From positions 236,215 to 300,214 of the forward strand of contig CAYFPM010000001.1 of NCBI GenBank assembly GCA_964345045.1: a stretch of DNA of 64,000 nt. The letters are read 5' to 3'. Positions within the stretch are counted from its first letter, which is position 1; each line of letters starts with the position of its first letter. The notes beneath the pieces are model-generated. The model did no database searches, was not told the origin of the DNA, and saw only the letters and a program-made list of their open reading frames with translations. This DNA comes from an uncultured Gammaproteobacteria bacterium. Its GTDB lineage: Bacteria > Patescibacteriota > Patescibacteriia > Magasanikbacterales > UBA922. This document shows positions 1 through 64,000 of the stretch, piece after piece. A program made the translations under genes and the position numbers.

Positions 1-132
1 ATTGTGGTGGACACGATGAAAGAAAATGTTACCGGCGCAATAACCGCTAACATCGCAAACATCGTGATCGTGGGAGTGATTATCTTCTCAATCGGATTTG
101 TTTGGCGTCTTGCTCGTCGCTTCATGCGATAG
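1..132 (+). CDS. Partial CDS (C-terminus) of a small membrane protein resembling an inovirus major coat protein
   Basis: Frame 1 reads ...IVVDTMKENVTGAITANIANIVIVGVIIFSIGFVWRLARRFMR*. This gives an amphipathic N-part, a hydrophobic helix and a basic C-tail, which is the classic g8p architecture. It sits directly upstream of the large secreted ORF. Confidence 0.4.
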   Translation: MVVDTMKENVTGAITANIANIVIVGVIIFSIGFVWRLARRFMR

Positions 133-199
133 GCATAGCACGGTGGGGGCTTGCACTCAATATGCAAAGCCCCCAACGCCGTGCAGTAACGAACCTATT

Positions 200-1912
200 A
201 TGAAACTCTCCTTACTTAAATATAGATTACTCCGCACGCTTGCTGTTCTTTCCACTCTTGCCGTGTCTTTTTTGTTTGTCCATGCTGTTCATGCAGAATC
301 ATTCGAGGCAGATGTTGCCGATTTTGCCCCAGCGTCAAATTGGTACACCTGGTTTATTCGAAGCAGTAACGAAACAGGACACGGACAAAAGTTTATCACT
401 GCCGTTGATACAGAAGCAATCCAAACAGTAGGATTTAAATTGTGTCGTCTTGGAAACTTAGTACACCCAAAGACACTCACACTGTGCAACAGTGCAACCA
501 ACGGATGGTACGGAGGATGTAGTGATCCACTCGCCACAAAAGAATTTACCGCAGAAGAACTCAATGAGATGATCCACTACGACCTAAATTGTAATTCTAA
601 CTTAGAGGGTGGACAAGAAGACGGTGAATTTTTTAAGTGGGCATACTTTAGCTTTGATGAGCCTGTAAATGTTAGTAGCTCACAACATTACTTTGTTCTC
701 TTAAACAGTGCGTCGAGTGCTGACAACGAATCAGGCTCTAAACTTCGCACGATGTATAACAACTCAAACTATCTCGGAAGCAGTGCGGATTATCCCGATG
801 GACAAGCCTACTACTACAAAGGAGCAACCAGATACACCTCGGGAGCGTCCACAGATATTTTCTTCAAAATATTTAGTGCTGACCCGATTACAATTCCATT
901 TGAGATTACCTCACCCGTACAAGATCAAGAAGTTATCAATGACACATGGATTACTGTATCGGGAACCTGTCCGTACGTGGGAGAAAATAGAATCGGATTT
1001 ACTGATGACTGTCTCGGATTTGAAGAAATTGAATATACCGCCTCATGTACCGAAGACAATACCTTTTCCGCACAGTTCTACCACACCAGTTTATCCGACC
1101 GAGTGATAGCACGAGATATAGAAAGCGTCTCTGGTGATTGTGTTGATTACGATGACCTCATGGATTTCGTCACGGTAGACGGCATTGAATTTGTGGACGG
1201 CTACCCCGAGGATTGGTATTTCAACTTTGGACTCTACGACGATTACAACATACAAATTAAGTCACCGAGCTTTGATACCGCTCTCACACTCCCGAAAGGC
1301 TCAACCAGTAAAGACTTTACATTTAGCTTTACTTATCCCGATGGAACAATAGATAGCCTGACGTTCAACATCAAACAATATGACAGTGACGGAACAGAAC
1401 TTAATGCGGCATTTCATACTCGCACACTTGCAAGCATGGCGGACACGAACGACTACACCGTAACACTCTCCGCTTCTACGACACCGTATCATTATGTTGT
1501 GCAACTCATAGAAGACGGCACGCTGAAACGACAATATCCATTTGGAGTTTATGTTTCAGATTTAGATTTTGTCGGCAACCCCGACGACGACGGTGGATAT
1601 TTCTTTCCTCGCATTGTCGAAGAACTCCGCAAAAAGATTGTATTCAACTATTACTTTGCCTTTCATGACGGCTTTTACAACATGTTCAATGGACAATATT
1701 CAAGCCCCTCACCGACGGCACTCGACATTACATTCAAAAGTGTATCGGGCAATGGACAGTATGACCTTGACGTCAAAATATTTTCCGCGAGCGATCCACG
1801 AGTAAAGGCATTTTCAAGTGGTCTTCGTCCGTACATTGTCGCCCTCTTGTGGCTCGGCTTTGCTCTTTACGTGGTGTTCCGAGTGACGCATTTATTCAGT
1901 GATAACCAGTAG
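200..1912 (+). CDS. Large secreted protein with C-terminal membrane anchor. Candidate phage adsorption/minor coat protein (g3p-like by position).
   Basis: Internal Met at 200 begins MKLSLLKYRLLRTLAVLSTLAVSFLFVHAVHA, a signal peptide. The C-terminus PYIVALLWLGFALYVVFRV is a TM segment. It lies between the coat-like ORF and the Zot-like ORF. No sequence-level homolog recognised. Confidence 0.5.
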   Translation: MKLSLLKYRLLRTLAVLSTLAVSFLFVHAVHAESFEADVADFAPASNWYTWFIRSSNETGHGQKFITAVDTEAIQTVGFKLCRLGNLVHPKTLTLCNSATNGWYGGCSDPLATKEFTAEELNEMIHYDLNCNSNLEGGQEDGEFFKWAYFSFDEPVNVSSSQHYFVLLNSASSADNESGSKLRTMYNNSNYLGSSADYPDGQAYYYKGATRYTSGASTDIFFKIFSADPITIPFEITSPVQDQEVINDTWITVSGTCPYVGENRIGFTDDCLGFEEIEYTASCTEDNTFSAQFYHTSLSDRVIARDIESVSGDCVDYDDLMDFVTVDGIEFVDGYPEDWYFNFGLYDDYNIQIKSPSFDTALTLPKGSTSKDFTFSFTYPDGTIDSLTFNIKQYDSDGTELNAAFHTRTLASMADTNDYTVTLSASTTPYHYVVQLIEDGTLKRQYPFGVYVSDLDFVGNPDDDGGYFFPRIVEELRKKIVFNYYFAFHDGFYNMFNGQYSSPSPTALDITFKSVSGNGQYDLDVKIFSASDPRVKAFSSGLRPYIVALLWLGFALYVVFRVTHLFSDNQ

Positions 1913-1915
1913 CCT

Positions 1916-2161
1916 ATGTTTAGCTTTATAGAATCAATCCTTGTAAAGATTATTTCGCTTTTGCCTGACGCTGATCCGAGCAATTCCGTTATCACGGCCG
2001 TAACGAGTGCGTTTGCGACAATCACCCCGACATTCTCACAAATTGACCTTATCTTCCCGATATTCGTCTTGTTCAAAGTCTTGCTTCTCGTGATGTTCGT
2101 TGAAATGACCATATTCTTATTCACCTTTATCTTGCAAATCGCAACATTCTTTAAGCCATAA
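1916..2161 (+). CDS. Small hydrophobic membrane protein (g6p-like by position)
   Basis: 81 aa with two or three hydrophobic helices. It is tightly packed between the adsorption-like and Zot-like genes, with a 4-nt gap and then a 5-nt gap. Confidence 0.4.
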   Translation: MFSFIESILVKIISLLPDADPSNSVITAVTSAFATITPTFSQIDLIFPIFVLFKVLLLVMFVEMTIFLFTFILQIATFFKP

Positions 2162-2166
2162 CTAAT

Positions 2167-2871
2167 ATGATCACCATTGTTACAGGAAAACCAGGAGCAG
2201 GAAAAACCCTCTACATGACATACAAGGCACTTGAGATGTTTCTCAAAGGACATGATGTATACGCAAATTGGAAACTCAACTTCACGCCCTATGTCATAAA
2301 GAAAAAAGTGGACTTGAAAAAAGTCGGCCGTGTCTACTTCTGGTCTGAAATACCTGAACTCCTCCATATTAAAGGCGGACAGATATTTATAGACGAAGCC
2401 CAAGGATATTTTGATAGCCGTGAGTGGCAAGACATGCCTCCGTCGGCAAAACAAAAATTCTCTGCTCACCGTCACGATGTACGGAAAGATAAAGATGGAA
2501 ATACCATCCCACTCGACATATACGCAGGCGTACAACATACAGGAAACATTGATAAACGGATACGAGATTTAGGACAACACTTTCTAGAAGTACGCAATGT
2601 CTTCAAAAAAGTATTCATGGCTTCACACTTTGAACTGCATGATCTCAAAGATGACAACGTAAAACGACGAGCCATTAAACGCTCATTCTTCCTCATGAAC
2701 AAACTCAAAGCCAACTGCTACAACACCCACGAAGCCGTGAACTTCATCGAATACCCAAACTTCCCATACCACCGAAAATATCCGCACAGATTCTCCAACG
2801 AAAATACAGGACTCATTCCCGACACCCCAGACATACCCCCATATTCCAATCAGCAACGCAAAAAAAGGTAG
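2167..2871 (+). CDS. Zot-like P-loop NTPase (filamentous-phage assembly protein, g1p family N-domain)
   Basis: N-terminus MITIVTGKPGAGKTLYMTY is a Walker A motif. IFIDEAQ is a Walker B-like motif. 234 aa is consistent with the Zot N-terminal domain. Confidence 0.65.
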   Translation: MITIVTGKPGAGKTLYMTYKALEMFLKGHDVYANWKLNFTPYVIKKKVDLKKVGRVYFWSEIPELLHIKGGQIFIDEAQGYFDSREWQDMPPSAKQKFSAHRHDVRKDKDGNTIPLDIYAGVQHTGNIDKRIRDLGQHFLEVRNVFKKVFMASHFELHDLKDDNVKRRAIKRSFFLMNKLKANCYNTHEAVNFIEYPNFPYHRKYPHRFSNENTGLIPDTPDIPPYSNQQRKKR

Positions 2872-2879
2872 TAGTTCAA

Positions 2880-3281
2880 TTAAGAACTACTACCGACCTG
2901 TTCTACTTGCTTAATGTAAAACAGGTTTACCCGTTTCGGGTATTTGCGAACGACAGTACCGTCCTTGTCTTTCTTCTCAATGATGATGAAAGACTTGAGG
3001 GCTTTTTCGCCCTTTTTAACCTGATAGCCCATTTCGAGCCATCGGTTATACGTTAAACAATTACTTTTTGGATCGTAATTGTTTGCGTCTTCTTCGCCGA
3101 ACCGATCAAGGATCTGTTTGCGAATAAGGTCTGAAGTTACTTCAGAACCTTTCCATGTGGAAACTAATTTGTTTTCCATAGAACTAAATATATCACGGTC
3201 GAATGAAAACGTCCGTGGCTGACCGTTTAGTGCCGTATCGGACAGGAACAGAAACAGCGTCTGATAGCTTGCTTTAGTCAA
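2880..3281 (-). CDS. ArdC-N / DUF1738-like ssDNA-binding domain protein
   Basis: The motif CLTYNRWLEMGYQVKKGEKALKSFII matches the ArdC N-domain signature WLTFKQA..LGG.VRKGEKG. It is divergent to Rep, in the position where an ssDNA-binding protein (gV analogue) would be expected. Confidence 0.45.
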   Translation of the reverse strand: MTKASYQTLFLFLSDTALNGQPRTFSFDRDIFSSMENKLVSTWKGSEVTSDLIRKQILDRFGEEDANNYDPKSNCLTYNRWLEMGYQVKKGEKALKSFIIIEKKDKDGTVVRKYPKRVNLFYIKQVEQVGSSS

Positions 3282-3405
3282 GGTGGAGACTTGTACAACC
3301 TTTATTCAAGAAAAGCTGACGCTACACTGAAACAACCTGATACGGAAAAAACGAGCTACATATTATCTATCGGTGAATCTATACCGATCATCCCGTAAGT
3401 AATCA

Positions 3406-3435
3406 TTTTTTTCTCGTCTGCCCGACGAAAAAAAA
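3406..3435. promoter_or_regulatory. A/T-flanked hairpin in the divergent intergenic region upstream of Rep. Candidate rolling-circle origin (nick site hairpin).
   Basis: tttttttctcgtc tgccc gacgaaaaaaaa forms a long imperfect hairpin. A second inverted repeat atcggt..accgat lies at 3367-3390. Confidence 0.25.
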
Positions 3436-3514
3436 TGAGTGCTTGCGAGAGGTATATCGCAGATACAACTATTACTCTCTTAACTTGATTATATCCACAC
3501 ATCTAACGAAAACT

Positions 3515-4291
3515 ATGGCACATTCCTACACACTCAAAGTAGTTGTGTCGGGAAAGCAGGTCGAAGTATTCAAATATAGCAAAGAAGTGTGGCGTGACTA
3601 TGACTCATCTCCAAAACAAGTCACTACTCAAAAGGAGTCCAAGCAATTAAACATGTTCGAACAAGAAGCACTGCGACAGAAAAAGGTGCAATATTCAATT
3701 AACCGAACGAAAACAGAGATACGCCGTCAAATTAACGCCAATCCGCAACTGAATAAGTTTATGACCCTGACTTTCGCCGACAACATCACTGACATCAAAA
3801 CTGCGAACTACATGTTTAATCAGTTTATTAAGCGTATCTCATATAAATACAAAAATTTCGAGTACTTTGCTGTACCTGAATTTCAAAAGCGTGGGGCTGT
3901 TCACTATCATGTGCTATGCAACCTACCATACATCGAAATGAACGTCTTAGAGTACGTTTGGGGGCATGGCATGGTAAATATCCGTAAAGTAGACGAAGTG
4001 AACAACCTCGGGGCGTACATGAGCAAATACTTAGGTAAAGAACTGTTCTCTGGTCGCATGTTTGGTAAAAAGAAATTCTTTCGTTCACAGTCCTTAAAAT
4101 CTCCTGTAGAGCTTCTTGCATGGTGGGCGAGAAAGTTTATTGAGAAGTTTCTTTCACTGCTCACACCAGTCTTTGAAAAGACGTTTGAGAGTGAATACAT
4201 GGGAGAGGTTGAGTACAAGGCGTATACGCTCGACTTTTTCCCGTCCAAGTGCAATGACCCGCAATGGTCGATAGTTTTTAATAACTCCTAA
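3515..4291 (+). CDS. Rolling-circle replication initiator (HUH endonuclease superfamily, phage Rep/gpA-like)
   Basis: HUH motif in GAVHYHVLCN. Two-tyrosine motif YMSKYLGKE (YxxKY). The likely start is the internal Met MAHSYTLK. The listed ORF starts at 3443. Confidence 0.65.
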   Translation: MAHSYTLKVVVSGKQVEVFKYSKEVWRDYDSSPKQVTTQKESKQLNMFEQEALRQKKVQYSINRTKTEIRRQINANPQLNKFMTLTFADNITDIKTANYMFNQFIKRISYKYKNFEYFAVPEFQKRGAVHYHVLCNLPYIEMNVLEYVWGHGMVNIRKVDEVNNLGAYMSKYLGKELFSGRMFGKKKFFRSQSLKSPVELLAWWARKFIEKFLSLLTPVFEKTFESEYMGEVEYKAYTLDFFPSKCNDPQWSIVFNNS

Positions 4292-4292
4292 C

Positions 4293-4451
4293 ATGATCTC
4301 TCTTGCGAAATTCAAAGAGCTTACCGAGTCGGAAGGTCTATACCTATCTGATCTTGAGGCACTCGAAGCAAGAGAAACAATCTCCCAGTTATTAGAAATT
4401 GCGTTCAATACATGGATGGAACAACAAAAAGAAACAAAAACATCGACTTGA
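4293..4451 (+). CDS. Small hypothetical ORF (52 aa) between Rep and recombinase. Possible recombination directionality factor or other.
   Basis: ATG..TGA open frame MISLAKFKELTESEGLYLSDLEALEARETISQLLEIAFNTWMEQQKETKTST, below the ORF-track cutoff. No recognised motif. Confidence 0.2.
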   Translation: MISLAKFKELTESEGLYLSDLEALEARETISQLLEIAFNTWMEQQKETKTST

Positions 4452-4608
4452 TTTTTTTGTATGTTCTTGATACTATTCCTTTGGACTCAACTCAAATCAC
4501 GATTTTTTTGTGCCATAATTTTTGATATTGTGGCGAGAAAAGGGAGCAATCCTGCTTCAACGTCTTCGTGATTGTTGAGTCCAAGCAGTTCTTTGCTTCC
4601 TTTTTTAT

Positions 4609-6150
4609 TTGCATATGAAAAAACAACTACAACGAGGTGTCATCTATTACAGAGTATCGACAGCAGAACAGGCTGAACGTGGTTTTAGTTTGGAAAATCA
4701 ACGTGAGGCGTGTTTGCATTACGCAAAAAGCAAGGACATTGATGTGATAGGCGAATATCATGATGACGGAATTTCTGCAAAGACAACAAATCGCAAAGGG
4801 CTACAGAATATGCTCCAATTTTGTTCTACCAAAAGCAATAAGATTGATTGTGTGATTGTAAACAAGGTTGACCGCCTTTCTCGAGATGTGAATGATTACA
4901 CGAGTATTTTCACACAGCTCAAAGGGCGAGGTATCACGCTCATCTCTACCACGGAAGCAATAGACAATACACCATTTGGAAAGTGTGTCGGTAATATCAT
5001 GGCGACATTTGCACAGCTAGACAATGACATGCGAAGCGAGCGAGTCACGGCAGGAATGAAAAAATGTATTGAGTCTGGTCGCTGGCCGTTCAAGGCTCGC
5101 ATTGGGTATCTCAATTACACAGACGCAGACGGCAACAAAAGCATAATTGTTGATCACAAAAAAGCTCCATTGGTACGCTTCATTTTTGAAGAATATGCAA
5201 AAGGAGTATACACCGAGGAAGAAGTACGGCAACAAGTAAACGCCAAGGGATTGCGTTCATCGAATGGAAAAGAAGTATCTCCGCAGTTTATCCATAAAAT
5301 ACTCTCTGATAAATTCTATATCAGTATCATGACAATGAACGGCGTGGAATATCCAGCATCGCATGAGCCGATTATCCGCAATGAAACGTATTATCAGTGC
5401 CAAAAGTTCATGCGAAAGTACGACAAAAAGACAAACATGTCGCTCAAAAAGAAAAACGAGCTATTTCCGCTTAGAAATTTTGTATTGTGTGGAGAGTGTA
5501 GTCGTCCATTAACCGCTTCTTTGTCTACCAGTCATACAGGCAAGAAATTTCCATATTATCGGTGCTATAACAAAGAATGCACTGCTCCAAAGTCTCTCTC
5601 TAAGGACAGGCTAGAGAGTGAGTTTTTCGATTTTCTCAAAGAACTTGCACCAGACAAACGGTATCTCAAAGTTATACGACACATGGCTCTTGAACTATGG
5701 GAAAAGAAGTATAAAGAGATGAATGTAAGCAATGAACAAATACAGAGAGAAATTGACATACTCAAAGAGAAAAAAAGAAAGACCTTTGATCTGCTCGGCA
5801 AAGGTATTATTGATGATGAAGATTTCAAAGAAGAACTTGACCGCATTAAAGCCTCGATTCAAGATAAAGAAGAATTGCTACACCAAACACCCAAAGAAAA
5901 TTTTGACCTAGAGAAAGCAATGGATATGTGTTTTGATTTCTTTTTGGAAGTGCCTGAACATTGGCAAAAGGCGACCTACACAAAGAAAATACAACTTCAG
6001 AGTTCGATTTTTTCAAAAAAACCCTCGTACCATTATCCAAAATTTGGAACCCCTAATTTTTCGCTAATCTTTCAACAAAAAAGAGACTCTGCACATGCAA
6101 AATCCCTTTTGGTAGCCCGTAGGGGAATCGAACCCCTGTTCCCAGGATGA
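4609..6150 (+). CDS. Large serine recombinase (resolvase/invertase N-domain, recombinase domain and zinc ribbon). Candidate integrase of the element.
   Basis: N-terminus VIYYRVSTAEQAERGFSLENQRE carries the catalytic Ser motif. C-terminal half has Cys pairs LCGECSRPL...YYRCYN. The last 41 nt overlap the 3' end of tRNA-Glu on the opposite strand. Confidence 0.85.
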   Translation: MHMKKQLQRGVIYYRVSTAEQAERGFSLENQREACLHYAKSKDIDVIGEYHDDGISAKTTNRKGLQNMLQFCSTKSNKIDCVIVNKVDRLSRDVNDYTSIFTQLKGRGITLISTTEAIDNTPFGKCVGNIMATFAQLDNDMRSERVTAGMKKCIESGRWPFKARIGYLNYTDADGNKSIIVDHKKAPLVRFIFEEYAKGVYTEEEVRQQVNAKGLRSSNGKEVSPQFIHKILSDKFYISIMTMNGVEYPASHEPIIRNETYYQCQKFMRKYDKKTNMSLKKKNELFPLRNFVLCGECSRPLTASLSTSHTGKKFPYYRCYNKECTAPKSLSKDRLESEFFDFLKELAPDKRYLKVIRHMALELWEKKYKEMNVSNEQIQREIDILKEKKRKTFDLLGKGIIDDEDFKEELDRIKASIQDKEELLHQTPKENFDLEKAMDMCFDFFLEVPEHWQKATYTKKIQLQSSIFSKKPSYHYPKFGTPNFSLIFQQKRDSAHAKSLLVARRGIEPLFPG

Positions 6151-6184
6151 AAACCTGGTGTCCTAACCACTAGACGAACGGGCC
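6110..6184 (-). tRNA. tRNA-Glu (anticodon TTC), CCA encoded
   Basis: Reverse complement GGCCCGTTCGTCTAGTGGTTAGGACACCAGGTTTTCATCCTGGGAACAGGGGTTCGATTCCCCTACGGGCTACCA. The acceptor stem pairs, the anticodon loop is TTTTCAT and the T-loop is GGTTCGATTCC. Confidence 0.85.
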
Positions 6185-6185
6185 A

Positions 6186-6428
6186 TTAAATTATTCTCTT
6201 TAACAATTCTTCTTTTGTAGAACTGTGTTTTTTGAGTTTATTTTCTCTTTTTCTTGCTAAGCTCAATGTATTGTAAGCTTCGTAGTATACCAACTTCCAA
6301 GGTTTTTTTGTTTTTGTGTATTTTGATTTTCCCAAGTTGTGATCTTTAAATCTTTTTTTAAGATCACTTGTTGACCCAATATAATAAGTAAGATCTTTCT
6401 TACTTTGAATTACATATACGTAGTGCAT
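6186..6428 (-). CDS. GIY-YIG nuclease superfamily protein (YhbQ/UPF0213-like, about 80 aa)
   Basis: MHYVYVIQS...YYIGSTSDLKKRFKDHN...WKLVYYEAY..ARKRENKLKK. RBS AGGAGG lies 5 nt upstream of this Met. The listed ORF starts at 6470, but the extra N-terminal codons cover two tetraloop hairpins and a tRNA fragment. Confidence 0.7.
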   Translation of the reverse strand: MHYVYVIQSKKDLTYYIGSTSDLKKRFKDHNLGKSKYTKTKKPWKLVYYEAYNTLSLARKRENKLKKHSSTKEELLKRII

Positions 6429-6484
6429 ATACCCCTCCTGTAAAACATGGTGTCTGACCCTTCGGGTCATCAGCCGAAGGCTGG

Positions 6485-6514
6485 CTAACCACTAGACGAA
6501 CGGGCCATTAAATT
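6485..6514 (-). repeat. Duplicate of the first 22 nt of tRNA-Glu plus 8 nt of its upstream flank (direct repeat of 6163..6192)
   Basis: ctaaccactagacgaacgggccattaaatt occurs at both places. The copy is followed, on the minus strand, by hairpins CAGCC-TTCG-GGCTG and TGACCC-GAAG-GGGTCA. Confidence 0.8.
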
Positions 6515-6555
6515 TTGGTGATATAAGTATAGTTGAAAAGCTTCTGGGTGTCAAG

Positions 6556-6590
6556 CTGGAGATGGGTTTGACCTGGCGCGCTTGAGAAGA
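6556..6590 (-). terminator. Hairpin downstream of the minus-strand ORF 6609..6872
   Basis: cctggcg cgcttgagaagagt cgccagg, a 7-bp GC stem. Confidence 0.3.
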
Positions 6591-6608
6591 GTCGCCAGGT
6601 AGAGCTCC

Positions 6609-6872
6609 TTAGTTACCTTTGGAGGCAAACATTTTGTACAAAGTTTCCAGGGTGGTTTCTTGGTTTAGGCTTGCACAAACATAGTTTGGCAAAGACATTG
6701 ACTGCAGAAACCTTTCTGCCAAATCGCCGGCGATTTGGATAATTTGTAGGTCATCTAGATTTGCAAATGGCTTAGAACCTGACTCTCTACATTCTACTGG
6801 TCCTTTGTAAAGTTTTTTGAGAGCTTTTTCTACAGCTCTCGCAAAGTCGCAAAAGCTGATTGATTTACTCAC
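6609..6872 (-). CDS. Small hypothetical protein, paralog of 6987..7283. Possible carrier-protein-like fold.
   Basis: FCDFARAVEKALKKLYKGP and ANLDDLQIIQIAGDLAERF align with FEVFARELRKIIRKVVPLP and LDVTSGLESINVAGIIGELEDKY of the neighbour. The second motif resembles the ACP LGxDSLDxVELVMxLEEEF helix, but with Asp in place of the Ser. Confidence 0.45.
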   Translation of the reverse strand: MSKSISFCDFARAVEKALKKLYKGPVECRESGSKPFANLDDLQIIQIAGDLAERFLQSMSLPNYVCASLNQETTLETLYKMFASKGN

Positions 6873-6986
6873 AACAAAGACCTTAACTCAAAAATAACAA
6901 AAAGTCAATACAAAAACCCGACAAGGTGTCGGGTTGGTTTGTGAAGTGGTTGCCTGGTGTTTGCCCCCAATTTGACCAGGGCTTTT

Positions 6987-7283
6987 TTATGAGTCTTGAC
7001 TACGGCCTCTTCTAGACCTTATGCAGGCTTGGTAAATTTGCCAGGTTGTGGTATTGCTGTTCCAATGTGATTGCTTACCTAGGTTAGTGAGGCTGTACTT
7101 ATCCTCCAATTCGCCAATTATCCCGGCTACGTTTATAGATTCTAGGCCAGAGGTGACATCCAAAGGTTTGCCTCTTTCGCTTAGATCTAGTTGCGTGCCA
7201 CTGGGTAGAGGCACTACCTTTCTGATTATTTTTCGTAGCTCTCTTGCAAAAACTTCGAAACTGGGGAATTCTTTTTCGCTCAT
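6987..7283 (-). CDS. Small hypothetical protein, paralog of 6609..6872
   Basis: See the paralog. GC is higher than the backbone. Confidence 0.45.
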   Translation of the reverse strand: MSEKEFPSFEVFARELRKIIRKVVPLPSGTQLDLSERGKPLDVTSGLESINVAGIIGELEDKYSLTNLGKQSHWNSNTTTWQIYQACIRSRRGRSQDS

Positions 7284-7322
7284 AAACTTAAGTTACATTT
7301 TTGAAAAATAAAAGTCAATAAT

Positions 7323-7350
7323 TTTGAAAATAAAAAAACACCGCAAATGC
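7323..7350 (-). terminator. Bidirectional intrinsic-terminator-like hairpin
   Basis: On the plus strand: aaaataaaaaaacaccgcaaatgcgggtttgaattttttt. The hairpin ccgcaaatgcgg has an A-run on one side and a T-run on the other. Confidence 0.45.
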
Positions 7351-7379
7351 GGGTTTGAATTTTTTTGAGGTGGCCGGAA

Positions 7380-7760
7380 GAAGTCTACACTTGACTTCTC
7401 CGGCCTATCCCTCCTTGTTGTTTTTTTGAGTGCTATGCCGTTTCATATTTCATCCTTGGGGGGATCGTCAGCTGTCTAGACATTGAGTCCATATGCTGAT
7501 ACCACTTCCAGGCAACACTCAGAGCACTCTACAAGTAGACTGCCCTCATCCCAGCTCTCTTTGGTCATCCGTTTAGAACGGCTGTCCTAGCTGGGTTCTC
7601 TTTGGCCTCATCCAACTCGGAGGCGTTATGGGCGGCGGTACAGTTTACTCCTGTTTGACAGTATTCAGCCAAACGGGCTGTACCAGAGGTAGGCCTTCAA
7701 GGCTTTCCTCCTTTCTATCCCTTTTGGCCGAATAGGCCGCAGGGGATTAGTCTTTTTATC
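7380..7760 (-). ncRNA. GC-rich ORF-free segment. Candidate structured ncRNA of unknown class.
   Basis: About 380 nt at roughly 50% GC inside AT-rich DNA. No ORF of 60 aa or more on either strand except an antisense artefact. Many local hairpins, for example ggccggaagaagtc...gacttctccggcc and ggcc-tattc-ggcc. A terminator follows on the minus strand. I could not match RNase P, tmRNA or SRP motifs. Confidence 0.2.
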
Positions 7761-7859
7761 ATATAATTAGAGGTCTGTCAAGAAGAGTAGGTGGACAAAA
7801 CAAAAAATTACCTTAATTTAGGCAATTTTTATCTTTTAATTAGTCGGCTTGACTTTTTA

Positions 7860-8100
7860 TTGGTTTTGCGGTATTATGTAGCCGTTACCCCAAATGGGGT
7901 AGCAACCGCAGACAGTAGCTTCACCCTTCGGGTGATTAAATACGCTACCGAGGTATCCTAAGTTGGCTAAGTAAACTTAGTTCTCTAAGTTGCTTTAGTT
8001 AAAAAGGTCGAGGATAACCAAATAGGTCTGTGGTGAAAACCACAGTTTTTTAATTCAAAACTAAGTTAACTTAGATAACTTAGTTCAACTTAGAAACTTA
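7860..8100 (+). promoter_or_regulatory. Putative rplJ (L10) leader region
   Basis: Hairpins ccccaaatgggg, cacccttcgggtg and ctgtggtgaaaaccacag. Immediately before the start codon the AACTTAG-like motif repeats five times: actaagttaacttagataacttagttcaacttagaaacttag. Confidence 0.3.
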
Positions 8101-8103
8101 GCT

Positions 8104-8625
8104 ATGGCTAAGACAAGACAACAAAAAGAAGAAGCTGTACAAGGTTTGGCAACATCTATAAAAGATGCCAAAGCAGCAGTTTTTGCCAATTTTCAAGGTT
8201 TGAAAGTGTCTGAGTCCGAAGAACTTCGTGGCAAATGTAGAGAAAATAATATTTCTTACGTTGCTACCAAGAAAACCCTTTTGGGCAGAGCTCTAAAAGA
8301 AGCCGGATTAGAAGTAGACACCAAAACTTTCGAAGGTGGTGTGGCCACAATACTTGGGCAAGATGACGAAGTCGCTCCAGCCCAAATAATTGCTGACTTT
8401 GCCAAAGACCACGAACTAGTAACCATCTTTGGTGGTGTGCTAGAAGGTGAGTTTATTGACGCAGCCAAAGTAACAGAATTGTCCAAGCTTCCAAGCAAGC
8501 AACAATTGCTTGGTCAGTTGGTTGGCACATTGAACGCTCCAGTATCTGGATTTGTAAATGTACTTGCCGGCAATATGCGTGGACTAGTAAACGTCCTTAA
8601 CGGGATTAAAGAATCAAAAGCCTAA
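8104..8625 (+). CDS. rplJ: 50S ribosomal protein L10
   Basis: MAKTRQQKEEAVQGLA...FANFQGLKVSESEELRGKCRE...TKKTLLGRAL is the L10 family pattern. It is followed by rplL. Confidence 0.93.
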   Translation: MAKTRQQKEEAVQGLATSIKDAKAAVFANFQGLKVSESEELRGKCRENNISYVATKKTLLGRALKEAGLEVDTKTFEGGVATILGQDDEVAPAQIIADFAKDHELVTIFGGVLEGEFIDAAKVTELSKLPSKQQLLGQLVGTLNAPVSGFVNVLAGNMRGLVNVLNGIKESKA

Positions 8626-8628
8626 CCT

Positions 8629-8692
8629 TACCCCCTCAGTCCTTGCTCTACTTCGTGAGCTCGGACAGCTCCCCCTACTAGGGGGAGCAAAA
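8629..8692. repeat. GC-rich hairpin repeat, family F2 (CTCCCCCT-N4-AGGGGGAG core)
   Basis: cagctccccctactagggggagc with upstream ccttaccccctcagtccttgctctacttcgtgagctcgg. Related to the in-frame insert in uppP at 49655..49745 and to hairpins at 58377..58397. Confidence 0.5.
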
Positions 8693-8738
8693 GAAGAAAT
8701 ACTAATATAATTAGTTTAAATTCAATAACTTATATACT

Positions 8739-9179
8739 ATGAGTGAAGAAACACAAACTCCTGCAGTAGAGGAGAAAAAAGACGTAGAAGTACCTGCAAA
8801 ATTTAAATCTCTTGTAGAAGAGGTTGAAAAAATGTCTGTACTAGATTTGTCAGAACTTGTAAAAGTTCTAGAAGACAAATTTGGTGTTAGCGCTGCTGCT
8901 CCAGCTGCCATGATGATGGCTCCAGGAGCTGCTGCTGGTGGAGACGCTGGTGCTGCTGCCGAAGAAAAATCAGAATTCAATGTAGAACTTACAGATGCTG
9001 GTAGCAACAAAATTGCTGTTATCAAAGCTGTAAAAGCTGCTACTGGTTTGGGACTAGCAGATGCCAAAGCTTTGGTAGACGGTGCTCCAAAAGTAGTAAA
9101 AGAAAATGTAAAGAAAGAAGAAGCCGAAGAATTGAAAAAAGCTATCGAAGAAGCTGGTGGAAAAGCAGAACTAAAATAA
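8739..9179 (+). CDS. rplL: 50S ribosomal protein L7/L12
   Basis: MSEETQT...[22 protein letters not shown]..., an Ala/Gly hinge, then ...[13 protein letters not shown]. Confidence 0.95.
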
Positions 9180-9191
9180 GTTTTGTAAAAA

Positions 9192-9230
9192 CAAAAATCC
9201 GCATCCAAAAGATGCGGATTTTTTTATTTT
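9192..9230. terminator. Bidirectional rho-independent terminator between convergent rplL and the 717-aa gene
   Basis: aaaaatccgcatc caaaa gatgcggattttt ttatttt. Confidence 0.7.
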
Positions 9231-11384
9231 CTATTCTAGATCAAAAGAGTAAATTTTATTTTGATCCAAGATATATACCAAATCTTTTTCTTCTAGCACC
9301 ACCATGCCAGTTGGGTTTTGCCAATCTGTACTAGTATATTGGCCAATTAATCTACCATCTTTGGCCAAAATCACCACTCTTTTTTGGCTAGGTTCTAAAA
9401 TATATAAATTATTTACATCGTTGTAAGTCCATATTTGTTTAGGATTGGTTAGGGTTGGATCTAGGCCTGTGATATCAAAATTTTCTTTTCGGCCTTTGGT
9501 AAATTTGTTTAAGATTCCGTCTTCGTTTAGTACAAAGATATCCCCATCGATAGCCAATGAAGTAGCTTGACTCAAATCAATATTAGTATCTTTCAACCAT
9601 TTGGAACCACGATCAAAACCAGTTTGAGTGGTGCTGTGTTTTAGAATTTGGCTGTTATTTTTATCTACACTGTAGAGACGTTGATTGTATACAACCAAAC
9701 TTCCAATCTCAGAATCTTCAGACACATCCAAATCTTTGGCTACAACGGCGCCTGTTTCTTTGTCAAAAATCGCAATTTGGTTTTTCCCAGACAAAAATAC
9801 TATTTGGTCTTGTTCTTTTGGAGTACTGGCTTGTGCTAATTTTAGAGCAGAACTATATTCTTTTGACTCAAAATTATTGGTGTCTGTATCAAATAAATAT
9901 AATTTTTGTTCACCTTCTCCAAAGGCTACCAATTTATTGTCTATAATAGCTAGTTCGGAGACATTAACATTTTCGGTTTTTGTGGCAATATCAAAAACTA
10001 ATTTAGCTTCAACATCTTTTACTTTTCTTAGTACTTGTAATTTTTCTTCTATACTTTGGGCAAGTTTTTGTTTTTGGGATATTTCTTCGTCAGACTTGTC
10101 TGGCAAATTTTCTATCATTTGGCTGGCTTCTTGAAGTAGGTTAAAAGCTTTGCTTTCGTCTTCGTAGATCATACTAGCTTCGGCAGCATCTCTTTTGTCT
10201 ACAATTGCTTGAATTTGGTTTTGGTATTCGGCCTCGGCTTGGATTTTGGCTTCGCTTATTTTGGAAATAGAGACACTAGCCAAAAAACCAATCCCAAGCA
10301 AAACTGTAATCAAAAATAAAATTTTGCTAGCCAGAGGAAGATTAGTAACAAAATCTTTTTTCCTTTGGATAGAATTTTCTATACTTTGCAAAACAATTTG
10401 TCTTTGTCCGCCGCGGTTAGTGATTAGAAGTATAATAGAAACAAGTACCTGCCACAGCCAGATAGCAATAGATTTTATAAGTTTATAAACACCAATAGAA
10501 CCAGCTACCAAGGCTCTCCCCAAAGTAATAAGGGTAATCGCAAAAAAACTTTGTTCTTCCATATCATGTCTAGGACGGTAGTTGGTCTCTATTTTTGGTT
10601 TTTTTATAGAGTATTTAGGAGCAGTTTTTTTGAGGGTAGGTTTTTCTTCTATATAATCATCATCTTCTTCTTCCACAACGTTAGTAGCTTCTATTTTGGG
10701 GCTAGGATTTTTTGCAATCAAGCGGTTTGATTTTGTAGGGGAGTGAAAAAGAATTCCCCCATAAGATAGTTCATTTTTCAAATTACTTAAGACCTTTTGG
10801 ACATGAGCCGCACTGTGTCTGGTAGTCCTCGAGGCGACTATTTTTTTGATTCGGTCTACAGAGATAAAATCAATTACATGAGGAGTGGTAACATATAGGT
10901 AATCGCCATCTTTTAATTCTCCTTCCAATACGGCCGAAAAAAGTTGTTCGTCGTCAGCTTCTTCTTCGGTTGCCAAGATATCAATGTCGTGTAGTTCTTC
11001 TTTTTTGCTAAAGATTAGATTGGCAGATGGGTTGCCGTGGTAGGCCAGTGAAACCTTGTTTTCTTTTAGAACACCCACAATACAATTAACTATAGAATTT
11101 CTATTGTCTAATATATGGTGGCCACGTCGGTTGATATGCTCTAGGGTCAGTTCAAAAGGATCTTTGTCGTCTTTTGGTTCCAGTTCGTAATATCCAGATT
11201 CCAAGTCGTCTATCATTTCTTGCAAATGTTCGATTTGTTCTATAGAGCCTGCATTTATTTCGCAGACAGCAAAAAAATAGCCTCTCTCTATTTCATCGGA
11301 AGTTGTGGGTTCTGTGATGTGCAACAGTACGTGTGATCTATTTTGATCTCCACCTTCTACAAAAAATTCGTGTAACTCTATCAT
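9231..11384 (-). CDS. Large membrane protein with C-terminal beta-propeller-like repeats. Function unknown.
   Basis: 717 aa. Central TM helices (FFAITLITLGRALVAGSIGVY..., ILFLITVLLGIGFLASV). A coiled-coil stretch. C-terminal repeated YxxD/N-rich strands typical of propeller folds. Confidence 0.65.
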   Translation of the reverse strand: MIELHEFFVEGGDQNRSHVLLHITEPTTSDEIERGYFFAVCEINAGSIEQIEHLQEMIDDLESGYYELEPKDDKDPFELTLEHINRRGHHILDNRNSIVNCIVGVLKENKVSLAYHGNPSANLIFSKKEELHDIDILATEEEADDEQLFSAVLEGELKDGDYLYVTTPHVIDFISVDRIKKIVASRTTRHSAAHVQKVLSNLKNELSYGGILFHSPTKSNRLIAKNPSPKIEATNVVEEEDDDYIEEKPTLKKTAPKYSIKKPKIETNYRPRHDMEEQSFFAITLITLGRALVAGSIGVYKLIKSIAIWLWQVLVSIILLITNRGGQRQIVLQSIENSIQRKKDFVTNLPLASKILFLITVLLGIGFLASVSISKISEAKIQAEAEYQNQIQAIVDKRDAAEASMIYEDESKAFNLLQEASQMIENLPDKSDEEISQKQKLAQSIEEKLQVLRKVKDVEAKLVFDIATKTENVNVSELAIIDNKLVAFGEGEQKLYLFDTDTNNFESKEYSSALKLAQASTPKEQDQIVFLSGKNQIAIFDKETGAVVAKDLDVSEDSEIGSLVVYNQRLYSVDKNNSQILKHSTTQTGFDRGSKWLKDTNIDLSQATSLAIDGDIFVLNEDGILNKFTKGRKENFDITGLDPTLTNPKQIWTYNDVNNLYILEPSQKRVVILAKDGRLIGQYTSTDWQNPTGMVVLEEKDLVYILDQNKIYSFDLE

Positions 11385-11515
11385 ATAGCTCTTTACACCT
11401 AAGTTTGGCTAAATTATACTATATAAAAACCAAGCGAGCAATGGAGATTTTGCTCTTGATAGAAATAAGGAGAAATGCTAGAATCCCTTACTCGATATAG
11501 TAATAAAAAATATTT

Positions 11516-12097
11516 ATGCTTGAACACCTATTTGGTTCAAAAACAAGATTAAAATTATTAAAGATTTTTTTTAGAGACACTACGGCCTCTTATTTTGTAA
11601 GAGAGCTTACTAGGCTAACCGACTCTCAGATAAATGCTGTTAGAAGGGAGCTTGGCCTATTGGTAAAGGCTGGAATAGTAAAAGAAGTAAAAGATAAGAA
11701 AGAAGGTTCTGCTTTGCGCAAATATTATTCAATTGACACTGAGTCAATTTTGTATACAGAATTACAAGCCCTACTTTTGAAAGATCAAACTATTGGCGAG
11801 AAGCAGTTTATAAAAGATATAGAGACCAAAGCCGGTGATTTGAGACTACTTTTGCTTACTGGTAGATTTACCGGAGACAAAAGAGCTCCTAGTGATATGT
11901 TGCTCGTAGGTGAAAAAATAAAAGAAACTAGTGTAAATAAGTTGGTAAAAAAATACGAAAAAGAATTGGGGACAGAGATAAATTATACTATAATGTCTGT
12001 ACAAGAATTTACAGATCGCAGAAATGTAATGGACAAATTTTTGTTTTCTTTGTTTGAATCAAAAAGTGTAAAAGTTTTGGATAAACTTACAGAATAA
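11516..12097 (+). CDS. wHTH with minimal nucleotidyltransferase (MNT)-like domain protein
   Basis: N-terminus LFGSKTRLKLLKIF...RELTRLTDSQINAVRRELGLLVKAGIV is a winged helix. The central GRFTGDKRAPSDMLLVG resembles the NTase GS..RG....SDIDLLV motif. Confidence 0.45.
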   Translation: MLEHLFGSKTRLKLLKIFFRDTTASYFVRELTRLTDSQINAVRRELGLLVKAGIVKEVKDKKEGSALRKYYSIDTESILYTELQALLLKDQTIGEKQFIKDIETKAGDLRLLLLTGRFTGDKRAPSDMLLVGEKIKETSVNKLVKKYEKELGTEINYTIMSVQEFTDRRNVMDKFLFSLFESKSVKVLDKLTE

Positions 12098-12102
12098 TAT
12101 TT

Positions 12103-12486
12103 ATGTTTTTAGCTATAGATCTCTCGGAAAGAGCGTGTGTTAAATTATGTCTTTTTGATAATGAGAAAGAAATTGATTTTGAAGTAGAGGGAGAAAACAG
12201 AGAACTTTTAGAGTCTATAGACTCTTTTTTTATTAAAGAAAAATTTGATAAGGAAAAGTTATTAGGGATCGCCGTAGTAGTGGGATCGGGGGCTTTTACC
12301 AGTACTAGAATTGCGACTACCACAGCCAATGCCTTTGCTTTTGCTTTGGGTGTTCCTGTTTTGGCGATTACTATAGAAGATTTAAAAGATAAGAAGAAAA
12401 TAGTAAAAAAATTTGATACAGATATAAAAGGTAAATACATCTCGGCTACATATTCTGCTGAGCCGAATATAGGTAAAAAGAAATGA
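12103..12486 (+). CDS. tsaB: tRNA threonylcarbamoyladenosine biosynthesis protein TsaB-like (N-domain only, truncated form)
   Basis: MFLAIDLSER...LLGIAVVVGSGAFTSTRIATTTANAFAFALGVPVLAIT matches the YeaZ/TsaB core LDAIAVGRGPGSFTGVRIGIG.AQGLA...P. Only 127 aa. Confidence 0.55.
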   Translation: MFLAIDLSERACVKLCLFDNEKEIDFEVEGENRELLESIDSFFIKEKFDKEKLLGIAVVVGSGAFTSTRIATTTANAFAFALGVPVLAITIEDLKDKKKIVKKFDTDIKGKYISATYSAEPNIGKKK

Positions 12487-12758
12487 ACCAACTTAAATTA
12501 AAAATTTTTGGCAAGGTACAAGGAGTTTTTTTTCGAGTAGAGTTGTGTAAATTTGCCAAGGAGCTTGGTATTTTTGGTTGGATAAAAAACGTCTCCGACG
12601 GCACAGTAGAGATTTTGGCAGAAGGCAGTACCAAAGACTTGAAAAAATTGGTAAAATGGTGTAGAGTTGGTCCTTCTTTATCACATGTAGATAGAGTAGA
12701 AGAAAAGTGGGAAAAAATAGAAAAATGCCAATTTAGCAAGTTTATAATATTAGAATAA
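12483..12758 (+). CDS. acyP: Acylphosphatase
   Basis: KIFGKVQGVFFRVELCKFAKELGIFGWIKNVSDGTVEILAEGS...GP is the acylphosphatase signature. Confidence 0.75.
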   Translation: MNQLKLKIFGKVQGVFFRVELCKFAKELGIFGWIKNVSDGTVEILAEGSTKDLKKLVKWCRVGPSLSHVDRVEEKWEKIEKCQFSKFIILE

Positions 12759-12781
12759 TTACAAATTTTAAATTTTTAATC

Positions 12782-12810
12782 AATTATAAATTTAATTAAA
12801 ATTTATAATT
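12782..12810. promoter_or_regulatory. Near-perfect AT palindrome upstream of the GT2 gene. Possible operator or promoter element.
   Basis: aattataaattt aatta aaatttataatt. The ATTATAAATTT motif recurs upstream of mscS at about 38648. Confidence 0.25.
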
Positions 12811-12819
12811 TAAAATTAA

Positions 12820-14307
12820 ATGATCTCAGATTATCATCGCTACAGACTATACGAAATATTACCGGGTTTATCTATCTGGCTGACTTTGTTTTTAGGGATA
12901 TTTCTTTCTTTTGTAAAACCACTTTGGATAATTTATTTTATTATTTTGTTCGATATTTATTGGGTATTAAAAATTTTTAATTTCTCTTTTTATCTTTTGG
13001 TAGCCTGGCGCAGAATGAGCATTACCTTAAAGACGGATTGGTTTGGTAAACTAAAAGAAATTAGAGGCTGGGAAGAAAAAGAACATCTTGTTTTTTTGAC
13101 CGTGTTTAACGAAGAATGGGGGGTGGTAAAAACAGCCATTAGCAGTGTGGCCGATGCTGTTTATGACAAGAAAAAATTTACTTTGGTAGTAGCTGGTGAA
13201 GAAAGAAAAAAGGAACATTGTTTGGAAATAATAGAAAAAACCAAAGCAGAATTTGGAGACAAATTTGAAAAAATAATTGGGACGATCCACCCCAAAGATC
13301 TACCGGGAGAAATACCAGGCAAAGGATCAAACTTGCATTATGCCGAAAGACAAGTAAAAGAATATGTAGACAAAAAAGGTTGGAAATACAAAGATGTAAT
13401 TGTTACGGTTTTTGATATAGACACTGTTTGCCACAGAGAATATTTTAATTATTTGACGTATCTGTATTGCACTCACAAAAATCCAACTAGAACTTCTTTT
13501 CAACCAGTAGCGCTTTATAACAATAATATGTGGGAGTCCCCATCGGTACTTCGTGTAATGGCTTTTGGTACCACTTTTTGGCTTATGACAGCTCTGGCCA
13601 GACAAGATGCTCTTGTAACTTTTTCTTCTCATTCTATGAGTTTCGAAGCTTTGGTGGCTGCTGGTTTTCATGAAAAAAGAATTGTAAGTGAGGACTCTAG
13701 GATTTTTTATCAAGCTTTTTTGGCTTACAATGGCAAGTACGAAGTAACCCCAATGTATATACCAGTATCTATGGATACTGTACGAGATGATAATTGGTGG
13801 CAAAGTATGAAAAATCTTTATCTGCAACAGAGACGTTGGGCCTGGGGAGTAGAACATGTGCCATATCTACTTTGGGAATTTCGCAAAAAAGGCAAAAAAA
13901 TTGCTTGGTGGAAAAAATTTAAATGGGTGTTTATAGAATGGGAAGGCAAGTGGTCTTGGTCTTTGGTAGCAATTATGATTACTTTTTTCCCCAGATTACC
14001 TATGTGGGTGGCCTCGGATTCTGTCAATCAAAGTGCTTTGTTTTTCAATGCTCCACATTTGATTCAGGTGATTATTACCGGTTCTATGATAGGCATGCTT
14101 TTGTCGGCAATGTTTAGTTTTCCGCTTTTGCCAAAGCGGCCAAAATCTCATCCCAAGCATCGTTATATCACTATGCTTTTGCAGTGGCTGCTTTTGCCAA
14201 TCTCTCTTATTTTCGTTAGTGCTATACCGGCCATTGATGCTGTAACTCATCTTATGTTTGGTAAATATCTTGGTTTTAATATCTCGCAAAAGAAAAGAGC
14301 GAATTAA
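12820..14307 (+). CDS. Membrane-bound family-2 glycosyltransferase with QxxRW motif (processive beta-glycan synthase-like)
   Basis: N- and C-terminal TM helices. A D-x-D-like FDIDTV motif. The QQRRWAWG (QxxRW) motif. Confidence 0.75.
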   Translation: MISDYHRYRLYEILPGLSIWLTLFLGIFLSFVKPLWIIYFIILFDIYWVLKIFNFSFYLLVAWRRMSITLKTDWFGKLKEIRGWEEKEHLVFLTVFNEEWGVVKTAISSVADAVYDKKKFTLVVAGEERKKEHCLEIIEKTKAEFGDKFEKIIGTIHPKDLPGEIPGKGSNLHYAERQVKEYVDKKGWKYKDVIVTVFDIDTVCHREYFNYLTYLYCTHKNPTRTSFQPVALYNNNMWESPSVLRVMAFGTTFWLMTALARQDALVTFSSHSMSFEALVAAGFHEKRIVSEDSRIFYQAFLAYNGKYEVTPMYIPVSMDTVRDDNWWQSMKNLYLQQRRWAWGVEHVPYLLWEFRKKGKKIAWWKKFKWVFIEWEGKWSWSLVAIMITFFPRLPMWVASDSVNQSALFFNAPHLIQVIITGSMIGMLLSAMFSFPLLPKRPKSHPKHRYITMLLQWLLLPISLIFVSAIPAIDAVTHLMFGKYLGFNISQKKRAN

Positions 14308-14308
14308 T

Positions 14309-15778
14309 ATGATTCATTACAAAAACAAAAAAAGAAAAAAATGGCCATTTGTACTTTTGGCTTTTGTCTTGCTTTTGAGTGGGTTTGCTTTTTTTGTCTG
14401 GAGATTTGCTGGGACCCTGAATCCAGAAAAGATTTTGAATTTACCAGTGGTAAGACAAGAAGCAGAAAATATATTTGGAGGAGATACAGATTTTATTTAT
14501 AAATTACTACCACATTTTTTGGGCTTTTCAGAACCAAGAACAGTCTTGTTGCTTTTTCAAAATAATACCGAGCTTAGACCTTCCGGAGGTTTTATTGGTA
14601 GTTATGCCACGGTAAGAATAAACAAAGGGAAAGTAGATATCTTGAGAGTAGAAGGAAGTGAAAATTTGGATTGGCAAGCTCCAGATGATTGGATAGTAGA
14701 AGCACCAAGCATTTTAAAAGAAGAATTAAAAGTAGAAAAATGGTATTTTCGCGATAGCAATTGGTCGCCAGACTTTGTAGAGAGCGCCAAAAAAGCATTA
14801 GAATTTTATATAGCCGAAGGTGGGGTAGTTGGAGAAGAAATAGACACTGTAATCGCTATAACCCCGACTGTTTTGGAAAAAATGCTGGAATTATCTGGTT
14901 CGGTTATAGTAGATGGAATTGAATTTGATAATAATAATGTAACTGAAAAATTGGAATACGAAGTAGAATTTGGTTTTCGAGATAGAGGTATTCCTGTAGG
15001 AGAGAGAAAACAAATTATTGGTAGATTTATGTCGGTATTATTAAAAGAATTATCTAGTAATGCTTTTTCCAAAGGGTCTCAATACTTTGGAGAATTTAAG
15101 AAATTGGCAGAAGAAAAACATATTTTAGCTTTTAGCAAAAAAGAAGCTTTGCAAAATATTTTTGATGAAGAAGATTTGTCTGGTCGAGTAAAAGATTTTA
15201 GCGGGGACTACCTAATGTGGGTGGATGCCAATTTGGCAGCTCTAAAAACTGACCATGCGATTGAGAGAGAAGTTAGTTATAAAATTTTATCTTTGGAAAA
15301 TGATGCCGTGACCGCCTCGACCAAAATGACCTACAATCATACAGGGGAGTTTGACTGGCGTACCAGTAGATACAGAACTTATGCTAGATTGTATGTGCCA
15401 AATGGGGCCAAGCTTTTGGGTGTAAAACTTAATGGCAATGAAGAAAAATTTATAGATAGCAAAGTAGATACTGGCACAGAGTTGGGCAAGACCTGGTTTG
15501 GATATTTTACAGTTGTAGAACCAGGACAGATTGGTTCGGTCGAGTTTGTTTATGAATTGCCTAAACTCGTATTCGATAGCATAGATAATGGGGAGTACAA
15601 ATTATTTGTTCAAAAGCAGCCTGGCACAATTGAGCCAAAATTGACGCTAGACCTTAATTTTGATAAACCTATTACAGGGGCCAGCCCAGCAGAAGCAGAA
15701 AATGAGTGGGGCGATAGCTCTTACAAGCTAGAAACAAACCTTAGGGAAGATAGAGAGTTTGGAGTAGAACTGAAATAA
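14309..15778 (+). CDS. DUF4012-like membrane-anchored protein
   Basis: The internal Met at 14309 overlaps the GT2 stop. N-terminal TM (WPFVLLAFVLLLSGFAFFVW). ELRPSGGFIGSYATV motif. Co-located with a glycan synthase. Confidence 0.55.
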   Translation: MIHYKNKKRKKWPFVLLAFVLLLSGFAFFVWRFAGTLNPEKILNLPVVRQEAENIFGGDTDFIYKLLPHFLGFSEPRTVLLLFQNNTELRPSGGFIGSYATVRINKGKVDILRVEGSENLDWQAPDDWIVEAPSILKEELKVEKWYFRDSNWSPDFVESAKKALEFYIAEGGVVGEEIDTVIAITPTVLEKMLELSGSVIVDGIEFDNNNVTEKLEYEVEFGFRDRGIPVGERKQIIGRFMSVLLKELSSNAFSKGSQYFGEFKKLAEEKHILAFSKKEALQNIFDEEDLSGRVKDFSGDYLMWVDANLAALKTDHAIEREVSYKILSLENDAVTASTKMTYNHTGEFDWRTSRYRTYARLYVPNGAKLLGVKLNGNEEKFIDSKVDTGTELGKTWFGYFTVVEPGQIGSVEFVYELPKLVFDSIDNGEYKLFVQKQPGTIEPKLTLDLNFDKPITGASPAEAENEWGDSSYKLETNLREDREFGVELK

Positions 15779-15839
15779 TAAGTTTGTTTTCTTGTTTTAA
15801 TGATTTAATGTTCTAGTGTTTTAATGTTTTCATGAATTT

Positions 15840-16847
15840 ATGTTTGTAAAAAAAGTAGCCATTGATTTGGGAACAACAAACGTTTTGGTTCACGTGCCAA
15901 AGCGGGGAATTGTGGTAAATGAACCATCGGTAGTAGCCATTTCTAGAGAAGACAAAAAAGTTTTGGCAGTAGGAGCCGAGGCCAAAGATATGATAGGCCG
16001 TACGCCAGACACTATTATAGCCGAGCGGCCACTAAAAGATGGAGTAATTGCCAACTACCATACTACCGAAGCCATGCTTCGTTATTTTATCAATCGCGCT
16101 CTTGGTGGAGTAAGACTTTTTCGCCCCGAAGTAATGGTGGCTGTACCGGCTGGAATTACCTCTACAGAGCGTAGAGCTGTGATAGATGCTTCTATGGCTG
16201 CAGGAGCCAGAGCAGCTTATATTATAAAAGAGCCAATTGTAGCCGCTATTGGAGCCGACATTCCTATTGGTTCGGCTTCTGGACACATGGTAATAGATAT
16301 TGGAGGTGGTACAGCCGAGATTGCTGTTATTTCTTTGGGTGGGATTGTATCGGTTGGTTCGGTTAGAATTGGTGGCACCAGATTCGATCAATCAATTAGT
16401 GAATTTATTCGTCGCAAATATGGTTTGGCTGTGGGCGAGCGTACTGCCGAACAAATAAAAATCCAAGTTGGTTCGGCCATGTTTATGGATAAGCCCCTGA
16501 CAATGGAAGTAAAAGGGAGAGATGTGATTTCTGGCTTGCCTAGAAATTTGACGATTTCTTCGGACGATACTACCGAAGCTTTGCAACACGATATGGAAGG
16601 ATTGATAGAGGCTGTAAAAGAAGTACTTCACAAAACTCCACCAGAACTTTCGGCAGATGTAATGGACAAAGGTATTATTATGACCGGGGGGTCTTCTCAA
16701 CTTCGCAATTTGGACGAATTGATCTCGCAAGCTACTGGTGTTCCGTGTTACCTGGGCGAAGAGCCCCTTCTTTGTGTAGCCAAAGGAACTGGTATTGCTC
16801 TTGAAAACTTGGATAGTTACAAGAGGAGTATAATGTCAACAAAGTAA
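15840..16847 (+). CDS. mreB: Rod shape-determining protein MreB
   Basis: VAIDLGTTNVLVHV...VVNEPSVVA...DIGGGTAEIAVISLGGIV...IIMTGGSSQL are the actin-fold motifs. Confidence 0.95.
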   Translation: MFVKKVAIDLGTTNVLVHVPKRGIVVNEPSVVAISREDKKVLAVGAEAKDMIGRTPDTIIAERPLKDGVIANYHTTEAMLRYFINRALGGVRLFRPEVMVAVPAGITSTERRAVIDASMAAGARAAYIIKEPIVAAIGADIPIGSASGHMVIDIGGGTAEIAVISLGGIVSVGSVRIGGTRFDQSISEFIRRKYGLAVGERTAEQIKIQVGSAMFMDKPLTMEVKGRDVISGLPRNLTISSDDTTEALQHDMEGLIEAVKEVLHKTPPELSADVMDKGIIMTGGSSQLRNLDELISQATGVPCYLGEEPLLCVAKGTGIALENLDSYKRSIMSTK

Positions 16848-16852
16848 TTAAT

Positions 16853-16934
16853 GTACGAATTACGAATTTTACGAATGTACGAATTTTTAAAATTTAGTTA
16901 ATTCGCATATTCGCGATATTTGTAATTCGTACAT
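16853..16934. repeat. Palindromic array of TACGAAT/ATTCG units, family F3, copy A
   Basis: gtacgaattacgaattttacgaatgtacgaattttt aaaatttagtt aattcgcatattcgcgatatttgtaattcgtacat. A closely related copy lies at 63175..63249. Confidence 0.7.
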
Positions 16935-16939
16935 ATCTT

Positions 16940-17554
16940 ATGATTAAAGCAATCTTTTTTGATTTTGATGGAGTACTAACTTTGCATGGGTATGGTGGTT
17001 TTACGATTGTAAAAAATTTGGTGGCTCAAACTGGAGTAACAGAAGAAAAGATCAAAATTTGCTGGGAGCATTTTAAAAAAGATTTGAAAATAGGTAATGT
17101 AGAGTACAAAGATATGTGGCAAGAATTTTGTACTTGCCTTGGCAAAAAGATCGATATTAGCGTACTCGAATTTGTAAATAAAAACGTGCCACTAAATATT
17201 AAAATGATAGAGTTGGTTCGTAAGTTGCACGAGGCTGGTTACAAAACCGGAATTATTTCTTCCAACATAAAAGAAAGAATGGACGCGATTAGAGAAGAAT
17301 TTGGTCTCGATAATATTTTTGACACTTATTCTATTTCTAGTGATTTGCACAGCGACAAAAAAGATACCATGATTTTTGAAAAAGCTTTGCAAGATTTGTC
17401 TGTAGAAGTAGAAGAATCTGTGTTTATAGATAATCATGCTGTGAATCTTGTAGTTCCAGAAAAAATGGGTTTCAAAACCTACTTTTTTGATCATGAAAAA
17501 AATGATGTGGAGGCTTTTGTAAAACAATTAGAAATATGGGGAGTAAAAGTATAA
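16940..17554 (+). CDS. HAD-superfamily hydrolase
   Basis: The N-terminal IKAIFFDFDGVLT is HAD motif I. Confidence 0.8.
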   Translation: MIKAIFFDFDGVLTLHGYGGFTIVKNLVAQTGVTEEKIKICWEHFKKDLKIGNVEYKDMWQEFCTCLGKKIDISVLEFVNKNVPLNIKMIELVRKLHEAGYKTGIISSNIKERMDAIREEFGLDNIFDTYSISSDLHSDKKDTMIFEKALQDLSVEVEESVFIDNHAVNLVVPEKMGFKTYFFDHEKNDVEAFVKQLEIWGVKV

Positions 17555-18828
17555 CAATTGGTATAGACGTTAGCCGTGCCAACGAGGATGAAAAAACCGG
17601 AGTAGGTTGGTATGCTTGGCATCTTATTGAAAATTTAAAGAAACAAGAAACAAGAAACAAGGGGCCAAAGGGTGAAGATGTTTTTTTTATTGTTTATTCT
17701 CGGGAATCTTTGAAAGGGGAGTTAGCCAAACTTCCAGAAAATTGGAGTAACAAAGTTTTGCACTGGCCACCAAAAAGATTTTGGACACAAATCAGACTTA
17801 GTCTTGAGATGTTATTTAGTCCGCCAGATGTTCTTTTTGTGCCAGCTCATGTTTTTCCAATTATTCATCCCAAAAAAACTATTATGACAGTCCACGATGT
17901 GGCTGCATTAAAATTTTCAAAAAGTTATAATTGGTTTGAACGTTGGTATACAATTTGGTCTGCCAAGACAGCGTTAAAAAAACTTTGGAAGGTGATTGTG
18001 CCGAGTGAATTTACAAAAGGAGAAGTCCTTAAAACATTAAAACTTGAAAACATTAAAACAAATAAAATAAAAGTAGTACAACATGGGTATGATAAGAGGT
18101 ACAGAAAGATTGAGACTGATAATGAGATTGAGATTAATAAAGTTTTGAACAAATATAATATAAAAAAACCGTTCTTACTTTCTGTCGGTCGGTGGGAAGA
18201 AAAGAAAAATACGGCTAGGCTGATTGAATCTTTTGACACCCTATGTCATCTTGAGCGAAACGAACGACCGCAGGGAGAGAGTGAAGTCGAAAGATTTGTC
18301 ACTGGATCAAATTCAAAATCAGAACAGATTTCTCCACTTCATCCCGATTACGCTTCGCTACATCGGGATTACGGTCGAAATGACAATAATAGCAACTTAC
18401 AACTTGTGTTGGTGGGTAAACCTGGTCATGGTTACGAAAAGGTAGAGGAAGCCTTGGAAAAAAGTCCTAACAAAAAAGATATAATAATGCCTGGTTATGT
18501 AGATGTAGAAGATTTGGTTTATTTAATGAATGCGGCCGAGGCATTTGTATTCCCCAGTTTGTACGAGGGATTTGGCTTGCCAGTTTTGGAAGCTCTGGCA
18601 ACAGGTACTCCTGTGGTGGCTAGCAAGGGTACTAGTTTGGAAGAAGTAGGTGGAGAAGCTTGTGTTTATGTAGATCCGATATCGGTAGAGAGTATTGCAA
18701 AGGGGATTAATATGGCTTTGGGAGATAGCCAAAAGAGAAAGGCGAAAAGCGAAAAAGGACTGGAGAGAGTCAAGGATTTTTCTTGGGAAAAATGTGCAGA
18801 GGAGACACTCAAAGTTATCCTATCTTGA
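17536..18828 (+). CDS. Family-4 glycosyltransferase (GT4) carrying an in-frame repeat-element insertion
   Basis: The C-terminal EAFVFPSLYEGFGLPVLEALATGTPVV is the GT4 signature. An extra roughly 45-aa segment, ERNERPQGESEVERFVTGSNSKSEQISPLHPDYASLHRDYGRNDNNSN, sits between the two Rossmann halves. Confidence 0.8.
   Translation: MGSKSITIGIDVSRANEDEKTGVGWYAWHLIENLKKQETRNKGPKGEDVFFIVYSRESLKGELAKLPENWSNKVLHWPPKRFWTQIRLSLEMLFSPPDVLFVPAHVFPIIHPKKTIMTVHDVAALKFSKSYNWFERWYTIWSAKTALKKLWKVIVPSEFTKGEVLKTLKLENIKTNKIKVVQHGYDKRYRKIETDNEIEINKVLNKYNIKKPFLLSVGRWEEKKNTARLIESFDTLCHLERNERPQGESEVERFVTGSNSKSEQISPLHPDYASLHRDYGRNDNNSNLQLVLVGKPGHGYEKVEEALEKSPNKKDIIMPGYVDVEDLVYLMNAAEAFVFPSLYEGFGLPVLEALATGTPVVASKGTSLEEVGGEACVYVDPISVESIAKGINMALGDSQKRKAKSEKGLERVKDFSWEKCAEETLKVILS
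18245..18385. repeat. Degenerate copy of hairpin repeat family F1 inserted in-frame in the GT4 gene
   Basis: tgtcatcttgagcgaaacgaacga...agtgaagtcgaaagat aligns with the F1 consensus agtcatcctgagcgtaagcgaagga...agtggaagtccgaagagat. Confidence 0.5.
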
Positions 18829-18885
18829 AAATAAGAGCGGCAAATGTTTAAATGTTTGCATATTTAATTGTTTAAATGATTTTTT

Positions 18886-20535
18886 ATGAAAGCATCAGAT
18901 TTATTTGTAAAAGCTTTGGAAAATGAAGGGGTGGAATTTATATTTGGAGTGCCTGGAGAAGAAAACTTGGATTTTGTAGAATCTCTTCGCGATTCTAGCA
19001 TTAAGCTAATTGTAACTAGGCACGAGCAAGCTGCTGGTTTTATGGCAGCTACTTATGGTCGTTTTACTGGCAAACCTGGAGTTTGTTTGTCTACCCTTGG
19101 ACCGGGAGCCACTAATTTTGTAACGGCTGCAGCTTATGCCGAGCTTGGCGGTATGCCCATGCTTATGATCACTGGCCAAAAACCAATCAAATCTAGCAAA
19201 CAAGGGCGATTCCAAATAATAGATGTAGTGGGCATGATGAAACCAATTACCAAATACACTACCCAGATTGTAAGTGGTTCTACTATTCCAGCTAGAGTAC
19301 GCGAAGCTTTTCGCGTAGCTATGGAAGAGCGTCCAGGAGCAGTACATCTCGAATTACCAGAAGATATTGCTGCCGAGGAAGTCTCGGAAAGTTTTGTGGT
19401 TTTTCCAATTGAAAAAATTCGCAGACCATCTGCAGAAGAAAAAGCGGTAAAAGCTGCAGTGGATATGATTGAATCTGCCAAACGCCCTTTGATACTAATT
19501 GCAGCTGGCGCCAATAGAAAATTAGTTTCCAATGCTTTGCAAACTTTTGTAGACAAAACTGAAATTCCTTTTTTTACTACCCAGATGGGTAAGGGGGTTT
19601 TGGACGAGAGAAGTGATAAATATTTGGGTTGTGCTGCTCTCTCGGACAAAGATTTTCTCCACTGCGCTGTTGATCGAGCCGACTTAATTATAAATATTGG
19701 ACACGATGTAATAGAAAAACCACCTTTCTTTATGTCTCACCAAAGTGAAATGAAAGTGATTCACATTAATTATTCTTCTGCCAAAGTTGACGATGTTTAT
19801 TTTCCACATTGGGAAGTGGTCGGAGATATTGGAAATTCTTTGCAACAAATAGCAGAAAAAATAGAAGTACAAGATACTTGGGATTTTCACTATTTCACAC
19901 GTGTAAAAGAACAAATTGATGAGCATATCCATAGAGATGACCAAGACAATCGATTTCCAATTATTCCGCAGCGTATTGTGGCCGACGTAAGAAGTGCTGT
20001 GCCAGAAGATGGCATCATTTGCCTCGACAATGGCATGTACAAAATTTGGTTTGCGCGTCATTACAAAGCCTATGGCCAAAACACGGTACTCCTCGACAAT
20101 GCCTTGGCTACTATGGGGGCTGGACTACCTAGTGCTATGGCTGCCAAAATGGTCTACCCAAACAAAAAAGTAATGGCTATTGCCGGGGATGGTGGGTTTA
20201 TGATGAACTCGCAAGATCTCGAAACTGCAGTTAGGCTTAAACTCGATTTAGTAGTGCTAATTTTGAACGACAATGCTTATGGTATGATAAAGTGGAAGCA
20301 AGCTGGTATGGGGATGAAAGAATTTGGACTTGATTTTGGTAATCCAGACTTTGTAAAATATGCCGAAGCTTACGGAGCTATTGGGAAGCGAATTGAAAAA
20401 ACAGAAGACTTGCAAACTTCTATAAAAGAAGCATTTGAAAAAGGTGGAGTTCATGTAATAGAAGTTCCGGTTGACTATTCCGAGAACCAGAAGGTTTTGA
20501 TTGACGAGTTGAGGGATAAGGAGTGTTTGGTCTAA
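18886..20535 (+). CDS. Thiamine-pyrophosphate enzyme, acetolactate synthase large-subunit-like
   Basis: The N-terminal FGVPGEENLDFVESL...HEQAAGFMAATYGRFTGKPGVCLSTLGPGATN and the C-terminal GDGGFMMN are TPP-binding motifs. Confidence 0.75.
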   Translation: MKASDLFVKALENEGVEFIFGVPGEENLDFVESLRDSSIKLIVTRHEQAAGFMAATYGRFTGKPGVCLSTLGPGATNFVTAAAYAELGGMPMLMITGQKPIKSSKQGRFQIIDVVGMMKPITKYTTQIVSGSTIPARVREAFRVAMEERPGAVHLELPEDIAAEEVSESFVVFPIEKIRRPSAEEKAVKAAVDMIESAKRPLILIAAGANRKLVSNALQTFVDKTEIPFFTTQMGKGVLDERSDKYLGCAALSDKDFLHCAVDRADLIINIGHDVIEKPPFFMSHQSEMKVIHINYSSAKVDDVYFPHWEVVGDIGNSLQQIAEKIEVQDTWDFHYFTRVKEQIDEHIHRDDQDNRFPIIPQRIVADVRSAVPEDGIICLDNGMYKIWFARHYKAYGQNTVLLDNALATMGAGLPSAMAAKMVYPNKKVMAIAGDGGFMMNSQDLETAVRLKLDLVVLILNDNAYGMIKWKQAGMGMKEFGLDFGNPDFVKYAEAYGAIGKRIEKTEDLQTSIKEAFEKGGVHVIEVPVDYSENQKVLIDELRDKECLV

Positions 20536-20549
20536 TAGGGAGGAGGGAG

Positions 20550-21013
20550 TAGGCAGGAGGCAGTAGAGTTAGGGCTGAGGCAATAGGCAACAGGGAGTAA
20601 TTTATTTTTAATTTAGGAGGGTATGTCTAAAATAGAATCTTATAAAGATTTAATTGTTTGGCAAAAGGCCATCAGCCTAGTAGAGGAAATTTATTTACAA
20701 ACAAGTTTTTTGCCGAAAGAAGAATTATATGGGCTTTCGAGTCAAATGAGAAGATGTGCCGTGTCTATCCCGTCAAATATTGCAGAAGGATATAGACGTA
20801 GGTCAACAGGGGACTATGCCAGGTTTTTATCGATTGCCGATGGTTCAGCCGCAGAATTAGAAACCCAATTAATAATTGCAAATAAAATATATAAAAATAT
20901 TAATTTAGAAAAGAGTTTTTCAATTTTAGAAGAAATCCAAAAAATACTATTTACTATCATTAAAAAACTAAGAGCGTAGGAATACTGTTGCCTTTTGCCT
21001 CCTGCCTAACCCC
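20550..21013. repeat. Inverted repeats flanking the four-helix-bundle gene (IVS-like cassette outside rRNA)
   Basis: Left: gtaggcaggaggca...aggcaacag. Right: ctgttgcctttt gcctcctgcctaac. They are complementary and would form a long stem enclosing the ORF. The motif GGCAGGAGGCA recurs in the 61352..61399 hairpin. Confidence 0.55.
20623..20979 (+). CDS. Four-helix-bundle protein (the family usually encoded in 23S rRNA intervening sequences)
   Basis: IVWQKAISLVEEIY...LSSQMRRCAVSIPSNIAEGYRR...FLSIADGSAAELETQLIIA is the TIGR02436-type pattern. Confidence 0.75.
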   Translation: MSKIESYKDLIVWQKAISLVEEIYLQTSFLPKEELYGLSSQMRRCAVSIPSNIAEGYRRRSTGDYARFLSIADGSAAELETQLIIANKIYKNINLEKSFSILEEIQKILFTIIKKLRA

Positions 21014-21024
21014 TACAGAAAATT

Positions 21025-22386
21025 ATGTTACTTTCCACCAACCCCACAACCGAAGAAATAATCAACGAAACAGAAGAATTAACTAGCGAAGAAATTGAAC
21101 AGAAGCTAGCCGTGGCGCACGACACTTACTTGCAATGGCGAGAAACTAGCTTTGCCCACCGAGCCGAGCGTATGAAACGCTTGGCAGAGCTACTACGCAA
21201 AGACGCCAGAAAATATGCCGAAATTACTACCCGAGAAATGGGTAGACCTATCAAGCAGTCTCTAGCCTCTGTAGAAAAGTGTGCCTGGGTGTGTGACTAC
21301 TATGCAAAAGAGGCAGAAGAAATGCTAAAACCAGAAATGATCGAAGCTGACGCTAGCAAAAGTTATGTCCGTTTTGACCCGATTGGAATTGTACTCGCAG
21401 TGATGCCGTGGAATTATCCATTGTGGCAGGTAATGCGTTTTATTGTGCCTGCAGCCATGGCTGGAAATGTGGGAATCTTAAAACACGCCAGCAATGTGCA
21501 AATGTCTGCGCAGCTAATAGAAGAACTTTTTGACAAAGCTGGTTTTCCACAAGGAGTTTTCCAAAATTTGCCAATTGGTTCTAGCAAAGTAGCTGGGATT
21601 ATAGAAGATGATAGAGTGCGTGCCATCACCCTAACCGGTAGTGAGTACGCTGGTAGCAAAGTGGCCGAAGTGGCTGGCAAAGAAATTAAAAAAACAGTTT
21701 TGGAACTTGGTGGTAGTGACCCTTTTATTATTCTAAGTGACGCCGATATCCCTACGGCTTGCGAAGTTGGTACCACGGCCAGACTGCAAAATGCTGGTCA
21801 GAGTTGTATTGCTGCCAAAAGATTTATAGTAGTAAAAGACAGACTAGAAGAATTTTTGCAGATTTACAAAGAGCGTTACGAAGCTATGGTGGTGGGCGAC
21901 CCAATGGACGAGAATACCGACATGGGGCCAGTAGTCACAGAAAAAAGTTTAGAAGAAATACAAAAGCAAGTTGAGAAGTCTGTAGAACTGGGTGCTAAGG
22001 TTGTAACGGGTGGAAATAGAGTAGGGGACAAAGGTTACTTTTTTGCCCCCACCATCCTCCGCGATGTAGCGCCAGGTATGCCGGCCTACGACGACGAATT
22101 ATTTGGCCCGGTGGCTAGTGTAATTGTGGCCGAAGACGAAGATGATGCGATAAGAATTGCCAATGATCATCGCTATGGACTGGGTGGTTCGCTATGGTCC
22201 GAGGATACAGAGAAGGCCGAGAAGTTGGCAGCCAAGATTGATACTGGGGCAGTGTTTATAAATAGTATGACCAAGTCTGATCCGCGGTTGCCTTTTGGTG
22301 GTGTGAAAAAATCTGGTTTTGGTCGCGAGTTGTCGCACTATGGTATTAAGGAGTTTACGAATGTTAAGACGGTGTTGGTGAAGTAA
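21025..22386 (+). CDS. NAD(P)-dependent aldehyde dehydrogenase
   Basis: The ELGGSDPFII and GQSCIAAKRF motifs (catalytic Cys). Length is typical of the family. Confidence 0.85.
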   Translation: MLLSTNPTTEEIINETEELTSEEIEQKLAVAHDTYLQWRETSFAHRAERMKRLAELLRKDARKYAEITTREMGRPIKQSLASVEKCAWVCDYYAKEAEEMLKPEMIEADASKSYVRFDPIGIVLAVMPWNYPLWQVMRFIVPAAMAGNVGILKHASNVQMSAQLIEELFDKAGFPQGVFQNLPIGSSKVAGIIEDDRVRAITLTGSEYAGSKVAEVAGKEIKKTVLELGGSDPFIILSDADIPTACEVGTTARLQNAGQSCIAAKRFIVVKDRLEEFLQIYKERYEAMVVGDPMDENTDMGPVVTEKSLEEIQKQVEKSVELGAKVVTGGNRVGDKGYFFAPTILRDVAPGMPAYDDELFGPVASVIVAEDEDDAIRIANDHRYGLGGSLWSEDTEKAEKLAAKIDTGAVFINSMTKSDPRLPFGGVKKSGFGRELSHYGIKEFTNVKTVLVK

Positions 22387-22393
22387 AAGTTTT

Positions 22394-23245
22394 ATGGGTA
22401 GTTTAAAAAATCATTTCGATTTTGAGAGTAATGGTTTTTTTGGAGTAGTTGACTTAGAAGATGTGTATGACGGTTTTGATGTGTATAAAGCTTTGGGCAG
22501 AGATGGCTTCTTTTCTATTTTTAGCTTTTATATTACTGAAGATGATTTTAATGCTGCTAACGATAAGAAAGCAATCACAATAATAGTTAATAATGGTAAA
22601 TTTAAAAATGGTGAATTGATTACATCATCAACTACGATAAAAACTTCTACATTCGATCCAATATGTATAATTTCTAAAAAACAATATTTTTTTGATTCTA
22701 AAACAGAGGAATTTTATAAAAAAAATAAAAAAACACATAAAAAAATTTGCCCTCATAATATACTTAGTGAAGTGGAAAATTTGCACATAAAACCAACAAA
22801 AATGGTAGTTGGTTTTGGGATAAGATTTAAATTATTTTTTTGGCTTTTGTCAGCTAGATTATTTTATACTTTTTACAAAGTATTCTCTGCGGTTTTATTT
22901 TTGGTTGATGGCACAAAAACAAAGAATATATATTGGGGTAATCTTTATCCAGAAACTGTACACGAGAATGATTTTAAGGATCGTGAAAAAGGGAATCTTC
23001 TGGGTTATAAAGCTTCTTATTGGGCAATAACATCTTATTCTATACTACATATTTTTATATTTCTTACTTTTTATGTACTAAATATTAGACCAAGTATAAT
23101 CAGAGTTATATTAACTTACAATTTTATTACAGGAGTTTATATTGTTTCTTCAGTGTATTTGTATGAACATGCATTGCCATATTTTTTAAAATTTTTACTT
23201 ATTAAATTAGCAAGAGGGTACTTATTTTTAAGTAAAAAAATATAA
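22394..23245 (+). CDS. Hypothetical membrane protein, extremely AT-rich
   Basis: 283 aa with four C-terminal hydrophobic helices. Codon usage is much lower in GC than the neighbours. Confidence 0.45.
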   Translation: MGSLKNHFDFESNGFFGVVDLEDVYDGFDVYKALGRDGFFSIFSFYITEDDFNAANDKKAITIIVNNGKFKNGELITSSTTIKTSTFDPICIISKKQYFFDSKTEEFYKKNKKTHKKICPHNILSEVENLHIKPTKMVVGFGIRFKLFFWLLSARLFYTFYKVFSAVLFLVDGTKTKNIYWGNLYPETVHENDFKDREKGNLLGYKASYWAITSYSILHIFIFLTFYVLNIRPSIIRVILTYNFITGVYIVSSVYLYEHALPYFLKFLLIKLARGYLFLSKKI

Positions 23246-23306
23246 GTACGTGTTTGGTACAAATACCACTTTTTTTCTTCCTTTATCTATGCTACCATAA
23301 TCCCAT

Positions 23307-24236
23307 ATGAACATTGTAGGCCACGACCAAGTCCTAGAATTTTTTGATAAAGTCATAAAAAATGACAAACTTAGCCATGCCTACTGCTTTGCCGGCCCAG
23401 CAAACGTAGGCAAATTTACAATTGCTAAAAATATAGCTGCACAAATTTTGGGAGTAGAAATAGAAAAATTAGGTGTTCAACCAGATTACAGTTTGGTAGA
23501 GCAAGAAGAAAACGAGAAGACTGGCAAAACCAAAAGAAACATAGATATTGATCAAATTCGCAGTTTGCGCGAAACCCTAACCAGAAGAGCATTCCTAAAT
23601 GGTTACAAAGTAGCTATAATAAACGAGGCCGAAAAAATGAATACCAACTCGGCGAATGCTCTACTAAAAACACTGGAAGAACCAAAAGAAAAGACAGTCA
23701 TATTTTTGGTAACTGAAAACGAAGATTTGTTGCCAAGTACCATTCGCTCCCGTTCTCAAATAATCAATTTCGATTTGGTAAAAACAGAAAAAATAGAAAA
23801 AGTTTTAAAAGAAAAAAAAGTAGACAAAGCCGAAGAAATTTCTCGATTGTGTATGGGGAGACCAGGTCTAGCAATTACTTGGGCAGCAGACACAGAAGCT
23901 TACGAAGCACACAAAGCAGAGATAGTAAGGTTTGCAACTCTGTTTGGAAAGAATTTTCATGATAAAATAAAGATAGTAGAAGATTTGTTTGGCGACAAGA
24001 CCGATCATATTTTGGCCAGACAAAGATTGCAATCAGTTTTAAGTTTGTGGCTAGTACTTTTTCGAGATGCTCTTTCGGAAAATAGTGAACGCGCTTTTCA
24101 CAAAGTTAGTCAAAAACTAAATTTGAGCAATAAACAAATTTTAAAAAATATTTATCAAATTCAAAAAACCAAGGATTTACTAAACAAAAATGTACATCCT
24201 AGACTTCTTTTGGAAGAAGTCTTGCTAAATATATAA
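23307..24236 (+). CDS. holB: DNA polymerase III delta-prime subunit-like AAA protein
   Basis: HAYCFAGPANVGKFTIAKNIA is a P-loop. The later motif is truncated to LEEP, as in delta' (holB); this is why the call is not holA or dnaX. Confidence 0.75.
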   Translation: MNIVGHDQVLEFFDKVIKNDKLSHAYCFAGPANVGKFTIAKNIAAQILGVEIEKLGVQPDYSLVEQEENEKTGKTKRNIDIDQIRSLRETLTRRAFLNGYKVAIINEAEKMNTNSANALLKTLEEPKEKTVIFLVTENEDLLPSTIRSRSQIINFDLVKTEKIEKVLKEKKVDKAEEISRLCMGRPGLAITWAADTEAYEAHKAEIVRFATLFGKNFHDKIKIVEDLFGDKTDHILARQRLQSVLSLWLVLFRDALSENSERAFHKVSQKLNLSNKQILKNIYQIQKTKDLLNKNVHPRLLLEEVLLNI

Positions 24237-24239
24237 AAT

Positions 24240-25325
24240 ATGAAAAGTCTATACTTTCGTTTTGGTTTTGTCCTAGCCATGGTGTTACTTATTGGCCAAG
24301 GTTGTTTTTCACTTACTCCTGCGGACGGTTTGTCTACTACCGGTCCTGCCGGAGTTTTTGTATCTGTAGACAAGGGAGATAATTGGCAATCAATTTCATT
24401 ACTTCCTACAGTAGACGGGGTCAAAGATCTATCCGATGTTAGTGTATACAGACTCTTCCCAGATCCACAAGATCCAGAAGCCTTGTACTGGGCTACCAGA
24501 AGAAATGGTTTTTATTTTAGTTACGACGAAGGTAGAACTTGGCAACAACCAAGAGGTGGTATAGATCGTGGTTTTATTTACAGCATTACAGTTGATCCTC
24601 GCGACAGGTGTACTTTGTATATTACCAATGGTTTGCAGATAATGCGCAGTGATGATTGTAGTCGTTCTTGGGAAGAAGTTTATAGAGAATCTAGATCAGA
24701 TACCAAGATCACTTCTATCACCTTTAATCCTCACAATCCGGAAGAAATTTTTATGCTAGAGAGCGAAGGAGATTTGCTCAAAACTACTGATGAAGGAAAA
24801 AGCTGGACAGTAGTACATAGATTCGAAAGAGATAGCGCCGATATTTTTGCCGACAATCTCCAAAAAGATGTGTTTTTTGTAGCCACCAGAGATTCTGGAA
24901 TTTATCGTTCTATAGATGGTGGCGAAACTTGGGTGTCTCTAGAAGAAAACATGAGTGATTTTTCCGGAGCTCACGAATATCGTAGATTTTACCTTCATCC
25001 AACCCAGAGAGAAACCTTGTACTGGGTGTCTACCTATGGTATTCTGCGTTCTACCAATAGTGGCGATACGTGGGAATCTATTGACCTAATTACTCCTCCT
25101 GGCAGTGTACAAATTTACGGTTTTGCCGTAAATCCAAACAATGAGAACGAACTTTATTATACAGCCACTATCAATAATCGTTCGACATTTTATCGCAGTG
25201 TAGACGGTGGTATAAATTGGACTACCAAAAAACTTCCATCTGGTCAACTGCCAACATTATTATACGTACACCCCGAAAAAGAGGATATTGTTTATCTAGG
25301 TTTTACTATCCCACCATCACAATAA
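24240..25325 (+). CDS. Lipoprotein with BNR/Asp-box repeats (beta-propeller)
   Basis: Lipobox LLIGQGC. Repeats SVDKGDNW, SYDEGRTW, TTDEGKSW, SIDGGETW, STNSGDTW, SVDGGINW. Confidence 0.75.
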   Translation: MKSLYFRFGFVLAMVLLIGQGCFSLTPADGLSTTGPAGVFVSVDKGDNWQSISLLPTVDGVKDLSDVSVYRLFPDPQDPEALYWATRRNGFYFSYDEGRTWQQPRGGIDRGFIYSITVDPRDRCTLYITNGLQIMRSDDCSRSWEEVYRESRSDTKITSITFNPHNPEEIFMLESEGDLLKTTDEGKSWTVVHRFERDSADIFADNLQKDVFFVATRDSGIYRSIDGGETWVSLEENMSDFSGAHEYRRFYLHPTQRETLYWVSTYGILRSTNSGDTWESIDLITPPGSVQIYGFAVNPNNENELYYTATINNRSTFYRSVDGGINWTTKKLPSGQLPTLLYVHPEKEDIVYLGFTIPPSQ

Positions 25326-25329
25326 TTAT

Positions 25330-25881
25330 ATGAATTTTGTAGACCCGCAAAAAGAAAATTTTGACAAATCTATCGATCATTTGAAACACGAGCTTTTGGG
25401 ACTTCGTACCGGTAGAGCTACTCCGGCGATTGTAGAAGATATTTCTGTAGAAGCTTATGGTAGCAAACAACAATTAAAATCTTTGGCTTCTATAGCTGTG
25501 GCTGATGCCAAAACTATTACTGTAGAGCCTTGGGACAAAAGTGTTTTGGCGGCTGTAGAAACGGCTATTCGTAATTCGGATTTGGGGATTAATCCTGTGA
25601 ACGATGGATCACTAATTAGATTGGTTTTGCCAGATTTAACTCAAGACAGAAGACAAGAACTTATAAAAGTGCTTCACAAAAAATTGGAAGAAGCCAGAAT
25701 TGCGGTACGCAAAGTTAGAGAAGATGTAAAGAAAAAAATAGATAACGCAGAAAAAAACAAAGAAATTGCTGAAGATGAAAAGTTTAAACAAAATGATGAT
25801 TTGGAAAAAATGGTAAAAGAATATAATGACAAGATAAAAGAAATCGGTGAAGAAAAAGAAAAAGAAATAAATACAGTTTAG
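25330..25881 (+). CDS. frr: Ribosome recycling factor
   Basis: LRTGRATPAIVEDISVEAYG...DLGINPVNDGSLIRLVLPDLTQDRRQEL is the RRF signature. Confidence 0.95.
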   Translation: MNFVDPQKENFDKSIDHLKHELLGLRTGRATPAIVEDISVEAYGSKQQLKSLASIAVADAKTITVEPWDKSVLAAVETAIRNSDLGINPVNDGSLIRLVLPDLTQDRRQELIKVLHKKLEEARIAVRKVREDVKKKIDNAEKNKEIAEDEKFKQNDDLEKMVKEYNDKIKEIGEEKEKEINTV

Positions 25882-26002
25882 AATACGGATTACGCAGATT
25901 TTTTAAAAAGATTACACAGATTTGAATTGATTTTTATATTAATCAAAACTTAATAACTAAACGCTATACGCTAAAATCTAACCCCTAAACATCTAAAAAA
26001 AT

Positions 26003-26848
26003 ATGCCTGCATCCAAAAAATCAATGGCCAAAAAAAGAAGAGAAAAAGCCGATATCCCTAGAGCCGAAGGCCCGGAGCACTCCAATGGAGTCGTGGTAGC
26101 ACTATCTTTAATAATTTTTTTGTTAGTAGCTGCTGGACTTTTTGGAGCTTTTCAAACTAGATTAAAAAAAGAAATTGGTGGTATAAGTAATTTGTCTCAA
26201 AAAACAAAAGTAGAATTACAACAAGAAATTGAAGTTTTGAAAAATGAATTGGCCGAAGCCAATGCTTCGGAAGAAGCTAGAATTTCTGAAAGACTTTCCA
26301 AATTAGAATTGTCTGCCAGAGTAGATTGTTCAAACATTGGATCAAAATGGTCTACTTTTGTAGATGTTGGTAACAACTGGGCATTTTGTTATTTAAATGA
26401 TTGGGGGGAACCAGAATTAGTTGAATCAACCGGCTCAGCCGCCTGCGAAGCCGGTACTAGTTGGTCTGTAGCCTTTGGCGGTGAAGAAGCTCCAACTATG
26501 AGATTTGATACTCCGGATTTTGATGTGGCCTGCCCTGCCACTGGTAATTTGGCTTTTTGCTGGTCTTGTATAAATGATTTATCGGATGATGAAGAAGTGA
26601 TTGAAGAAAGTTTGCAATTGGAAGAAGAAGCCGAGATAGAATTATTTGCAACTAAAAGTGCTCATGCTGTGTTAAAGTTAGAAGCAGAAATTTTGGATGA
26701 GGACGAAGAAACTATTCAAACTTCTGGGTACTATATCCCAAAATCTATTCGTTCTGCCGAATACAATTTGCAAGTTGTTACCAACGGTGATGAAGACAAT
26801 GTAGAAACAATGATAAAAAATATGTTTATTGGAGAAGTTGTAAAATAG
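26003..26848 (+). CDS. Hypothetical membrane-anchored, Cys-rich, acidic protein
   Basis: N-terminal basic segment, a TM helix, a coiled coil, a Cys-rich ectodomain and an acidic tail. Confidence 0.55.
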   Translation: MPASKKSMAKKRREKADIPRAEGPEHSNGVVVALSLIIFLLVAAGLFGAFQTRLKKEIGGISNLSQKTKVELQQEIEVLKNELAEANASEEARISERLSKLELSARVDCSNIGSKWSTFVDVGNNWAFCYLNDWGEPELVESTGSAACEAGTSWSVAFGGEEAPTMRFDTPDFDVACPATGNLAFCWSCINDLSDDEEVIEESLQLEEEAEIELFATKSAHAVLKLEAEILDEDEETIQTSGYYIPKSIRSAEYNLQVVTNGDEDNVETMIKNMFIGEVVK

Positions 26849-26851
26849 TTT

Positions 26852-27322
26852 ATGAAAGTGGTATTGCAACGAGTAAAAAGAGCATCCGTAGAAATATCAG
26901 GTGAATTTGATACAGAGGTCGTCGGTTCTATCGCCGACGGCTTTGTTTTATTGTTGGGTATTACTCATGCAGATACAGAAAAAGAGGCTGATTGGTTGGT
27001 AAACAAAATTTTGAATTTAAAACTTTTTGCAAAAGATGGTAGTGAAAGTTTTATGGATTCTAGTATAGAAGATGTTGGTGGAGCCATATTAATAGTTTCT
27101 CAGTTTACACTGTATGGAGACACTAGAAAGGGAACCAAGCCAAGTTTTTCCGAAGCCGCTAGGCCAGAACAAGCCACAAAATTATATGATTATTTTGTAA
27201 ATAAAATGATTGAATCAGGTTTACATATAGAGACCGGGAGGTTTGGTGCTCACATGGAGGTGGACTTGGTAAACGATGGGCCGATTACTTTGATACTTGA
27301 CACAGACAAAAAGAATCTATAA
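26852..27322 (+). CDS. dtd: D-aminoacyl-tRNA deacylase
   Basis: MKVVLQRVKRASV...SQFTLYGDTRKGTKPSF...GPITLIL is the Dtd signature. Confidence 0.9.
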   Translation: MKVVLQRVKRASVEISGEFDTEVVGSIADGFVLLLGITHADTEKEADWLVNKILNLKLFAKDGSESFMDSSIEDVGGAILIVSQFTLYGDTRKGTKPSFSEAARPEQATKLYDYFVNKMIESGLHIETGRFGAHMEVDLVNDGPITLILDTDKKNL

Positions 27323-27465
27323 TATATATATTGCAGTGATACAGGGTGGCATCTGTGGAGCAACTACAAACCTAAAGAGTCTCCCAAAGGGAGGAAACTG
27401 GGTGGAACCGCTCCGACAACGTCGGAGTCCCAGACCGCAAACAATGCTGGTCTTTTTTTATTGTA
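27323..27465 (+). promoter_or_regulatory. Probable T-box leader (glycine-specific) upstream of glyQS
   Basis: AACTGGGTGGAACCGCT matches the T-box core AATTAGGGTGGTACCGCG. A candidate specifier GGC followed by A lies at 27348..27351. Downstream are the hairpin ctccgac aac gtcggag and the weak terminator agacc..ggtct ttttttt. Confidence 0.4.
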
Positions 27466-27479
27466 ATAATATAACAACA

Positions 27480-27551
27480 GTCATCCTGAGGTAAAACCGA
27501 AGGATCTCATTGGAAGTCCGAAGAGATTCTTCCCTGTCGCTTAGAATGACT
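27480..27551. repeat. Hairpin repeat family F1, copy 1
   Basis: gtcatcctgag gtaaaaccgaaggatctc attggaagtccgaag agattcttccctgtcgc ttagaatgact. Confidence 0.7.
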
Positions 27552-27561
27552 TATAAAACAT

Positions 27562-28929
27562 ATGAGCTTAGAAAATTTTGATTCAATAGTGTCACTAGCC
27601 AAACGTCGTGGTTTTATTTTCCAGTCCTCAGAAATTTATGGCGGACTTTCTTCTTGCTACGATTATGGCCCACTTGGGGTACTATTAAAAAACAATGTAA
27701 AACAAGCTTGGTGGAAAGCCATGGTGCAAGATAGAAATGATGTTGTTGGACTCGATTCATCAATACTTATGCACCCCAAAGTTTGGGAAGCCAGTGGCCA
27801 TGTAGAAGGATTTACCGATCCACTTGTAGATTGTAAAAAGTGTAAAAAAAGATGGCGTGCCGACCATTTGCTAGAAGCCAAAGGGATCAAGCCAGATTTT
27901 CGACCAGGTGAATGGAACAAAGATGTAAAATGTCCAGAGTGTGATGGTGAATTAACAGACGTACGCAATTTTAACCTAATGTTCAAATCTGAGATGGGAG
28001 CGGTAGAAGGTGGTGGAAACGAAGTTTATTTTCGTCCAGAAACTGCACAAGGTATCTATGTTAATTTTCTCAATGTACAACAAACCATGAGAAAAAAATT
28101 ACCATTTGGTATTGCACAAATTGGTAAAGCTTTTCGTAACGAAATAACACCGGGTAATTTTACTTTTCGTACTCGTGAATTTGAACAAATGGAGCAACAA
28201 TACTTTGTGCGAGAAGAAGATGCTGAAAAATATTTTGATGAGTGGCAACAAATTAGAATGCAATGGTATCGAGACTATGGTATGAAAGAAGAGAATTTGC
28301 GTTTTCGCGAACACGAAAAAGATGAACTAGCCCACTATGCCAAAAGGGCGCTTGATATAGAGTACAATTATCCTGGGTTAGGATTCAAAGAGCTTGCCGG
28401 TATTCACAACCGAGGTACTTGGGATTTATCTCGTCACGAAGAATTTAGTGGTGAAAACATGAAGTACCTTGACCAAGAAAAGAATGAAAAAATTACACCA
28501 CACATTATAGAAACTTCGGATGGTGCTGACCGGGCTACCTTGGCTTTCTTGATCGACGCCTACGAAGAAGTAGAAACTAGAAGTGGAGACGACAATGCCA
28601 AACACGAAAAAGAAACAGTGCTGCGACTTCACAAAGATTTGGCTCCTATTAAAGTAGCTATTTTGCCACTCTCGAAAAAAGAACCTTTGCAAAATTTGTC
28701 TGCAGAAATTCAAGACTCTATCAAAGGTGAACTTATGACTCAGTACGATGAGACTGGTAGTATTGGTAAGCGCTACCGCCGCCAAGATGAGATCGGTACA
28801 CCATATTGTGTTACTGTGGATTTTGATAGTCTAGAAGACAAAAAAGTTACTGTGCGTGATAGAGATACTATGGAGCAGGAAAGAGTGAGTATAGAAGAGT
28901 TGAATGATTACTTTTTAGATAAGTTTTAA
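27562..28929 (+). CDS. glyQS: Glycyl-tRNA synthetase (class II, dimeric GlyQS type)
   Basis: FQSSEIYGGLSSCYDYGPLGVLLKNN...FRNEITPGNFTFRTREFEQME are class II motifs. A Zn-ribbon-like CKKCKK...CPEC is present. Confidence 0.92.
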   Translation: MSLENFDSIVSLAKRRGFIFQSSEIYGGLSSCYDYGPLGVLLKNNVKQAWWKAMVQDRNDVVGLDSSILMHPKVWEASGHVEGFTDPLVDCKKCKKRWRADHLLEAKGIKPDFRPGEWNKDVKCPECDGELTDVRNFNLMFKSEMGAVEGGGNEVYFRPETAQGIYVNFLNVQQTMRKKLPFGIAQIGKAFRNEITPGNFTFRTREFEQMEQQYFVREEDAEKYFDEWQQIRMQWYRDYGMKEENLRFREHEKDELAHYAKRALDIEYNYPGLGFKELAGIHNRGTWDLSRHEEFSGENMKYLDQEKNEKITPHIIETSDGADRATLAFLIDAYEEVETRSGDDNAKHEKETVLRLHKDLAPIKVAILPLSKKEPLQNLSAEIQDSIKGELMTQYDETGSIGKRYRRQDEIGTPYCVTVDFDSLEDKKVTVRDRDTMEQERVSIEELNDYFLDKF

Positions 28930-28937
28930 TCAAATTT

Positions 28938-29099
28938 ATGCTTAGCAATAAGTTCACTTTGATACTTGGGATAACAAGTTTACTTTTAATTATTTTTTTT
29001 GTGGTTGGTTTTGTTGTGGCTGGAAGAATTGGAAAATCATTGCAGAAAAAATCTAATATAATAAATTCAGAAGACCGTGAACAATCAATAAATAAATGA
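28938..29099 (+). CDS. Small membrane protein (53 aa), hypothetical
   Basis: MLSNKFTLILGITSLLLIIFFVVGFVVAGRIGKSLQ..., a single TM. Below the ORF-track cutoff. Confidence 0.3.
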   Translation: MLSNKFTLILGITSLLLIIFFVVGFVVAGRIGKSLQKKSNIINSEDREQSINK

Positions 29100-29109
29100 T
29101 ACCTAGATT

Positions 29110-30372
29110 ATGTACGAACAATATAAACTAAAAAACAAAGCCAATGTCGTTTTGGTGCCACAAAACGATACTAAGTCTGTAACAGTTTTAATAATGTATC
29201 CAGTTGGCTCTCGCTACGAACCACAAAAATTAAATGGGGTGTCTCACTATGTAGAACACCTCATGTTTAAGGGTACAAAAAAACGAAAAAATACTTTGGT
29301 ATTAACGAGAGAAATAGACAGACTCGGTGCGGAGTACAATGCCTTTACAGGCAAAGAATACACTGGCTACTATATTAAGACAGATCACAATTTTAGTGGG
29401 GTAGCTCTAGATATTCTATCTGACATGCTTTTTAACTCAGTCTTTGATGCTAAAGAAATGGAGAGAGAAAAAGGACCAATTATAGAGGAGCTTCGCATGT
29501 ATCGCGACAATCCGCTGATTAATATCGACAACATTTTTGAAGAGCTGATGTTTGACGGATCTCCACTTGGTTGGGATATCGGTGGGACAGTCAAACACGT
29601 AAAAAGTTACAAGAGAGAGGATGTTTTGGCTTATCGTGACAAGTACTATGGTCCAAACAATATGACTATAGTAGTGGCTGGTAACGTAACAGACAAAACC
29701 AAAGAGTTAGTAGAAAAATATTTTGGGTCAGAAAATTCAAGAAAACTGCCTCCAAACAAATATAAACCAGCAGTGTTTGGATCTAGAAAAAAGAGTGATC
29801 GGTTGGTAATAGAAAAAAAGAGTACTGAACAAGTGCAACTAATGTTAGGTTGGCCTGGATTTGAAATAGGCAACAAAATAAATCCTGTAGTTTCGGTGAT
29901 GAACACAATTTTGGGTGGTTCTATGAGTTCTCGTCTTTTTATTCGGATTAGGGAAAGATTGGGACTAGCTTATACAGTCCGCAGTGGAGCCGAAAATTAC
30001 CGAGATGCAGGTTATGTATATGTAAGAGCTGGATTAGAAGCCAAAAATATAAACAAAGCGATAAAAGAAATAAAAAAAGAAATAGAAAAATTAGCTAAAA
30101 AAGGTGTGAGTAAAAGAGAATTGGCAGATGCCAAAACACATATTCGTGGTGGGCTAACCTTGTCTATGGAAGATTCTAGTGTGCAGGCCAACTACTATGG
30201 CAAGGTGGCTTTGTTTGAGCCAGAAGGTATAAAAACTCCAGAAGAAAAATTACAAAAAATAGAAAAAGTAACTGCCGAGCAAATCAAAAAATTAGCTAAG
30301 CAAATTTATAAAGATAATGAACTTAGGGTAGCAATTATTGGGGATGTTGAAAGAGAAGATGTTGTGTTTTAA
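29110..30372 (+). CDS. M16-family zinc peptidase (insulinase-like)
   Basis: HxxEH zinc motif in SHYVEHLMFKGT. Confidence 0.85.
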   Translation: MYEQYKLKNKANVVLVPQNDTKSVTVLIMYPVGSRYEPQKLNGVSHYVEHLMFKGTKKRKNTLVLTREIDRLGAEYNAFTGKEYTGYYIKTDHNFSGVALDILSDMLFNSVFDAKEMEREKGPIIEELRMYRDNPLINIDNIFEELMFDGSPLGWDIGGTVKHVKSYKREDVLAYRDKYYGPNNMTIVVAGNVTDKTKELVEKYFGSENSRKLPPNKYKPAVFGSRKKSDRLVIEKKSTEQVQLMLGWPGFEIGNKINPVVSVMNTILGGSMSSRLFIRIRERLGLAYTVRSGAENYRDAGYVYVRAGLEAKNINKAIKEIKKEIEKLAKKGVSKRELADAKTHIRGGLTLSMEDSSVQANYYGKVALFEPEGIKTPEEKLQKIEKVTAEQIKKLAKQIYKDNELRVAIIGDVEREDVVF

Positions 30373-30383
30373 CGTTATTATCT

Positions 30384-30477
30384 AGTCATCCTGAGCAAAG
30401 TGAGCTTAAAAGGCGAACGCCGTCGAAGGATCTCTTCGGACTTCCACTGAGATTCTTCGCTGACGCTCAGAATGACT
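30384..30477. repeat. Hairpin repeat family F1, copy 2 (central loop inverted relative to copy 3)
   Basis: agtcatcctgagc ... cgaaggatctc ttcggacttccactgag attcttcgc tgac gctcagaatgact. The loop is the reverse complement of the copy-3 loop. Confidence 0.7.
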
Positions 30478-30509
30478 TTTACAAATTAGTCATTTAATTA
30501 CAAAACAAT

Positions 30510-31259
30510 ATGAAACACATACTTGCAAATTGGAAAATGTATTTGGATTTTGATGAAACCATGATTTTGGTAAATCAACTTGCTAATGAAACATTTGATA
30601 GTAAAAAAGTAGATGTTGGAATTTTCCCAAATTTTTTGGCAATATCAGAAACTCAAAAAAGTTTGGAAGATTCAGATATAAAATATGGTGGACAGAACTG
30701 TAGTTGGGAACCAAAAGGAGCTTACACTGGCGCAATTTCTCCACTTTTTTTGAGAAGTCTGGATTGTAAATATGTTTTGCTTGGACACTCCGAGCGCAGA
30801 CACATATTTAACGAAGGCGATACTGATATTAGAAAAAAGTTAGAAGCTGCTCTTGATGCGGGTCTTACCCCTGTACTTTGTGTAGGAGAAACCAAAGCAG
30901 AAAGAGAATCTGGTGAAACAGAATATAGAATCAAAAAGCAAATAATGAAGGCCTTGGAAAATCTTGACTTAGATGAAAAAAATATTATTGTTGCCTATGA
31001 ACCAGTGTGGGCTATCTCTAATGCCGGGGTAGGAGAATCTTGTGATGCCGAGGTCGCAGCAAATATGCACAGTTTTATAAAAGAAGAAATAAAAAATTAT
31101 CAGGACAAAGAAATTCCGGTTGTATATGGTGGTAGTGTAAAGGCTGAAAATGTGTTAGAATATGTCTCGAAGACAGAAGTAGATGGTGTTTTGGTAGGTA
31201 ATGCCTCTACAAAATTAGAAACTTTTTTGCCCATTATTAGAGCTGTAGAAAATTTATAA
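30510..31259 (+). CDS. tpiA: Triosephosphate isomerase
   Basis: ILANWKMY...LLGHSERR...IVAYEPVWAIS...GGSV. Confidence 0.95.
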   Translation: MKHILANWKMYLDFDETMILVNQLANETFDSKKVDVGIFPNFLAISETQKSLEDSDIKYGGQNCSWEPKGAYTGAISPLFLRSLDCKYVLLGHSERRHIFNEGDTDIRKKLEAALDAGLTPVLCVGETKAERESGETEYRIKKQIMKALENLDLDEKNIIVAYEPVWAISNAGVGESCDAEVAANMHSFIKEEIKNYQDKEIPVVYGGSVKAENVLEYVSKTEVDGVLVGNASTKLETFLPIIRAVENL

Positions 31260-31262
31260 ATT

Positions 31263-32162
31263 ATGAGCTATAGCTTTTTGCCATTTTTTTTAATTATAAT
31301 CTCCATAGGAGTTATAATTTTTATTATAGTTAGAAAATTTCCTCAGATATCTCTAATTGATGTAGAAAATTTGCCAGAAGTAAAAGCAGACAAAAGAAAA
31401 GACGAAATTCTAAAAAAGAAAGCCGAGGCAAAAGCAATAGAATCTAGAAATACCCTAATAAAAAAATTAAAACCACTACTTTCTAAATTAAAAGAAATTC
31501 AACTTTCTTTTCGTAAATATGTGGGTAATGTAGAAAGAAAAGTTTCTCAAGAAAAAGGCAGAAAAGCGATAGAATCCAAAAAAGTAGTATCTGGTGTAAA
31601 AAAAGAAAGTTTTAGAACTCTCTTAAGAGAAGGTTCTGTTTTGGGAGAAGAAAAAAATTTCGATTCTGCAGAAAAAAAATATTTATCAGCTATTAAAATT
31701 GATCCAAAAGGTATAGAAGCTTACAAGGGATTGGCTGGGGTATATGTAAAGCAAAATCAATTGGAAGAAGCCAAAGAAACCTATGATTTTATTTTGCATT
31801 TGGACAAAAAAGATGCCGATACTATGACCAAGTTGGCAGAAATAGCCGAAACAGAAAAGGACGATAAAACGGCCGTGGATTATTACGAAAAAGCAGCTTC
31901 TACGGATGACCAAAATCCACAAAGATTTGCTAAGTTAGCCGAAATTTTCAATAGGCTAGGGGAGTACGACAAGGCTCTAGAAGCGATAGCTCAATCTGTG
32001 GAGATGGAAGCCCAAAATCCAAAATATCTTGACATGTGGGCAGAAATCAGTATAATGGGTGGACATCGGGGTGAAGCAGAAAAGGCTTATACCGAATTAC
32101 GCTTGGTAAACCCGGAAAACAAAAAGTTAGATCTTTTGAAAGATAGAATCAGCAAACTCTAA
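31263..32162 (+). CDS. TPR-repeat protein with N-terminal TM anchor
   Basis: N-terminal hydrophobic helix. TPR-like YxxLAxxY repeats in the C-terminal half. Confidence 0.65.
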   Translation: MSYSFLPFFLIIISIGVIIFIIVRKFPQISLIDVENLPEVKADKRKDEILKKKAEAKAIESRNTLIKKLKPLLSKLKEIQLSFRKYVGNVERKVSQEKGRKAIESKKVVSGVKKESFRTLLREGSVLGEEKNFDSAEKKYLSAIKIDPKGIEAYKGLAGVYVKQNQLEEAKETYDFILHLDKKDADTMTKLAEIAETEKDDKTAVDYYEKAASTDDQNPQRFAKLAEIFNRLGEYDKALEAIAQSVEMEAQNPKYLDMWAEISIMGGHRGEAEKAYTELRLVNPENKKLDLLKDRISKL

Positions 32163-32176
32163 CAAAATTTGTACAC

Positions 32177-32217
32177 ACGCCACCTTTCCTCCGACATGTC
32201 GGAGGAGGTAGAGCACA
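32177..32217 (+). repeat. Degenerate duplicate of the 5' part of tRNA-Thr(TGT)
   Basis: acgccaccttTCCTCCGACATGTCGGAGgaggtagagcaca versus the tRNA acgccaccttagctcagctggtagagcacc. The D-loop is replaced by the hairpin cctccgacatgtcggagg. Confidence 0.5.
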
Positions 32218-32225
32218 TACCATAC

Positions 32226-32301
32226 GCCACCTTAGCTCAGCTGGTAGAGCACCGGTTTTGTAAACCGTAGGTCGTCGGTTCGATCCCGACAGGTGGCTCC
32301 A
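32226..32301 (+). tRNA. tRNA-Thr (anticodon TGT), CCA encoded
   Basis: GCCACCTTAGCTCAGCTGGTAGAGCACCGGTTTTGTAAACCGTAGGTCGTCGGTTCGATCCCGACAGGTGGCTCCA. Confidence 0.85.
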
Positions 32302-32378
32302 ATACAAAAAAGCATTAAAACAAAAAAACATTAAAGCAATTGTTTTATTGTTTTCTTGATTTCATGTTTTTATGAAAT

Positions 32379-32460
32379 GGGTCGGTACCGAAGCGGTCAA
32401 CCGGGGCGGACTGTAAATCCGCTGGCTCAGCCTTCGCAGGTTCGAATCCTGCCCGGCCCA
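32379..32460 (+). tRNA. tRNA-Tyr (anticodon GTA), long variable arm, CCA not encoded
   Basis: GGGTCGGTACCGAAGCGGTCAACCGGGGCGGACTGTAAATCCGCTGGCTCAGCCTTCGCAGGTTCGAATCCTGCCCGGCCCA. Confidence 0.85.
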
Positions 32461-32463
32461 CAA

Positions 32464-32496
32464 AAAACAGCTCTTAAAGCTGTTTTTTATTTTTGT
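32464..32496 (+). terminator. Rho-independent terminator after tRNA-Tyr
   Basis: aacagctcttaaagctgtt ttttatttttg. Confidence 0.65.
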
Positions 32497-32577
32497 GGAA
32501 AAAATTTCTTGCCGAGGTTATGTAATTATGATAATTTAGCAGCTATAAATATAATAATTAACTTAATTCAATAAACT

Positions 32578-33708
32578 ATGAAAAAGCTTAGTTTTTTGGG
32601 AGGTTTGTTTGCTATATTGCTACTCATTGGGCAAGGCTGTGCAAATGGAGCTGTAAATCAAGAAAATCAACCAAAAGTAGATGAACCTATAAAAATCGGT
32701 TGGGTTGGTCCACTTACTGGAGACTTGTCTACTGTAGGTGAATCTATGAAACAGTCTGTAGAATTGGCTGTAAAAGAAGTTAACGAATCTGGGGGAGTAG
32801 ATGGCAGAGAAGTAGAAGTAATCTACGAAGATGGTGGTTGTGATGCCAAAATGGCAAGTACTGCTGGTAACAAACTTATCAACGTAGACCAAGTTCAAGC
32901 CATTATTGGTGGTACCTGTTCTGGTGAAACTCTGGCTATTGCACCAGTAGCCGAGCAAAATAAGGTACTCATGGTTTCTCCAGCCTCTACTGCTCCATCT
33001 GTTAGTGAAGCCGGAGACTATGTGTTTAGAGTGGTTCCATCAGATTCTTTTCAAGGTAATTTTGCGGCCGAGTATATCTACAATGATTTGGAAGTAAGAA
33101 AGGTGGCTGTGCTAAATGCTGTCACAGACTATACTTCTGGTTTGGCAGATTCTTTCAAAGCTAAATTTCAAGAACTAGGTGGAGAAGTAGTAGTAGAGGA
33201 TACATTCTTGCAAGATGACAGAGATCTAAAAACTCAACTTACTAAAGTAAAAAATTCAGACGCAGAGCTAATCTACTTTATGTCTTATACCGAAGCCGCT
33301 GTGATTGGACTAAAACAAGCCAAAGAACTTGGGCTAACTCAAAAAATCTTTGGAGCAGATGCCATGGACGATCCAAAACTTTTGAATGTTGATGGAGCCG
33401 AAGGGATGCTTTACACCGTGCCAAAATCAGAAGAGAGTGAAGATTTTAAGCAAAAGTATTTGGCTGCAGTTGGTGGGGACAGCTTGCCTGTTTACACTGC
33501 CCAAAGCTATGACGCCATTAACGTTTTGGTAGAAACAATGAAAAAAGTGGGAACAGATAGAGAAGCTGTTAAGAATGAACTTTACAGTGTAGCTTCTTAC
33601 AAGGGTGTTTCTGGAGATATTGCCTTTGATGAAAATGGTGATTTGACTTCTGCACTTTATGTAGTGAAGGAAATCAAAGATGGTAGTAGTGAAGAAGTAG
33701 TAGAGTAA
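32578..33708 (+). CDS. ABC transporter substrate-binding lipoprotein, branched-chain amino acid (LivJ/K-like)
   Basis: Lipobox LLLIGQGC. Type-I periplasmic binding fold pattern. Followed by livHMGF-like genes. Confidence 0.8.
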   Translation: MKKLSFLGGLFAILLLIGQGCANGAVNQENQPKVDEPIKIGWVGPLTGDLSTVGESMKQSVELAVKEVNESGGVDGREVEVIYEDGGCDAKMASTAGNKLINVDQVQAIIGGTCSGETLAIAPVAEQNKVLMVSPASTAPSVSEAGDYVFRVVPSDSFQGNFAAEYIYNDLEVRKVAVLNAVTDYTSGLADSFKAKFQELGGEVVVEDTFLQDDRDLKTQLTKVKNSDAELIYFMSYTEAAVIGLKQAKELGLTQKIFGADAMDDPKLLNVDGAEGMLYTVPKSEESEDFKQKYLAAVGGDSLPVYTAQSYDAINVLVETMKKVGTDREAVKNELYSVASYKGVSGDIAFDENGDLTSALYVVKEIKDGSSEEVVE

Positions 33709-33725
33709 TAATTTAAGATTAGATC

Positions 33726-33762
33726 AAGCCCGCCAGAGTAATTGGCGGGCTTTATTTTTGGG
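33726..33762 (+). terminator. Rho-independent terminator after the binding-protein gene
   Basis: aagcccgccagagtaattggcgggcttt atttttg. Confidence 0.65.
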
Positions 33763-33769
33763 GTTAGAT

Positions 33770-34100
33770 TTGTTAATCTAAGCAAAGTGGCGCTGAATAA
33801 CAGGGCAGGAGAGTGATCCTGTTTTGTTTACGGCGTTAGATTCTCTAAGGAAGGAGGAGATGTGGTACTCAAATACTGGCATAAGCTATGCCGTTGGTGG
33901 TCTTCACCACCTGTACAGGAGGTGGTTGTCTCGCGACACAAGTCGACCGTCATCGAGAGCGTCAACTTGCGGATGTGGAGCGCTCCGGCCTGGAGGCGCA
34001 TCGCTCGCAAGCTCGAACTGTCGCGTCGGGGGGCAAGCTAGACGAGTCTTGGCTGGCAGGTATCGGTTGTCACTGACCGATACCTGCCATCTGCCTATCA
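33770..34100. other. GC-rich (about 60%) segment with no convincing ORF, inside the liv operon
   Basis: Strong hairpins, including ccacctgtacaggaggtgg and the 13-bp stem ggcaggtatcggt tgtcactg accgatacctgcc. The overlapping listed ORFs give low-complexity Arg/Ser/Gly-rich translations. Confidence 0.3.
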
Positions 34101-34146
34101 GAATTTCAAAGTTTTGTTTTATAGTTTTAATTTACAAAATTAAGTC

Positions 34147-35025
34147 ATGGTTTTTTCGCAACTTTTAGTAAATGGCCTTATTGCTGGATCGATTTACGCC
34201 CTAATTGCTAGTGGTTTTGCTTTGATTTATTCCACCAACAGATTTGTGCATTTTGCTCATGGCTCGGTAGCTGCTACTGGGGCGTATTTTGTCTATTTAT
34301 TCTTTAGCATTATAGGATTAAATTTTTATTTAGCTTCATTTTTAGCGATTATTTTTACTGGCCTGTTTGGCGGGTTAATCTTTTTCTTATTTTACAATCC
34401 GCTCATCAAACGCGAATCTTCGGCCGCTATTTTGCTTATTGCTAGCCTTGGTCTTTCAATCTTACTCGACAATTTACTTCTTTTAGTTTTTGGAGCGGAT
34501 GTTAAGATTTTGAATTTTATAGAATCGAGCAAAGGTTTGGAATTTTTGGGAGCAGTTATTACCCCCCTACAAATAATAATTATTCTTACTTCATTAGTTT
34601 CTTTGTGTTTACTTTGGTTTTTTGTTTACAAAACCAACTTTGGCCGGATAGTGCGAGCTGTGGCTGACAATAGCAACTTGGCCGAGATAACCGGTATAAA
34701 CGTAAGATTAGTCAGGTATGCTGGGTTTGTGGTTGGCTCGCTCATGGCTGGGGTAGCAGGCATTCTCATTGGCCTAGAGCAAAATATCGAACCCACCATG
34801 GGCGTGCATCTAATAGTCAAAGGCTTTACTGGGGCTATTGTCGGGGGAGTAACCTCTATTCCAGGTTCTGTCTTGGGGAGTTATCTCTTGGGCATAGTAG
34901 AGAATTTTGGAATCTGGTACTTGCCAAGTGGTTACAAAGACGCCATTGCTTTTGGTTTGCTATTGGTATTTTTGCTGTTTAGGCCAACTGGCATCTTGGG
35001 CATAAACAAAGGCGCTAGAAAATAA
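34147..35025 (+). CDS. Branched-chain amino acid ABC transporter permease (LivH-like)
   Basis: Multi-TM protein with the family pattern ...GLIFFLFYNPL... Confidence 0.8.
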   Translation: MVFSQLLVNGLIAGSIYALIASGFALIYSTNRFVHFAHGSVAATGAYFVYLFFSIIGLNFYLASFLAIIFTGLFGGLIFFLFYNPLIKRESSAAILLIASLGLSILLDNLLLLVFGADVKILNFIESSKGLEFLGAVITPLQIIIILTSLVSLCLLWFFVYKTNFGRIVRAVADNSNLAEITGINVRLVRYAGFVVGSLMAGVAGILIGLEQNIEPTMGVHLIVKGFTGAIVGGVTSIPGSVLGSYLLGIVENFGIWYLPSGYKDAIAFGLLLVFLLFRPTGILGINKGARK

Positions 35026-35026
35026 T

Positions 35027-35899
35027 ATGTTGTCTACATTTATTATTCACATTTTAATTATTGCCGCCATCTTTGCTATTTTGGCTATTAGCTTAAATTT
35101 GGCCATGGGTTACCTTGGTCTAATTAATGTGGGGCACATTGCTTTTTATGGCATTGGGGCTTATGCTTCGGTACTTTTGGTCAAAGCAGGTCTTCCTTTT
35201 GTTTTGGCAATAGTAGCGGCCGGGCTAATAGCTGGAGTGTGTGGCTTACTACTTACGCTTATCACCAGCAAACTCTCTGGGGATTATTTTGCCTTGGCTA
35301 CGCTTGGTTTTGGGTTTGTAGTTTATTCGGTTATGCTAAACTGGACAGAATTAACCAGAGGACCATTGGGGATTCCAGGCATCCCTAGGCCAGAATTTTT
35401 TGGCTGGGTAGTTAGATCCAATTTTTCTTATTTAATTTTTGTTTTAATAGTTTTGGCTTTGGTAAGTGGTTTTATTTATCTACTAACCAGATCCAAATAT
35501 GGCAAATTGCTAGAGGCGGTTCGTGACGATCAGATTGGGGTGGCAGGTCTGGGTAAGAATGTAGCGAAATTAAAATACCAAGGAGTAATGATGTCAGCCT
35601 TTTTTGCTGGGGTGGCCGGAAGTCTATATGCTCATTATATTAGTTTTATAGATCCATCCACTTTTTTTCTAACAGACATTATTATTATCATTACTATTGT
35701 AATTGTTGGCGGGCTAGCCTCTCTAAAGGGAAGTATTATTGGAGCTTTGATTATTATCATCCTACCAGAGCTACTGCGCTTTGCTCCGATTCCAGACTCT
35801 ATGATTGGCCCAATGCGACAAATCCTTTATGCTCTAATTTTAATTTTAATTTTGATGTACAGGCCAAGAGGAATATTTGGTAGAGTTGATTTAGAATAG
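35027..35899 (+). CDS. Branched-chain amino acid ABC transporter permease (LivM-like)
   Basis: Multi-TM protein with GLINVGHIAFYGIGAY. Confidence 0.8.
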   Translation: MLSTFIIHILIIAAIFAILAISLNLAMGYLGLINVGHIAFYGIGAYASVLLVKAGLPFVLAIVAAGLIAGVCGLLLTLITSKLSGDYFALATLGFGFVVYSVMLNWTELTRGPLGIPGIPRPEFFGWVVRSNFSYLIFVLIVLALVSGFIYLLTRSKYGKLLEAVRDDQIGVAGLGKNVAKLKYQGVMMSAFFAGVAGSLYAHYISFIDPSTFFLTDIIIIITIVIVGGLASLKGSIIGALIIIILPELLRFAPIPDSMIGPMRQILYALILILILMYRPRGIFGRVDLE

Positions 35900-35900
35900 T

Positions 35901-36629
35901 ATGTTACACGTAAATAATATAAAAAAATCATTCGGTGGGGTGGAAGCGATCAAAGGCTCGGATTTTGTAATTGAAAAGAACAAAACCACGGCTTTGATTG
36001 GACCAAATGGAGCTGGCAAAACGACACTTTTTAATATTATTTGTGGGTTGGTAAAACCAGATCATGGCGACATTATTTTTGAAAATAAAAACTTAAATAA
36101 TCTTAGGCCAGACGAGCGGATAAACCTAGGGATTAGTAGAACTTTTCAACAGGTTAGGCTTTTTAAATACTTAACCATCTTAGATCATCTGCGCATGATA
36201 GAGGATAATGAAGATACTAAGATTTTTAAAAATATTTTTTCTAAAAATAAAGTAGACAAAGAAAAGTACCAGAAAGTATTAGATGAATTTGGAATAAAAA
36301 GATCTGTAGAAGCCTTAGCTAGCGAGCTTAGCTACGGACAGGGGAAACTGCTCGACATTGTCATGGCTCTGAAAAAGAAACATAGCTTGCTAATGCTAGA
36401 CGAACCTGTAGCTGGGGTAAACAGTGTGATTCAAAATCAAATAGAGGATTTATTATTATCTCTAAAAGAAAAAGGCGAGACAATTCTCTTGATTGACCAT
36501 GATATGGAATTTGTGATGAGGCTAGCAGATCATGTGGTTGTGCTAGACGCCGGGGTGGTACTTACCCAAGGCGAGCCAGATGAAGTTTTGCAGGATAAAC
36601 GGGTTTTGGAAGCTTATTTAGGGGAATAA
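35901..36629 (+). CDS. ABC transporter ATP-binding protein (LivG-like)
   Basis: Walker A GPNGAGKTT, signature LSYGQGKLL, Walker B LLMLDEP. Confidence 0.9.
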   Translation: MLHVNNIKKSFGGVEAIKGSDFVIEKNKTTALIGPNGAGKTTLFNIICGLVKPDHGDIIFENKNLNNLRPDERINLGISRTFQQVRLFKYLTILDHLRMIEDNEDTKIFKNIFSKNKVDKEKYQKVLDEFGIKRSVEALASELSYGQGKLLDIVMALKKKHSLLMLDEPVAGVNSVIQNQIEDLLLSLKEKGETILLIDHDMEFVMRLADHVVVLDAGVVLTQGEPDEVLQDKRVLEAYLGE

Positions 36630-36630
36630 T

Positions 36631-37353
36631 ATGAAAAGTATTTTAAAAATAAAAAATTTAAATGCTGGCTACAAAGATGTTCAGATTCTCAAGAACATTG
36701 ATTTGGAATTGGAGCCTAGCACTATTTCTGTCTTAATGGGGCCAAATGGAGCGGGCAAATCTACCTTGCTTAAGTCTATTTTTAATATTACTGATATTTC
36801 TTCTGGAAGTTTGAGTTTAGAAGACAAAGATATTACTAAGTTGCCATCACATAAATTGTTGGAATTAGGCGTGGCGTTTGTATCACAAGGCAAGGTTAAT
36901 TTTGGAAATCTAAGTGTAAAAGATAATCTCATCTTGGGAGCTCATCTAGAAAAAGATAAGAATAAGATTGAGACTAAGATTAAGAGCATTTTTGCTCAGT
37001 TTCCTATTTTAGAAAAAAAACAGACAGAATATGCTTTTGCCCTCTCTGGTGGAGAGCAGCAAATGCTGGCCATTGGTCGGGCGCTAATGAGTAATCCTAA
37101 GCTCCTTCTAATGGATGAACCTTCACTTGGCCTCTCTCCCAAATTAGTCAAAGAAATTTTTGAACATATCAGAAAAATAAAAGAAGAGTTTGGTGTGACT
37201 ATTTTAATTGTTGAACATAATTTGAAGAGTTTAATGGAAATTGCAGATTATGGTTTTGTGTTGGTGCAGGGTGAGATTGTAGCTCATGACAAATGTGAAA
37301 TTCTAAAAAATAGTGAGATAATGAAAAAAGTTTTTGTGGGGGAATTTGATTAG
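36631..37353 (+). CDS. ABC transporter ATP-binding protein (LivF-like)
   Basis: Walker A GPNGAGKST, signature LSGGEQQML, Walker B LLLMDEPS. Confidence 0.9.
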   Translation: MKSILKIKNLNAGYKDVQILKNIDLELEPSTISVLMGPNGAGKSTLLKSIFNITDISSGSLSLEDKDITKLPSHKLLELGVAFVSQGKVNFGNLSVKDNLILGAHLEKDKNKIETKIKSIFAQFPILEKKQTEYAFALSGGEQQMLAIGRALMSNPKLLLMDEPSLGLSPKLVKEIFEHIRKIKEEFGVTILIVEHNLKSLMEIADYGFVLVQGEIVAHDKCEILKNSEIMKKVFVGEFD

Positions 37354-37454
37354 TAAAAAATAGTTATCCACAATGAGTTTTGTAAGATAGTTAGAAATTT
37401 AAAAAAATGTTATAATTATAAACAGTATTTTAATTACTCTTAATTCATATTCTT

Positions 37455-37679
37455 ATGAAGGAAGGAAAAAATGGGTTGTCAAAACTAGCGTTTTGGCTTG
37501 TAATTATTGGTGCTCTTAATTGGGGTCTAGTAGGCCTTGGGGGGTTCCTGGGTGGCAATTGGAATATTGTTAACCTGATTTTTGGCTCATGGGCTTGGCT
37601 AGAAAATCTAGTCTACCTATTGGTGGGTCTTTCTGCTGTAATGGTGATGATGGATTGTAAAGGTAAGAAGGGGATGTAA
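37455..37679 (+). CDS. DUF378-family small membrane protein
   Basis: IGALNWGLVGLGGF...NLVYLLVGLSAV. Confidence 0.55.
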   Translation: MKEGKNGLSKLAFWLVIIGALNWGLVGLGGFLGGNWNIVNLIFGSWAWLENLVYLLVGLSAVMVMMDCKGKKGM

Positions 37680-37775
37680 TCTAAATCAGAATATCTTCTT
37701 AGTAAAGACGCTCTTTTGAGAGCGTTTTTGCATTTTTATTTAATATGTTAAGCTTTATGTTAGTATTAATAAATT

Positions 37776-38630
37776 ATGCCAGAATTACCAGAAGTCGAGA
37801 CAATTAGACGAGATTTGCTAGAAAAGGTTTTGCAAAAAGCTATTAGCAAAGTAGAAATAATGAGAGAGAAAACCGTCCGATCAGATCATGATTTTTTCAA
37901 GAACACTCTTACCAAGAGTAAATTTTTGGATATAGATAGAATTGGCAAATTACTTATGTTTGACTTGGGAAACTTACATATGTTGGTGCATCTCAAAATG
38001 ACTGGCCAGTTGATTTACAAAGAAAGTGAAAAAGTTATTGCCGGTGGACACAGCGATGGAGAATTAGATTTGAAAGTCCCAAATAATCATACTAGAGCGG
38101 CAATTTACTTTGCCGATGGTTCGGGTCTTTTTTTCAACGACATGAGGGTGTTTGGTTATTTGCAGTTAGCTAATGAAGAGGAGAAACAAAAGATCAAAGC
38201 CAAATATGGTATAGAGCCTTTGACAAATAATTATACATATGAAAATTTTGAAAAAGCTTTGCAAAATAGAAAGAAAAATTTGAAGGCAGTTTTACTTGAT
38301 CAGAGTATATTTTCTGGGATTGGTAATATCTATGCAGACGAAGCTTGTTTTATGGCGGGAGTCAGGCCAGATAGGTTAGCAAATTCTCTTTCTACAGAAG
38401 AAAAACAAAAATTATTTAAATCAATAGAAACAGTGATAGCCAAAGCAGTAGATGAAAGAGGAACTACTTTTAATGATTATGTTGATCCGTATGGTAGGAA
38501 GGGTAATTTTGTAAATTTTTTGCAAGTTTATGGCCGAGGTGGGGAACTTTGTAATAAGTGTGGCGAAAGTTTACAGAAAATTAAAGTAGCCGGGCGAGGG
38601 ACTGTAGTTTGTGCAAAATGTCAGAAGTGA
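37776..38630 (+). CDS. mutM: Formamidopyrimidine-DNA glycosylase
   Basis: N-terminal MPELPEVETIRR. C-terminal zinc finger CNKCGE...CAKCQK. Confidence 0.9.
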   Translation: MPELPEVETIRRDLLEKVLQKAISKVEIMREKTVRSDHDFFKNTLTKSKFLDIDRIGKLLMFDLGNLHMLVHLKMTGQLIYKESEKVIAGGHSDGELDLKVPNNHTRAAIYFADGSGLFFNDMRVFGYLQLANEEEKQKIKAKYGIEPLTNNYTYENFEKALQNRKKNLKAVLLDQSIFSGIGNIYADEACFMAGVRPDRLANSLSTEEKQKLFKSIETVIAKAVDERGTTFNDYVDPYGRKGNFVNFLQVYGRGGELCNKCGESLQKIKVAGRGTVVCAKCQK

Positions 38631-38673
38631 TATAATTAAATTATAAATTTAAAATCTAAAATCATAAATTTTT

Positions 38674-39738
38674 ATGCCTTATTTAGATTATTTGGAGAAT
38701 ATTACCTATTTAAACAACACCTTGCTGGACTATGCTTATGCTGTAGTTGGTTTTGTGCTTTCTATGGTTGTATTAAAGGTTTTTCAGATGGTGGTGTTAA
38801 GTAGGCTAAAAAAATTGGCCGAGAAAACTAAGACTGATTTGGATGATGTCTTTGTGGGGTTAGTATCTAGTGTCAAGCCACCTTTGTATTTTTTTATATC
38901 TGTATATATTGGTTATCAATTTTTGGATTTTGATGATCGCATAGACAATATCGTAGGAATGATAATATTTGTACTTATCGTCTACGAGATAATAAGATCT
39001 TTGGCAGGACTATTTGACTACTTTATAGAGAAACAGGCCAAAAGACAAAAAACAGAAGGTGAAAGAAAACAAACCAAAACTGTTTTGGGGGTATTAAAAA
39101 CTTTTGTGATGATAGGTTTGTGGATTGTGGCGGTGATTCTTATCCTTTCAAACTATGGCGTAAATGTTAGTTCTATTATTGCTAGTTTGGGTATTGGTGG
39201 TTTGGCTGTAGCTTTGGCTCTACAAAATATCCTGACAGATATATTTAGTTCTTTTTCTATTTTTGTAGACAAACCGTTTCAAATAGGAGATTTTATAATA
39301 GTGGGTGAACATTCTGGTAATGTACAACAAATTGGATTAAAAACTACCAGAATAAAAACTTTGGAAGGACAAGAATTAGTTATTTCAAATAAGGAATTGA
39401 CCAGTGCCAGAGTAGAGAATTATGGTCGCATGAAAAGAAGACGAGTTGTTGTTACTTTGGGGGTTGAATATGGAACTAGTAAAAAAGTCTTAGAAAGTAT
39501 CCCAGATCTTACCAAACGAATTGTGGATAATGTAGAAAAAGCAACTTTTGACAGATGCCATTTCAAAACTTATGGCCCTTACAGTTTGGATTTTGAATTG
39601 GTTTACTATGTAGAATCTGCAGACTATGTAGATTATATGGACATAAATCAGGCCATAAATATGGATATATACGAAGTATTTACCAAAGAAAATATCAACT
39701 TTGCTTTTCCAACTCAGACGGTATTTGTACAGAAATAA
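38674..39738 (+). CDS. Small-conductance mechanosensitive channel (MscS family)
   Basis: N-terminal TM helices. GIGGLAVALALQNIL...FSIFVDKPFQIGDFIIVGEHSGNVQQIGLKTTRIKTLEGQELVISN. Confidence 0.85.
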   Translation: MPYLDYLENITYLNNTLLDYAYAVVGFVLSMVVLKVFQMVVLSRLKKLAEKTKTDLDDVFVGLVSSVKPPLYFFISVYIGYQFLDFDDRIDNIVGMIIFVLIVYEIIRSLAGLFDYFIEKQAKRQKTEGERKQTKTVLGVLKTFVMIGLWIVAVILILSNYGVNVSSIIASLGIGGLAVALALQNILTDIFSSFSIFVDKPFQIGDFIIVGEHSGNVQQIGLKTTRIKTLEGQELVISNKELTSARVENYGRMKRRRVVVTLGVEYGTSKKVLESIPDLTKRIVDNVEKATFDRCHFKTYGPYSLDFELVYYVESADYVDYMDINQAINMDIYEVFTKENINFAFPTQTVFVQK

Positions 39739-39755
39739 TCTATTGACTAATATCA

Positions 39756-39786
39756 AAAAGTGACGTATAATGACGTCACTTTTTAT
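39756..39786 (+). terminator. Rho-independent terminator after mscS
   Basis: aaaagtgacgt ataatg acgtcactttt. Confidence 0.6.
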
Positions 39787-39823
39787 ATAAGCTTGCAACA
39801 GCGTAGCCTGTAGGCGAAGACGT

Positions 39824-39836
39824 GCCATCATAGCTC
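39824..39836 (+). repeat. Duplicate of the first 13 nt of tRNA-Thr(GGT), 80 nt upstream of the gene
   Basis: gccatcatagctc is identical to the tRNA 5' end. Confidence 0.5.
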
Positions 39837-39915
39837 CCCGATGCTCACTGCGTTTGATCGGGGCAGGCAGTTGGCCTACTTTCGCTAAAATTGTGGCGGA
39901 AGATATTTAGATTAT

Positions 39916-39988
39916 GCCATCATAGCTCAGTTGGTAGAGCGCATCCATGGTAAGGATGAGGTCACCAGTTCAATCCTGGTTGATGGCT
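39916..39988 (+). tRNA. tRNA-Thr (anticodon GGT), CCA not encoded
   Basis: GCCATCATAGCTCAGTTGGTAGAGCGCATCCATGGTAAGGATGAGGTCACCAGTTCAATCCTGGTTGATGGCT. Confidence 0.85.
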
Positions 39989-40064
39989 CAGCGTGGAGCG
40001 CCCCGACGTGACGTCGGGGAGGTCTCCGGTTTCAGCCAAAGGCTGACCAGGTCGGATGACCTGG

Positions 40065-40085
40065 CAATCCTGGTTGATGGCTCAG
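40065..40085 (+). repeat. Duplicate of the last 21 nt of tRNA-Thr(GGT), about 75 nt downstream of the gene
   Basis: caatcctggttgatggctcag repeats the T-arm/acceptor 3' end. GC-rich hairpins ccccgacgtgacgtcgggg and ccaggtcggatgacctgg lie between the gene and this copy. Confidence 0.6.
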
Positions 40086-40252
40086 AAATACTGTCCATAT
40101 AGGCAGTATTTTTTTGTTAAATAATTAATTGGGTTTTATTTTGCTAAAATAAGCCAAAAAGTTAGAGATTAGATAGTATTTATGTACTATTGACAAGTTT
40201 ATTCTTTTTGTATATAATACGTCCACTCTAAATAAAATTTAATTTTTCGCCT

Positions 40253-40408
40253 ATGTCACAAGATAACATGATAAAAATGGAGTGCGAAGATTGTAAACAG
40301 ACCAACTATTTTTCTAGAAAGAACAAAAAAACTCTTAAAGAAAGATTGGGTCTAATGAAGCACTGCAAAGAGTGTGTATCTCACAAACTTCACAAAGAAA
40401 CAAAATAA
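40253..40408 (+). CDS. rpmG: 50S ribosomal protein L33
   Basis: MSQDNMIKMECEDCKQTNYFSRKNKKTLKERLGLMKHCKECVSHKLHKETK is the L33 pattern with CxxC...CxxC. Below the ORF-track cutoff. Confidence 0.85.
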   Translation: MSQDNMIKMECEDCKQTNYFSRKNKKTLKERLGLMKHCKECVSHKLHKETK

Positions 40409-40410
40409 TT

Positions 40411-40436
40411 TCTTCCGGCCGATAGGCCGGTTTTTG
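40411..40436 (+). terminator. Rho-independent terminator after rpmG
   Basis: ccggccgataggccgg tttttg. Confidence 0.65.
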
Positions 40437-40480
40437 TCTCTTGATTTTTAGTTTTTTTTGGTATAAAATTGTTTTCATAT

Positions 40481-40551
40481 GGGCGAGTCGTATAGTGGTA
40501 GTACTGGGGTCTCCAAAACCTCAAGCGGGGGTTCGATTCCCTCCTCGCCTG
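40481..40551 (+). tRNA. tRNA-Trp (anticodon CCA), CCA end not encoded
   Basis: GGGCGAGTCGTATAGTGGTAGTACTGGGGTCTCCAAAACCTCAAGCGGGGGTTCGATTCCCTCCTCGCCTG. Confidence 0.8.
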
Positions 40552-40650
40552 CGCAAGAGCGTAAAAATAAAGATACTCTTATTACGGAGTATTTTTATTT
40601 TTTTCTCTATGTTAAAATATTTTTGAATAAAAAATTAAGAAAAAATAATT

Positions 40651-41271
40651 ATGAATTTTGTAGATGCTAATACTTATCCCGATGTAACAAAAGAAGAATT
40701 TAATAAAATAAAAAATAGTTATTTAGAAAAAATTAAATTGCCAAATCAAAAACCAACAAAACCAATATTGCTTTGCCCGGTTGGTTTTGTAGGGGCTGGA
40801 AAAACAACAATAGTAAAACCTCTTTCCCAAAAATTAAATTTGGCTAGAGTTTCTACCGATGAATTAAGAAAAGTATTGAAAGAACACAAACGAAATTATG
40901 ATTCTGTAAGAGAAATTGCTTGGGAGATAATTTCTGAATTGTTGCAAAAAGGTTATAGTGTGGCAGTGGATGCAAACTGTTCCAAACCGATAACCAGAGA
41001 AAAAATCAGTAAAGCAGAAAAAGAATTTGATATAAAAACAATTTGGATTCATATTGATCCTCCGGAAGAATTTATTTTTAATAAATTAAGAAATTACCAA
41101 CACACTTGGCTTTTTAGAGATGGAGAGCAAGCCATAGAAGTGTACAAACTTGCCAAAGAAAATGCAGATCTTTCTGGTATAAATTTTGACTATCGGTTTG
41201 ATACGTCAAAGGAAAATTTACAAGAGCAGATAGAACAGTTTGTTAATAAATTTAATCACATTAATAAATAA
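40651..41271 (+). CDS. P-loop kinase-like protein (AAA_33/zeta-toxin-like fold), function unknown
   Basis: Walker A LLCPVGFVGAGKTT. About 200 aa. Confidence 0.55.
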   Translation: MNFVDANTYPDVTKEEFNKIKNSYLEKIKLPNQKPTKPILLCPVGFVGAGKTTIVKPLSQKLNLARVSTDELRKVLKEHKRNYDSVREIAWEIISELLQKGYSVAVDANCSKPITREKISKAEKEFDIKTIWIHIDPPEEFIFNKLRNYQHTWLFRDGEQAIEVYKLAKENADLSGINFDYRFDTSKENLQEQIEQFVNKFNHINK

Positions 41272-41298
41272 AGATAACTGTGGTAAAATAGATTCACT

Positions 41299-42666
41299 AT
41301 GCCACAAAAACAAAAAAATAAATTTAAAGAAGCTTACATTGTAACTGTAGATATGGGATATGGCCACCAGAGAGCCATGTACCCACTAAAACATTTGGCT
41401 GCCAAACCTGTTGGTATAAAAACCAAGGAAAATAATATACTTACCGCCAACAATTATGACGGCATCCCTAAATTGGATAAAACCAGATGGGAAGGAGGCA
41501 GATCACTTTACGAAACAGTTTCTAGGATGAAAAAATTGCCACTAGTAGGTAAGTATATTTTTGGTTTTATGGATTACTTGCAAAGGATAGAAGCTTTTTA
41601 TCCAAAAAGAGATTTGTCCAAACCAACCCAACAACTAAGACAAATATACAGAATGATGAAAAGAGGTTGGGGTAGAGATCTTATAAATAAATTAAACAAG
41701 AAACCACTTCCGCTAATTACTTCTTTTTTTACAATTGCTTTTTTTGCAGAGTATCATGGTTACAAAGGGGATATATATTGTCTGTGTACCGATACAGATA
41801 TAAGTAGAGCTTGGGTTCCATTAAAACCTTACAATAGCAATATAAAATATTTTGCTCCAAACAAACGTGTTCACGATAGATTGATTTCTTATGGAGTAAA
41901 AAAGGAAAATATTTTTGTAACTGGCTTTCCTTTGCCACAAGAAAATATTGGCAAAGCAGAAAATGTACTTCGTACCAATTTGGGGTGCAGAATTGGTCAC
42001 TTGGATCCAAAAGGCAAATACCAAAAAAAATACCAGCATACTTTAAATTATTATTTGGGTTCTAGATATTGCAAATTAGATCATTCTTACCCACTTACTA
42101 TTACCTTTGCGGTTGGTGGAGCTGGCGCCCAAAGAGACATTGGAGTAACAATTTTGGATTCTTTGCACAAAGAAATCGACGCCGGTAAGATTAGATTAAT
42201 TTTGGTAGCCGGAGTAAGAGAAGATGTTTATAACTATTACAAAAAAGAAGTTGGTAGGTTGCATTTGGACAAAAAACATAGTGGATCAATAGAGATTTTG
42301 TACGAAAAATCCAAAGACAAATATTTTCAAAAGTTTAATGAAGTTTTGCATACTACCGATGTATTGTGGACCAAACCGAGTGAATTGTCTTTTTATGCTG
42401 CCTTGGGTATCCCGATTATTATGGCTCCAACCATAGGTTCTCAAGAAACTTTTAATCAGGCTTGGTTACATCAGATTGGTGCTGGTTTTGAACAAGAAGA
42501 TCCAAAATACACCAACCAATGGTTTTTTGACTGGTTGGATTCTGGTTGGTTGGCTCAAGCAGCTATGGAAGGATTTATGGATGCTCCACAACACGCTGTA
42601 AATCATATAGAAAATATTATCCTAAAAGGAAAAAGAAGTGAGATAGAGGATATACATTTTTTATAG
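41299..42666 (+). CDS. GT28-family (MurG/MGDG-synthase/UgtP-like) glycosyltransferase
   Basis: The N-terminal VDMGYGHQRA resembles the GGGH motif of MGDG-synthase/MurG N-domains. C-terminal Rossmann half. Confidence 0.5.
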   Translation: MPQKQKNKFKEAYIVTVDMGYGHQRAMYPLKHLAAKPVGIKTKENNILTANNYDGIPKLDKTRWEGGRSLYETVSRMKKLPLVGKYIFGFMDYLQRIEAFYPKRDLSKPTQQLRQIYRMMKRGWGRDLINKLNKKPLPLITSFFTIAFFAEYHGYKGDIYCLCTDTDISRAWVPLKPYNSNIKYFAPNKRVHDRLISYGVKKENIFVTGFPLPQENIGKAENVLRTNLGCRIGHLDPKGKYQKKYQHTLNYYLGSRYCKLDHSYPLTITFAVGGAGAQRDIGVTILDSLHKEIDAGKIRLILVAGVREDVYNYYKKEVGRLHLDKKHSGSIEILYEKSKDKYFQKFNEVLHTTDVLWTKPSELSFYAALGIPIIMAPTIGSQETFNQAWLHQIGAGFEQEDPKYTNQWFFDWLDSGWLAQAAMEGFMDAPQHAVNHIENIILKGKRSEIEDIHFL

Positions 42667-42741
42667 GCCAGAAAGGCCAGAGAGGCTGGAGAAGCTTAAT
42701 TTTAGCCTCTTAAGCCTCTTAAGCTTTTTAAGCCTCTTAAT

Positions 42742-43665
42742 ATGTGGTTTTTTATTTCATTGCTTGGTTATCTTTTTTTAGCGATTGTTTTTGTTTTGGA
42801 TAAGTTAATTTTGACCAAGTCTATAGATAAGCCGGTGGTTTATACTTTTTATTCCACCATTTTTATGTTTGGAGCGCTTTTGACTTGGCCGTTTGGGGTA
42901 GAGTTACTTATTAGCGTAGATTGGATTTGGGCAACAGTTTCTGGTTTGGCCTTTGGCTTTGCTCTCTGGACTATGTTTATAGCTGTAAAAAAAGAAGAAG
43001 CTAGTCGGATAAATCCGTTTATTGGTTCTATTATTACAATTGCCACTTTTGGGCTGGCTTCTATATTTTTGGGTGAATCACTCAATGCCTGGCAAATAAT
43101 TGGAATTTTGTTATTATTTTTTGCCACGTTGTTATTATCTTTTTTTGGTGAACAACATGGTAAAAGAGGTTTGTCTGTTGGTTTCCTCTGGGGTATTCTT
43201 TCTGGTATTTTGTTTGCAGTTTCTCACACTACAGCCAAATATATTTACGAAATATATCCGTTTTTAACTGGTTTTATCTGGACTCGTGCTACGGTTGGTT
43301 TGGTTGGTTTGGTTTGTTTGTTTTTTCCGGCTGTTTGGGATACATTCAAACGCAAAGAAAGTAAATCTCTCAAACATTGTAAGAAAAAGGGTTTTGCCAA
43401 AAAACATGCTGTAGGTATAGTAGTGACAAACAAAGTCTTGGGGGTTTTGGCAGTGGTTTTGATTCAATATGCGATTGCGATTGGAAGTGTTACAATTGTA
43501 AACGCTCTGGTTGGGGTACAATACGCTATAATGTTATTGATGATATATCTTTTAACGATTTATACTCCCAAAATTTTTAAAGAGCATTTTTCCAAAGGAG
43601 AATTGAAAGTAGAAATAATTGCGATTGCTTTGATTATTGTGGGTTCGGCTATGGTGGTTTTTTAA
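42742..43665 (+). CDS. EamA/DMT-superfamily-like membrane transporter
   Basis: About ten TM helices in a two-fold repeat. Confidence 0.55.
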   Translation: MWFFISLLGYLFLAIVFVLDKLILTKSIDKPVVYTFYSTIFMFGALLTWPFGVELLISVDWIWATVSGLAFGFALWTMFIAVKKEEASRINPFIGSIITIATFGLASIFLGESLNAWQIIGILLLFFATLLLSFFGEQHGKRGLSVGFLWGILSGILFAVSHTTAKYIYEIYPFLTGFIWTRATVGLVGLVCLFFPAVWDTFKRKESKSLKHCKKKGFAKKHAVGIVVTNKVLGVLAVVLIQYAIAIGSVTIVNALVGVQYAIMLLMIYLLTIYTPKIFKEHFSKGELKVEIIAIALIIVGSAMVVF

Positions 43666-43747
43666 CTTTTAAGTAAATGGTAAATAGTAAATTGTAAACA
43701 GTTTTGTGTGTTTATTACAATTTACTATTTACAGTTTACTATAATTT

Positions 43748-44731
43748 ATGAAATACATATTTTACTTAGGAGTTGGGTTGGCTATTTTGTACGCATCACT
43801 TTGGGTGAGTAGTTTAAAAAAATATCCAATTGATTATGGAATTAGTTTCAATCAGAATCACGCGACTTCTTTGGGATTGGATTGGAAAGAAGTGTATAGA
43901 TCCATGCTAGAAGATATCAAACCAAAGTATATTAGGATTGCTGCTATGTGGAGTGAGGTAGAAAGAGAAAAAAATACTTTTGATTTTGCAGATGTAGATT
44001 GGATGATGAATCTGGCGGAAGAGAACAATGCAAAAGTAGTTTTGGTGGTTGGCCAAAAAGCGCCTCGTTGGCCAGAGTGCCATGTGCCAGAATGGATAGG
44101 GGATTATGAATCAAAAAGCGCAGAAGATCATTTGTTTAGATATATAACCGCTACTGTTGAAAAATACAAAGATCATAAAACTTTGGAAATATGGCAAGTA
44201 GAAAACGAAGCTTTTATAAAATTTAAATTTGGTGAATGTGAAGATTATCGTTCGGATTTGGTAGAAAAAGAAATTAAGCTGGTAAAGAGCTTGGATAGTG
44301 AACACAAAATAATGCTTACAGATAGTGGAGAATTGGGAACCTGGAAAAAACCAATGGAGCTGGGAGATTATTTTGGGACTACTTTGTATCGTATTGTCCG
44401 TACTCCTGGCAATAGAATTTTTCACTACGATTGGTTGCCGGCAGCTTTTTATAGGTGGAAAGCTCAGGTACTTGGCCAAGATTTGAATACTTTTTTTGTA
44501 GCCGAATTGCAGGCCGAGCCGTGGTTTACCGATGCAGGAGCAGAAAATACTTCTGTAGAAGAACAAGAGGAAACTATGAACATAAGAAGACTGCGGGAGC
44601 ACCTGGACTATGCTTCTAGAATTGGGACCCCTAGAGCTTATCTTTGGGGGGTAGAGTGGTGGTATTTTATGAAGGAAGTGAATAATGATAATCGGTATTG
44701 GGAGCTTATAAAAGAGGAGATTAATAGATAA
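43748..44731 (+). CDS. Putative secreted glycoside hydrolase (TIM-barrel, clan GH-A-like)
   Basis: N-terminal TM or signal. VENEAF, a candidate catalytic Glu in an NEx context. No firm family assignment. Confidence 0.4.
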   Translation: MKYIFYLGVGLAILYASLWVSSLKKYPIDYGISFNQNHATSLGLDWKEVYRSMLEDIKPKYIRIAAMWSEVEREKNTFDFADVDWMMNLAEENNAKVVLVVGQKAPRWPECHVPEWIGDYESKSAEDHLFRYITATVEKYKDHKTLEIWQVENEAFIKFKFGECEDYRSDLVEKEIKLVKSLDSEHKIMLTDSGELGTWKKPMELGDYFGTTLYRIVRTPGNRIFHYDWLPAAFYRWKAQVLGQDLNTFFVAELQAEPWFTDAGAENTSVEEQEETMNIRRLREHLDYASRIGTPRAYLWGVEWWYFMKEVNNDNRYWELIKEEINR

Positions 44732-44740
44732 AAAACAAAA

Positions 44741-44764
44741 GAACACCTGATTAGGTGTTCTTTT
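44741..44764. terminator. Bidirectional terminator between convergent genes
   Basis: gaacacctgattaggtgttc tttt. Confidence 0.55.
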
Positions 44765-44845
44765 GATGATCCCCGAATTTTGTTTGAATGTCCGAAGACT
44801 TTTTTGCAAGTTCGGGGGCGAACGCGCTTGGCGCATTTTGGCCTC

Positions 44846-45715
44846 CTAGATGTTTTTTTCAAAGACAAGTAGTTCGTGGTACTCGGGAACCAAAGGTAGA
44901 TCTATCCCGAGAGTCTCTTGGGCTACTAGTGTTGTGCCGCTAGCTTGGAATGTTTCGATCCATTCGTATTTTCGGAAGAAGTTCCCCGGTACAGGGATCT
45001 CTGCTCCATTGTGCAGACAACGGTTGTAGAACCAGTTGATGAACGCTTGCACATGCCAAGGAATGTACTGGTTGATAACTGATTCTATGATCACCACTTT
45101 TTGGGCCACCTGCAAGAGGCGATCTATTTCTGCAATTGGATCATCGCAATGATGGAGTACCGTAGATGCAACCGCCACGTCAAAAGGCGCGGCCTTGATC
45201 ACTTCTTCCCAATCTGTAGTAAACTGGAAACCGGAAGCTTGAGTAGCCTCGTGGATACGGTAGTCCGATACGTCGTATAATACCGTTTGACCAAATGGTC
45301 CCAGTCGTTCCGAAAGCCGGAGCATGATTTCGGCATCTCCGCAGCCAAAGTCAAGGACTTTTTGACCTTTGTGGCCGATCATATATGGAGTCAGATGCCC
45401 CACAAAGACTTCTGTCCTATCGTGGAGAGAGGGACGAATTACCGTTCCGCTCCTTTGGAGGAGCTTGTAGATTTCTTGAACAGCTTCTGGTTCACCCTCG
45501 GTGTCGTGAACTACAGTGGCAATCTGGGATTCCAGTTGAACACGTTGGGCGTGTTCGATCCCTAGTTGGATCAGCATCATCTGTAGTGGCCAGAAAATTT
45601 GTTCTAGTGGATATGAACCTAGGGATTCACGCATTTTGGTGTACATCTTTTGGGTGCTCTCGAGCATCTTTGCTCTCCTTCCGCTACTTGGCGGGGTTGG
45701 GGGTGAAAAAAACAA
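44846..45715 (-). CDS. Class I SAM-dependent methyltransferase (GC-rich, likely horizontally acquired)
   Basis: VLDFGCGDAEIMLRL is motif I. GC is well above the backbone. The true start may be the internal MLESTQK. Confidence 0.7.
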   Translation of the reverse strand: MFFSPPTPPSSGRRAKMLESTQKMYTKMRESLGSYPLEQIFWPLQMMLIQLGIEHAQRVQLESQIATVVHDTEGEPEAVQEIYKLLQRSGTVIRPSLHDRTEVFVGHLTPYMIGHKGQKVLDFGCGDAEIMLRLSERLGPFGQTVLYDVSDYRIHEATQASGFQFTTDWEEVIKAAPFDVAVASTVLHHCDDPIAEIDRLLQVAQKVVIIESVINQYIPWHVQAFINWFYNRCLHNGAEIPVPGNFFRKYEWIETFQASGTTLVAQETLGIDLPLVPEYHELLVFEKNI

Positions 45716-45832
45716 AAAATATCATAACTATTGTTATGACAAATTAAATTAACATATTTTTATATTTACGTCAATTTAGGGGGGGAATGTTTTACAAAAC
45801 AAAAAAACTACTTTTCAGTAGCTTTTTTTTCT

Positions 45833-45851
45833 GTGCGCGCCGAGGGAATCT
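45833..45851. repeat. Direct repeat of the 3' end of tRNA-Val, about 145 nt from the gene
   Basis: tgtgcgcgccgagggaatc versus cgtgcgcgccgagggattc at the tRNA 3' end. Confidence 0.6.
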
Positions 45852-45995
45852 CACTCGCTTCGCTCTCACGAAAACCTTCGGGTTTTCGTGGACTTTCCTC
45901 GGCATGTAAGGGGCTCTGCCCCTTACCATCCCCGGTTCGAATCCCTGTGCACTTACAAAACAAAAAAACCACCATCTGGTGATTTTTTTATTTCG

Positions 45996-46069
45996 TGCGC
46001 GCCGAGGGATTCGAACCCCCGACCCCCTCGGTGTAAACGAGATGCTCTAACCAACTGAGCTAGGCGCGC
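45996..46069 (-). tRNA. tRNA-Val (anticodon TAC), CCA not encoded
   Basis: Reverse complement GCGCGCCTAGCTCAGTTGGTTAGAGCATCTCGTTTACACCGAGGGGGTCGGGGGTTCGAATCCCTCGGCGCGCA. Confidence 0.85.
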
Positions 46070-46127
46070 TTTTTTGATGAGATTAAATATACCAGAAAGT
46101 GATTGAGTCGTCAAGATGTGATATAAT

Positions 46128-47330
46128 GTGTCCATTATGATAGAAGAAAAACCATACGAACCATTAAAAGAAACCAAGCTAATCAAGCACCATGGAATTT
46201 TTCGTAGAGAGCTTACCTTGTTCCAAGCTACCGCTCTTATAATAAGTACTACCATTGGAGCCGGGATCTTGGGAGTACCTTTTGTAATTGCCAAAATCGG
46301 AGTTGGTTTTGGAATTACCTATATTATACTAGTAGGTATCCTAATGATGGGATTGAACCTGTTGGTAGGGGAGATCGCTGTAAACAACGGCAAGAGAATG
46401 CAGCTGGTTGGTTTTGCCGGAAGATATCTGGGAAAAACCGGAAAATGGATCATGGCTATATTGATGTATTCTTTGGGAATGGGATCTATAAGCGCGTACA
46501 TAATTGGAGAAGGTCAAACTTTGGCAGAACTTTTTGGCAATACCCCTTTTTTCTGGAGTTCTGTTTTTTTTATTGTTATTGCATTTTTAATTTTTGTAGG
46601 ACTTCGAACTATAAAAACAGTAGAACTTTTTTTGAGTTTAGGAATTTTGTTGGTAGCCATAGGTATTGCAGCCGTATCTGCTCCACATATAGAGTTGCCA
46701 CATTTGGGTCATGTAGATTTGGCACATATATTTTTGCCTTATGGTGTACTTTTGTTTGCATATCACGGGGTCAATGCTATCCCAGAAGCACACAGTTTGC
46801 TTATAAAAAGAGATGTTACTTTCAAAAAAGCGATTGTTATTTCTTCTATCGTTAGTATTTTTATTTATGCTTTGTTTTCTTTTGTAGTAGTAGGAGCAAC
46901 CGGTCTAGAAACTACAGAAATAGCCACCATCGGTTTGGGGCAAAAAGTTGGTAAAGCCGTGTTTGTATTTGGAAATATTTTTGCTGCTTTGGCTATGGGG
47001 ACAAGTGCACTTATGGTGGGGCTAGCTATGACAGATTCATTAAGTTGGGATTACAAAGTAAATAGAATACTGGCAACAGCTATTGCCTGTTTGCCGCCAT
47101 ATTTGGTTTTTGTGTTTGGATTTAGAGATTTTATCGTTGCTCTAAATGTGGTTGGTGGCATCCTTATGAGTATAGAATCTTTGCTAATCTTGCTTATGTA
47201 CTGGCGAGCCAAACAAATGGGGCATTGGAAAAGAGGCAAATACAACCTACATCACACAGCTTTTATAGGTATGGCACTGTTACTTGCATTGTCTCTAGGG
47301 GCGGTGTATAGTGTATGGAAGTTGTTTTAG
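46128..47330 (+). CDS. Amino-acid-permease-like membrane transporter (APC-type)
   Basis: 400 aa with about 11 TM helices. The N-terminal LFQATALIISTTIGAGILGVPF is a typical aa-transporter signature. Confidence 0.6.
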   Translation: MSIMIEEKPYEPLKETKLIKHHGIFRRELTLFQATALIISTTIGAGILGVPFVIAKIGVGFGITYIILVGILMMGLNLLVGEIAVNNGKRMQLVGFAGRYLGKTGKWIMAILMYSLGMGSISAYIIGEGQTLAELFGNTPFFWSSVFFIVIAFLIFVGLRTIKTVELFLSLGILLVAIGIAAVSAPHIELPHLGHVDLAHIFLPYGVLLFAYHGVNAIPEAHSLLIKRDVTFKKAIVISSIVSIFIYALFSFVVVGATGLETTEIATIGLGQKVGKAVFVFGNIFAALAMGTSALMVGLAMTDSLSWDYKVNRILATAIACLPPYLVFVFGFRDFIVALNVVGGILMSIESLLILLMYWRAKQMGHWKRGKYNLHHTAFIGMALLLALSLGAVYSVWKLF

Positions 47331-47562
47331 AGGCTTAGGGGGCTTGCAAAGCTTGCTAGGCTTACAAAGCTGCTTCTAAATCATGTTGAGAAAATGGTGT
47401 TCGTTGTTGGCCGGTTTACCTATACCAATTGGTTACTGCTCAACAACGTCCTCATGCATTCCCAAAATGCATCCTATCTTCTCAAACAACTTAGCGTTGT
47501 TTTTTTATTATTAAAGCCTTGTGAGCCTAGCAAGCCTCACAGGCCTTGTAAGCTTTTTTAGT
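47331..47562 (+). promoter_or_regulatory. metK 5' leader with mutually exclusive pairings. Candidate riboregulator, class unassigned.
   Basis: gttgag and cgttgttg can each pair with the downstream ctcaacaacg. The palindrome atgcatt..aaatgcat is present. Repeated gcttgcaaagcttgc / aagcctcacagg motifs. Confidence 0.2.
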
Positions 47563-48711
47563 ATGTCAGAAAAATATTATTTTACTTCGGAATCTGTATC
47601 CGAAGGGCATCCGGACAAAATTTGTGATCAGATATCCGACGCAGTCCTAGACGCAATTATTGCCGACGATCCAGAGGCAAGAGTAGCCGTAGAGTGTCTT
47701 ACCAAAACCGGTTTTGTAATTGTTGCCGGAGAAGTGCGTACCAAGACTTATGTAGACGTACAAAAGATCGCTCGCGATACAATTTTGGAAATTGGTTACA
47801 ATGATCCTTCTTTTGGATTTGAAGGAAGTACTTGTGGAGTCTTGTCTGCTATCTCGGAGCAATCACCAGATATTGCTATGGGAGTAGACGAAGGGCAAGA
47901 AAAAGAATTGGGAGCAGGGGATCAAGGATTGATGTTTGGTTATGCCAGTAATGAAACTCCGGAATACATGCCACTACCAATTATAATGGCACACAAAATT
48001 ACCAAAAAATTATCAGAAGTGCGAAAAGCAAAAGAGCTAAATTATTTGCGTCCCGATGCCAAGAGCCAGGTAACAGTAGAGTACGTAGATGGGCAACCTC
48101 AAAGAATTGATACTGTAGTAGTCTCTACCCAACACAATCCAGACATATCACTAGAAACTATTCGTGAAGATGTAATTGAAAAAATTGTAAAACCAGTTTG
48201 TGGAGATTGGTTGGACGAAAATACCAAATACCATATCAACCCTACAGGTAAGTTTGTAATCGGAGGGCCGGTAGGAGATGCTGGTTTAACCGGTAGAAAA
48301 ATTATTGTCGATACTTATGGTGGACATGGTAGCCATGGTGGAGGATGTTTTTCTGGCAAAGATCCAAGCAAGGTAGACAGATCTGCTTCTTACTATGCTC
48401 GCTACGTAGCCAAAAATGTAGTCGCTGCCGGATTGGCCGACAAGTGTGAAGTGCAAGTAGCTTATGCTATTGGGGTGACTGACCCGGTTAGTATTTTGGT
48501 ACAAACTTTTGGAACTGGCAAAAAATCAGATAACGAAATTGAAAAAATTGTTAAAGAAGTTTTTGATTTTCGACCAAAAGCTATTATAGAGCAGCTAGAT
48601 CTACTAAAGCCTATTTACAAAGCTACGGCAGCCTACGGACACTTTGGTCGAGACGAATTCCCTTGGGAAAAATTGGACAAAGTAGAAGAATTAAAAATTA
48701 AAATAAGTTAA
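47563..48711 (+). CDS. metK: S-adenosylmethionine synthetase
   Basis: [21 protein letters not shown]...GGGAFSGKD-type motifs ([10 protein letters not shown]). Confidence 0.95.
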
Positions 48712-48718
48712 ATAAAAA

Positions 48719-48750
48719 TCCCGTACCAATTAGGTACGGGATTGTTTTTT
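48719..48750 (+). terminator. Rho-independent terminator after metK
   Basis: cccgtaccaattaggtacggg attgtttttt. Confidence 0.65.
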
Positions 48751-48756
48751 GAGAAG

Positions 48757-49339
48757 TTGAGTGTCGCGTGACCCAACTCTTCACCTAAGGAAGTTCAGAC
48801 CCTTCATCCCTACCTGGCCTCAAGAGGAGGCGCAGGTGGGCTTCCGTTTTGTCAGTTTGAGGGGCCCCAAGCAACTTGTCCGCCGGTTGCTTTCGGGGAA
48901 GTATGTTTAGGGCGGCATTCACCACCCCTTTCAACGTGTCGGAAGTGTAAGGTCTTTCCAAGTACCCCTGAATTATCCCACCTTCAATCAACTGGCGCAT
49001 TTCGGGCACAACAGCGCTCGACCAGCCAGAAGTTATGACGACAGAAGTCTCCCAGTCGGTTCCTCGGAGTTCCTGAACAAATCGCAAACCGAACGCGTCC
49101 TTACCTAGGTTTACAATAACCAGGCGGAATTGTCCGGATTGTGCTCGTTGAATTCCTTCGCCGCCATCGCTGGTCGACGAAACTTCCACACTTTTCACAC
49201 AGCGTGAGATGCCCCGATGTAACATCTCTGCCATCGGGAACCTCACGTTGGTGTCCACTACCAGTATTTTGTGCAAGAGGCACCCCCTTTCGTGGGGTCA
49301 TCCCTTCTCGCTAGCTAGGAGTGGGTCACGCGACAAGCC
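48757..49339. mobile_element. GC-rich (about 55%) cassette bounded by inverted repeats of about 18 bp, carrying one ORF
   Basis: Left gagtgtcgcgtgacccaactc and right gagtgggtcacgcgacaag are reverse complements of each other, 17 of 18 positions. The cassette sits between the metK terminator and uppP. Confidence 0.45.
48785..49276 (-). CDS. Stand-alone CheY-like receiver domain with Asp-to-Asn at the phospho-acceptor position (pseudo-receiver)
   Basis: KILVVDTN... QFRLVIVNLGKD ... SVVITSG ... GGIIQGYLERPYT follow the receiver-fold motif order. Asn stands where the phosphorylated Asp would be. Confidence 0.5.
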   Translation of the reverse strand: MHKILVVDTNVRFPMAEMLHRGISRCVKSVEVSSTSDGGEGIQRAQSGQFRLVIVNLGKDAFGLRFVQELRGTDWETSVVITSGWSSAVVPEMRQLIEGGIIQGYLERPYTSDTLKGVVNAALNILPRKQPADKLLGAPQTDKTEAHLRLLLRPGRDEGSELP

Positions 49340-49414
49340 ATTCTATTATATTTTTTAGGTATTGTCAAGGCATAAGATTGCTTTTTTGCCTAAAATAAGC
49401 TATTATCTCTGTAT

Positions 49415-50323
49415 ATGACAGCTCTAGAAGCCCTAGTTTTGGGCATAATCCAAGGTTTAACAGAGTTTTTGCCAGTCTCTTCGTCTGGCCATCTTGTATT
49501 TATGCCACATATTTTTGGCTGGGCATATCAGGGTTTGGCTTTCGATGTAGTGGTGCATATGGGCACTTTGGTGGCAGTAATTTTTTATTTTAGAAAAAAG
49601 CTGTGGCAGATAGTAAAGTCTCTTTTTTCCAAGAATATTGGTCAGACTGCCGGTACTCCCTTAGACTCGTCCTCCCTTCCGCAGACCCCCTCTTCCCGCT
49701 CGCTCCGCTCGCGGGGTCTCCCCCTAAAAGGGGGAGAGGAAACAAATGTTTCTAGACTAGGATGGTTTCTTTTGCTTAGCATTATCCCAGCTGGTTTATT
49801 TGGATTGCTACTGGGGGATTTTGTAGAGACTAGTTTGCGTTCGCCTTGGGTGGTGGGAGTTAGTCTAATTTTTTGGGCAGTGGTACTGGCTGCTGCCGAT
49901 GGTTTTGGCAAAGGCCTTGCAGACAAAAAAGCCAACAAAGACTTAGAAAAAATAACTTTTAAAAATGTGTTGTTTATTGCCTTGGCTCAGGCAATAGCTT
50001 TAATCCCAGGGACTTCTCGTTCTGGTATTACTATGACTGCCGGGCTATTTGCTAAGCTAGACAAAAAGTCTGCTGCCGAATTTAGTTTTCTTATGTCGGT
50101 GCCGGTCATAACTTTGGCCGGAGTCTACAAACTTTTTCAAGTAATAAACAATGGAACAATGGGGCAATGGGACAATACGTTTTTAGTAGGCTTCTTGGCT
50201 TCCACAATCAGTGGTTTTCTAGCTATCAAGTTTTTAATGAAGATAATCCAAAAGTGGAGTTTTATGCCGTTTGTAGTTTATAGAGTGGCCATTGGGACTC
50301 TCATCCTTTTTTATCTTACTTAA
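49415..50323 (+). CDS. uppP: Undecaprenyl-diphosphatase (BacA/UppP) with an in-frame GC-rich hairpin insertion in a loop
   Basis: GLTEFLPVSSSGHL ... PGTSRSGITM are BacA motifs. A roughly 35-aa Pro/Ser/Arg-rich insert (TAGTPLDSSSLPQTPSSRSLRSRGLPLKGGEETNV) sits between TM2 and TM3. Confidence 0.9.
   Translation: MTALEALVLGIIQGLTEFLPVSSSGHLVFMPHIFGWAYQGLAFDVVVHMGTLVAVIFYFRKKLWQIVKSLFSKNIGQTAGTPLDSSSLPQTPSSRSLRSRGLPLKGGEETNVSRLGWFLLLSIIPAGLFGLLLGDFVETSLRSPWVVGVSLIFWAVVLAAADGFGKGLADKKANKDLEKITFKNVLFIALAQAIALIPGTSRSGITMTAGLFAKLDKKSAAEFSFLMSVPVITLAGVYKLFQVINNGTMGQWDNTFLVGFLASTISGFLAIKFLMKIIQKWSFMPFVVYRVAIGTLILFYLT
49655..49745. repeat. F2-family GC-rich hairpin element inserted in-frame in uppP
   Basis: gctcgctccgctcgcgggg tctcccccTAAAAgggggaga gg. 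Compare 8629..8692. Confidence 0.55.
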
Positions 50324-50326
50324 GAT

Positions 50327-51778
50327 ATGGATATAAAGAAAGTTTTTAAAACAATTTACAAAGTTTCCAAAGCTACAAAAACAGAAGTCTACATTGTGGG
50401 TGGTTTTGTGCGTGATGAAATTTTGGGAAAAGAAATTAAAAAAGATCTAGACTTTGTAGTGCTTGGTTCTGGATTGGAATTTGCCAAAGCAGTTGATAAA
50501 GAATTAAAAGAAGCTGGATCTTTGGTAGAATTTTCAGATTTTGATACTGCCAGATACGTATTTACTCACGAAAACAAAGAAGGTCAAAAAATAATAGATC
50601 TGGAAGTAGAATTTGCCGGAGCCAGAAGTGAGAAATACGAAAAAGACTCTAGAAAACCAGTTGTTTCTCCGGCTACTTTGGAAGAAGATTTGAGCAGGCG
50701 AGATTTTACAGTCAATGCAATGGCTAGAAAGGTTGGGGCATTGGGAAAACTTGGCAAAGTAGTCGATCCATTCGATGGGCAAAAAGATTTGAAGGCAAAA
50801 ATTTTGAAAACTCCTCTTGATCCGGATGAAACATTTTTTGATGATCCTTTGCGAATGATGAGGGCTGCTAGGTTTGCAGCTCAGCTGGATTTTGCTATTG
50901 AACCAAAAGTTCTAGAAGCTATAGAAAGAAATGCTGAAAGATTAAAAATAATTTCCAAAGAAAGAATAAAAGAAGAACTATTCAAACTTTTGGCAACAAA
51001 AAAACCATCAGTTGGTCTGTGGCTGCTTTATGGTACCAAGTTATTCGATTATTTCTTACCAGAAGTAAACGAGCTTTCTGGAGTAGAAGAGCAAAAAGGT
51101 TATAGTCACAAAGATAATTTGTCTCATAGTTTTGCAGTGGTAGACAATATTGCCGAGTTAACAGATAAACCAATTTTGCGTTATGCTGCACTTTTGCACG
51201 ACATTGCCAAACCTCAAACCAAGAAATTTATTCGTGGCCGTGGTTGGACATTTGATATGCACGAACACCTGGGCAAAAAAATGGCCAGAGATATAAATAG
51301 ACGCTTGCGACTTTCTACAGACGAAAGTAAGTTTGTTTGCAAATTAATCCGGTGGCATTTGCAACCAATTGCGCTAATGGACAAAGGAATAACTGATAGT
51401 GCTGTACGTAGATTAATTGTTAACACTGGAGATGATTTGGAAGATTTGCTTTTTTTGTGTCGTAGCGATATTACAACCGGTAACCAAAATAAAAAGGCCA
51501 GAAGATTAAAAAATTATGATGTATTAAATGAGAGGATAGAAGAAGTAATTGAAAAAGATAAATTGAGAGAATTTCAGTCTCCGGTGCGTGGAGAAGAAAT
51601 TATGAAGATCTGTGGTCTTAAACCAGGGCCAACTATTGGTTCAATTAAAAAAGAATTAGAGCGCGCAATATTGGATGGTGAAGTTCCCAATGAGTACGAG
51701 GCAGTCAAAAAATATTTTGAAGAAATAAAAGAAGACTATTGTAAAAAAGCAGAAGATTGGGAGAAGGAACAAAAATAA
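50327..51778 (+). CDS. cca: tRNA nucleotidyltransferase (CCA-adding enzyme) / poly(A) polymerase family with HD domain
   Basis: VYIVGGFVRDEILGK...DLDFVV is the polymerase-beta-like head. The HD motif is in LLHDIAKP. Confidence 0.85.
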   Translation: MDIKKVFKTIYKVSKATKTEVYIVGGFVRDEILGKEIKKDLDFVVLGSGLEFAKAVDKELKEAGSLVEFSDFDTARYVFTHENKEGQKIIDLEVEFAGARSEKYEKDSRKPVVSPATLEEDLSRRDFTVNAMARKVGALGKLGKVVDPFDGQKDLKAKILKTPLDPDETFFDDPLRMMRAARFAAQLDFAIEPKVLEAIERNAERLKIISKERIKEELFKLLATKKPSVGLWLLYGTKLFDYFLPEVNELSGVEEQKGYSHKDNLSHSFAVVDNIAELTDKPILRYAALLHDIAKPQTKKFIRGRGWTFDMHEHLGKKMARDINRRLRLSTDESKFVCKLIRWHLQPIALMDKGITDSAVRRLIVNTGDDLEDLLFLCRSDITTGNQNKKARRLKNYDVLNERIEEVIEKDKLREFQSPVRGEEIMKICGLKPGPTIGSIKKELERAILDGEVPNEYEAVKKYFEEIKEDYCKKAEDWEKEQK

Positions 51779-51780
51779 TC

Positions 51781-51835
51781 CTTTTTATTTTTTTAGCAAA
51801 TAAAAATCACCGATTTTTGTCGGTGTTTTTTTGTT
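51781..51835 (+). terminator. Terminator-like hairpins after cca
   Basis: aaaaatcaccgatttttgtcggtg ttttttt. Confidence 0.5.
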
Positions 51836-51844
51836 TTGATTCGG

Positions 51845-52110
51845 TGCCGAGTCTGTAGGATAGATCTGGATAAGCCTTGAATACCAGTTTCAACTTTGGG
51901 ATCCGCAGCATGGGACTTCCTCTCTTTTATACTTTACTTAGTTGGTAGATTAGAGGAATGTGCTCCAATGGTGGGGATCTCTCGGCATCTGCCAATGTCC
52001 TTGGTCTACCCGGATCAATCTTACCCCCCAAGGTCGATTACAGCCAGCGTTGGCTACGTTTTTTGGAGGCAGACTCAGCCTATTTATGATAACAAATTTA
52101 GGTGATTTTT
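51845..52110. other. ORF-poor segment of moderately elevated GC. Possible sRNA or gene remnant.
   Basis: About 48% GC. Only a 69-aa low-complexity ORF. No recognisable RNA-family motif. Confidence 0.15.
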
Positions 52111-52149
52111 CAAATTTCAGTAGACTTTTATAGCTAAATTTGCTATTAT

Positions 52150-52875
52150 ATGGCTATAAAACATATGCTTACTATTTGGAACGATTATCTATACCAGCCA
52201 CTTTTTAATTTTTTGATTTGGGTATACAACAATTGGACAGATCAAAATTTGGGTTGGGCTATAGTTTATCTTACTATAATTCTTCGTACAGCTTTGCTCC
52301 CGTTTACATTGGTAAGTGAAAGGAACCGAGTTAGAAACGAAGATTTGGTACAAGAGGTAAAAGATGTACAAAAATCTTATGCCAATGATCCAATCTTGCA
52401 AAAAGAAGAAGTAAGAAAAGTTCTTCGCAAAAGAAAAGTACAACCATGGGCAAAAGTAGTAACACTGGGGATGCAGCTTTTGGTATTGGTACTTTTGTAT
52501 CAAGTATTTTTGCGAGGGATCACTGGAGAGAAGCTGCTAAAAATATTATACCCGACCATAGCTTTTCCAGGTAAGATTGAAACTATTTTTTATGGATTTG
52601 AGCTAGAGGCTAGATATGGTTATGTATTTCCTGGTATAGTTACAACAATGTTATTTTTGGAAATTTATCTAGAATTCCGCAAAAGAGAAACTCCTCTCAA
52701 CAAAGGAGATTTGGCTTATTTTGTACTTTTCCCAATTGGGGTGTTTATTGTACTTTGGACGTTGCCGATGGTAAAAGCTCTCTTTATATTGACATCAATG
52801 GTATTTTCTATTATCATTGGTTGGTTAAGTCGAGGTATGTTTCGTAGTATAAAAAACAAGGCTAAACCGGCTTAG
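52150..52875 (+). CDS. yidC: YidC/Oxa1-family membrane protein insertase (short form)
   Basis: LGWAIVYLTIILRTALLPFTL ... conserved C-terminal TM bundle. Confidence 0.7.
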   Translation: MAIKHMLTIWNDYLYQPLFNFLIWVYNNWTDQNLGWAIVYLTIILRTALLPFTLVSERNRVRNEDLVQEVKDVQKSYANDPILQKEEVRKVLRKRKVQPWAKVVTLGMQLLVLVLLYQVFLRGITGEKLLKILYPTIAFPGKIETIFYGFELEARYGYVFPGIVTTMLFLEIYLEFRKRETPLNKGDLAYFVLFPIGVFIVLWTLPMVKALFILTSMVFSIIIGWLSRGMFRSIKNKAKPA

Positions 52876-52892
52876 TATTTAATAAATAAAAT

Positions 52893-53483
52893 ATGTCAGA
52901 ATCATTGGACAAATTGATGTATTCATTTGTAATGGAGGATGTCCTCAAAGGACTCTTTATTTACGTTCCACCAGGATACGTAGCTTGTGTTTATGATTTG
53001 GGTAGGGGAGTATTGAAAAAAGTTCTTACACCAGGACTACATTTCAAAATTCCTTTTTGGCAAAAGGCCAAACTTTTTAACACTCAAACTTTGGAATACA
53101 GTATCAATAGAGATTTTAATGCTATCAATGAAAAAGCTATGGGAGACATTCCCATTGCTGCTGTGACTCAAGATGGTAAACGTATCGGAGTAGAAGGAAC
53201 AATCTTACTTAGATTGGATATTCATCAAATCCCGGCTATTTGGCAAACTATAGGAGAAGATTTTGTAGCCAAAATTATTCGTCCTACCGTGCGCAGTCGT
53301 ATCCGCATGGTAGCTAGTCGCTACGAACAAGACCAAATGATGGGCGCCCAAAGAGATGCTGTGGAGACAGATCTAAAAAACGAATTAGAAAGAATATTTT
53401 ACTCCAGAGGAATTTTTGTAGAAAATATTTTGCTTAGTGAAATTGCCAATATTAGTGAGTACAGCAAAACCGCCGAAAAATAA
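52893..53483 (+). CDS. SPFH/band-7 domain protein
   Basis: VPPGYVACVYDLGRGVLKKVLTPGLHFKIPF... is the SPFH fold pattern. Confidence 0.7.
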   Translation: MSESLDKLMYSFVMEDVLKGLFIYVPPGYVACVYDLGRGVLKKVLTPGLHFKIPFWQKAKLFNTQTLEYSINRDFNAINEKAMGDIPIAAVTQDGKRIGVEGTILLRLDIHQIPAIWQTIGEDFVAKIIRPTVRSRIRMVASRYEQDQMMGAQRDAVETDLKNELERIFYSRGIFVENILLSEIANISEYSKTAEK

Positions 53484-53557
53484 AATAAAATTTTTAGCTA
53501 AAAAAATCCCTAAATTTAGGGATTTTTTTGTGTTTGATTAGCACTTGTGGATAAACG

Positions 53558-53608
53558 TTGACAGCTTTTTTTGGGCATGATAGTATCACTCTACTAATAT
53601 GAGTGATA
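53558..53608 (+). promoter_or_regulatory. Sigma70-type promoter followed by a CIRCE-like inverted repeat (HrcA operator variant)
   Basis: -35 TTGACA at 53558-53563, a 17-nt spacer, -10 TAGTAT at 53581-53586. Then TATCACTC-N9-GAGTGATA at 53584-53608, against the CIRCE consensus TTAGCACTC-N9-GAGTGCTAA. An extra TTAGCACTT half-site lies at 53537-53545. Confidence 0.5.
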
Positions 53609-53632
53609 ACCTGCCCAACTTTCTATTTTGCT

Positions 53633-53872
53633 ATGTATTATGTCTATTTACTACAAAGTCAAGAAGACGATGCTCTATACACGGGTTATGCCAATGATCT
53701 AAAAAAAGATTGGTAGAGCACAATGGTGGCAAGAATTTTTCTACCAAATACAGGAGACCCTTTACCCTGGTTTACTACGAAGCTTATCAGAATATCAAAG
53801 ACGCTAAAGCTAGGGAAAAATTTTTAAAAACAGGTTGAGGTAGAAACTATATTAAAAAAGTTTTGAAGAATT
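53633..53872 (+). pseudogene. GIY-YIG nuclease gene (paralog of 6186..6428) disrupted by frameshifts at A-homopolymers
   Basis: MYYVYLLQSQEDDALYTGYANDLKK then stop. The +1 frame continues RLVEHNGGKNFSTKYRRPFTLVYYEAYQNIKDAKAREKFLK. The break is in a run of seven A. A second likely shift is in the a5 run near 53840. Confidence 0.5.
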
Positions 53873-53875
53873 ACT

Positions 53876-54583
53876 ATGAAGATAGAAAGTTGGGCGGGTG
53901 ATAACCTTACAAATAGAAAAAAACAGCTTTTGGCTTTGGTAGTAGAAAGCTATATTGAGACCGCTGAACCAGTGGGCTCTAGATTTTTGGTAGAAACAGC
54001 CGGACTAGAAATGAGTGGAGCTACAGTAAGAAATGAGCTGCGAGAATTAGAAGAAATGGGCTATCTAAGCCACCCTCATACTTCGGCCGGTCGTGTCCCC
54101 ACAGAAGCTGGTTACAAATATTACATCCAAAATGTAATGAAGCCAGTAGAACCAAAAAAACGAGTTAGAGAAGAACTCCAACAAATTAGACAAGCCGAAG
54201 CCGAGCAAAATGCCAAGTTAAAACAGATTGCCAAATATTTGTCTGGTTATATGGGCGGAGCTGTAATTGTTTCTTTTCCAGACAATAGTTTGTACTACAC
54301 AGGTTTGTCCAATTTGTTTAGTCAACCAGAGTTTCATGATTTTGATCAAACTATAAGTATTTCGGCAGTTTTTGATGAATGTGAAAATTATATGCTAGAA
54401 TTGCTCGATCGTATGGGACTAGAAGATTCGGCTGTAATGCTTGGTTCTGGAAATCCTTTTGGAGAAAATTATAGCACTGTAACTATAAAAATGGATGATA
54501 ACGTAATAGCCCTGGTAGGACCAATGCGTATGCCGTACAGAAAAACAATGGGAATATTAGAATTTATTAAAGATTTACAATAA
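53876..54583 (+). CDS. hrcA: Heat-inducible transcription repressor HrcA
   Basis: LLALVVESYIETAEPVGSRFL...GATVRNELRELEEMGYL. Confidence 0.9.
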   Translation: MKIESWAGDNLTNRKKQLLALVVESYIETAEPVGSRFLVETAGLEMSGATVRNELRELEEMGYLSHPHTSAGRVPTEAGYKYYIQNVMKPVEPKKRVREELQQIRQAEAEQNAKLKQIAKYLSGYMGGAVIVSFPDNSLYYTGLSNLFSQPEFHDFDQTISISAVFDECENYMLELLDRMGLEDSAVMLGSGNPFGENYSTVTIKMDDNVIALVGPMRMPYRKTMGILEFIKDLQ

Positions 54584-54586
54584 TTT

Positions 54587-55093
54587 ATGACTAAGGAACA
54601 AGGAACAAAAAATCAGCCTTCGGCTGATCACCCGGAGGATAACAAAGAAAATGAACAAGCTTGTGAAAAGTGTGGAGAGTACAAAGCTGGTTGGCAAAGA
54701 GCCCAAGCTGATTATAAAAATTTGGTAAAGGAAGTAGAAAACAACAGGAGTGAATTGGTCAAGCTAAGTGAAAGACAGATTCTGGAAGATTTTATACCGG
54801 TATATGATAATTTTAAAAAAGCCTTTGCCATGGAACAAGGAACAATGAGCAAGGAACAAGAAAATTGGACAGCAGGGATTGGGTTTATAAAAAAACAATT
54901 CGGTGATATTTTGAAAAATTATAATGTGGAAGAGATTAAAACTGTAGGTGGAAAATTTGATCCGGAGTTGCACGAGGCTTTGAGCGAAGAAGAATCAGAT
55001 CAAGAGCCTGGAACTATTTTAAAAGAAATGGATAGTGGATATATAAAAGATGGCAAGGTGATAAAAGCGGCGAAGGTGATAGTAAGTAAATAA
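54587..55093 (+). CDS. grpE: Nucleotide exchange factor GrpE
   Basis: A coiled-coil N-part. ILEDFIPVYDNFKKAF ... and the C-terminal beta domain with GKVIKAAKV. Confidence 0.88.
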   Translation: MTKEQGTKNQPSADHPEDNKENEQACEKCGEYKAGWQRAQADYKNLVKEVENNRSELVKLSERQILEDFIPVYDNFKKAFAMEQGTMSKEQENWTAGIGFIKKQFGDILKNYNVEEIKTVGGKFDPELHEALSEEESDQEPGTILKEMDSGYIKDGKVIKAAKVIVSK

Positions 55094-55140
55094 ATTAAAA
55101 AGTAATTTAGTAAGAGTTTAATCGAATATTTATAAAATTT

Positions 55141-55878
55141 ATGGATTTTTCCAAGTTAAAGAATTTAAAACTAAAAGCAGGCGAATTACCAGATCCCTTT
55201 CTTGATTTGGTCAGGAGTGAAAGTGGGATGCATAAATTTTCAGTTTTTGTTTATTACACCAGTATGGTTGTGTTGATAGTTATAGCGGTCTATAATTTTT
55301 TTACTGGTAGAGATTATTCTAATTTGATCATGCCTGGTTTGGTTTTTTTGGCAGCGTATTTTGGTGGTCAACTCACTTTGCGTAGAGCTTACAAAAAAGG
55401 AGAAGACCTACTAACAAAGGACTCTAAAATTGTTTTAGCGTCTATTGTGCAGGCAAATAATAAATTATTTTCTGCGCCAGAGTATGGAGAATATCCAGCT
55501 GTGGTAGTTTATTCGATGTCTGAGGAAAGGCGTTTTGACGAAGAATGGCTAACAAAAACAGCCGATAAAATATTTGATATAAGAAATAAAAAACCTGAGA
55601 CCAAAGGTGAAAAATATATTTATAGTAAACTTAATGACGAACATAGCTTTTTCAAAAATGAAAAAGTTCCAATAGATGTGATACCTGAAGCAGAAACGTA
55701 TTGGAGTGTAGAATTGATATTTGCTTCAGATTTGTCTAGGTCTTTCTTTTTTGATGATAGAAAGATAATACCCTATATAGCAAAAACCAGACAAGACGAA
55801 GACAAAACTGGTTATGAGCCACATTTGTGGGAGATCGTGCCAAAAGCTTTGTGGCCTGGACAGCATGATGTGAAATAG
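55141..55878 (+). CDS. Hypothetical membrane protein in the heat-shock cluster
   Basis: Two N-terminal TM helices. No recognised domain. Confidence 0.55.
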   Translation: MDFSKLKNLKLKAGELPDPFLDLVRSESGMHKFSVFVYYTSMVVLIVIAVYNFFTGRDYSNLIMPGLVFLAAYFGGQLTLRRAYKKGEDLLTKDSKIVLASIVQANNKLFSAPEYGEYPAVVVYSMSEERRFDEEWLTKTADKIFDIRNKKPETKGEKYIYSKLNDEHSFFKNEKVPIDVIPEAETYWSVELIFASDLSRSFFFDDRKIIPYIAKTRQDEDKTGYEPHLWEIVPKALWPGQHDVK

Positions 55879-55900
55879 GTTTAATTAATAATTAACAAAA

Positions 55901-55972
55901 AGTCATCCTGAGCGTAAGCGAAGGATCTCAGTGGAAGTCCGAAGAGATCCTTCGCTTACGCTCAGGATGACT
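55901..55972. repeat. Hairpin repeat family F1, copy 3 (perfect 29-bp stem)
   Basis: agtcatcctgagcgtaagcgaaggatctc agtggaagtccgaag agatccttcgcttacgctcaggatgact. Confidence 0.8.
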
Positions 55973-56019
55973 GCACTACTAATTAACTAATAATCTAATC
56001 AACTAATAAATTAATATAT

Positions 56020-57948
56020 ATGAGTAAAATTCTCGGAATTGACCTAGGTACTACCAACTCTGCAATGGCTATTACAGAAGGTGGTCAACCAAAAGTACTA
56101 GAAAACAAAGAGGGAAACAGAACCACTCCATCTATGGTGGCTGTGGGCAAATCTGGCGAAAGATTGGTAGGGCAACTAGCCAAGCGCCAAGCGGTAACCA
56201 ACCCCAAGAATACTTTGTATTCTGTAAAACGTCTTATTGGTCGCAAGGCCAATGACAAAGAAGTGGATTTGGTAAAAGAACATGTCCCATTTGAGGTAGT
56301 CCCAGATGGCGACAGAGTAAAAGTAAAAATGAACGATAAAGATTATACTGCTCCGGAAATATCGGCTATGGTTTTGCAAAAACTAAAAGCAGATGCCGAA
56401 GAAAAAACTGGTGAAAAAATCACTCAAGCTGTAATTACAGTACCAGCTTACTTCGATGATTCTCAACGCCAGGCTACCAAACATGCCGGTGAAATTGCCG
56501 GGCTAGAAGTGCTTCGTGTAATCAACGAACCAACTGCGGCTGCTTTTGCCTACGGATTTGATAAAAAAGATGACCAACAAATTGTAGTATACGATTTGGG
56601 TGGTGGTACTTTTGATGTGTCTGTACTAGATATTTCTCACGATGCCGAAGACGGCCACTCTACTGTAGAAGTAAAAGCTACCAATGGAGACACTCACTTG
56701 GGTGGAGACGACTTTGATAAAAAGATTATCGAGTGGATCTTAGAAGAGTTTAAAAAGAGCGAAGGGGTAGACCTAAGTTCTGATCCACTATCACTCCAAC
56801 GTGTAAAAGACGCTGCCGAAAAAGCTAAGATAGAATTGTCTAGTACTCCGGAAAGTGAAATTAATGAACCATTTATTACCAGCACAGCTGACGGTCCAAA
56901 ACATTTGAATATAAAACTATCTCGCGCCAAGATGGAAGAGCTAGTAGGCGAGCTAGTAGAAAAAACCATGGGCCCAGTGAAAAAAGCGATTGAAGACGCT
57001 GGGATGAGTAAAGGAGACATTGACGAAGTAATTATGGTAGGTGGCATGACTCGTATGCCACTAGTACAAAAAAAGGTAGAAGAATTTTTTGGCAAAAAGC
57101 CAAATGCTAGTGTAAACCCAGACGAAGTCGTATCTATCGGAGCGGCTATCCAAGCTGGTCAGTTGCAAGGTGACCTGGGCAAAGATATTTTGCTACTAGA
57201 CGTAACTCCACTTTCACTAGGTATCGAAATCATGGGAGGAGTTTGTACCAAACTGATTGAAAGAAACACCACTATTCCAACTAGCAAATCTCAGGTGTTT
57301 TCTACTGCTGCAGATAGTCAACCTAGCGTAGAGATTCATGTACTACAAGGTGAACGTGAGATGGCTGCCGACAATAAATCTCTTGGTAGATTTATGCTAG
57401 ACGGTATCCCACCAGCTCCACGTGGTGTACCACAGATCGAAGTTAAATTCGATATCGATGCCAATGGTATTGTAAATGTATCTGCCAAAGACAAAGGCAC
57501 TGGCAAAGAACAATCTATTCGGATTGAAGCCAGCAGTGGACTAAGCGAAGACGAAATTGAAAAAATGAAAAAAGACGCCGAAGCCCATGCCGACGAAGAC
57601 AAGAAAAAACGCGAAATGATTGATGTAAAAAATACTGCCGACACCATGATTTATACTACGGAAAAAATGATGAAAGATGTAGAAGAGAAAAAGATTGAAG
57701 TTACTGATGAAGAAAAGAAAAAAGTAGAAGATGGCCTAGCCGCTATAAAAGCTGCTTTGGAAAAAGAAGATATAGAAGAAATTAAAAAGACTTCTGAAGA
57801 GCTTTCTAAAGATGCTCAGGCTGTGGGTATGAAACTTTATCAATCTGAGCAGGCTGCTTCGCAGCAAGGTGGTGAAGAACCAAAGGCTGAAGAAAAAGGT
57901 GAAGATGGTTCTGTAGAGGGAGAAGTGGTTGATGAAGATAAACAATAA
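56020..57948 (+). CDS. dnaK: Molecular chaperone DnaK (Hsp70)
   Basis: [12 protein letters not shown]...[12 protein letters not shown]...[15 protein letters not shown] are the canonical Hsp70 motifs. Confidence 0.97.
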
Positions 57949-58010
57949 TTTTGTTTATAAAGGCAAGTAGGGTAGAATAAGCTCTACTTGCTTTAATTAA
58001 ATATAAATTT

Positions 58011-58352
58011 ATGTCTTATTACCTAAGATGTTCCAACTGCGGTGCTTATACAAATAACCGAAGCTGATTCCCAAATGATTCATCTGAAAAAATTTGTCCC
58101 AAATGTTATTTGAGTTTTGAAAAAGATACTTTGGTAGAGGGATTTGGTAAATTTGGTAATTTATTAGACGAAGGTGATGATCCAAACAAAGAAAAATTAA
58201 GAATGGCAAAAAAAGCAATGGAGCGTGCTTTTGATTTGGGAGCAGAATGGGTAGAAAAAGATGGTACTCCTATAACAGATGAAAAATACCTTGAACTTTT
58301 GGCAGAGATGAAAATAGAAAGAGGTGAAGGGGGGCCTGGGGTAAAAAAATAA
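58011..58352 (+). pseudogene. Zinc-ribbon plus acidic small protein ORF interrupted by one in-frame TGA
   Basis: MSYYLRCSNCGAYTNNRS, then TGA at 58065-58067, then FPNDSSEKICPKCYLSFEKDTLVEGF...GEGGPGVKK in the same frame. The stop falls between the CxxC and CPKC halves. Confidence 0.4.
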
Positions 58353-58511
58353 TGATTTAAACTAACATAGAAAGTTCTCCCTCCTGATAGGAGGGAGGCA
58401 GAGGGAGGTCTCTATCTAGCTTAAGACCTCACCCCTGCCTACCGGCAGGCAGGCTGCCTCTCTCCTAGAAGGAGAGGGGACTTGTTAAAAAAGTAAATTA
58501 TATAAAAAGTC
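58353..58511. repeat. GC-rich multi-hairpin intergenic block, related to family F2
   Basis: ctccctcc tgat aggagggag, cctgcc tacc ggcagg, cctctctcc taga aggagagg. Confidence 0.4.
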
Positions 58512-59606
58512 ATGTCCAAAGATTATTACAAAACTCTCGGTGTGGAGAAAAGCGCTAGTGCCGACAAAATCAAAAAAGCTTTTCGTAAATTAGCTCACAA
58601 ATACCACCCAGACAAAAAAGATGGAGACGAAGAAAAGTTCAAAGAAGTGAACGAGGCTTTTCAGGTATTAGGAGACGAAGACAAACGCAAACAATACGAC
58701 CAATTTGGCTCTGACTTTGCTCAGCAAGGTGGATTTGGTGGGGGAGCTGGTTGGGAAGATTTTATGCGAGCAGCCAGGGGTCAAGGCGGTGGCGGTATGC
58801 ACTTTGACTTTGGAGGTATGGATTTTGGAGATATTTTTGGCGGTATGTTTGGTGGAGGTGGCGGTAGACGCAGACAACGCAGAGGAAACGATGTACAGGT
58901 AAATGTAAAATTAGATTTTAAAGAAGCAGTCTTTGGAGTAGAGCGAGAAATAAAACTAAACAAACAAAATGAATGTGATGTTTGTAAAGGAGATGGCAAC
59001 GAGCCAGGCAGCAGCATGAAAAAATGTGATGACTGTGATGGCCAAGGCAAAGTAAGACGAGTGCAACAAACCATACTAGGCCCTATGGAAACGGTAAACT
59101 ACTGTGCAGCTTGTGATGGCCAGGGAGAAACTGCCGAGAAAAAATGTAAGCACTGTAGTGGTGCTGGTAGTGTAAAAAGTGAATCTGTTTACAAAGTAAA
59201 AATTCCCGCTGGTATAGACAATGGCGAAACCATTCGCTTAACAGGCAAAGGAGAAAGTGGGGGAGCTGGGTCGCAAGCAGGGGACCTGTATGTTGTGGTA
59301 CATGTAGATAGCGACAAAAACTTTGTACGCGATGGTTATGATGTACACACAGATTTGCACATTACCTATCCACAAGCTGTGCTTGGCGATACGATTGAAA
59401 TAGAAACTCTAGATGGTAGAAAAAAGCTAGTAGTGCCAAGTGGTACCCAGTCTCACCAAAAAATTAGGCTAAAAGGTCTAGGGATTCCACATTTGCGAGG
59501 TGGTAGTAGGGGGAGTCAGTATGTAAAAGTAATAGTAGATGTACCAAAGAAAGCTGGTAGAAAGATGAAGAAGATTTTGGAAGAATTGAGTGAAGAATTA
59601 AATTAA
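58512..59606 (+). CDS. dnaJ: Chaperone DnaJ
   Basis: The J-domain with HPD in KYHPDKK. A G/F region. Four CxxCxGxG repeats. Confidence 0.95.
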   Translation: MSKDYYKTLGVEKSASADKIKKAFRKLAHKYHPDKKDGDEEKFKEVNEAFQVLGDEDKRKQYDQFGSDFAQQGGFGGGAGWEDFMRAARGQGGGGMHFDFGGMDFGDIFGGMFGGGGGRRRQRRGNDVQVNVKLDFKEAVFGVEREIKLNKQNECDVCKGDGNEPGSSMKKCDDCDGQGKVRRVQQTILGPMETVNYCAACDGQGETAEKKCKHCSGAGSVKSESVYKVKIPAGIDNGETIRLTGKGESGGAGSQAGDLYVVVHVDSDKNFVRDGYDVHTDLHITYPQAVLGDTIEIETLDGRKKLVVPSGTQSHQKIRLKGLGIPHLRGGSRGSQYVKVIVDVPKKAGRKMKKILEELSEELN

Positions 59607-59635
59607 ATTTATAAAAATTCCCATATAGGGAATTT

Positions 59636-60061
59636 TTATTTACATATTATTTCTTCTTTATTCGAAGGTTTAAGCTCCCCATCATAATTCATTTTTAAAT
59701 TAAGCTCATAGCATTTTCTAATTACTCCAATACACTGTGTACTGGGGCTTCTTAATTTTGTTTTTTCTATACCTAAACAAGTACAATCTTTTGTTTGCAC
59801 ATATTCACTTCCAGCGAAATATTTGCAAGTTTTCCCTGGTACGAAATTTATAACAATATTTGGTAAGAGTATTATAAATAATATAGGATATATTACTGTC
59901 CTGGTTTTCCCTTTAAAAATAAGCACAATAGAAAGTGCTATGTGAGCTAGGTATGTTGCGCCAAGGATTAGTATATTAAAATAAAAAAATACAAAAATGT
60001 AAAAATATATTAAAGAACCTAGACCAGTAATATATACCGATCTTAAAAGGTTAATAAACAT
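59636..60061 (-). CDS. Hypothetical membrane protein with Cys-rich C-terminal tail
   Basis: Three hydrophobic helices and the C-terminus CKYF..CTC..C..C..C. Confidence 0.45.
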   Translation of the reverse strand: MFINLLRSVYITGLGSLIYFYIFVFFYFNILILGATYLAHIALSIVLIFKGKTRTVIYPILFIILLPNIVINFVPGKTCKYFAGSEYVQTKDCTCLGIEKTKLRSPSTQCIGVIRKCYELNLKMNYDGELKPSNKEEIICK

Positions 60062-60089
60062 TTTTTATTATTTTTCTTCATCTGTTGAG

Positions 60090-60926
60090 TTACTTTTTTT
60101 TGTTATAAATAATATTATCGCAATTTTTACACTCTACATTTAATTTTTTTGTATTTAGGGTAGTCGCTACAAAAATTGCTTTTGGCAAAGCTTTGGAAAG
60201 TACAAAAACTTCTTTGGCTGATTTTAGATTATTTATTTTGAATTTGTTAGTTTTACTACATTTTGAACAATAAAAAACTGTAGTAGTATCGCTATTTAGC
60301 AAAGATAATTTCATTTCTTCCAAAGAAAACCAAGTAAAGATAAAAAACATCAAAAGGGCCGCTATCCCAATTAAGAAAGAAATTTCTAGTACCAAATAAT
60401 TGTCTTGTTGGGCTCTTTTTGACAAAGCTGTATAAACAATAAAAATAACAGGTAAAGAAAGTGCAAAAATATATGCTACCAAAGCAATCGCTCCCTTGTA
60501 ACGCAATTTTCTAAAAAGATTTTCAACTTCTATGTCTGGGATTACAGTTTGATAATCTTCTCCAAAATTTTGGAATTCTGGATATTTTTTCTTTACTCTT
60601 TGCTTTATTCCTTCTCTGTAACGATAAGATGCATAAAATATAGACACAAATAACCAAGCAAAAAACGTTAGTAAAAAAAGATATTTAAATTGCCACCAAA
60701 TAGACGCAATTAATAATATAAAAAAAGGCAAAATCAAGAAACCATTAACGCGAGCGTACAGAACTGATCTCTCGTTTTGTTCTTTTTTACCAAGTTTTTT
60801 GTAGGGCAAAGGATTTACTTTTTTAGCATAAAAGTACGAAGCAAATGGGATTGCTATTACGACCAAAACAAAAAGTATACTAAAAATAGTATCTTGTATT
60901 TGGTGATTTAGTATCTCTGCAAGCAT
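60090..60926 (-). CDS. Hypothetical multi-TM protein with C-terminal zinc-ribbon-like CxxC...CxxC
   Basis: TM helices throughout. The tail is YCSKCSK...ECKNCDN. Confidence 0.55.
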   Translation of the reverse strand: MLAEILNHQIQDTIFSILFVLVVIAIPFASYFYAKKVNPLPYKKLGKKEQNERSVLYARVNGFLILPFFILLIASIWWQFKYLFLLTFFAWLFVSIFYASYRYREGIKQRVKKKYPEFQNFGEDYQTVIPDIEVENLFRKLRYKGAIALVAYIFALSLPVIFIVYTALSKRAQQDNYLVLEISFLIGIAALLMFFIFTWFSLEEMKLSLLNSDTTTVFYCSKCSKTNKFKINNLKSAKEVFVLSKALPKAIFVATTLNTKKLNVECKNCDNIIYNKKK

Positions 60927-60928
60927 GC

Positions 60929-61330
60929 TTACTTTTGGTTATCAAGTACTTTGTTCACTTCAGCATCGGCCTCTTTGTTACCTTCGCGCAAAGTGTGTTT
61001 GATAGTTACTTTTTTAAAATTTTGCAGTTCGTTCCAAGCTTGTAAAAAAAGTTTTTGAATACTAGGTTCTTTTACCTTCCAATTTCTGTTTAGCTGCTCT
61101 ACTACCAGTTTGCTGTCAGAGATACACTCTACCTCGTCGGCACCCAAATTTTTAGCTTTTTTGAGACCAGATATTATGGCAGAATATTCGGCAAAGTTGT
61201 TGGTAGCAATATCAAGATACTCACCATAGTTGGCCAGTACTTTTCCAGATTCGTCTTTGATAACCACGCCAGTAGCAGCCGGACCAGGGTTACCACGCGA
61301 ACCTCCGTCTGTGTAGATGAATAGTTTCAT
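60929..61330 (-). CDS. rnhA: Ribonuclease HI
   Basis: IYTDGGSRGNPGPAATGVVI ... and the conserved C-terminal segment LREGNKEADAEVNK. Confidence 0.9.
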   Translation of the reverse strand: MKLFIYTDGGSRGNPGPAATGVVIKDESGKVLANYGEYLDIATNNFAEYSAIISGLKKAKNLGADEVECISDSKLVVEQLNRNWKVKEPSIQKLFLQAWNELQNFKKVTIKHTLREGNKEADAEVNKVLDNQK

Positions 61331-61351
61331 ATTTTTTAGGCAGTAGGGTAT

Positions 61352-61399
61352 AGGCAGTAGGCAATAGAGTGTTTCTAGTTACTATTGCCTCCTGCCTAC
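61352..61399. terminator. Long hairpin (17-bp stem) after recJ, sharing the GGCAGGAGGCA motif with the four-helix-bundle cassette repeats
   Basis: taggcagtaggcaatag agtgtttctagttac tattgcctcctgcctac, preceded by the tandem aggcagtagg gtat aggcagtagg. Confidence 0.55.
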
Positions 61400-63162
61400 T
61401 CACTCTTTTTAAGATCCACAATCGTCAATTGCAATTCTCTATTTCCATTCCATTCGTTTACACCAATTTCAAAAACTATATCAATAATATCGTTTTCTTG
61501 CAAAAGTTCGCACCAGTTTGGGTCGCTACCCGCGCACAGGCTCCAGCCAACAGCTTTTTTAATTAGTCCTTTTTTACTCTGGAGCATTAGCTTGATATGC
61601 TTGGCTCCAGCGCCAATCGCTTCTACGCTCAAAACTTTCAAACCAGTGCTCATGTATTTTGGCTTAGGGTTGGCTTGGCCAAATGGGGCAAATTTATCTA
61701 GAACATCATATAGTTCCCAATTGACTTCGCTAAGGTCGAGCTCGGCATCTATTTTTATTTTTGGGCTAGTATCTATATCTTTTGTTTTGGCTTCAAATTT
61801 TTCAATCAGTTTGGCTTTCATTTCGTCTACCTTGTCTTCGCTGGCCAGAGTAAAACCACAGGCCATGGGGTGGCCACCAAATTTGCTAAACATTTGGGGC
61901 ATTTCTTGCAAGCTCTCTATTAGACTAAAGCCTTCTATACTGCGACCAGAACCAGTTACTTCGCCATTATTAATAGCCATTACAATGGTAGGCTTTTGGT
62001 ACTTTTCTTTGAGTCTTCCAGAAACTAGGCCCACAATGCCAGTAGACCATTCCTTTCCAACTACAAATAGAACTGGATTATTAAGCTGGTTTTCTTCGAC
62101 TTGTTTTATTCCTTCGGCTACCAGTTCTTCGGTTAGAGTTCTTCTGTCGTTGTTGTTTTGCTCTAGCTCGTAGGCTAGGTCTACAGCATCTGTACCAACT
62201 TTGGAAACAAGTAGTTTGTAAGCCACATTGGCATGGTTCATACGGCCAGCGGCATTGATGCGAGGAGCAATTTGAAAACCAATAGTATCTTCGGAAACAT
62301 TTCTTTTAAAACTACCATCTTCTTGCATTAGGCCAGATTCTAGAAAAAGTTTTTTCATGCCAAGTCTTCTAGATTTTTCTAGCACTATCAAACCATATTT
62401 GGTAAGAGTTCTAGATTCTCCCAAGAGTGGCACCATATCGGCTACACTAGCAATAGCTGCCATATCTAGCTGCCACTTTTCAAACGCTTCGTGACTTTCA
62501 CCATTGGGTAGTTTTTCATTGCTCTTTTTATGTTTTCTTAGTATGGCCTGCATTAGTTTAAAAGCCACTGCTCCACCAGCCAAACTTTTGTCTGGGTAAG
62601 GTTCGGATTCAATCTTGGGGTGGACTATGGCGTAGGCATTGGGGATTTTGGCTGGTATAGAGTGATGATCAGTAATAATTACATCTAATCCCAGCTCATT
62701 GGCGAGTTCTACTTCTTCGTAATTGCTAATGCCACAGTCACAAGTAATGACTAATTTGGTATTTTCATTGTGAAAAGTTTGGATATTTTTTTTGTTTAGA
62801 CCATAGCCATCTACTTCTCTGTGGGGTAGAAAAATATCAAAATTTTCATAATTGAGTGCACGAAATAGAGAAGTAAGGATAACAGCTGCCGAAACTCCAT
62901 CGGCATCGTAATCTCCATAGACCACGATTCTTTCATTTTTTTCCATAGCTTCAAAAATCCTATCTACAGTTTTTTCCATATCTTGAAAGAGGTACGGATC
63001 GTGGATGTCGGTAGAGTAGTCTGGATTGAGAAATTCATCTACTTGTTCTTGGGTATGTAGATTTCGGTGAAATAATAAACTGGCCACCACAGGTGGGAGG
63101 TCTGGGAAATTATTTATAAATTCTTGGCTTGGTTCGGACAATAGTTGCCAGGTTTTATTCAT
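61396..63162 (-). CDS. recJ: Single-stranded-DNA-specific exonuclease RecJ
   Basis: DHH family motifs VVYGDYDADGVSAAVIL and IITDHH. A C-terminal OB-like region. Confidence 0.9.
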   Translation of the reverse strand: MNKTWQLLSEPSQEFINNFPDLPPVVASLLFHRNLHTQEQVDEFLNPDYSTDIHDPYLFQDMEKTVDRIFEAMEKNERIVVYGDYDADGVSAAVILTSLFRALNYENFDIFLPHREVDGYGLNKKNIQTFHNENTKLVITCDCGISNYEEVELANELGLDVIITDHHSIPAKIPNAYAIVHPKIESEPYPDKSLAGGAVAFKLMQAILRKHKKSNEKLPNGESHEAFEKWQLDMAAIASVADMVPLLGESRTLTKYGLIVLEKSRRLGMKKLFLESGLMQEDGSFKRNVSEDTIGFQIAPRINAAGRMNHANVAYKLLVSKVGTDAVDLAYELEQNNNDRRTLTEELVAEGIKQVEENQLNNPVLFVVGKEWSTGIVGLVSGRLKEKYQKPTIVMAINNGEVTGSGRSIEGFSLIESLQEMPQMFSKFGGHPMACGFTLASEDKVDEMKAKLIEKFEAKTKDIDTSPKIKIDAELDLSEVNWELYDVLDKFAPFGQANPKPKYMSTGLKVLSVEAIGAGAKHIKLMLQSKKGLIKKAVGWSLCAGSDPNWCELLQENDIIDIVFEIGVNEWNGNRELQLTIVDLKKSE

Positions 63163-63174
63163 AAGATTATTTAT

Positions 63175-63249
63175 GTGCGAATTACGAATATTGCGAATTT
63201 ACGAATTTTATTTTATTCGCATATTCGTGCGATTCGCAATTCGCACATT
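63175..63249. repeat. Palindromic TACGAAT/ATTCG array, family F3, copy B
   Basis: gtgcgaattacgaatattgcgaatttacgaatttta ttttattcgcatattcgtgcgattcgcaattcgcacat. Confidence 0.7.
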
Positions 63250-63636
63250 CTTAAAGCTCCAATAAGAGTCTGCTAAAAACAAACTAAATATTGCAAACAT
63301 TAGGTCTACCGAAAGAAGCTGTTCCATAGACCGAGGTTGTACATGCAGAGCTATTAGGGTTAGACCCAGCAATACCCAATGAGCAATAGGTCTTTTTAAA
63401 GGAGAAATTTTTTCGGAGGGCTTGATTTTTCGTCTGGTGTTGAAAGAGTATAGTATATAAAAAATCATCCAAGGCCAAAAGAAATACCATTGCCAAACTT
63501 GTTGTTCCAATGCAAATTCTTCCATGAGAAGTTGGTAAGGAATATAGATAAAAAATCCAAAAACAAAAAGAAGTATAACTTCTATTTGGTAACGATGGTG
63601 TGGTTGTAGAGCATGATGCTTGGTAAACCATTTCAT
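63208..63636 (-). CDS. Hypothetical membrane protein. Its C-terminal codons lie within the F3 repeat.
   Basis: Three hydrophobic helices. The last roughly 10 codons (…ANRTNMRIK) are encoded by the palindromic repeat. Confidence 0.45.
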   Translation of the reverse strand: MKWFTKHHALQPHHRYQIEVILLFVFGFFIYIPYQLLMEEFALEQQVWQWYFFWPWMIFYILYSFNTRRKIKPSEKISPLKRPIAHWVLLGLTLIALHVQPRSMEQLLSVDLMFAIFSLFLADSYWSFKNVRIANRTNMRIK

Positions 63637-63673
63637 AGTTAGTAGTGCATGACCAATAGTTCGTGGCCAAGTA

Positions 63674-64000
63674 TTATTTTTTTAATTTGGTTTCAAAAAG
63701 TATTTCACGGCAGGTACAAGGAAAACCTAAGTGACAAATAGCCAAACGATCAGCTGTGAATTTTATTGGTAATTTGTGTCCAGCCAAATTTCTACTATGG
63801 GTGGTAACATGTGGGTTGAAGATTTCAAAATTTTGATCAATCGTAAATCTGTTTATATAATCAAGATGTCTTTGCTCCATTATATCTTTATCCTCCTCAA
63901 AGATAGATTCTCTATCTGCATCGTGAGAATTGTAAGGTTCTATCGCTTCTACAATTTGTTCAAATAAATTTTTAAAATTTTCTTTTTTTGCACCAAGTCC
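63674..64000 (-). CDS. Hypothetical protein, 5'-partial (it continues beyond the window end)
   Basis: The frame is open from 64000 down to the stop at 63674: ...GLGAKKENFKNLFEQIVEAIEPYNSHDADRESIFEEDKDIMEQRHLDYINRF.... Confidence 0.45.
   Translation of the reverse strand, partial: GLGAKKENFKNLFEQIVEAIEPYNSHDADRESIFEEDKDIMEQRHLDYINRFTIDQNFEIFNPHVTTHSRNLAGHKLPIKFTADRLAICHLGFPCTCREILFETKLKK

Follow-up and report, generated by a model that had tools for sequence, protein, structure and literature searches.

What is the GC-rich, repeat-bordered segment that separates metK from uppP in this genome, and what do its inverted repeats do? The segment occupies positions 48757-49339 of the 64,000-nucleotide stretch that we analyzed (the window) and has a GC content of 54.0%, compared with 38.0% for the whole window and 36-39% for the flanks; it is the biggest GC-rich island of the 64 kb. 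It holds a single ORF on the minus strand, 48785-49276, with a TTG start and 163 codons; the public gene call begins instead at an ATG at 49234 and yields 149 aa. The sequence TGTCGCGTGACCCA at 48762-48775 has its exact complement at 49322-49335 (14/14), and past a 1-nt bulge the repeat continues by CTC/GAG to give 17 bp with one bulge. When we shuffled 48600-49500 by dinucleotides 1000 times, a distant inverted repeat never reached 14 nt (the longest, seen once, was 13; P<0.001). Given that the metK terminator hairpin lies at 48717-48743, the left arm of the repeat begins about 10-19 nt past it. The original prediction, of a segment of about 580 bp and about 55% GC, bordered by near-perfect inverted repeats, carrying one minus-strand ORF and placed right after the metK terminator, is thus borne out in each of these respects.

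The answer that we tentatively favor, at a little under even chances, is that this is an accessory transcription unit, probably of foreign origin, that the two ends of its mRNA pair to form a terminal helix, and that its copy in the window encodes a degenerate receiver lacking the phospho-acceptor aspartate. The features of the unit are these:

48717-48743, serving both strands: bidirectional intrinsic terminator common to metK (+) and the receiver gene (-); the terminator scan detected an identical 11-bp stem on either strand, flanked on both sides by T-rich tails.
48762-48779, minus strand: left inverted-repeat arm, the 3' arm of the predicted terminal helix of the mRNA, in the 3' UTR 6-10 nt past the stop codon; perfect 14-nt core at 48762-48775, pair probability ~1.0.
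48785-49276, minus strand: stand-alone aspartate-less (pseudo-)receiver ORF of 163 aa, with residues 1-124 forming a REC fold and 125-163 a low-confidence tail (ORF list, Pfam, AF2, Foldseek, alignments).
49283-49289, minus strand: Shine-Dalgarno-like AAGGGGG, read from the sequence, 6 nt 5' of the TTG, with a presumptive function in initiation.
49299-49301, minus strand: upstream ATG that opens a 66-aa overlapping ORF at 49101-49301 (ORF list); it is offset from the receiver ORF by 25 nt and out of its frame.
49319-49335, minus strand: right inverted-repeat arm, the 5' arm of the predicted terminal helix, beginning at the predicted transcription start; core at 49322-49335, pair probabilities ~1.0.
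49340-49368, minus strand: sigma-70-like promoter TTGACA-17-TAGAAT (11/12, promoter scan), AT-rich, outside the repeat and reading into the cassette.

From promoter to terminator, then, the unit would run in the order promoter (49368-49340), 5' arm, Shine-Dalgarno-like sequence, receiver ORF, 3' arm and bidirectional terminator. The -10 hexamer ends at 49340; transcription beginning 5-9 nt further on would start within the first bases of the right arm. The composition of the receiver gene is foreign-like, as supported both by its GC3 (0.56, against 0.33±0.08 for host genes) and by its codon-adaptation score (0.52, against 0.69±0.07).

The ORF had been described as a CheY-like receiver with Asn in place of the phospho-acceptor Asp, and both parts of this description held up. 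Pfam Response_reg (PF00072) aligns over positions 2-109 of 111 with 22.4 bits and an E-value of 1.4e-4; the proposed HMM check thus succeeds in giving a near-full-length alignment but falls short in score, below the gathering score of 30.2 bits. An exhaustive phmmer search returned only distant receivers (best E 4.7e-9, 27% identity). The AlphaFold2 model has a pLDDT of 82 and the (beta-alpha)5 order b1a1...b5a5, and the top 50 PDB matches in Foldseek are without exception REC domains or regulators that contain one, all at probability 1.0; the target TM is ~0.8 for isolated REC domains and the rmsd mostly 2-3 Å. From this model we are confident that the ORF has the receiver (beta-alpha)5 fold. 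Close relatives are another matter: a word-indexed search of 5.8 billion proteins found no homologue but the ORF itself (the same is true of the receiver at one related locus, L155), viral contigs held no relative of the protein, and across some 15 billion proteins overall it remains an orphan.

Two independent alignments place Asn56 at the position of CheY D57, where every other sequence has Asp (13/13 in the first alignment, 4/4 in the second). Thr9 and Arg108 correspond to D13 and K109, so that three of the five phosphotransfer residues are lost (D13T, D57N, K109R). The quintet DD, D, S/T and K is incomplete, reading D8, T9, N56, S/T and R108; what the protein keeps is the D12 counterpart, D8, and the Ser/Thr position. 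As aligned, the window protein is shown to be an aspartate-less pseudo-receiver by definition (PMC12632262) and, since the acceptor Asp is lost, phosphorylation at that canonical position is impossible. There is no kinase gene near the receiver gene. If the receiver still works, it would act via protein-protein contacts.

We compared the slot between metK and uppP across Magasanikbacteria-like loci of the candidate phyla radiation (L155-L161 and L166/L167). In three related loci (L156/L157, L158 and L160) the slot is empty and metK is followed directly by uppP. Three others (L155, L159 and L161) carry a minus-strand, Pfam-positive Response_reg gene in the same slot and orientation, and these receivers are canonical, keeping DD, D, S/T and K. 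In L166/L167 the slot holds an unrelated 105-aa two-helix membrane ORF, also on the minus strand, and in L162 an IS with an rve transposase occupies it. The slot receivers are 24-34% identical to one another, with no detectable similarity between the window copy and that of L161, and the window copy is the most divergent of the four. At such identities, the window copy could be a degenerate or re-purposed derivative of a canonical slot receiver, or a replacement of one. The N-terminus of the 66-aa upstream ORF, MTPRKG, resembles those of the L155 (MTQKG) and L161 (MSQRK) receivers.

Every slot gene has a foreign-like GC3, 0.50-0.73 against 0.27-0.42 in the flanks, which suggests that the slot receives or retains horizontally derived DNA; in genomes that are otherwise streamlined, it stands out as a small hot spot for DNA of foreign composition. 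The claim that the segment is a horizontally acquired module is therefore upheld in part: GC3, codon use and absence from three related loci favor it, but not its corollary that the repeats are the ends of a newly inserted mobile module. By eye, the empty-site spacers (76-121 nt) contain only a terminator and the uppP promoter, with no counterpart of the receiver promoter, which lies outside the right arm and thus appears to belong to the indel block; occupied and empty spacers aligned with MAFFT are too divergent for base-exact indel limits. The T-runs that flank the repeats are already present in tandem at empty sites. Searching for MetK in the genome contigs, we found no close relative (the best matches, labelled Woesearchaeota, are 73-77% identical), and the metK-uppP pair was absent from all of the matches.

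If the repeats were the ends of an inserted module, further copies or a target-site duplication might betray it, and the original prediction had proposed looking for both. Neither was found. The 64-kb window has no extra copy of the repeat at up to 3 mismatches beyond chance. A search of IMG/VR and JGI metagenomes for the pattern TGTCGCGTGACCCA(N0-1)CTC gave 2 and 66 matches, respectively, nearly all of them unpaired chance matches, mostly in GC-rich DNA. One AT-rich pair of matches (L112, 1450 nt apart, 1 mismatch) lies in gene-poor sequence without long ORFs, and another match (L092) is a local palindrome in 70% GC DNA; both were set aside. The flanks, ...GTTGAG and AGCCAT..., have at most 2 nt in common and hold no target-site duplication. 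We also considered an integron attC site, as the left arm (GTTGAGT...ACCCAAC) resembles core and inverse-core sites, but on inspection this was ruled out: the palindrome is only ~24 bp, the right end has no counterpart and an integrase is absent.

Comparison with the related loci points elsewhere. Each of the five metK-proximal slot genes is bracketed by its own, different inverted repeat of 10-14 nt: 14 nt in the window, 11 nt in L155 (GCTCGGATGAC), 10 nt in L159 (TGGTGTGTCC), 12 nt plus a bulge in L161 and 14 nt in L166 (GCAGGTGGAGCTGC). We scored local complementarity between 5' and 3' windows in place of RNAduplex energies, which were not discriminating because long loops are allowed. The scores were 14.5 (window), 11 (L155), 11 (L159), 9.5 (L161) and 14 (L166), compared with ~7±1 for shuffled sequences (7.1±1.0 for the window); shuffles reached the observed score in 0, 3, 0, 8 and 0 of 300 cases, respectively. 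Among 124 control ORFs the 95th percentile was 10; the score of L161 reaches no more than their 90th percentile. The metK-distal membrane-protein genes of L155 and L161, two in all, have a score of 7 and no repeat.

The position of the arms is also consistent. In the window, L155, L161 and L166, a promoter-like site stops 4-10 nt short of the 5' arm (a strict scan gave no promoter for L159), and at all five slot genes the 3' arm lies just before a predicted bidirectional terminator. In partition-function calculations, the terminal helix has a pair probability of ~1.0 in 5/5 predicted transcripts; in the window, 16 consecutive pairs stand at ~1.0 in a predicted transcript of 623 nt. Terminal-helix pairing is thus predicted for 5/5 metK-proximal slot genes and 0/2 distal ones, with arm sequences that differ from locus to locus. 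No motif is common to the arms of the five loci, as would be expected if selection acts on the pairing and not on a sequence that a protein binds, and a different repeat per locus at the predicted transcript ends argues for a conserved architectural feature and not for family-specific transposon ends. Few G-U pairs occur in the helices, which is weak evidence; the cores are Watson-Crick throughout, as would befit sites of DNA recombination no less than an RNA helix, and duplex energies give no consistent sense-strand preference (-36 vs -41 in the window, -47 vs -53 in L161). It is unusual for the metK-proximal gene to be bracketed repeatedly by locus-specific repeats, in five divergent genomes and around two kinds of cargo.

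Judged from sequence and predicted folding, then, the repeats most likely pair the two ends of an mRNA rather than mark a transposon. The segment would be a self-contained accessory unit of a Magasanikbacteria-like bacterium (candidate phyla radiation), housed in a slot of variable content that the metK terminator and the uppP promoter delimit, and its inverted repeats would be the two ends of the receiver mRNA, as its predicted transcript ends imply. The 5' arm stands at the predicted start and the 3' arm immediately precedes the terminator, so that the mRNA would close into a terminal helix of 16-17 bp, which may stack beside the terminator hairpin. Such a helix could bury the 5' end, shielding it from 5'-end-dependent RNases, and/or make a processing site for a double-strand-specific enzyme. 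The terminal helix does not reach the Shine-Dalgarno-like run, which is 47-53 nt away from the predicted 5' end, and the putative ribosome-binding site is not masked. If the repeats do act in RNA, they offer a simple, testable example of an mRNA that pairs end to end, in bacteria whose RNA-decay machinery is minimal. An RNA role by itself leaves two observations unexplained: that only the metK-proximal gene has a repeat, and that the slot genes are GC-rich.

Could the repeats instead act, or have acted, in DNA? A relic non-autonomous cassette, of the mobile-insertion-cassette or MITE kind, whose repeats were once bound by a transposase in trans and whose GC-rich cargo arrived horizontally beside the metK terminator, would explain why the edges of the GC-rich island coincide exactly with perfect 14-nt terminal repeats. 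It would also accommodate the foreign-like codon use of the gene, its patchy presence among relatives, the similarly repeat-bracketed other cargo in the slot and the rve-transposase IS in L162. We nevertheless consider it unlikely: target-site duplication, second repeat copies (in the window, IMG/VR or JGI metagenomes) and a terminal motif common to the five loci are all absent, the driving promoter lies outside the repeat while the empty-site spacers hold only terminator and uppP promoter, and the distal slot genes have no repeats. The cargo is known from a single context (5 contigs), a blastn search of the cassette against plasmids and phages gave no DNA match, and our scan found no transposase in the 64 kb, where precomputed gene calls covered about 40-59 kb and, outside about 40-59.6 kb, Pfam was run on ORFs of 120 aa or longer. 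A related and rather doubtful proposal is that, in Magasanikbacteria-like bacteria of the candidate phyla radiation, the slot 3' of the metK terminator is a specialized landing site for GC-rich units of one gene each and of varied cargo (receivers, small membrane proteins), and that every unit is moved or rearranged via its own repeats; if true, it would be an undescribed small gene-cassette or invertible-gene system in ultra-small genomes, with repeats that act in DNA rather than, or besides, mRNA. In an inverton, the repeats would be crossover sites at which a site-specific recombinase turns the whole gene around while the promoter outside stays in place, so that the receiver is switched on or off. 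Perfect inverted repeats do lie directly downstream of a strong external promoter in four loci, arm identity is held while the sequence differs between species, as under recombination-driven homogenization, and phase variation reportedly controls an atypical response-regulator operon, cmrRST, in C. difficile. But all five contigs (two samples, three assemblers) show a single orientation, although consensus assemblies can hide a minority one; no invertase is nearby, the sole recombinase in the 64 kb being a large serine integrase 43 kb away (4609-6150, inside a prophage-like element); the inverted state would express no plausible product; and the promoter is outside the repeats here, whereas known invertons usually hold it inside. 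This makes an inverton quite improbable. Any role of the repeats in DNA would point to an unrecognized cassette or switching mechanism in genomes of the candidate phyla radiation.

Two further readings concern the gene itself. It may be a decaying pseudogene that has lost its function and whose repeats no longer matter, heading for the deletion seen in the empty-site relatives. D13T, D57N and K109R occur only in the window copy, against three canonical positional counterparts; this copy is the most divergent of the four and an orphan; and the out-of-frame upstream ATG, with its N-terminus like those of L155 and L161, may, speculatively, be an ancestral start that the G5 run at 49283-49287 put out of frame through a +1 shift. 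Against decay, a 163-codon open frame is unlikely in 54% GC DNA without selection (we estimate roughly 0.0015 per frame), the modeled REC fold is well packed (pLDDT 82), promoter (11/12), Shine-Dalgarno-like sequence and repeat (14/14) are all intact, and K-to-R and loss of the D are typical of functional pseudo-receivers (PMC12632262). Decay is accordingly a rather unlikely account in our estimate. Far less credible is a structured non-coding RNA in place of a protein gene, although a GC-rich island closed by a long-range stem in an AT-rich genome is characteristic of large ncRNAs. The whole predicted transcript folds at z = -7.5 and the interior at z = -3.6 (sense) and -2.6 (antisense), but neighboring uppP segments also reach z of about -2 to -3, the ORF takes up 84% of the segment and has a confident receiver fold, and relatives have Pfam-positive receivers at the same place. 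Rfam yielded only chance matches to terminator hairpins, for the whole window at the gathering threshold and for 48650-49450 at E<=1, with no match to a structured RNA.

How does the unit, read as an mRNA whose ends pair, compare with known systems? Mobile insertion cassettes and MITEs are bounded by inverted repeats and lack a transposase, with or without passenger genes. Like them, the window unit is short and of foreign composition, lacks a transposase, and has a single passenger gene between perfect terminal inverted repeats; it differs in having no target-site duplication, other copies, cognate IS or terminal motif common to the loci, and in its outside promoter. Invertons resemble it in that inverted repeats of 10-14 bp bracket a few hundred bp beside a promoter; by contrast, the unit in the window encloses an entire gene but not the promoter, has no invertase gene nearby and is seen in one orientation.

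For 5'/3' pairing within one mRNA, the fold-back of the hok mRNA is one example, to be set beside that of S. aureus icaR. In the icaR mRNA the 5' UTR pairs with the 3' UTR (PMC3868564); the window's monocistronic mRNA is predicted to do likewise, with a probability of ~1, and its double-stranded region could be an RNase III substrate of the icaR type. The helix of the window differs in that it would join the very 5' terminus to the stretch that immediately precedes the terminator, leaving the Shine-Dalgarno-like sequence uncovered. The slot pairing, so far a prediction, turns up at five loci whose arm sequences, and even whose cargo, are unrelated. The protein, in turn, resembles the ALR or pseudo-receiver domains of atypical response regulators (PMC4395418; PMC12632262) in its (beta-alpha)5 fold, its replaced acceptor Asp, its orphan status, with no kinase gene in the neighborhood, and its K-to-R change, which is among the commonest pseudo-receiver substitutions (PMC12632262). 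Unlike them it stands alone, with a 40-residue low-confidence tail, no output domain and no detectable close homologue, and it has Asn where Glu is the common replacement named for the acceptor Asp (PMC12632262). Pseudo-receivers are common and poorly understood, and an orphan pseudo-receiver whose positional counterparts in relatives are canonical offers a natural before/after pair for a receiver without phosphorylation.

The window carries nearly all of its genes on the + strand from 11 to 59 kb, in host DNA of 38% GC. Between metK and uppP lies a segment of 54% GC (48757-49339) with a minus-strand receiver ORF; no other GC-rich island in the window is as long.

47521/47563-48711, + strand: metK, strong Pfam match
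48717-48743: metK terminator hairpin, scoring as a terminator on both strands
48762-48775 and 49322-49335: 14-nt inverted repeat, TGTCGCGTGACCCA and its exact complement
48785-49276, - strand: receiver ORF, 163 codons, TTG start, AAGGGGG 6 nt upstream
49368-49340, - strand: sigma-70-like promoter of the receiver gene (11/12), outside the right arm of the repeat
49415-50323: uppP, strong Pfam match

The original prediction had described a GC-rich segment, bounded by inverted repeats and placed after the metK terminator, and this observation is confirmed in every particular. Past the repeat core there is one bulged base and then three further pairs; no distant inverted repeat in 1000 dinucleotide shuffles of 48600-49500 reached 14 nt. 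Five contigs, drawn from two samples, agree exactly in this locus and in its orientation; it is therefore not an assembly chimera. The GC3 of the receiver ORF is 0.56 compared to 0.33±0.08 in 45 host ORFs, and its codon-adaptation score (0.52) lies below that of every host ORF (n=45); its composition is foreign-like.

Pfam Response_reg aligns end to end with the receiver ORF, but at 22.4 bits, under the 30.2 threshold. Searches of the protein against NCBIfam and against PDB sequences gave only weak regulator matches and weak CheY matches, respectively. phmmer, run exhaustively against 1.84 billion representatives, returned the protein itself and 45 distant matches, the best at 27% identity (E 4.7e-9); twelve short matches proved receiver-like once aligned. 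By sequence, then, the protein is an orphan. With 16 of the phmmer matches as input, AlphaFold2 gave a model (pLDDT 82) with the β1α1-β5α5 order, in which residues 125-163 form a low-confidence tail. All 50 matches listed by Foldseek against the PDB are receiver domains or receiver-containing regulators (probability 1.0), with a target TM of ~0.8 for isolated REC domains and an rmsd of mostly 2-3 Å. Alignment with CheY and the phmmer matches places Asn56 at D57, Thr9 at D13 and Arg108 at K109, while D12 and the Ser/Thr position are kept. The predicted receiver fold with an Asp-to-Asn change is upheld by the model, the structural matches and this alignment. Pseudo-receivers, including an aspartate-less class, make up several percent of receivers, with K-to-R a common replacement (PMC12632262); by these definitions, the protein is a pseudo-receiver of the aspartate-less class.

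The start of the gene has its own peculiarities. Public gene calls begin the ORF at an ATG at 49234, giving 149 aa. Another ATG, at 49301, begins a 66-aa ORF in a different frame, 25 nt from that of the receiver ORF. The product of this ORF starts with MTPRKG, similar to the MTQKG and MSQRK with which the receivers of two related loci (L155 and L161) start. The similarity is a hint of a +1 shift in a G5 run (49283-49287), the run now serving as an SD-like sequence.

The closest UppP sequences are only 55-59% identical to that of the window's own locus (W) and, where labelled, are assigned to Candidatus Magasanikbacteria or Patescibacteria; we examined the loci of ten of them. The slot between the metK terminator and the uppP promoter varies among these loci (L155-L168):

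L156/L157, L158, L160: metK-uppP spacer of 76-121 nt with a terminator and the uppP promoter, nothing else
L155, L159, L161: minus-strand Response_reg gene, Pfam-positive (153, 142 and 126 aa, respectively)
L155 3563-3871, L161 3593-3898: additional small GC-rich membrane-protein gene beyond the receiver
L166/L167 (identical loci): unrelated 105-aa two-helix membrane ORF
L162 479-1620: IS with an rve-type DDE transposase, directly upstream of uppP; metK absent from the short contig

The receivers of L155, L159 and L161 keep DD, D, S/T and K; only that of W is degenerate. Slot receivers are 24-34% identical (L155-L159, E 3e-14; W-L155, E 1e-5; W-L161 undetectable), compared with 51-62% for UppP and 60-86% for MetK. 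The membrane proteins of L155, L161 and L163 have two helices followed by a basic, Pro-rich tail; in L155 and L161 their genes have a promoter and terminator of their own, and these proteins could be partners of the slot receivers. The L163-L165 contigs stop before the receiver position, leaving only the L161-homologous membrane-protein gene visible (in L163 at 1-450, directly upstream of uppP), and the L168 contig starts at uppP. GC3 is 0.50-0.73 in all slot genes versus 0.27-0.42 in the flanks (L166 slot ORF, 0.73 versus 0.29-0.32). The IS of L162, with imperfect terminal repeats of ~25 nt, adjoins another GC-rich minus-strand gene. As for the neighboring metK, the W protein (47563-48711) is 78% identical to that of L158 but just 61-64% to the remaining MetK proteins of Magasanikbacteria-like loci, among which identity is 82-86%; its best GTDB-representative matches are MAGs labelled Woesearchaeota (73-77%), which suggests either that CPR and DPANN lineages have exchanged metK or that bins are mislabelled.

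Each of five metK-proximal genes, those adjoining the metK terminator in W, L155, L159, L161 and L166, is bracketed by its own inverted repeat. The four in relatives are:

L155 2904-2914 / 3398-3408: GCTCGGATGAC, 11 nt
L159 1431-1440 / 1947-1956: TGGTGTGTCC, 10 nt
L161 2935-2946 / 3413-3425: TGTGG(T)CCGACCT, 12 nt plus a bulge
L166 2378-2391 / 2823-2836: GCAGGTGGAGCTGC, perfect 14 nt

No motif common to the arms of the five loci was found. We scored local complementarity of a 100-nt stretch around the start with the 100 nt that follow the stop, obtaining 14.5, 11, 11, 9.5 and 14 for W, L155, L159, L161 and L166, respectively. Shuffles gave ~7±1 and reached the observed value in 0, 3, 0, 8 and 0 of 300; among 124 control ORFs, the 95th percentile is 10 and the 99th is 11. 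The distal membrane-protein genes of L155 and L161, which have no end-to-end repeat, score 7, the shuffle level.

The arms sit at the ends of the predicted transcripts. In W, L155, L161 and L166, the gene's strand carries a sigma-70-like site whose end is 4, 5, 8 and 10 nt, respectively, ahead of the 5' arm (in L166, TTGACA-17-TAAAGT just outside the repeat), and so the first base of this arm coincides with the expected transcription start or is only a few bases from it; a strict scan gave no promoter match in L159. The 3' arm falls in the predicted 3' UTR, 13-18 nt (W, L159, L161), ~25 nt (L155) or ~45 nt (L166) before an A-run and terminator hairpin. In partition-function folding, the terminal helix has a pair probability of ~1.0 in all five transcripts, with lengths of 16 bp in W, 13 in L155, ~16 in L159, 12+8 in L161 and ~17 in L166, and a few G-U pairs on the sense strand. 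Folding z-scores of the four receiver coding regions (-4.2, -2.0, -2.4, -2.4) are below that of metK (~0), yet their range runs into that of uppP (0 to -2.9), making selection for structure within them possible only.

The original prediction took the segment for a horizontally acquired module. Composition and presence or absence in relatives support acquisition, but a mobile module delimited by inverted repeats finds no support in the form proposed. No target-site duplication is seen in the flanks, and no further copy of the W repeat occurs within the window. Its pattern matches 2 sites in IMG/VR and 66 in JGI metagenomes, all taken as isolated chance occurrences, most of them in GC-rich sequence and none paired or with other cargo. 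The cassette DNA has no match among plasmids and phages, nor the protein a relative in viral contigs. Neither a transposase nor a histidine kinase was found in the window by a Pfam scan of the ORFs of 120 aa or more in about 0-40 and 59.6-64 kb, together with precomputed gene calls for about 40-59 kb; the sole recombinase in that scan is a large serine integrase in a prophage-like element at 1-6 kb. MAFFT alignment of the W spacer with those of empty sites, where uppP directly follows metK, did not fix exact indel limits, and no counterpart of the receiver promoter was seen in these short spacers.

Other parts of the window have unusual composition or repeats. Positions 1-6184 resemble an integrated inovirus-like element with raised GC3 and low codon adaptation:

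2167-2871: Zot-like ATPase
3443-4291: REP_ORF2-G2P replication protein
4609-6150: large serine recombinase, its 3' end overlapping a tRNA gene (6113-6184, - strand)

In uppP there is an in-frame GC-rich insert (49676-49736), of which residues 88-105, at a minimum, have no counterpart in 119 homologues; a hairpin, CTCCCCCTAAAAGGGGGAG (49718-49736), overlaps the end of these residues. The motif CTCCCCCTNNNAGGGGGAG has a second copy at 8669-8687, just after the L10 gene (0.01 copies expected by chance), and may be a small palindromic repeat element able to sit in frame. In a Liv-type ABC operon, the spacer separating the binding-protein gene from the permease gene holds a GC-rich island (33800-34100, up to 69% GC) that finishes with a 14-bp hairpin (34054-34089); Rfam gave no match to the island, in which a 58-codon ORF with a good SD is possible. 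Stretches of 15-17 nt in the 3' end region of a tRNA gene (45996-46069, - strand) are repeated 160 nt away (45792-46009), adjoining a GC-rich minus-strand methyltransferase gene (44846-45715), a pattern that resembles att-site remnants of an integrated islet. A 35-nt intergenic sequence occurs three times at 91-94% identity, once inverted (27498-27532, 30425-30459, 55919-55953).

The simplest account of the bracketing repeats, judging from predicted transcript ends, is that the arms form an RNA-level terminal helix joining the two ends of a monocistronic mRNA, because repeats of differing sequence have stayed complementary and lie at those ends. This account leaves unexplained the restriction of the repeat to the metK-proximal gene, the perfectly Watson-Crick helix cores, the absence of a consistent difference between sense and antisense duplex energies, and the high GC3 of all slot genes. 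At the DNA level, the repeats could instead be the ends of a relic cassette or the sites of an invertible gene. The varied slot cargo, the patchy distribution among relatives and the IS in the same slot lend these readings some weight; no inversion of the segment is visible among the five contigs, and we consider both less likely. The W gene is best seen as the degenerate member of a repeat-bracketed accessory gene set, for which this CPR clade has a variable slot downstream of metK.

The end-to-end pairing predicted for the slot genes is like that of icaR mRNA, where interaction of the 5' and 3' UTRs sets a precedent for intramolecular end pairing (PMC3868564). In the slot genes, a terminal helix would bury the mRNA 5' end beside the terminator hairpin and thereby shield the transcript from 5'-end-dependent decay, and could also supply a double-stranded processing site. 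The fold-back of hok mRNA is a second precedent for 5'-3' pairing. The W protein itself adds one more member to a common class. The bracketing that recurs at the ends of the slot genes would be a new form of a known phenomenon, namely 5'-3' pairing within an mRNA or, with lower likelihood, a cassette or inverton system.

Follow-up and report, generated by a model that had tools for sequence, protein, structure and literature searches.

The GC-rich island of uppP and its encoded loop

How does a GC-rich palindromic segment come to lie within the reading frame of a cell-wall enzyme, and what kind of sequence is it? The question is raised by uppP (49415..50323, plus strand), which is found in a window of 64,000 nt, by which the whole stretch of DNA analysed is meant. 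The gene encodes an undecaprenyl-diphosphate phosphatase of the UppP/BacA family of 302 aa, with an ORF that remains intact across the insert. Its product matches Pfam PF02673 with an E-value of 7.5e-81, an alignment of orthologues shows no variation in the catalytic motifs LTEFLPVSSSGHL and PGTSRSG, and the E. coli UppP structures 5OON/6CB2 align with residues 4–73 and 113–297 of the window protein.

A scan for GC islands places the inserted segment at 49649..49744 on the plus strand (96 nt, 66 % GC), encoding approximately residues 79–110, whilst the window and the uppP gene itself are each 38 % GC. This is essentially the stretch of some 90 bp, at 49655..49745, to which a preliminary description had drawn attention. 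That description also located the insert in frame within the TM2–TM3 loop and characterized it as Pro/Ser/Arg-rich, and both points hold: translation reads through, the loop follows the second membrane helix, and the insert amounts to approximately 30 residues, rich in Pro, Ser, Arg and Gly, that include GQTAGTPLDSSSLPQTPSSRSLRSRGLPLKGGEE. As a result of these residues, the stretch from R60 to P125 spans 65 residues in the window UppP, compared with 35–37 in most UppP genes (98, among the matches listed). AlphaFold returns pLDDT values below 50 for residues 79–106, flanked by confidently predicted helices at residues 60–76 and 108–140 (pTM 0.77); as modelled, the insert is probably a disordered linker, and the loop in which it lies would, by our analysis, be cytoplasmic. 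As the same UppP protein is encoded by contigs of two sequencing runs, and also by a 621-kb contig, the insert is not an assembly artefact.

Anatomy and relatives of the three-part unit

What lies in uppP is one copy of a structured repeat with a dispersed distribution, formed by a hairpin and a mirror-image box, often with a spacer hairpin between the two. Its main hairpin, TCTCCCCCT-AAA-AGGGGGAGA (49717..49737, plus strand), has a perfect 9-bp stem in which pyrimidine arm, loop and purine arm follow one another; the perfect 8-bp stem with a TAAAA loop reported previously is an equivalent reading of the same structure. Situated 23 nt upstream of the hairpin arm is the mirror box ACCCCCTCT (49685..49693, plus strand; AGAGGGGGT on the minus strand), the candidate third-strand (Hoogsteen) domain, which matches the mirrored pyrimidine arm at 9/9 positions if T or A is accepted opposite A. 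Between box and main hairpin, the minimum-free-energy fold contains a spacer hairpin, UCCCGC...GCGGGG (49694..49716, plus strand), with the fold of 49690..49745 as a whole reaching −27.2 kcal/mol (z −2.65) using tools that consider Watson–Crick pairs only. Comparable spacer hairpins are present in the copy between rplJ and rplL described below, in a second uppP gene (L003) and in copies from a viral contig collection (L030, L026 and L114). Read on the minus strand, the uppP unit takes the form TCTCCCCCT-TTT-AGGGGGAGA-(23 nt)-AGAGGGGGT, or, in full over 62 nt, TTTCCTCTCCCCCTTTTAGGGGGAGACCCCGCGAGCGGAGCGAGCGGGAAGAGGGGGTCTGC.

Within the window, the pattern CTCCCCC-N5-GGGGGAG occurs twice (8669 and 49718) where 0.03 occurrences are expected, with none of 100 shuffles yielding two; similarly, four triplex-type motifs are present, compared with zero in 30 shuffles. 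The resemblance previously proposed between the uppP segment and an element after rplJ is borne out by a second copy with the same three parts in the rplJ–rplL spacer (8630..8688, plus strand). This comprises the box ACCCCCTC at 8630..8637, a spacer hairpin at 8639..8666 and the main hairpin GCTCCCCCT-ACT-AGGGGGAGC at 8668..8688, and the unit folds at −32.2 kcal/mol (z −5.4). A likeness to hairpins at 58377 had also been suggested, and the unit there is indeed of the same kind, on the other strand, but it proves to be one half of a palindromic, 115-bp inverted pair of triplex-type units (58372..58486) located between an 80-aa ORF and dnaJ. The left unit of this pair, CTCCCTCCT-GAT-AGGAGGGAG-GCA-GAGGGAGG (58377..58408), lies on the strand opposite to the uppP and rplJ–rplL copies and is followed by central hairpins, and the right unit consists of the box ACCTCAC (58426..58432) and a hairpin at 58457..58479; the pair folds as a whole at −70 kcal/mol (z −5.9). 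At the syntenic locus L198, the dnaK–dnaJ spacer measures 86 nt and lacks the inverted pair. The uppP copy is the only one in frame within the window, the other units being intergenic, and no further copy was found in the 7.8 kb to the left of the window.

Beyond the window, Magasanikbacteria loci L008, L009 and L012 carry such motifs, all of which are intergenic and mostly directly after genes, with intergenic units of this type occurring in both orientations. The three-part unit recurs almost base for base in the rplJ–rplL spacer, in L003 and in the phage contig L087. A wider sample was provided by the viral contig collection, from which 89 unique hairpin occurrences were picked on the hairpin alone. 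The pyrimidine side carries CCCCC(A/T)C in 55 of these 89; across the sample, the mirror form of the box outnumbers the direct form by 25 to 4 (p = 1e-4), CCCCCAC outnumbers CACCCCC by 33 to 8, and the box lies on the wrong strand in 2 cases versus 58. Box and arm, moreover, covary as mirror images in 7/7 sequence variants. Relative to genes, the viral-collection motifs appear in both orientations, as judged with a crude ORF caller that is unreliable at high GC. Near-identical units were also noticed in Patescibacteria, in bacteria of 60–70 % GC and in a tailed-phage contig. Comparison with Rfam matched only tRNA families in the window, in the 500 bp around the insert and in 15 motif-bearing loci. 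Searched for in the literature, strings such as AGGTGGGGGT turned up only in primers and eukaryotic promoters, and nothing relevant emerged on insertions of palindromes within the Candidate Phyla Radiation (CPR).

Probable gains of the motif at the UppP loop

With regard to conservation, an alignment of UppP orthologues, which the preliminary description had proposed as a check, reveals that the insert is not conserved, being missing from most, including L198 and the sister gene of L004. The loop is short in most of 120 close homologues and in most of 80 distant UppP genes among the matches listed, the latter being a control set of metagenome matches, mostly of 35–51 % identity, that are not close relatives. 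Alignment with the insert-free UppP of the syntenic L198 leaves a 40-residue gap relative to the window, at 49622..49741, and across 14 window–L198 orthologue pairs the uppP insert is the sole large window-specific insertion. The uppP gene of L003, by comparison, carries the motif at the same loop, with 19/19 hairpin bases and the box identical to the window, within a different reading frame; the hairpin is thus read as GLPLKGGEE in the window and as PPPPKRGRE in L003, and saturation has been reached at four-fold sites between them (36 % identical). The uppP gene of L004 harbours a motif at the same loop with covarying box and arm, CCCTCCCCT-CGT-AGGGGAGGG-TTA-GGGAGGGGT, which neither its sister L196 (80 % aa identity) nor seven further clade members possess. 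Comparison of the empty L196 with the filled L004 gives no clean insertion difference, as surrounding loop residues also differ, and the insert-bearing contigs of L003 and L004 are only 3.6 and 1.8 kb in length. At least two gains of the motif at the UppP loop are likely, given the identical hairpin in another frame in L003 and the covarying motif in L004 with its insert-free sister. The encoded peptide is incidental, as lineages differ in the frame in which the motif is translated.

Perfect hairpins are found in the loop of 6/10 UppP genes with loops of at least 42 residues, compared with 3/88 with shorter loops, among the matches listed; each of the latter three has a 7-bp stem. In other lineages the same loop holds hairpins unrelated to the motif, whether GC or AT, or else heptamer tandems. 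Per kilobase, uppP carries 0.42 hairpins versus 0.13 for other genes, a difference that is inflated, as 3/7 hairpins derive from loci chosen for their hairpins (L003 and L004 were selected because hairpins were suspected in them). The further idea that every UppP gene has a conserved, functional hairpin was rejected, as normal-length loops lack one. At most an eroded motif is present in the uppP gene of L199 (P0058), which was left out of the counts. The occurrence of three hits at one UppP loop could alternatively reflect selection for structure there.

We consider it probable that the insert is a structured DNA repeat, selfish or neutral, which a permissive loop of UppP tolerates, much as with Rickettsia palindromic elements. 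A small repeat of this kind would have colonised the uppP coding sequence, with one copy landing beyond the second membrane helix, in the loop that follows it. The uppP template strand is the G-rich one, and on it the blocks are ordered as pyrimidine arm, purine arm and G-rich box, an arrangement that would let the box double back, antiparallel, on the purine arm to form G.G-C, A.A-T and T.A-T triples; the uppP variant, with its longer second loop, may fold into such a triplex. The copy would survive because its length keeps the frame, because the frame used has no stop codon and because the loop tolerates extra residues, whilst the approximately 30 Pro/Ser/Arg/Gly-rich residues would be a by-product of the repeat that is presumably neutral for the enzyme. 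Separate hits on the UppP loop would have occurred in further Magasanikbacteria lineages, some involving this repeat type and others unrelated hairpin and tandem repeats, which suggests a permissive site at which small insertions are frequent and are filtered. No transposase or REP-associated tyrosine transposase was found in the 64-kb window and 7.8 kb upstream, and we know of no transposase for the intrastrand triplex motif class. A check by eye revealed no significant target-site duplication at the uppP insert; TAGACT, present at 49671 and 49753, is the sole direct repeat in the flanks, and it is no more than chance predicts and would break the frame.

Should the hairpin or triplex instead be a selected cis-acting structure in uppP, it might impose a pause in transcription or translation after TM helix two, or control expression. 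Three lineages do have this kind of motif at the one loop, with the C-rich box always on the sense strand, the stems are perfect despite saturated synonymous sites, unrelated hairpins occupy the same loop in L006, L007, L179 and L200, and the purine arms, read by eye, are Shine–Dalgarno-like. Such a role is nonetheless unlikely, as most orthologues, including close relatives, lack the hairpin (the few exceptions with normal loops being the three of 88 noted above), motifs of this type lie between genes elsewhere, in both orientations, and a 3/3 agreement in orientation has a chance probability of 0.25; furthermore, E. coli BoxC reportedly showed no promoter, terminator or polymerase effect in vivo (cited in PMC4666352). 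It is likewise unlikely that triplex motifs constitute an active cross-phylum family with a real site preference in coding DNA, such that capture by UppP was targeted, or reflects selected structure, beyond the mere permissiveness of the loop.

A single ancient insertion in the ancestor of the window and L003, kept at the nucleotide level and lost precisely in L197, L198 and others, would suit the placement of both in the same broad clade of a neighbour-joining tree, as well as their common box, 19-nt hairpin and position, with 3′ ends approximately two codons apart. It is made improbable by the near equidistance of the window, L003, L197 and L198 (64–68 % aa identity), by the greater closeness of L003 to the insert-free P0005 than to the window protein, and by differences between the window and L003 in spacer (GGCCTGCGGCC vs CGCTCGCTCCGCTCGCG), reading frame and length; it also requires several exact in-frame losses and leaves L004, whose sister gene has no insert, unexplained. 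It is very unlikely that the palindrome was born on site, with no element arriving, through template switching or slippage as a C-rich stretch coding for the loop was replicated. Heptamer tandem repeats in the same loop of L005 and L201 do point to slippage-prone DNA, and neither a mobility gene nor a clean target-site duplication was found, but template switching yields inverted rather than mirror repeats, the unit recurs almost base for base in the three places named above, and the island has 66 % GC in a gene of 38 %. Finally, the extra loop could be a functional segment of UppP, for example a docking site, to which the DNA palindrome is incidental. Whilst the insert is in frame and the rest of the gene intact, the same DNA yields unrelated peptides in two frames across lineages, nearly all orthologues lack the insert, and the segment is predicted to be disordered (pLDDT <50), leaving this the most remote of the possibilities.

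Comparison with known repeat families

Motifs of the BoxC/TMECO type have been known for decades. The natural filled and empty sites at uppP could be used to trace the spread of triplex-type repeats, and the locus offers a clean case of selection or homogenisation acting on DNA rather than on peptide. G/C-rich class II intrastrand triplex motifs were described by Holder et al. 2015 (NAR 43:10126, PMC4666352), with the TMECO triplex shown by CD and NMR; BoxC/PIT elements are attributed therein to Hoyne et al. 2000. The ITxF criteria of that study (PMC4666352) call for three consecutive blocks on one strand, which are pyrimidine-rich, purine-rich and reverse-Hoogsteen, with a stem of 6–15 nt containing at most one mismatch, a third block that mirrors the purine block, and two loops of 1–6 nt each. 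Judged by its sequence, the uppP unit belongs to this architecture class, with triplex folding being putative: the block order, the perfect 9-bp stem and the mirrored third block (9/9) all agree, and of the two loops the first is 3 nt, but the second, at 23 nt and with a hairpin of its own, lies outside the permitted range. The copies at 58377..58408, L004 and L087 have loops of 3–4 nt, within that range.

Common to uppP-type units and BoxC/TMECO are the block order on one strand, the acceptance of A or T opposite A, stems of 8–9 nt, a first loop of 3 nt, and a dispersed distribution in both orientations, sometimes as inverted pairs, with no known transposase. Each stem of the L004 copy falls one base short of that in TMECO, and the second loop, TTA, is common to the two. 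The stem itself differs, being CTCCCCC in uppP-type units and CCCTCNCCC in TMECO; a strict TMECO pattern (CCCTCNCCC-N3-6-GGGNGAGGG-N3-GGGNGAGGG), searched as a regular expression on both strands, has zero matches in the window and all Magasanikbacteria loci, and five in viral-collection contigs. The second loop of the uppP and rplJ–rplL copies, at 23–31 nt with its own hairpin, is outside the published 1–6 nt, and a published triplex finder confined to such loops would miss variants of this kind. Whilst published motifs come from Proteobacteria or Cyanobacteria, the host of the uppP copy, one of the Magasanikbacteria, belongs to the Patescibacteria (CPR), making the presence of a triplex-motif architecture in an ultra-small Patescibacteria genome new. 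Also new is the translation of such a unit within an essential cell-wall enzyme, given that TMECO of E. coli K-12 is 'always located intergenically' (PMC4666352).

As with REP/RAYT elements, uppP-type units are short, GC-rich extragenic hairpins, mostly downstream of genes and often in inverted pairs, but no GTAG tag of the REP kind is evident. No Y1 (RAYT) transposase Pfam domain was detected in the 48 window ORFs and the called genes of L001 and L202, which together cover approximately 72 kb, the genome as a whole measuring 621 kb or more. MITEs (Correia/NEMIS, ERIC) are similarly non-autonomous and palindromic, and sometimes form in-frame ORF fusions; single uppP-type units differ in being 50–60 bp in length and without terminal inverted repeats or a convincing target-site duplication, and only the 115-bp pair at 58372..58486 is MITE-like.

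Rickettsia palindromic elements (RPEs) were reportedly described by Ogata et al. in 2000. According to Di Nocera et al. 2013 (PMC3733652), RPEs and CGTC-type REPs are recognized by a CGTC tag, a CCA tail and a stem of 8–9 bp that begins with two A/T positions; in tagged REPs, GTAG or CGTC, the latter with TGTC and CCTC as variants, stands unpaired at one end. Tag, A/T stem start and tail are not evident in the uppP unit. The flanks of the latter read GGGGT followed by CTCCCCC on one side and GGGGGAGAGG followed by AAAC on the other, with neither GTAG nor CGTC seen, and some viral-collection copies have CGTCC or TGTC ahead of the stem. The mirror box, in turn, is no part of the RPE or REP definition. 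Recurrent capture at a single loop of one gene across lineages is undescribed for RPE or REP in the cited literature, and the likely repeated gain at the same UppP loop, in at least one instance in a different reading frame, would be new. The likeness to RPEs is one of behaviour, and a sequence relation is not expected. Both are small palindromic repeats located between genes and also in frame within housekeeping genes that are unrelated (PMC10969869; PMC3733652), both add 20–50 residues in loops without destroying the protein, and both reside in small, reduced genomes; on behaviour only, the uppP element qualifies as RPE-like, with one in-frame copy in uppP and others that are intergenic. CPR gene calls and protein-family alignments will include repeat-derived loops, and the uppP locus would represent a second example, outside of Rickettsia, of a reduced genome in which proteins are made longer by palindromic repeats.

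A GC-rich insert in uppP

The uppP gene (49415..50323, + strand; UppP/BacA, 302 aa; PF02673, E 7.5e-81) lies in a window of 38 % GC, in which most genes occupy the + strand and the cumulative GC skew rises along them. The nearest named relatives of its product belong to Candidatus Magasanikbacteria (Patescibacteria/CPR), and two sequencing runs of a single project yielded contigs encoding an identical protein, the longest of them 621 kb. Within the gene is a 96 nt island of 66 % GC (49649..49744), read in frame as GQTAGTPLDSSSLPQTPSSRSLRSRGLPLKGGEE and harbouring the perfect hairpin TCTCCCCCT-AAA-AGGGGGAGA (49717..49737), which bears out the preliminary description of a translated, GC-rich hairpin segment. 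The window has two occurrences of the pattern CTCCCCC-N5-GGGGGAG, where 0.03 would be expected, and GC-rich perfect hairpins of all kinds number approximately 11 distinct examples, versus a mean of 0.65 in Markov shuffles.

At the protein level, 65 residues separate R60 from P125, compared with 35–37 in the majority of 98 UppP genes, drawn from Magasanikbacteria and many other bacteria (the distant ones being among the matches listed); the insert is not conserved in the ortholog alignment, and across 120 close homologues the loop is longest in the window protein. Alignments to the Escherichia coli UppP structures 5OON and 6CB2 cover residues 4–73 and 113–297, skipping the insert, whilst an AlphaFold model (pTM 0.77) returns pLDDT values below 50 at residues 79–106, between helices 60–76 and 108–140. 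The stretch flanking the insert (YFRKKLW...SKN) is basic, and studies of the two E. coli structures reportedly place the active site on the periplasmic side; together these point to a cytoplasmic location for the loop. Upstream of uppP, the response-regulator homologue at 48785-49276 (− strand) is 49–60 % GC throughout, against 38 % for the genome. It has no Pfam match, orthologues from loci L003, L198 and L199 matching Response_reg, and its C-terminus is longer than theirs.

A three-part unit with a mirrored box

The proposed likeness of the insert to a hairpin downstream of rplJ extends to its overall architecture, as the copy in the rplJ–rplL spacer (8630..8688) has the same three parts: a box that stays unpaired, ACCCCCTC(T), a spacer hairpin whose sequence varies, and the main hairpin. 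In every sequence variant found, the box is the mirror image of the hairpin arm, rather than a direct or inverted repeat of it. Box and arm are CCCCCTCT and TCTCCCCC in the window uppP and in L087 (a contig of the viral contig collection), CCCCCTC and CTCCCCC in the rplJ–rplL copy, CCCCCTCC and CCTCCCCC in loci L003 and L038, CCCCTCCC and CCCTCCCC in L004, CCCCCTCCC and CCCTCCCCC in L074, CCTCCCTC and CTCCCTCC at window position 58377 (other strand), and CCTCCCC and CCCCTCC in L012.

For an unbiased test of this rule, the viral contig collection was scanned with the hairpin alone, CTCCCCCT-N3-AGGGGGAG, yielding 89 unique occurrences. In 55 of these, the sequence CCCCC[A/T]C was present no more than 45 nt from the hairpin, on its pyrimidine side, with the mirror form outnumbering the direct form by 25 to 4 (p 1e-4), and CCCCCAC outnumbering CACCCCC by 33 to 8; a complementary box on the wrong side was seen in 2 cases, against 58. 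Box and arm are usually 5–7 nt apart in this sample, and up to 33 nt where a spacer hairpin intervenes.

Beyond uppP, the triplex-type motifs of other Magasanikbacteria loci are all intergenic, mostly just 3′ of genes; in one other such genome (L009, 10831-10915) an inverted pair surrounds a central hairpin directly 3′ of the uppP stop codon. Viral-collection contigs of 44–70 % GC hold units nearly identical to those of CPR. That of L087 (8706-8752; 44 % GC, tail completion/Neck1 match) combines the box CCCCCTCT with CTCCCCCTAAAAGGGGGAGAG, the box and hairpin of the window uppP copy, and is situated between 762-aa and 858-aa ORFs of a tail module. Similarly, the unit of viral-collection contig L114 (about 10660-10730; 64 % GC) and the uppP insert of L003, from CPR, agree almost base for base in box, spacer GGCCTGCGGCC(A) and hairpin, despite very different genome compositions.

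Other repeats and islands were also observed in the window. A 61-nt repeat of a different family, with an internal palindrome (GAAGGATCTC...GAGATYCTTC), is present in three intergenic copies of 79–80 % identity, just 5′ of a class II aminoacyl-tRNA synthetase gene (27498-27558), tpiA (30424-30484) and dnaK (55919-55979). A further GC island (33951-34066; 116 nt, 65 % GC, no Rfam match) lies inside a 114-aa ORF (33824-34168; no Pfam match) just 5′ of branched-chain amino-acid permease genes.

Probable repeated gains at one loop

The interpretation of the segment as a repeat insertion in the UppP loop holds. The syntenic relative L198 shares 14 orthologue pairs with window 41-63 kb (56–88 % protein identity), and its UppP loop is short, as in most UppP genes; the resulting 40-residue gap is the sole large window-specific insertion among these pairs. 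The dnaK–dnaJ spacer, home of an inverted motif pair, measures 564 nt in the window versus 86 nt in L198. This spacer (57949-58511) also contains an 80-aa ORF (58110-58352) with no Pfam match and a G-rich 3′ end.

The same kind of motif occupies the same loop in two further orthologues, L003 and L004, the 3′ ends of all three inserts lying 12–17 nt from the conserved RLGW codons. L003 has the window's gene order (metK, response regulator, uppP), and its insert (2318-2370) comprises box CCCCCTCC, spacer GGCCTGCGGCC and a hairpin with a 19-nt core identical to the window's, in a frame shifted by one base (PPPPKRGRE versus GLPLKGGEE). The L004 insert is compact: ACCCCTCCC-TAA-CCCTCCCCT-ACG-AGGGGAGGG. 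Four-fold degenerate sites among the three genes are saturated (31–40 % identical), and therefore the shared bases cannot reflect neutral inheritance; given the frame difference as well, neither can the peptide be what is conserved. In a neighbour-joining tree of UppP with the loop left out, the L004 protein falls in a tight clade, of which the nearest member, P0035 of locus L196 (80 % identical), and seven more are without the motif. The proteins of the window, L003, L197 and L198 are approximately equidistant, with the motif only in the first two. On this phylogeny at least two gains at the loop would be needed, and three probably occurred.

The DNA inserted at this position is of several unrelated kinds. 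Besides the triplex motifs of the window, L003 and L004, there is another GC hairpin (CCCGCC...GGCGGG; L200), AT-rich 8-bp hairpins (L006, L007, L179 and L201), and heptamer tandems in L005 and L201, among them (GAAACAA)x4 and (GGAATCT)x3, the second beside a palindrome. Among the 98 UppP genes compared, 6/10 with a loop of at least 42 residues have a perfect hairpin of 7 bp or more in it, versus 3/88 of those with shorter loops. L198 also contains a separate GC-rich hairpin family, CCAGAGGC-GGACCA-GCCTCTGG, translated in frame as STRGGPASGW in a glycoside hydrolase 10 gene (5197-5236), with a similar unit in another loop of uppP (about 10412-10445) read as IQPEAGQPLAE. Small repeats may thus enter these genomes often, with protein tolerance filtering the survivors. 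An apparent hairpin excess of uppP over other genes was set aside, as it is biased by the choice of loci.

Relation to known repeat classes

No transposase of any kind was detected by Pfam in the window, bar one serine recombinase belonging to an unrelated integrated element (1-6200, continuing upstream into L202 1-7834). This element adjoins tRNA-Glu (6110-6184, −), has 40–44 % GC, and resembles an ssDNA element of inovirus or other type, with genes for a Zot-like ATPase (2167-2871), an ArdC-N-like ORF (2880-3281, −), a Rep ORF2/G2P replication protein (3443-4291) and the large serine recombinase (4609-6150); LexA-like and Fic genes lie upstream.

Intrastrand triplex motifs, formerly BoxC or PIT elements, are abundant in prokaryotes, and the G/C-rich TMECO, CCCTCNCCC-N3-6-GGGNGAGGG-N3-GGGNGAGGG, adopts, in vitro, a stable triplex of the class II purine type (CD, NMR; Tm 70–82 °C; Holder et al. 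2015, PMC4666352). In E. coli K-12, TMECO is confined to intergenic DNA, without strand bias or link to mobile elements, and is sometimes arranged in inverted pairs; only an association with genome rearrangement, and no other function, has been demonstrated (PMC4666352). Its reverse-Hoogsteen domain corresponds to the mirror box of the present repeat, and a purine-type triple helix allows A or T opposite an A-T pair on the G-rich strand, as in the boxes here. A scan following the logic of Holder et al., with a longer second loop allowed, found four motifs in the window versus none in 30 shuffles: 8630..8688, 49685..49737, and an inverted pair within 58372..58486 (fold −70 kcal/mol, z −5.9), the last confirming the suspected likeness to hairpins near 58377. 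Neither the window nor the Magasanikbacteria loci contain the strict TMECO pattern, no Rfam family matching the uppP element was found, and the second loop of the uppP and rplJ–rplL copies (23–31 nt, with a hairpin inside) exceeds the published limit. Because of this loop and the missing strict pattern, the uppP copy is a variant of the class rather than TMECO itself.

RNA does not adopt purine-type triplexes (PMC4666352), and therefore any triplex would be a DNA structure of the uppP template (minus) strand. The sole triplex option of the sense RNA at the insert, a pyrimidine-type one, is unlikely at neutral pH because five adjacent protonated cytosines are needed; with Watson–Crick pairing only, its fold is a pair of neighbouring hairpins (−27.2 kcal/mol, z −2.65).

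As far as literature searches show, the host group, the in-frame and translated position of a triplex-type motif, its repeated gain at one UppP loop in different frames, and the long-loop variant, which the published criteria would overlook, are new. REPs are located inside genes in several species, and some Rickettsia palindromic elements (RPEs) have been equated with CGTC-type REPs (Di Nocera et al. 2013, PMC3733652), in-frame RPE insertions being summarised in a 2024 review (PMC10969869). Whilst the defining tags of these families are not evident in the uppP element, its behaviour is the same. The element is a member of a described structural class and acts like described intragenic palindromic repeats.
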